This document shows, piece after piece, positions 1 to 20,000 of a stretch of DNA of 20,000 nt. The translations under genes were made by a program, and so were the position numbers. The stretch's first letter is position 1, and each line of letters opens with the position of its first letter. The notes under the pieces were generated by a model. That model was given only the letters and a program-made list of their open reading frames with translations. It did no database searches and was not told where the DNA came from. The DNA comes from Vermamoeba vermiformis (lineage: Eukaryota), in the NCBI GenBank assembly GCA_045837725.1, contig JBEWZL010000127.1, positions 295,231 to 315,230 of the forward strand. Reading direction: 5' to 3'.

Positions 1-2326
1 TCCTGGATCAAATAGTGACGGAGCTCGCCGACATAGCGAACATTAATACCATTTCGGTGGGCAATAGCTACGAGTTGAGCGGCGGTCAAACTCTTAGCTT
101 TCTCTTCGCTGTAAGTGGCCTTCAATGTTTTAGCGGCCTTGGGAATGACTGTCTCGTGCAACATTTTAGTGGCCTATAAATAATGATCAGTACTTAAACA
201 TTATATTTAAATATTTGATCGCGACTTCTTACAGCAACGATGGCCTCTTTGTCCTTCTGAATTTCCTCAGGCTCGTCGGCATCCATCTTGCAATAGCAAT
301 CAGGATTTAATTTTTGAGGCGACATCTTGGTCAATTCAGGACGCAAGTGCTTGTACCATTGATCTCTGAAAGGGGTGATATCAGAAACGTGCGAATTCGA
401 AGCAGAGGAAACAAACTCACTCTTGCACGGTGGCCGTGCCTTCAGGAATAGAAAAGCGAGCAAAGTCGAGACCGTAGAGTTTGCCATTCTGAAAAGAACA
501 CATGTTCCAATTAGTTGCGCGCAATTTTTAGAAATTTCGATTGACATACGACGCGATGCACTTCAAAATCACCACAAGTAGCCAGCTTTTTGGGGGTAGT
601 CGTGTTGTATCCGACGTTATGCGGCTTGATGTTGTAACCATCGCCGAAGAGCGTCATCAACTTGTCCACTTCTTCGTCGCGATACACGGTCTGAGCACCA
701 TCATTGCTATAAAAGGAAATTAGTGGATCGGAAGGTCGCGCACAAGTTACTTACCTTCCGTAGACAATGCTCTTGCTAGTCGTCGGTACAACCGAGATGG
801 CGAGTAATCTAAAGCCGCACCAATCTGTGTTTTTTCACTGGTTAGCGAAAGTTCAAGATCTAAAACAAAATGACACGCTTGACGTTTCTTAGATTTGTGT
901 TGTAATGTTACGCACCGATCGTGCACATCAAAGGGAAAAAGATGCCAGGGATATAGGCCAAAGCAAAGTTGTTCAAGTTGCGCAATTCATGTCCTGCCGC
1001 AAAATATTAAGTTTACCCGATCGGATCAAAAAGGATTAAATGGCTTTACCTGCCGCCTTGGCAGCGTTTTCATCTCCGGAATAGAGCGACTTGGTCTTGG
1101 TAATTGGGACATCCAAGGCAAACTATGTTATAAATGAGTTTGTGCGATGTCGCTAGATGTGTTCACGTACCTTTAAAAAGATATTCTTTTCCTTAAACTT
1201 CTTGCCTCCAGCAATACCCTTATTGATTTCTACGATCTTGATACTATCTTTGTCTTCTTGGTTGGCACACGATTTTGAAATGATCACGCGAGCATAAGTC
1301 TATTGTTAGCCCAAGTTAGAAACTGTCCTGAAATCCGCTTATTTGAATTAATTACCTCGGCAGCAGTCAAGAAATCTTCGGCAAGGTCGTTGAGGGTCAT
1401 AACCAATTGGCAGATCTTATCGAAGTTTTCTTCAGGCTGTGCGTGTTCGTATCCGATCTGAGCCAGCAAGCTGTGATATTCAGCGCTCCAATCGCGGTTC
1501 TTGAATTCCTCAACGAGTTTTGTAATTTTGACGGTATCTTCTTTGCGTGGAGAAATCAACGGCGAGCTGTCTTCGAATTTCTTTGTGTTTGGCACATCTG
1601 CACCTAGTAAGTCGTCGAAATCGCTCGCGGCGTAGCCCTTCACGTGAGATAAAGGATCAAATTCCTCTTCGGAGTCTTCGGCATCAGAATCATTAGCAGC
1701 TGCTGTGGATTCGAAGTAGCCCGAGCTGTTATTCATCGGATTAACCTCCGAAGGGATGGATTCGTGGTAGCCGCTCGCATTGAGGTCAACGTGAGGTTTG
1801 GGGGACTTTTGATTCTCTCGTTCGGCGCGTGCAGCGGCAGCAGTGTCTTCGAACTTTTTCAACAAGATCGAGACGCGACTGTTCTTCTTTTGAAGCGGCG
1901 ATTGCAACATTTCTGCGACGTTATTTCTCACGTTGTCATGAGCCTCACCAAGACCACTGAAGTACGCAGTATTTAAAGTGGCGGGTGGCGATATTTCACC
2001 AGCTGCCTTCTGATCGGGGACTTCCAAAGCGTTATAAGCAGAGTCAGACTACATATAACATGAATTAGTACAGAGCATTTAAATTGGTTTGGGTCACGGC
2101 TCAGGAGCTGAAGCGAAAGAACAACAGTAAATCCGTAAATTGCACGAGTTCAAATTTGCTTCTCTTAAGACTCATGCCTCAAATATTCATAGTAACACGA
2201 AAAATAAGGTAATTCGTTTTGGGTCAAATCGTGGGCTGGATTCGCATCTCCAATCCAACACTTTTAGTCTTGTCTCGGCGTCAGGAACCAATTCTACTGA
2301 TTTTAATTTAAAAAAGCACTTACCAT
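1..2326 (-). CDS. CLU (clustered-mitochondria/eIF3 p135-like) domain protein, multi-exon, 3' end runs off the window start
   Basis: Manual splicing gives RDWSAEY...LAEDFLTAAE|TYARVIISK...GIAGGKKFKEKNIFLK|FALD...AAKAAG|HELRN...PLMCTID|WCGFRLLAISVVP...IVYGS|NDGAQTV...DFEVHRV|NGKLYGLDFAR...|WYKHLRPEL...|AHRNGINVRYVG, which match CLU-family motifs in order. Example exons: 2048-1356 and 1299-1171. The start is uncertain: ATG at 2326-2324 followed by GTAAGT splices in frame to 2048, but further upstream exons (to 2766) are possible. Confidence 0.85.
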
Positions 2327-2581
2327 GGTTGTTCAGAGTGAGTGGCTTATTAACTATCTTTTGTTACAAGGCAGGGCGTCACCTGACACAATCGAAAAGA
2401 TAGTTAGATCAGTATACATTGAATGGAAAAAAAATAGACGATTGAGCCAATGGAAACCATATCAGTAGAAAATTTGTTTGGCTAATTAATTTATCAAATT
2501 GCAATGCCACCAGGGAAGAGCACCACGACGAATAACTTCTTCCTCGCGCGCAGCTCGGCAGCAGAAAAATTTGGGTAATTA

Positions 2582-2766
2582 CCTTGCGTGGTCTTGTCTA
2601 ACCTGATATTAATAAATGGCTTTCAAATTGTAGAGTTTCACAATTTATCGTTTTTACCATAAAAGGAAACCGGAAAACTAAAATGGAATTTCCTTACCTC
2701 AGAAACTCCTTCGCCATCGTTAGCTGCTAATCTTGTCACGCGAGCTCGTAAACTCTTCTCAGACAT
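2582..2766 (-). other. Probable short coding exons (MSEKSLRARVTRLAANDGEGVSE then GTAAGG donor); either the true 5' end of the CLU gene or a small separate gene
   Basis: ATG near 2766, open frame to a good donor at about 2697, and a further AG...GT-bounded micro-exon near 2582-2602. A full reading frame could not be resolved. Confidence 0.35.
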
Positions 2767-3041
2767 GCGACCTCCCTAATTTATGGATAATATTGTAGCC
2801 TGAGATCCGAGGATCGATCTCCTGATCGGGTTACTAATTAGCGCAATGCCAATGAAGCTTCGGGCGAATCACACTCCATCGCCACGCGACGAAGATTAGA
2901 TATGTAAGTTAGCAGTATCGGCTAAATTGTGCTCTAAGATTATGCACCGATCGGAGACTGGTCCGTAAATATTCGGTTTGTATTCGCTTTACTATATTTA
3001 GAGCGCCATAATAAATAAAGATTTATGTAATTACCGTCCAA

Positions 3042-4540
3042 TTATATCGAGGTAAAGTCATCTTCGTTCAGTGTTTTCTGTAGGCCCGTGTTCGTGTCCT
3101 CTTTGCCGTTGCGTAGTAACTTGAACCGATGTTTTAAATTGCTGCTCTGCGCGTAGATGACTTTAACGAGTTCTAATAATCGAGGTCATATTAGTTACCA
3201 ACGATAGGGAGATCCAAGTGAGATCGGATCAAAACTCGCGTACCTTTCCTATGTACAATTCCTTTAAATACATAAGTGTGGCCATCGCTAAGAGCTATTT
3301 CTAGTGCTTTCCGCGATAAAAATCGCTCTATCTAAGCCAAAAGTAGTAAAGTTAATGAATTTGTCGTCAAGTGCCAGGGAACCGCTCAAATCCGCTTTAG
3401 TTAATCAATCACACTTACTTTGTTAACTGATACTATGGAGTCTATTCTAATTGCAACGCCAGAAGGGCTTCCTTTCTTCGTAAATAGCTCGCCTACAAAA
3501 TTTAATTAAATTCAGATCAAATCTGTGGCGGCAAAGAATCGAAAAACTTACTTATTGAGGAATATTGAAATGCAATGTATTCTTGAGTTATATACAGGTA
3601 TCCCGGCTTGTTGTTCCAAGCACAGATAAAGTCTGAAAGCAATTCGTTAGTAAAACGCGAATTCAGGGTTTTAAGCTTTGAAAGGCACGAAAGAAGATAT
3701 CTGCAACGACTTACAATTTACAATTTGTTGATCGAGAGGCAAATTAAGTTCTAGAAGCAAATCCGTATTGTGCGCGATCGGGGTAGCAGGTTTTTCTTTC
3801 GTTTCTTGTTCGTTTTGTGGCCCTGTTGGCGTGTGGTTCAACAATTTATCTGCCAGGTTCTTATACGCCTCAGCTTTCTCGATTAACTAGTTAAAGGATC
3901 AGAAGGTTTCGTCAAAACCGCATGAATTTGAAACAAATTTACCTCTCTATTATCAGCGCGCAGGCAATCGAGCTCAACGCTCATTTCACGCATTTTTCGC
4001 TCTAACTCTGGCGTGTCAGCGTTGTTTTCGCTGCGTGACAGGGTGGCGCTGTTTGATACACGCAAAATGTTCGTTTCTGAAGGTATGGTGATCCTGGTTG
4101 CATCTCGTTTATTAATTTCTTCTTGTAATTGATTGTTTTGTGCTTTTAAAGATTTAATTTCGGCGGTAAGTCTCGAGATTTGATCTGGTGATTCGCCTGT
4201 CACTGCCGAAAATGCCTCTGCTTTCCATTTTTCGATTTCTTTGTCCTTTTCTTGAACTAAGACAAATAGTGCAACTGATTAATAACCATTGTAATTTCGA
4301 AAAATAATAAAAAATAAATATGCGTAATTTGTATCCAAATTATGAATGAACAAGTCACGACGTGAATTTTTGTATGCTATTGTACATACTAATTAAATTT
4401 TGCCCTTGAATTTGCGCTTGTAACTCAGCAACCATAGATTCGGCATCCTGAATAATTTCTTTGTACGTCCTGAGTTTTTGCTGCAACACATCTATTAATT
4501 CATTTTTGTCCGCTAATTCTCCTTCTAGTTGTTTCTCCAT
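3042..4540 (-). CDS. Coiled-coil + C-terminal GRAM (PH-like) domain protein, multi-exon
   Basis: ATG at 4540 (MEKQLEGELADK..., heptad-rich), spliced through IQEKDKEIEKWKAE. Later exons DFICAWNNKPGYLYITQEYIAFQYSS and IERFLSRKALEIALSDGHTYVFKGIVHRK resemble the GRAM consensus. TAA at 3044-3042. Confidence 0.75.
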
Positions 4541-5064
4541 TTGGGCGTGCGTTTTAATGATTGAGTGCTGCCTTTTTTTAATGAACAAACCCAAGCACCA
4601 CCCTTTGTTCTCGGTATAATTCTATTCGAAAGTGGCGTCATATTAGATCGCGTTCCATGCTACTCATGTGCGATTGCACTTGCCTGAATAATGTCGCGTT
4701 GCAAAACAAAAAGATCGCTTGGTAACCAAAAAAATTACAATTAAATTGCTTCCTTTTGTCAAAAATTTTGATACTATACTCCCCGTATATTGTTAGTGCG
4801 AATTTCAAAATTTCGAAATTAGTTTTTAAATTGCACCGAATCTGGCGCGCAATCCGCCAAAAAGGGCAAGCAATTGCCGAACCCGCGTGCAATTTTCAGC
4901 GCCATAGAATATTGGAGCTAATTTACTCCGACATCGAGATTTGTTCTCCTTTGCCACAAGCTTTTTGTTATATCCGCGAATAATTATTTAATAATACCCA
5001 GTTACTGCTAGGTTCAATCATTAAGCGATTCTGAACATTAAATTCGATCGCCAATTGGTATTAA

Positions 5065-5920
5065 TTAAAGGGCCGCAATCACAGCGAGGATCAAAGAGGA
5101 TCCGAATCCAAGCAAGGTGCCGGACGCGCTCTTCTTGGCTACAGGCGTTGCTTTGGGGGCGTTGTTATTAGCCACAGGTGCAACGACAGGACTGGCAGAA
5201 GGAGCAGTAATAGTAATAGGAGCCACTGCAGGCGCGGCAACAGGTTCGGCAACAGGGACCACAGGTACGTCATAGCATCTCACCTTCTTGACGTAGCCAA
5301 CGCCGAGTGGTGCACAACTAGAGACATTGCTGTAGAGCTCATTCGTGGAGCAGTCAGCTGCGTACGAGTATTGGAAGGTCACGCTGCTGTCTTGGTTGCA
5401 TCCGCTAAATCTGTACGCGTCGTTGTTCACGCCAGCAGCAGCGATCCAACATACATTAGGCTTGCCTAAATATAAGTAAGCATAAGGAACTGGTTTCGAT
5501 TCTTAGATAAGACGAGTCTAATGTAAATCCAGGATCCGTAAATTTTCAATCTTTACCTCCGATAAAAGAATCAGCAGCTTCGCAAATATCCGAAGAGGAG
5601 AAAAATATTCCGGACCAATCGTTAGGAAATGAGACCGTAGATGCTATGCAATTTTCAAGCCCATAGAATTGTCCTGCAACGATCTCGTAGCAACCAGTTT
5701 GCGTGCAGGCTGGCTGTGAGTGATTATAATTAGCAACGGAGATGTAAATAAATTTTCAGGAAGTACTTACACCGGTGGAAGGATAAAACACCATCCCGAC
5801 CATGGAAGCGTCGCTGCAATCCGACGAAGTGAACACTGAGCGAGTGTAAGCTCCAGCATAGCACGCTCTAAATATATCGACAAAGCATAAAAGGGCAATA
5901 ATAATATTAACTGATTTCAT
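5065..5920 (-). CDS. Secreted, probably GPI-anchored Cys-rich surface protein with a Pro/Ala/Val-rich stalk (paralog A), 3 exons
   Basis: Signal peptide MKSVNIIIALLCFVDIFRACYAG, spaced cysteines, PVAEPVAAPAVAP stalk, C-terminal KKSASG plus hydrophobic tail. Two GT-AG introns. Confidence 0.8.
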
Positions 5921-6139
5921 TTGTAGTTGTGGCCGTTGAAAAAGTTCGGGAAAATAGCCGAGATTTTTAAACCTTTGCCAACATGTACCGACTTGAATTT
6001 AAATTCTACGAAATGTTAAAATATATACTTCGACCTCCCTAAATGGCTAAACTTACAGGTTATATTAATTGACTTAGACGTCTTCCTATTAGATCTACCG
6101 TTTTAAATATCTTGGATCGTTTATTCCTTAGTGCTAATA

Positions 6140-7005
6140 TTACAACAATGTAACGATAGTAGTAGTAGCAACCGCCAAAGAAGCTGAACCAATTACAACA
6201 GTAGAAGCGCTCTTCTTGGAACCAACTGTTTCTTTTGGAGCGTTATTAGCCACCGGCTGTAAAATAGGAGCTGTAATGGGGGCAGGTAATGGAACAGCTA
6301 CTGGAGGTTCAATCGGAGGGTCGGCGGGAGCTGCCATCGGCGGCATGGCACAAACAGCAGTGACAGAGCCGAAATCAACTAGATCACAAGAAGAAGAACT
6401 AACGGTGAAATTAAATGATGGAGAGAAAGCGCAGTCAAGATTATTCCACATTGCAAAGGTTAAAATACCATTGTCATCGCAGCTGGTGAATTTAAAGGCG
6501 TTGGTGAAATCCGCGTTTTCAAAGACGAAGCAGATATCCGGCTTGCCTTTAATATTAATTTTAAAATACGTAATGCGTGAGCGTAAAATATAAATAAAAT
6601 ACTATAAAGGAGAATCGTAGTATTTTCAAAATAGTCGTTAGACTAAGTCTTACCTGTATACAAAGACCTAATCGTACTGCATGATACAGAAGTAGAATCG
6701 AGGGTTACTCTGACAAAATCAGTTCTGAATGATGGTACCGAGACGCAGTTTTCGATCGCCCAGAACTGGCCGGTCGCGATCTCCTGGCATCCTGCGCCAA
6801 GTGAGCAGGTGTACTTAAAAATGTCAGTAAAATTAAAAAAAAACAATTTGGCACTTACACCACCGCCACCCGGGAAATAGAAGTGCGCTACCTCAGATTC
6901 GTCAGTACATCCAGGGTCGGTGAAGATCTTTCGCCAGTAAAGCGCAGCATTGGTTGAGCTGATGCACATGAGGCAAAGTAAAGCAAGGACGGTCAGCGAC
7001 TTCAT
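6140..7005 (-). CDS. Secreted, probably GPI-anchored Cys-rich surface protein with a Pro-rich stalk (paralog B), 3 exons
   Basis: Signal peptide MKSLTVLALLCLMCISSTNAA. Same exon layout as 5065-5920, with shared motifs C.EI..GQF..IENC, KP...., PVANNAPK and KKSAS plus a hydrophobic tail. Confidence 0.8.
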
Positions 7006-7715
7006 CTGTGGTCGAATGTTGAAGTACAAAAGTCTAATTTGGAATGAATCAAGTCTTTGCCGCCATTTGTTGTTCCGCCCACGGCACTACTATCTTCTCG
7101 AGCGCTAAAATATTATCATTAATTAATATATGTTAATAAAGGTTTACAGTGAAAAATTGCGTATTACATAGCTGTAGTGTAGTTAAACTTTTTTAAAAAT
7201 ACTGATCGTCCGATCAGCTAAAGATTATGATCTACAATTTTTCTCCTACCTACACAGAGCTCTAAGCCAAAACTCCGAGCAAATGTAGGGTAAAAAATCG
7301 AAATAATGCATGCACGTTGTGTGGTGTGCTGTGTGAAGTGGAAAACATATGTTCTAGATCGTTCATTGCGATTTTTGGCAAGGCCACAAACCTTCACCAC
7401 AAATGTTGTTTTAGTAAATATAGTATGAAGTTATTAACAGTGTATTGTAAGTTCAACGTGCAAGTCTCGACAGATTCGCGAGCTAGAGTTAATGGTAGGT
7501 TGTAGCGCCAGTATTATTTGAATAGAATAAATAATAATAATAATAATTTTCGAAAGATGCAAATATATTTAGTAAACACAATACAATTATACGATTACTA
7601 TAATTATTTGGAATCCGTTTGCTAGAATAGTTAAATTAATTCCCTTATTATAAAGATTGACCACTTCGTTTAGACCCAATATATTATTTTTGCTTAGTTT
7701 GGGTCTCGCCATATT

Positions 7716-10700
7716 CTACACGGTCCAAACCGAACCAGATCTCGCTAATGGTGGCAATGCGGTGTGCTGCTCTAACTTGATTGGGCAACCCGAAATTGGA
7801 TAGCGCTGAGAGGATGACGGAACGCTAAGTGATATTACGGCGTAGAACGTTCCAGGTGATCCTTCTGGAATGAACGTGAAGACTCCAAACGACTCGTTGG
7901 TCAAACCTGCGCAAATTTTAAGTAAGTCTTGCTGATCATAATTGCACGCGCACTTACTCAATTCAATGCGTTGCGAGTAGAGTATGTCGGCTGACTTCAG
8001 AACTTCTCCGCCAGTGAGGTAGACCACGCCGAATTTCTTTGTGACTTTTGGGGTGACGATGTCGAGCTGTAGACTCACGTTGTTGAGCAATACTTGCTGG
8101 CGAATGATCTCTCTAGTTCTCACGACTGAAAGTCTCGAATTGATGGTAAACCCGTAACGACCATTCCAGGACACGTTGCAGTAGAAAACTGGTACGAATA
8201 TTAGATTGAACCTGTTTGGCAACGGACTTACGTTTTGCCAGCAGCATCTTCGCTGTGTCGTGAAGCTTCTGATCGTTATCTTGGATGTACTTGAGGGTGT
8301 CCATCTCGAGCTGGCTCATGTCCTGGGTCGCCGAATCCAACGAGACACTGTAAGTCATGGGAGGATCAAATCTAGTGTAATACACAGTCGACTCAGGCAG
8401 GTGATGCTGCATGTCCAGCTCTTGATGCGTGCATTCGGAAGTGTTTGTGATTTCCGCAAATTTGTTGATCCATTCGAACATCGATTCGGGACTCTGACTT
8501 GGTTTCACTGCAGGTTTGATTCCTCCGCCTAGCGACATCAAAATGTCGGGATCAGTTGCCCAAATGCGCTTTGCCTCTTCCATGCCGATGTTTGCAGGAT
8601 TGTTGGTAATGACGCCTCCGTCTACGAACTTCAGTTGTCCAACGCCTTTGACCGCGCGAAGGTAAGTGGGTATCGCCGAAGTAGCAGTGGCTGCGAAATA
8701 CAATTGCGTGTTAACGACGTACATTGTATTCGCATCGTTGCTGCATGGGGTGTAAGAGCAGAAGAGAACTCGTTTGTTTCGTGAAGTCTCCACTGACAGG
8801 ACGGCGACCTTCGGATTGTCGCGAACTGCTCCAATTTCTAAAAGAGTCTTCGGAGGCAACTGTCCTTTGACCGCTTTGGTCAGTTTTGTCATGGAGTACT
8901 TGGGACCTCCGAACGCTGATTTGACACTTCGTTTCCAAAACACCAGTTTGACGATATCGTTATAGTAGGCCTTGCAAAGTGACAGATTGACACCGGAAGA
9001 TAGCGATAATGCGACCAATCCTCCGCTGCCCGTGCCTATCACATAGTCGAACAACTCCGTGACACTAGACGAGGCAAGTTAATAAGTATATATCATAATG
9101 AATCAAGACTTACCGAGCACAGGTCAGCTTTTCAATGTGCTGAAGAATGATGATTGGCACAAGTCCTCTGTGTTCCGCACCGTCCAGCGAAAGAACACGG
9201 GGCGCAGCACCTTTTGGCACCTTGGATGCATCGTCTGCAGGTTTGAGTAAGTCAATATTACGTTATTCATAGAGCTATCCTTACCGAGATAAGTCACTGT
9301 CTTTCCGTCGAACGGGCAAACGATTTCGTTGGCTGAGTGTGAGCATTTCCTGCAGAACATGTGTCCGCAGCTGTACATCGCCCCAAGGCCCATAGGTGAG
9401 AAGCAGAAAGCGCAATACTTCGCGCAGAATTCATACTCATTGTTGCGTGGCCAGCTTTGGACGAACTCGGCGCGTTCTTGCTGCAACTTCTCAGCAGATA
9501 ACTGAGGTACGGGTAAGTAAATCTGGGACGTTATAGTACTTCTCTACTTGCCGAAATCAAGTGATCGATCTTGTCTCTGAACAATTGCTCAAGAGTGACT
9601 GAGTCATCCGACGCTGTGATCTCTTGGCTGCCACCGAAAAGATTTTTGAAGACGGAGGCGATGTTGATGAGTCCTTTGCGAAGAGGGTTTTGAAAGTTGT
9701 GCGACGAATGAACGATTCTCTCTTGCATGCAACAGCCGTTCTTGTCATGCTCTTCACAGGGTTGGAGTTGGTTGACGATAGTGAGCAATGGTTTCAAGTA
9801 ACCATCTCGTAGAAGTTGGTCGATGTTCTCGCCCTTATGAATACATAATGTTAGTGCTGTCAAGCTGAGTGCTGCAGGTACCTTTTGAAGACTAGATACG
9901 CCAAGATTCTCTTTCAATGAATTGATGTAAGCGAAGCAGTAGGCCGTTACTGCAAGCTCGCGCGCCTTTGCGAATCGTTCCGTTCTACTCTTCACGTATT
10001 CAGGTATTGTGAGGCCAGCAGGCTTGGGCAAAAGAGCCAGCGTTTCTTTAAAGAACTTAATTCTAACATTGTTTGTCAGTTTTTGTTCAATGGTTGATGT
10101 ATTTGCGACTTACACTGCCTTGAAACGCGAGTCCTTTTTGGGCAAGTTGACGTCGAAGAAGATCTCCGAAATATTGACCTCTTGCTGAGAGTTGACGATT
10201 TGCAGGACTCTTTCCGCTACACGGTACCACATATAGTCAGTGAACATATTGGCGACATTAAGCGTGTAGCTAACTTTCTCGACGCGCATCCGCTGAATTT
10301 CTCGATGAACAATTCCCTAACGGTAGTTGGTCAGAAAGTGGTAATTATTCATTTGGTTACCTTTAATTGCTTCAGCTGTTCGCAGTATTGAGTTGGGAAG
10401 ATTCGACCGTCCGGAATCTTTATAAAGCAAAAACCGGAAAAACTGTTGCGAAGCAGATCTTTCACGTCGTGACCGTCAGACTCCAAACTGCGCAGGAACA
10501 GACTCGTGCTGTTCTCAACATCGTATGGGTCTTCGCCAGTATCTGTACGTTCTGAGGGTGGGTTGCAGAAGTTTTGAACCACGATGAGGTATGGCAAATT
10601 TCGCGATTGCTGATTGGCCACACTACGCATCGTAAACTGTTCGATTCTAGCGATGTATTCTCTGTTTGCCAAGGCCTGGCGATTGGTGAATATAATGACA

Positions 10701-11725
10701 TTGCTGAGAATGTAGAACAGTTGTGGAAAGGTCTTTGAAACGTAGTCTGTGCGATTTTTAGTGAACGCATCCAGTTGTTCAGGCTTGAAGATCGCCGAGA
10801 GCTTATGCTTTAGTGCTTTGAAGAACTTCAATGGAATACGACCGTCGGCGCCTTCTCCGTCCAAGAGCACCACTCGTTCGTTGTTAACGTTGCCAACATA
10901 CTGATTGATATTGCCGGTCGTTGGATGTTCTTGCGAGGGTAAAGCAGTCGAAGGGCCCCTAACGAGCGTCAGTGCCATTCAATTTAAGAAATTGATTGCT
11001 TTTACCTTTGCTTGATGATTCGCTCTTCGAACTCCATCATTTCTCTCGCCAAATGACTTTTACCGCACTGGGTGGGTCCTACAAACGAGACGCGTGGCAG
11101 ATACTTGTTTCGGTCTGCAAGTCGTTTAAATTCTTGCCAGTTAGCGTCATTCTTATCAAGGCAAAAGGTAGTCTTATCTTCAGGTATTTGCGGAACGCAG
11201 ATCAACTCTGATTTCTGCGGCGGATAATTAAAATTTTAAATTTCGCTGCGATTCACGAATGACACTTACATCCTCGAGTTCATTTTCTTCGGTTTCTTTG
11301 CTGAACACTTGTGTGGTTCGTTTTAACTCTTCTATCCAAGACCATACTTCTTTGCGTTGCTTTAATTTCATTCCCATTTCGTCGCGCAAGTCATCGTTTG
11401 TCATACGCAGTAATCCCGCCCCGTTAATCCCCATCTTTTCGAATGAGGAAATTAATTCTTTGTCTTGCGTCTTCGTCTTCAGCCAGTTGCTGACGTCTTC
11501 TTTTGTCCACAGGTGTGCTGGCCGGGACGTGTTTCGTCGTTGCTGCAATTCCATTAGCAACTCGATCTTGGCTTGAGGAACATCGAGCTCTTGAAGGTCG
11601 CTTTTGGTCAGTTTGAGAAGTTCGTCCAAGGTAGTTATCTCGTTGTCGATAAACTTCTGTTTGTCAAGGCGGAAATACTCCATCACCACGTTGTACGTTA
11701 GGTAAGCGTCGTCTAGCGGCTGCAT
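7716..11725 (-). CDS. Multidomain protein: 2x SAM - P-loop GTPase-like - RING-type zinc finger - patatin-like phospholipase fold - C-terminal domain; multi-exon
   Basis: SAM motifs (LDELLKLTKSDLQELDV; WTKEDVSNWL...INGAGLLRMTNDDLRDEMGM). Walker A VSFVGPTQCGKS, PTTGN, LLDGEG. Zinc finger CAFC...CGHMFCRKC...CPFD. Patatin blocks VLSLDGAEHRG, FDYVIGTGSGG, ATSAIPTY, FVDGGVITNNP, LMSLGGG. The separate ORFs in the track join via GT-AG introns. Confidence 0.85.
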
Positions 11726-11902
11726 TTCACTATATAGTAAACACAATATCGAGCTAGGTGGTTCTTGATGCAATTCGTTTATAAAAACAAACACAAAATG
11801 GTGCGCAGATTTTGTGTTTCACCGTGTCGGACTTTCACCGCAGCATAAATAATTTGGTTTGGCTCATAATTTTAATAGATTTTATCGTTAGAAACAGTCA
11901 CC
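11726..11902. promoter_or_regulatory. Short divergent (bidirectional) promoter region
   Basis: Only 177 bp between opposing ATGs (11725 minus, 11903 plus). Contains a duplicated TTTCACCG motif at about 11817-11840. Confidence 0.5.
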
Positions 11903-14117
11903 ATGAATCCCAACCCAATCGCAGGCGATGATGCCACTGAAGCGGCACGTAAAAGTGGGTGGATCGTGAAGCAAGGAGGAAACCCGAAGGATGCGTGGAA
12001 GAAGCGCTTTATGGTTCTTTGCGGGCCAAGTCTTCATTATTACTCTGACGCAGTAAGTTTAATTGTGTTTTATTGATAAACTTGAGCTGATCTTGTACGG
12101 TGCAAAGCCAAAAGGAGAGATACCGTATTTATCCGCGACTCATATCGAACCAGAAGACTCTCCGCAGTATAAAGGACGTCCATATTGTTTCCGAATAGCA
12201 ACGCCTGACAGAGTGTATCGAATCTCATGTGACTCGGCCGATGAAATGAATTCTTGGTTGAAATTGCTTCAGGACCGAAAACAAGCACACGACAAGCTTG
12301 AAGATGATAAAAGAAAGTCACTTGTGATGAAGGCAAAGCTAAAACGCCAGCTAACGGTAAGTGAAACTGATCGGGTTTTTCCGTCGCAGATCCTGAATTT
12401 TCTATTTTAGGACATGTATGACATTGTTATCGACATAGACAATCTCATCGATTTAGAAGAGGGATGGAAGATTTATTTCGCGCAACGACTTCTCAGCCGG
12501 ATCGAAGGCGCAGCTGTCATAAACAAGCCGCTCGATCCAGAAACAGTGAACAATTTGAGCTTGAGCACTACTAAAGTGGTTGTTTCCGTTCTTGGTCTGT
12601 TCAACAAGGGTAAAACGTTCTTGTTGAACAAGATCTGCAATGAGAACTTTGACAGTGGCTACAAAGTAACGACCCGCGGATTAAGCTTCAAAGAGCCATA
12701 CGATATGAACAATATCATCTTATTGGACACTGCAGGAACATCATCTCCATTACAAAGTAAGTAAATCCAAATTCAAGCAACTTTAACTAATGCAGCTCAG
12801 TCAAAAACCCGAAATCCACGTTAGCCGTGAAGAAATCCACCGAAGATTTCCTTCAAAAGATGTCGTTTCTCCTTTCTGATATCATCATTGTCGTCGTTAA
12901 TGAGCTCACTTGGCCCGATCAAGAGTACATGACTGCACTAGCTGAGCAAGTTCGTGAACGACCGAACGACGCAGTGGACAACAAAATTATCGTTGTGCAC
13001 AACTATAAGGATGCCGAGACAGTTGAGGATTATTTGATAATGAGACAGGTACGTACTTTTTAACTTGTCCGTTGACTGTTTACCAATGCTTCAATTAGAA
13101 ATTCTGCGTCAATTGTTTCGAGGGCTCGCAGCGTTTTACGGACGTGCAGCTAAGAACAGGCCGTGAACGCGCTGATTTCTTCTTGAGCAACGGTGGTGCT
13201 CTACAGCACGTCTTCCTTGCAAAAGAAGGGTCGCCCGCTGGGAACATGTACAACGAGAGAACTCTTGAGTTGATTCGAATGTGGATCAGAACGAGAAACA
13301 TCTCGTCATCACAGCCCCTTATCAGCAAATTCTGCACCTTGGCTGCGGCAGAGCTTCGCATTTACTTCTCAAAGATTAAATCACTCTACTTGGTATGCAT
13401 TACATTACCATCCTTGGATCGAACCATTATTCTAACTTGTTCAGGTACATACGCCAATCAATCCAAGACCCCAGTCAGTGCGTATTGCAGTGAAAAGGAT
13501 TAACACTAATGAAGGATGGGGTGATACGCCGACAAATTGGGAAGAAGAAACAGAATCTACTCCGTACAAGATTAAAGCTGTATCAATCAATGGGGATGAC
13601 TTAGGTTACATCCACAATCACATCACGTTTGAAGGTTTCCATCTTGCCCTGTCAAGCACCATCTTTCAACCAAAGGTAGGTATCAGTTCTTATGCATTAC
13701 TTCTACTAACACTTGCTGCAGTTTGATGTGATTGAGAGAGATGACCATTTCATTGTTGCTGTTGAGTGTCCTGGAATTGAGCGTGAAGTCAAATTGGTAG
13801 ACCTTCGTCAACTCACAGAGGACACTACTTCATCATGGATTGGAGCAACGGTTGGTTTGATCAAGAATGTGCGTCATCTTATCATTCAAGGTCATAAGTC
13901 TCTTTCATTTCCAAGTCCCAACAATGCCACTGATATTCCTTACCGCTTGCAACCCAGTGAAGAGGTAAAACGGAGGCAGCTGCCCAGTGGCTCATTTACT
14001 CAAGCATATCCTCTGCCAGTTTATTATAAGTCAGAAATCACAAAAACAGTTCTGAAAGGTGGACAGTTTTTCATTTTCATTCAAAAAGACAATCATCTAG
14101 TTAATCACAATAATTAA
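11903..14117 (+). CDS. PH domain - P-loop GTPase (GBP/TRAFAC-like) - Hsp20/alpha-crystallin-like C-terminal domain protein; multi-exon
   Basis: Exon 1 MNPNP...KSGWIVKQGG..KDAWKKRFMVL...LHYY, then PKGEI...YCFRIATPDRVYRISCDSADEMNSW (PH). G1 VSVLGLFNKGKT, G2 TTRG, G3 LLDTAG, IIVVHN. C-terminal PKFDVIE..DHFIVAVECPG...LIIQGHK...GSFTQAYPLP (Hsp20-like). TAA ends at 14117. Confidence 0.85.
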
Positions 14118-14239
14118 AATAAACAATGTTTCTTTCTGTTTATTGGGGTACCCAGCAAAAAAGAAATCAGAAATTTATATATTATATAGGATTTAGGGCT
14201 GGGGCTAGGATTTTTGTTAACAAAAAAAAAATCACCATG

Positions 14240-14447
14240 CATACACTTTGGTGTACGCCCCGTACGGCAAGCTGTATGCCCCTCACACCCCCGTACAGCA
14301 CGCTGTACACCCTTCACACTACTGTACACTTTGGTGTACGTCCCTTTCGCACCCATACACTTCAGTGTACGCCACTTTGCATCAGTGTACACTTCAGTGT
14401 ACACCCCCATACAGCACACTGTACACCCCCTCGCACCCCCTGTACAG
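14240..14447. repeat. Low-complexity degenerate repeat built on TGTACAC/GTGTAC/CATACAC motifs
   Basis: About a dozen GTAC-core motifs. TACACTTTGGTGTACG occurs twice, TACACTTCAGTGTAC twice and TACAGCACRCTGTACACCC twice; each is an imperfect palindrome. Confidence 0.85.
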
Positions 14448-14449
14448 AT

Positions 14450-15975
14450 AGGGTGATGATGGTATCAATGTTGGTTAACTGGTATATGGATGCTTTAAGT
14501 CTACAGAAGCATGATATCTGATCCTGCTTCTTTTCCGCATCTTTCAGATTGGCGGTATCCTGATAATAGAGAATGAAGTGATTTAATTGTTAATGTTATC
14601 AATGTCAGTTAACAGTTAACGAATGCTTTAAATGAATTGATGCATGACAATCAATCCTGCATCATATCCACATCCGCATCTTCCAGATTGGCGGCATGCT
14701 TGATAGTGAGAATTGATATGATTTGAATGTGATATCAATCACAGTTTATTGCTGGTGGATTCCAAGTAAGAGTGATGAATCTGATGTGATTCTAATTACA
14801 TTTCCGCTCTATTCAATGCGGTATGCTAATAGTGAAGATCATTGTGTTCAAATGCATTCTAATTTCACTTCCGCTCTATTTGATGCGGCTTGCTAATGAA
14901 GGGAATTGATGTTTTACATGAATGTCTGATGTGGATATATGTTTGAGTGACGAATGTATTGAATCTAATAATGTCGTTTCAAATCACAAGCGGATTAGTT
15001 TATCATATTCAATCAACAAATATACTTCCGCTTTCATCAAATGCAGCTTCCCACGTACACATTAGTTGTTTTGATTCAATCGTTGTTTGTTTTGATTCTG
15101 AGCGGCTTCCAAATAATGTATTTGATTGTAATAGTGTCAATTCATCAAGTGGATTGATGTAGTCATATGTTATTTCCATTTTGGTAAGCGGCTTCCAAGA
15201 GTAATGAGAAAGGAGAGTGAAATTTCATTGTTAAAGTGGATAGATGCTAGTTAATTGGTAAATGAATGCTTTGAGAATATTGAAGCATGATGTCTATCCC
15301 TGCTTCATATCATATCCGCATCATGAATGATGGGCGGCACCCAATAGATGAGAAATGAATGAATGAGTTGAATGTTGATGGTATCAATGCAAATAGATTG
15401 GTATAGTAATCAATGCAATTTCACAGCTAATTAATGCTTTTAGTCTACAGAAGCACGATATCTAATCTTGCCTCATTTCCGCTTTCATTCTGAAATGCGG
15501 CACACAGATAATGAGAATGGTGGATTGAATCTAATGATTCTGTTCTGAATGTTAGGTGGATTCCAAATAATGAGAATAGATAGATGATCAATGTAAGTTC
15601 AATGGTAACGAGTGCTTTAAATCTACTGATGCATGATATCAATTCCTGCATCATTTCCGCACCAAGAATGATTGGCGGTATCCTGATAATGAGATTCATA
15701 TGGTTTTGTAATGATTTGATTCCTGATGTTAGGCGGTATCCAATGATAGAGATCATGAATCAATTCCAATGAAGTTATTCTCAATGTTAGGTGGTATCCA
15801 GATATACAGTGGTGATAGTGAATTCTCAATGTTTTCTGTTTGATGATAGGTGGTACCCTATAATGGAGTGTTAAGTGTAATATCATGCGTATTGATTGTT
15901 AAGTGGATTCCAATGAAGAGAATTGAGTGTAAAATCATTCATTTATTCTCTGATGTTAAGCGGTATCCAGATAAA
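14450..15975. repeat. AT-rich degenerate satellite-like module with recurring paired inverted repeats
   Basis: Five copies of an approximately 85-bp unit (ATGCTTT...GAWGCA-N13-TGCWTC...CCGC-N13/14-GCGG...GATAATGAGA) near 14490, 14622, 15265, 15433 and 15611, plus a shorter TGTTARGYGGWWTCCA motif recurring about every 57 bp in 15720-15970. Confidence 0.8.
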
Positions 15976-16086
15976 GGGTTAGGGGCAGATTCCCTGGCGA
16001 ACGAAGTGAGCCAATGGGGGGTTTAGGGGGGCTTGCCCCCCTAATAATGATAAGAATCACCATATTATATGGCTGTACATGCATAT

Positions 16087-16108
16087 TAATATAGCTTTAG
16101 GGTTTGGG
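16087..16108 (+). repeat. 22-bp direct repeat, left copy (TAATATAGCTTTAGGGTTTGGG); candidate attL
   Basis: Identical to 19403-19424 by direct comparison. Confidence 0.9.
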
Positions 16109-17325
16109 CTTATGCTTCGCTTTTCAGGCCCCTGGATCTCTGACGAAATTTCACCGAAATTTCCGGGAGTTGTTCCATGCAGCGAGGGCCGAAGGCCCGA
16201 GCGCATGGCACCAAGTCCCATTACATTTGGTGATAGTGATGCAGAGATACAGGGGCTCGAAGTAGCTGCGGCGCCAGCGTCGTAATGCCGCAATGCCGCA
16301 GGCAAATCACCGTTCCCGACACTTTTCGGTTAATTCTAGCTCTGAGTCACGGACACTCCCAGACCTCTCCTTTGCAGGGTAGTCTAGTCTATATTTTAGA
16401 TGATTTATCATATAAAATTTATTAATATTGCTGAAAGTTCGAATTTTTCGAAAAATGAAGGGACTTGGCCACGAATTTTTGATTTTTTCGAATTTACACT
16501 TATCTTTCACTGCAACACCACAGACAAGATATTTTAATCATTTGGTTATATAAGGTATTATAATTTCTTAGTATAGTGTTCACTTGCTTGTAAATTTTAA
16601 AATTACTGAAAATTAAGTTCGAACCCATGCATATTTTTAAAAATCCTTATTGTTTTTAATTTTTTAAAGTTTTTTGTCTAAGTCTTTTTTAGCATCATGG
16701 CCTTGGGGTTAGGGATCAGGTGACCAGATCCCGAGCCGTAGATCTCGCTTTCGCTCGCGATTTGAATCGCAATTGTTGCAGGTAATAATAGGCAATAGTA
16801 ATGTCAATCAGTTTTCTAATATGTTTTACTAGCAGGGTACACGGGCGAGCGGAGCGAGCCCGTGCAAAGCGCGATGTCAGAAATTCCATTCTGACATTCT
16901 GACACGATGTCAGAAACTGGTCGCGCTGTATTTACGCCTCGCGATCATTAGCAACAACACAGGTAAGTAGTATATTATTATAATTGTTATTATTAATCAC
17001 TACTAACTGTTATTTTGTTAGTATTAGCAGTGCGAAGTCGAATCTTGCTCGCGATTTTCAGATCGACCCCGGAATCAATTCGAAATCACTTGTAAGTAAC
17101 ATATTAATTTATTTAAAGCGTATTTGCTCACAACTAATGTATTTTTGAGTAGGAATTAATTTGGAATTGCTCGAATCTGCCGTAATTTATTTAAATTTCA
17201 AATTTTAAAGTCCCGATCAACAGGTAAGTTAATATATCAATATAAACATTCATATATTAATTGTTTTTAGTAGATTTAATCTCTTTATCACGCGAGTTTG
17301 CCGAATAAATTTCGGTTGGTTACAA

Positions 17326-19405
17326 ATGCGTAAGTTCAATTCAAACACGCGTGTTTCGCTCTTTATTAATGCACTTGACTAGAATTTAACTGCGATCAAT
17401 GCTCTAAGAGCTACAAGAAGATTGGCGATCTCAATCGCCACGTGAAGGACTGTCATGTTGATGAATCCTCGCGGACATGTCCTTCGTGCTCAAAGATTTT
17501 CGCATCTGTGCGTGCAAAAGATGAACATGTGGCGAATGTATGTCCTGCTGACCGTGCAAAATTGTGGACACCAACAAAACAAATAAATGATAGTCAAAAC
17601 GAGCAGCAGCGCCACAAACAATCAAAGAATGAGCTGTCTGCACAGTCAGTTCAAATAATCACAATGTTCAGAGAGTATTTGGCTGCTGGCAGTTCTTCCA
17701 CGTTTATGTTGTCGCGTGGTAAACGCAACTTGTCTCAGTCAAGTGTCGACACTTACACTCACCACCTGCGTGACTTCTTAGATTTCTTTGACGTATGTAA
17801 TTACAATTATTGTTGTTATAGAAACTAATTTTGCCTAGAAATCTGAAACAGAAGGTGAGGACTCCATCAAGTACTTTCTTGACTTGCGTGTCCTCAAAGA
17901 TTACTTATCGTACCAAGAAAAGAGCAAGTACACCAAAAAGACAATCTTGAATCGATTGTTTTCATTAGAGCGTCTTTGTGGATTCATCGAAGAAAAGCTG
18001 GTTGTGCTAAATAACGAAGGCTTCACCACGCTTCCTGTCAATAAGCGTACACGCAATACAGTACAATCAGTGTTCGAATGGATTGGGGCTCAAATACAAG
18101 TTCTAAGTCCAGAAGCAGCTGAGGAGACACGAATCCGCAACTCGAAGGAAGTTATGGAAAAAGAAAATCGTTGGATCACTGCCAAGCAAATCTTTGCCAA
18201 AGAGCTTGAACTCAAGCCAGAAATTGACTTGATAATGGAGCGTATTAGCAAGACCAATGTGCAGTAAGTTATCTTTTTGTCGGAGAGAAAGCATACTGAT
18301 TCTAATTGATAGGCCCTCTATTCATGAATTGAACCTTGTTCAAGACTATATCATGTTCTTGTTGCTCATTCAGCGCCCCACAATGCGCACTCAGAACTTG
18401 AGCTTGAAAATACTCGATAAAGTGCAGACAGCCAAAGAAGCCAAAGAAAATTGTATTGTTTTGACAGATACTGAAGTCATCGTTCAGTACAATCAATACA
18501 AGACTGTAAAGTAAGATCGTGCTTGGTCATATTGTTGAAAACTAATAATGCGATTTAGAACTTATGGATTTCAAACTGCTTACTTGCCGAAAGACCTTGC
18601 TCAATACTTAAGAACCTTTGTTAAATCCATTCGACCATGGTTTTACAAGAACAAAGAGAAGCAAACAGTTGGGTCATTCTTATTTTTAAACAAGAACGCA
18701 GAAGAGCTGAAAACTATTGGCTCTCGCTTCAAATCAATTATGCAGAAGTATTTTAATAGCAATGCTTCTGTAAGCTCTATTCGCAAGGCAATGGAGACTG
18801 CAATTGCTGCTAGTTCACTGCCAGAAGACCAAAAGCGCAGTCTGTCATTGGCAATGTTGCATGACCCCGTTACTGCTGAACGATATTATGTAATGAAGGA
18901 CAGTGTTGAAGAAAGCCAGCAGATTAACAGGCAATGGGCAATATTTCGACAAGCTCTACTGACTCAAGTCCAATCTCCAGCAACAATTGTTAGTAATAAT
19001 GCAATTGCTTCAACCAACAATAATGCAACAGAAGTGCTCCAACCTGCTTGCAATCATCTTGAATTGATTCCAACTTCAACATTGTCGAGTCCATCAAAAC
19101 TCAGAGTCTCTGACCCTCAAGCTGATGCAGTGCCAAGTCTTGCTTCTTCAGTGTGCAACTCAGCTGAAGAAAGTGAAGAAGAACAAAATGAAACGACTCG
19201 GCAGCTCGCTGACAATATTGCGCAAAAGCTTGTACATCCTACGCCAAGTCCAATGCTTAGTCCAAGCAAGTTTCCTTTAAGGCCTGGAGATTGGCCTTGC
19301 TCTTTTTGTGGGTACACCAACTTTGCTTACCGTGGAGTTTGTAATCGCTGTGGCAAAGCCAAGAACAAAAGAAGTGTTTATGAAGAAAGTGAACAACAGC
19401 ACTAA
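17326..19405 (+). CDS. Tyrosine recombinase/integrase with N-terminal C2H2 and C2HC zinc fingers and a C-terminal RanBP2-type zinc finger; 5 coding exons
   Basis: Exons 17326-17329, 17383-17792, 17839-18263, 18313-18510 and 18559-19405 splice in frame. MQFNCDQCSKSYKKIGDLNRHVKDCH (C2H2); CPSCSKIF...EHVANVC; LSQSSVDTYTHHLRDFLDF (integrase core-binding domain); RPTMRTQN (Arg I); YKTVKTYG (Lys); FLFLN; SSIRK (Arg II); MLHDPVTAERYY (His, Tyr); RPGDWPCSFCGYTNFAYRGVCNRCG (RanBP2). Confidence 0.88.
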
Positions 19406-19424
19406 TATAGCTTTAGGGTTTGGG
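19403..19424 (+). repeat. 22-bp direct repeat, right copy; overlaps the recombinase stop codon; candidate attR
   Basis: TAATATAGCTTTAGGGTTTGGG, whose first TAA is the stop codon of the recombinase gene. Confidence 0.9.
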
Positions 19425-19501
19425 GGTGAGAGGGTTAAAAATAAAATATTGTAAAAAGTAGCTACAAAGTTTCTATAGCTGTTTTTTTAATGTCATATGA
19501 T

Positions 19502-19986
19502 AGGCGTACGAAAATCGTACGCTCTCTTTAACCAGTCCAAGATAGGCGTACGAAAGTCGGACGGTCTCTTTAACCACGCGCAGACAGGCGTACGAAAATC
19601 GTACGCTCTCTTTAACCAGTCCAAGATAGGCGTACGAAAGTCGGACGGTCTCTTTAACCACACGCAGACAGGCGTACGAAAATCGGACGGTCTCTTTAGC
19701 CCTTCAAGATAGGCGTACGAAAATCGGACGCTCTCTTTCACCAGTCCAAGACAGGCGTACGAAAGTCGGACGGTCTGTGTACCCAGTCCAAGTACGCGTA
19801 CGAAAATCGGACAGGCTCTTTAACCAGTCCAAGCTAGGCGTACGAAAATCGGACGGTCTCTTTAAACAGTCCAAGATAGGCGTACGAAAGTCGGACGGTC
19901 TCTTTAACCACACGCAGACAGGCGTACGAAAATCGGACGGTCTCTTTCACCAGTCCAAGACAGGCGTACGAAAATCGGACGGTCTA
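19502..19986 (+). repeat. Tandem array of 12 copies of an approximately 42-bp unit (AGGCGTACGAAARTCGKACGSTCTCTTTAACCAGTCCAAGAY)
   Basis: Unit starts at 19502, 19544, 19586, 19628, 19670, 19711, 19753, 19794, 19836, 19878, 19920 and 19962 (last one truncated). Confidence 0.95.
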
Positions 19987-20000
19987 TTTAGGGTTAGGGT
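19987..20000 (+). repeat. TTAGGG telomere-type repeat start (TTTAGGGTTAGGGT)
   Basis: Two TTAGGG units at the window end, G-rich strand pointing outward and following a tandem array. Too short to prove a chromosome end. Confidence 0.55.

Follow-up and report, generated by a model that had tools for sequence, protein, structure and literature searches.

A spliced tyrosine recombinase gene on a left-anchored chromosome-end element, and a possible DNA route to telomere capping

The window, meaning the whole 20,000-nucleotide stretch analysed here, is the last 20 kb of contig C127; it includes the final base of the contig and has TTAGGG repeats at its end. It contains a real gene, a spliced tyrosine recombinase (YR) gene under selection. 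This gene lies on an element, Z, that has a left end fixed at 1.5-2.5 TTAGGG units, unrelated upstream flanks that include cut host genes and sister modules, and ragged right ends, and at least three more YR families behave alike in subtelomeres. We interpret Z as a roughly 3-kb, intron-rich, YR-only, Crypton-like DNA element of chromosome ends that caps telomeres, a reading to which we assign a probability of about 0.5. Its significance rests on the telomeric multi-family system more than on the list of domains, and the architecture alone is a moderate curiosity.

Gene structure and predicted protein

The coding part of the gene is laid out as follows.

17326..17329, + strand: coding part of the first coding exon (start codon plus one nucleotide), followed by a phase-1 intron at the same alignment column in ZB and L082
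17383..17792, + strand: coding exon 2, with C2H2 finger, C2HC finger and start of the core-binding domain (Pfam, alignment)
17391-17456, + strand: C2H2 finger (Pfam, exon 2)
17478-17543, + strand: C2HC finger (Pfam, exon 2)
17839..18263, + strand: coding exon 3, with core-binding (SAM-like) domain and start of the catalytic domain (Phage_int_SAM_1 match of relatives, fold)
18313..18510, + strand: coding exon 4, with Arg-I R305 (18386), N308 at the Glu/Asp-I position (18395) and catalytic Lys K343 (18500) (family rows)
18559..19405, + strand: coding exon 5, whose catalytic part holds S418 at the His-II position (18773), Arg-II R421 (18782), H447 (18860) and Y456 (18887), and whose remainder is a Ser/Pro linker, a RanBP2 finger (19286-19351) and a stop codon supplied by module W

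Joined, the five coding exons give 627 codons with zero internal stops. With donors held fixed, two acceptor combinations are open, and the chosen one scores 475 rather than 473 bits against an intronless relative. Introns occupy the same columns, within one, and have equal phases in the paralog ZB (contig C235, locus L033, 43% identical) and in the metagenome relative L082, and intronless proteins such as P0055 align over the splice junctions (42% over 636 columns). Comparison of ZB with L082 points to purifying selection on the YR gene, with dN/dS of about 0.1 in exon 2 and dN of 0.10 against dS of 1.52 in the catalytic domain.

The four spliceosomal introns of the preliminary description are retained as coding introns, but the total is probably about eight, given up to four more in the 5' UTR.

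16782..17273, + strand: 5' UTR with introns at 16782-16835, 16963-about 17021/17030, 17092-17152 and 17224-17273

One of these, 17092-17152, is seen as a GT..AG joint, 17091>17153, in X6, a spliced contig set from which six introns of a host control gene are likewise removed; the other three are predicted from donor, branch and acceptor signals. In the rows listed, none of the four coding introns is crossed by an RNA contig or read. Of the 232 reads from the raw RNA run X21, 220 match at 90-95% identity, and coverage of the host control gene is minimal, so that this run does not come from the same strain and is silent on expression level. Two further details of the gene model were half right: the first exon does contribute four coding bases, but these most likely belong to a longer exon that follows the 5'-UTR introns, and the first finger is present but does not need splicing to become visible, as it already lies in the open frame 17379-17828. 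What splicing provides is the sole start codon upstream of both fingers.

A two-sequence profile recovered 52 relatives of this protein among 1.84 billion representatives. Fold comparison, which the preliminary description had asked for, bears out a YR fold on relatives: in AlphaFold models of P0062 (pLDDT 88.5) and P0055, standing in for the window's own spliced protein at 42-52% identity, the core-binding and catalytic domains match Cre, XerH, IntI and lambda Int. Foldseek gives an E-value of 5e-4 against Cre, and VIA-align gives Z-scores of 13.8 for Brujita integrase, 13.3 for Cre (rmsd 3.8 over 269 residues) and 13-14 for XerH and IntI. The strongest structural matches are uncharacterised giant-virus proteins (BFVD, E 6e-8 to 6e-7, TM 0.47-0.62), with a virophage protein lower, and the ESM Atlas neighbours include Preplasmiviricota clusters at 0.94. 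By sequence, Phage_int_SAM_1 is found in relatives (E 1e-5, above cut-off); Pfam, PHROGs and PDB sequence searches left the catalytic domain unrecognised in the window protein, and relatives alone gave weak integrase matches. A word-index protein search with exon 5 confirmed 0 of 213 candidates among longer proteins, which is weak evidence, none of 49 stretches in viral contigs was confirmed as a relative, and no relative was matched in phages. The GCR1_C and DUF3504 domains, which the preliminary description named for described Cryptons, have no Pfam match in the window exons or in 34 relatives, and structural Z-scores for Ndc10 and QRICH1 reach only 6-8 against 13 for Cre. The protelomerase TelA scores 6.2, far under Cre, and the fold gives no support to hairpin telomeres; that idea had come from AT-rich ends with 6-bp palindromes. 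A DIRS YR of the same genome goes unrecognised by the family profile (E 0.36).

The catalytic candidates R305, K343, R421, H447 and Y456 are conserved family-wide, with SSIRK at the expected HxxR. We counted residues over 50 relatives, having dropped P0038 and P0048 (8 matched stretches each, unaligned) from the 52, and assigned positions by sequence rather than by model coordinates. Among the rows that reach each position, Arg-I is kept in 17/17, Lys in 18/19, Arg-II in 43/45, His-III in 48/48 and Tyr in 46/47. The box had been singled out as non-canonical, yet within this family it is normal: the His-II position is mostly Gly, Ser or Thr and is His in 0/45 rows. At the Glu/Asp-I position, 15 of 17 aligned rows have Asn and none has an acidic residue. 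A DIRS YR from the same genome carries a canonical HSLR. The sections of PMC2943603 used here report that His-II is present in 87% of YRs, that all but five substitutions of Cre H289 leave activity, that Asn is among the best substitutions of Cre E176, and that topoisomerase IB is without both the His-II and the Glu/Asp-I residues. Because no row has His and Cre tolerates substitution at His-II, SSIRK is both normal and compatible with activity, and because both residues are missing, the active site is predicted to be topoisomerase-IB-like, R-K-R-H-Y. The notable point of the box is the loss of both YR-specific residues. The same sections propose that His-II and Glu/Asp-I were added onto a topoisomerase-like ancestor, a proposal made testable by a natural YR family that lacks both.

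The N-terminal fingers match Pfam families at E 8e-6 to 9e-5, with zf-C2H2_jaz alone passing its cut-off, and the RanBP2 finger matches PF00641 with E 1e-5 and 25.1 bits, under the cut-off of 27 that the paralog's finger passes at 30.3 bits. The order C2H2, C2HC, YR and RanBP2 was first taken as unusual and turns out to be a family trait (52 matches) rather than peculiar to this copy. Of the 63 proteins examined, 27 have a RanBP2 pattern. The finger is terminal in 11 of these; in 14 close relatives a tail of 55-66 residues comes after it, and the remaining two are a protein that is cut short and a protein with two fingers. Nor is the finger terminal in the intact gene, which runs on where the window copy is cut at 19402: P0008, near-identical to the window protein, and an RNA-type contig in X6 extend beyond this position, as does X1. 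Module W contributes its first three bases as the stop codon, and the window copy is therefore without a 47-aa tail. This tail forms three strands and a helix at high pLDDT in a relative's model, has no match in Pfam or the PDB, and scores 0.81 in the Atlas; its score against the chromodomain of module X was reached by 1 of 60 shuffles. The aromatics of a chromodomain cage appear to be absent from it. The lost tail is possibly chromo-like, on what is weak evidence.

The proposed kinship of the RanBP2 finger with the RNA-binding ZRANB2/RBM10/FUS class holds up, the best PDB sequence matches being ZNF265 (E 6e-5), RBM10, ZRANB2 F2 and FUS. The finger fits W-x-C-x2-C-x3-N-x6-C-x2-C and keeps the Asp, the last Asn, one Arg and the aromatic residue used for stacking; in this clade Tyr takes the place of the first uracil-reading Asn, and an aromatic residue that of the first Arg. 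Two Asn read the third base, uracil, in RanBP2-type fingers according to the part of PMC6384913 drawn on here, and this pair maps by spacing to Y598 and N608. Since one Asn of the pair is replaced by Tyr, the predicted specificity is more likely GGN than strict GGU; telomeric RNA, ssDNA and splice donors of the element itself are candidate ligands. The RanBP2 region (window 19283-19396 against L033) is 88% identical in DNA between Z and ZB, with the remainder saturated. Its dS of 0.75, against saturation elsewhere, suggests a recent swap of the 3' end between the two.

Element Z and the subtelomeric modules

Z is flanked on both sides by other modules, and the window ends as follows.

15979..16092, + strand: stub of module X, 114 bp; the long copy on C205 encodes an inward-reading YR with chromodomain
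16087..16108, + strand: 22-mer that forms the left end of module Y; 12 genome copies, 10 on other contigs
16097..16702, + strand: module Y, non-coding here; 8 copies of 67-606 bp with common left end and varied right ends
16706..19402, + strand: YR element Z, with fixed left end shared among copies and right side cut at 19402, where intact copies run on
16706..16714, + strand: telomere-like seed GGGTTAGGG at the left end of Z
16726..16745, no strand: inverted repeat AGATC-N10-GATCT, a candidate recombinase binding site; similar repeats in ZB and Q
16840..16864, no strand: conserved hairpin just past the first putative 5'-UTR acceptor; 93% identical in the paralog (L026)
19403..19987, + strand: module W, which truncates the gene, starts with the 22-mer and has a 42-bp tandem array (19499-19990); left end common to 10 copies
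19988..20000, + strand: start of the telomeric repeat at the contig end

The left end of Z falls on the same base in three other assembly copies (L002 twice, L003), each with an unrelated upstream flank, and recurs in an independent DNA run (X4 record 14). Both the paralog ZB (L033:6709) and the metagenome relative (L082:120) begin with GGTTAGGG after unrelated coding-like sequence, and the start of ZB interrupts a host reading frame. Inverted repeats at the equivalent place have 7-bp arms in ZB and 9-bp arms in Q and are not clear in L082. A hairpin related to that at 16840-16864 is present in L082. Z, ZB and L082 each carry a single gene between left end and 3' UTR, with an element size of about 2.9 kb, and none of the three contains an RT-RNase H. 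The assembly holds two near-full copies of Z, two stubs and one paralog. Of the two copies that retain most of the gene, each is either cut or stops at a contig edge; the flanks vary among copies and strains, and the assembly has neither an intact right end of Z nor a second copy of the paralog's 3' tail. Contig depth along Z drops from 111 through 109 and 51 to 32 (X1). At L034:6491 (C276), a telomere seed cuts a leucine-rich-repeat-like host frame and is followed by a 240-bp module and two tandem Z copies.

The preliminary description had referred to a telomere-like att site. We rejected the 22-bp repeat flanking the locus both as an att site of Z and as a target duplication, as it has 12 genome copies and is the left end of other modules, namely W and Y.

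We surveyed modules in 30 end regions, chosen because they contain such modules, and found shared left ends with differing right ends for 10 copies of W, 8 of Y, 8 of T, 4 of X and 4 of Z. Taking the nearer contig end as a proxy for the chromosome end (many contig ends examined are without a telomere array), the 22-mer points to that end in 12/12 cases and the T motif in 9/9, together 21/21; one T copy lies 211 kb from the contig end toward which it points. All 33 of 33 internal telomere-like tracts are 9-26 nt long. Read by eye, 21 junction rows have short shared sequence of up to about 8 nt and no common target. Similarity between target and incoming end past the junction was found in two cases and not across the 21 rows. 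In several module families (T, U) the ends are AT-rich and without a telomere seed, and the left ends are still fixed. The C16 and C59 copies, with apparently complete right ends, grade via degenerate repeats into telomere.

Modules T, X and Q encode related YRs with His-less boxes. The family profile recognises T (E 2e-14) and X (E 2.5e-7), and its match to Q is weak (0.006-0.05), with the motifs present. Module X, at L111:3051-5261 (- strand, C205) and also at L117 (C163) and L116 (C59), encodes a YR with a C-terminal chromodomain (PDB matches to Oxpecker at E 0.003, LHP1 and Rhino); the C59 copy is internally deleted with both ends, and C163 has an apparent head-to-tail pair. The YR of module T has one intron and a chromo-like stretch near the N-terminus (L104:369-2334, - strand, C85; also C300, C46 and C203), and a related T-type end follows or cuts YR relatives in L080-L082. 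Module Q, at L108:3961-7412 (C231) and L140 (C16), encodes a multi-intron YR in which the His-III position is not His, together with a chromo-like stretch and a C-terminal beta domain as in P0043 and P0049. Gene direction is inward in X and outward in Z, T and Q, with the same end polarity.

This arrangement bears on RT-based mobility, against which the preliminary description had cited the introns. Mobility at the DNA level stands, with no RT in the element and no Penelope-type RT seen, but introns alone are insufficient because an antisense template would retain them; a common end polarity of neighbouring YR modules whose genes run in opposite directions is the stronger argument. Across 54 loci, which cover most of 55 PF00078 matches (a few without motif), no Penelope-type RT was recognised, though an intron-split RT could escape this search. 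We take the RT motifs at those loci to be Gypsy-, LINE- or DIRS-type. Near the ends, no hammerhead or other Rfam family was found, the two matches being at chance level. TERT is present in the genome.

Several other features of these regions are recorded here in their own right. Six-bp palindromes begin several module ends, and module X on C59 contains a perfect 16-bp palindrome (L116:8309-8324), the left part of which is the start of the W-type 22-mer. Within the window, a further module at 14177-15975 has an AT-rich and telomere-like left end, 31-bp repeats and degenerate 58-178-bp repeats, and occurs also on C76 and C252. An inward ORF (L112:5599-6120, - strand, and the matching C56 region) is common to sequence downstream of Y (C217) and of W (C56). 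An inward 224-aa ORF in the module array at L098 (C137) presumably resembles a 2-oxoglutarate/Fe(II) dioxygenase (HxD...H...R). At L080:1-2150 an integrase-core-like (rve) frame lies directly 5' of a 5'-truncated YR relative. Loci L066-L073 hold several three-ORF DIRS/Ngaro-like retroelements with canonical HxxR YRs, and many Gypsy and LINE RTs. By eye, host genes further inward in the window are a PH-domain and GTPase-like gene at 12063-14117 (+ strand; spliced in X6, high contig depth in X1) and patatin-like, RING, GTPase-like and SAM frames at 7716-11818 (- strand).

A capping model and its alternatives

Under the capping model, the enzyme would bind close to the left end and nick via Y456 in its topoisomerase-IB-like R-K-R-H-Y site. 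At a chromosome end that has just broken or been healed, the left end would then be joined to a short telomere seed or to microhomology, and the distal part of the donor, out to its own telomere, would substitute for the lost tip. The exchange could be one-sided and completed by replication, or could proceed through a circle closed across flanking telomere repeats, and later arrivals would truncate earlier ones, as W did to Z. Such an element would make a single precise cut at its inner end and use the telomere as its outer end. The two N-terminal fingers would probably aid DNA recognition, the RanBP2 finger would probably bind GGN in single-stranded RNA, either transcripts of the telomere or splice donors of the element itself, and the lost tail may serve for contact with chromatin. 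Only tentatively do we extend this to a virus-type YR superfamily with a topoisomerase-IB-like site that drives one-ended elements capping broken chromosome ends, its RanBP2 and chromo readers guiding the enzyme to telomeric RNA or chromatin; this wider claim is doubtful. Several points count against capping. No activity, circle junction or empty site has been observed, and a classical YR reaction requires two similar sites, yet the targets have no consensus in common. The low copy number, the lack of an intact Z right end, the seedless T and U ends and the T copy 211 kb inward also weigh on this side, and host break-induced replication could yield the same junctions without the enzyme.

This last point opens onto a passive origin, in which telomerase heals breaks, break-induced replication or ALT-like copying of whole distal segments proceeds from internal TTAGGG seeds, as for yeast Y' elements, and the YR is active but has another role, such as circle excision or dimer resolution. 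The presence of TERT, the similar spread of non-coding modules, the apparent swap of the RanBP2 region between Z and ZB, and the short microhomologies and extra T bases at seeds, which resemble direct healing, would all fit. We consider such hitch-hiking rather unlikely, as it leaves unexplained why modules carry four or more distinct YR families, which are under selection wherever this was tested, and why the seedless modules T and U have fixed left ends. The case for a domesticated host telomere-maintenance gene, spread merely within subtelomeric duplications, would draw on conserved introns, purifying selection, expression in the spliced data set and low copy number; against this, both larger Z copies are cut or at a contig edge, flanks vary by copy and strain, and the paralog ZB breaks into a host reading frame, all of which makes domestication highly improbable.

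Z could instead be an ordinary target-specific Crypton, similar to CryptonV, that excises as a circle, integrates into TTAGGG tracts with short direct repeats and is later eroded to ragged ends. Some CryptonV families target microsatellites (PMC8869645, in part), many relatives lie on contigs whose length, about 2.0-3.3 kb, is that of an element with a single gene, and Q on C231 has GGTTAGGG at both sides. The right boundary of that Q copy was, however, cut by incoming Z, since the C16 copy continues, and the 22-bp repeat that flanks the locus is part of other modules. Long internal tracts would moreover be expected after integration into long arrays, whereas 33/33 are 26 nt or less, and after no element is a resumed target flank seen; we judge this account quite unlikely. 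We give less credence still to a process in which RNAs that end in reverse-complement telomere repeats are reverse-transcribed onto chromosome ends, with the YR as antisense-copied cargo that keeps its introns. Fixed inner ends, truncated outer ends and head-to-tail arrays do fit the description of Terminons (PMC6431247, in part), but the ends have no hammerhead or other Rfam family nearby beyond the two chance-level matches, none of the RT motifs at the 54 loci is Penelope-like (a few loci have no motif), and X reads inward and Z, T and Q outward with equal end polarity.

Significance and comparison with known systems

In the literature cited here, as far as the portions used extend, telomere-specialised mobile elements are retroelements. 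Through RT-less YR families with polar chromosome-end arrays, end healing and subtelomere turnover would gain a DNA-based route, and giant-virus or virophage recombinases would be connected with intron-bearing nuclear transposons. We found no published description of this architecture or system, and no publication that joins a tyrosine recombinase, a RanBP2 finger and a transposon, in searches whose scope lay outside Repbase Reports and most subscription papers. The comparisons below draw on parts of the cited sources.

The fingers of ZRANB2, FUS and RBM10 (PMC6384913) differ from that of Z, which is single, fused to a recombinase and has Tyr for the first uracil-reading Asn; the FUS finger shares with it an aromatic first Arg position. 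With Cryptons (CryptonF/S/A/I; Kojima and Jurka 2011, PMC3212892, as there described in part) Z shares a YR as sole enzyme and the lack of an RT and of terminal inverted or long direct repeats. Z differs from them in lacking GCR1_C/DUF3504 and in adding zinc fingers, a RanBP2 finger and polar stacking at chromosome ends. Cryptons also carry 4-6-bp direct repeats at their termini, whereas for Z only the left end is known and no pairing is seen. CryptonV, which we know by description only (PMC8869645), is like Z in being YR-only and associated with simple repeats; Z differs in its seeds of 1.5-2.5 telomere units at one end only.

The best structural matches of the Z family are YRs of giant viruses, virophages and Polinton-like viruses (e.g. 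OLV11-like, PMC4642659). In contrast to these viral systems, Z has spliceosomal introns and no viral genes: with neighbouring ORFs read by eye, no capsid or packaging gene lies beside the YR, which is the one gene in about 2.9 kb. The TATE elements of Leishmania (PMC6681497) likewise encode a YR and form tandem clusters at telomeric hexamers; the passages at hand class them with DIRS-type YR retroelements and place them at one position within the repeat array, whereas Z has no RT, has introns and is joined to non-telomeric broken ends. Terminons, or Athena elements (PMC6431247), resemble Z in that the inner end is fixed and bears a short telomere complement, the outer ends are truncated and copies are arrayed head to tail; they differ in being RT-driven and in carrying hammerhead ribozymes, neither of which was found for Z. 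One-ended capping, if true, would be a DNA-based counterpart of HeT-A/TART and Terminons.
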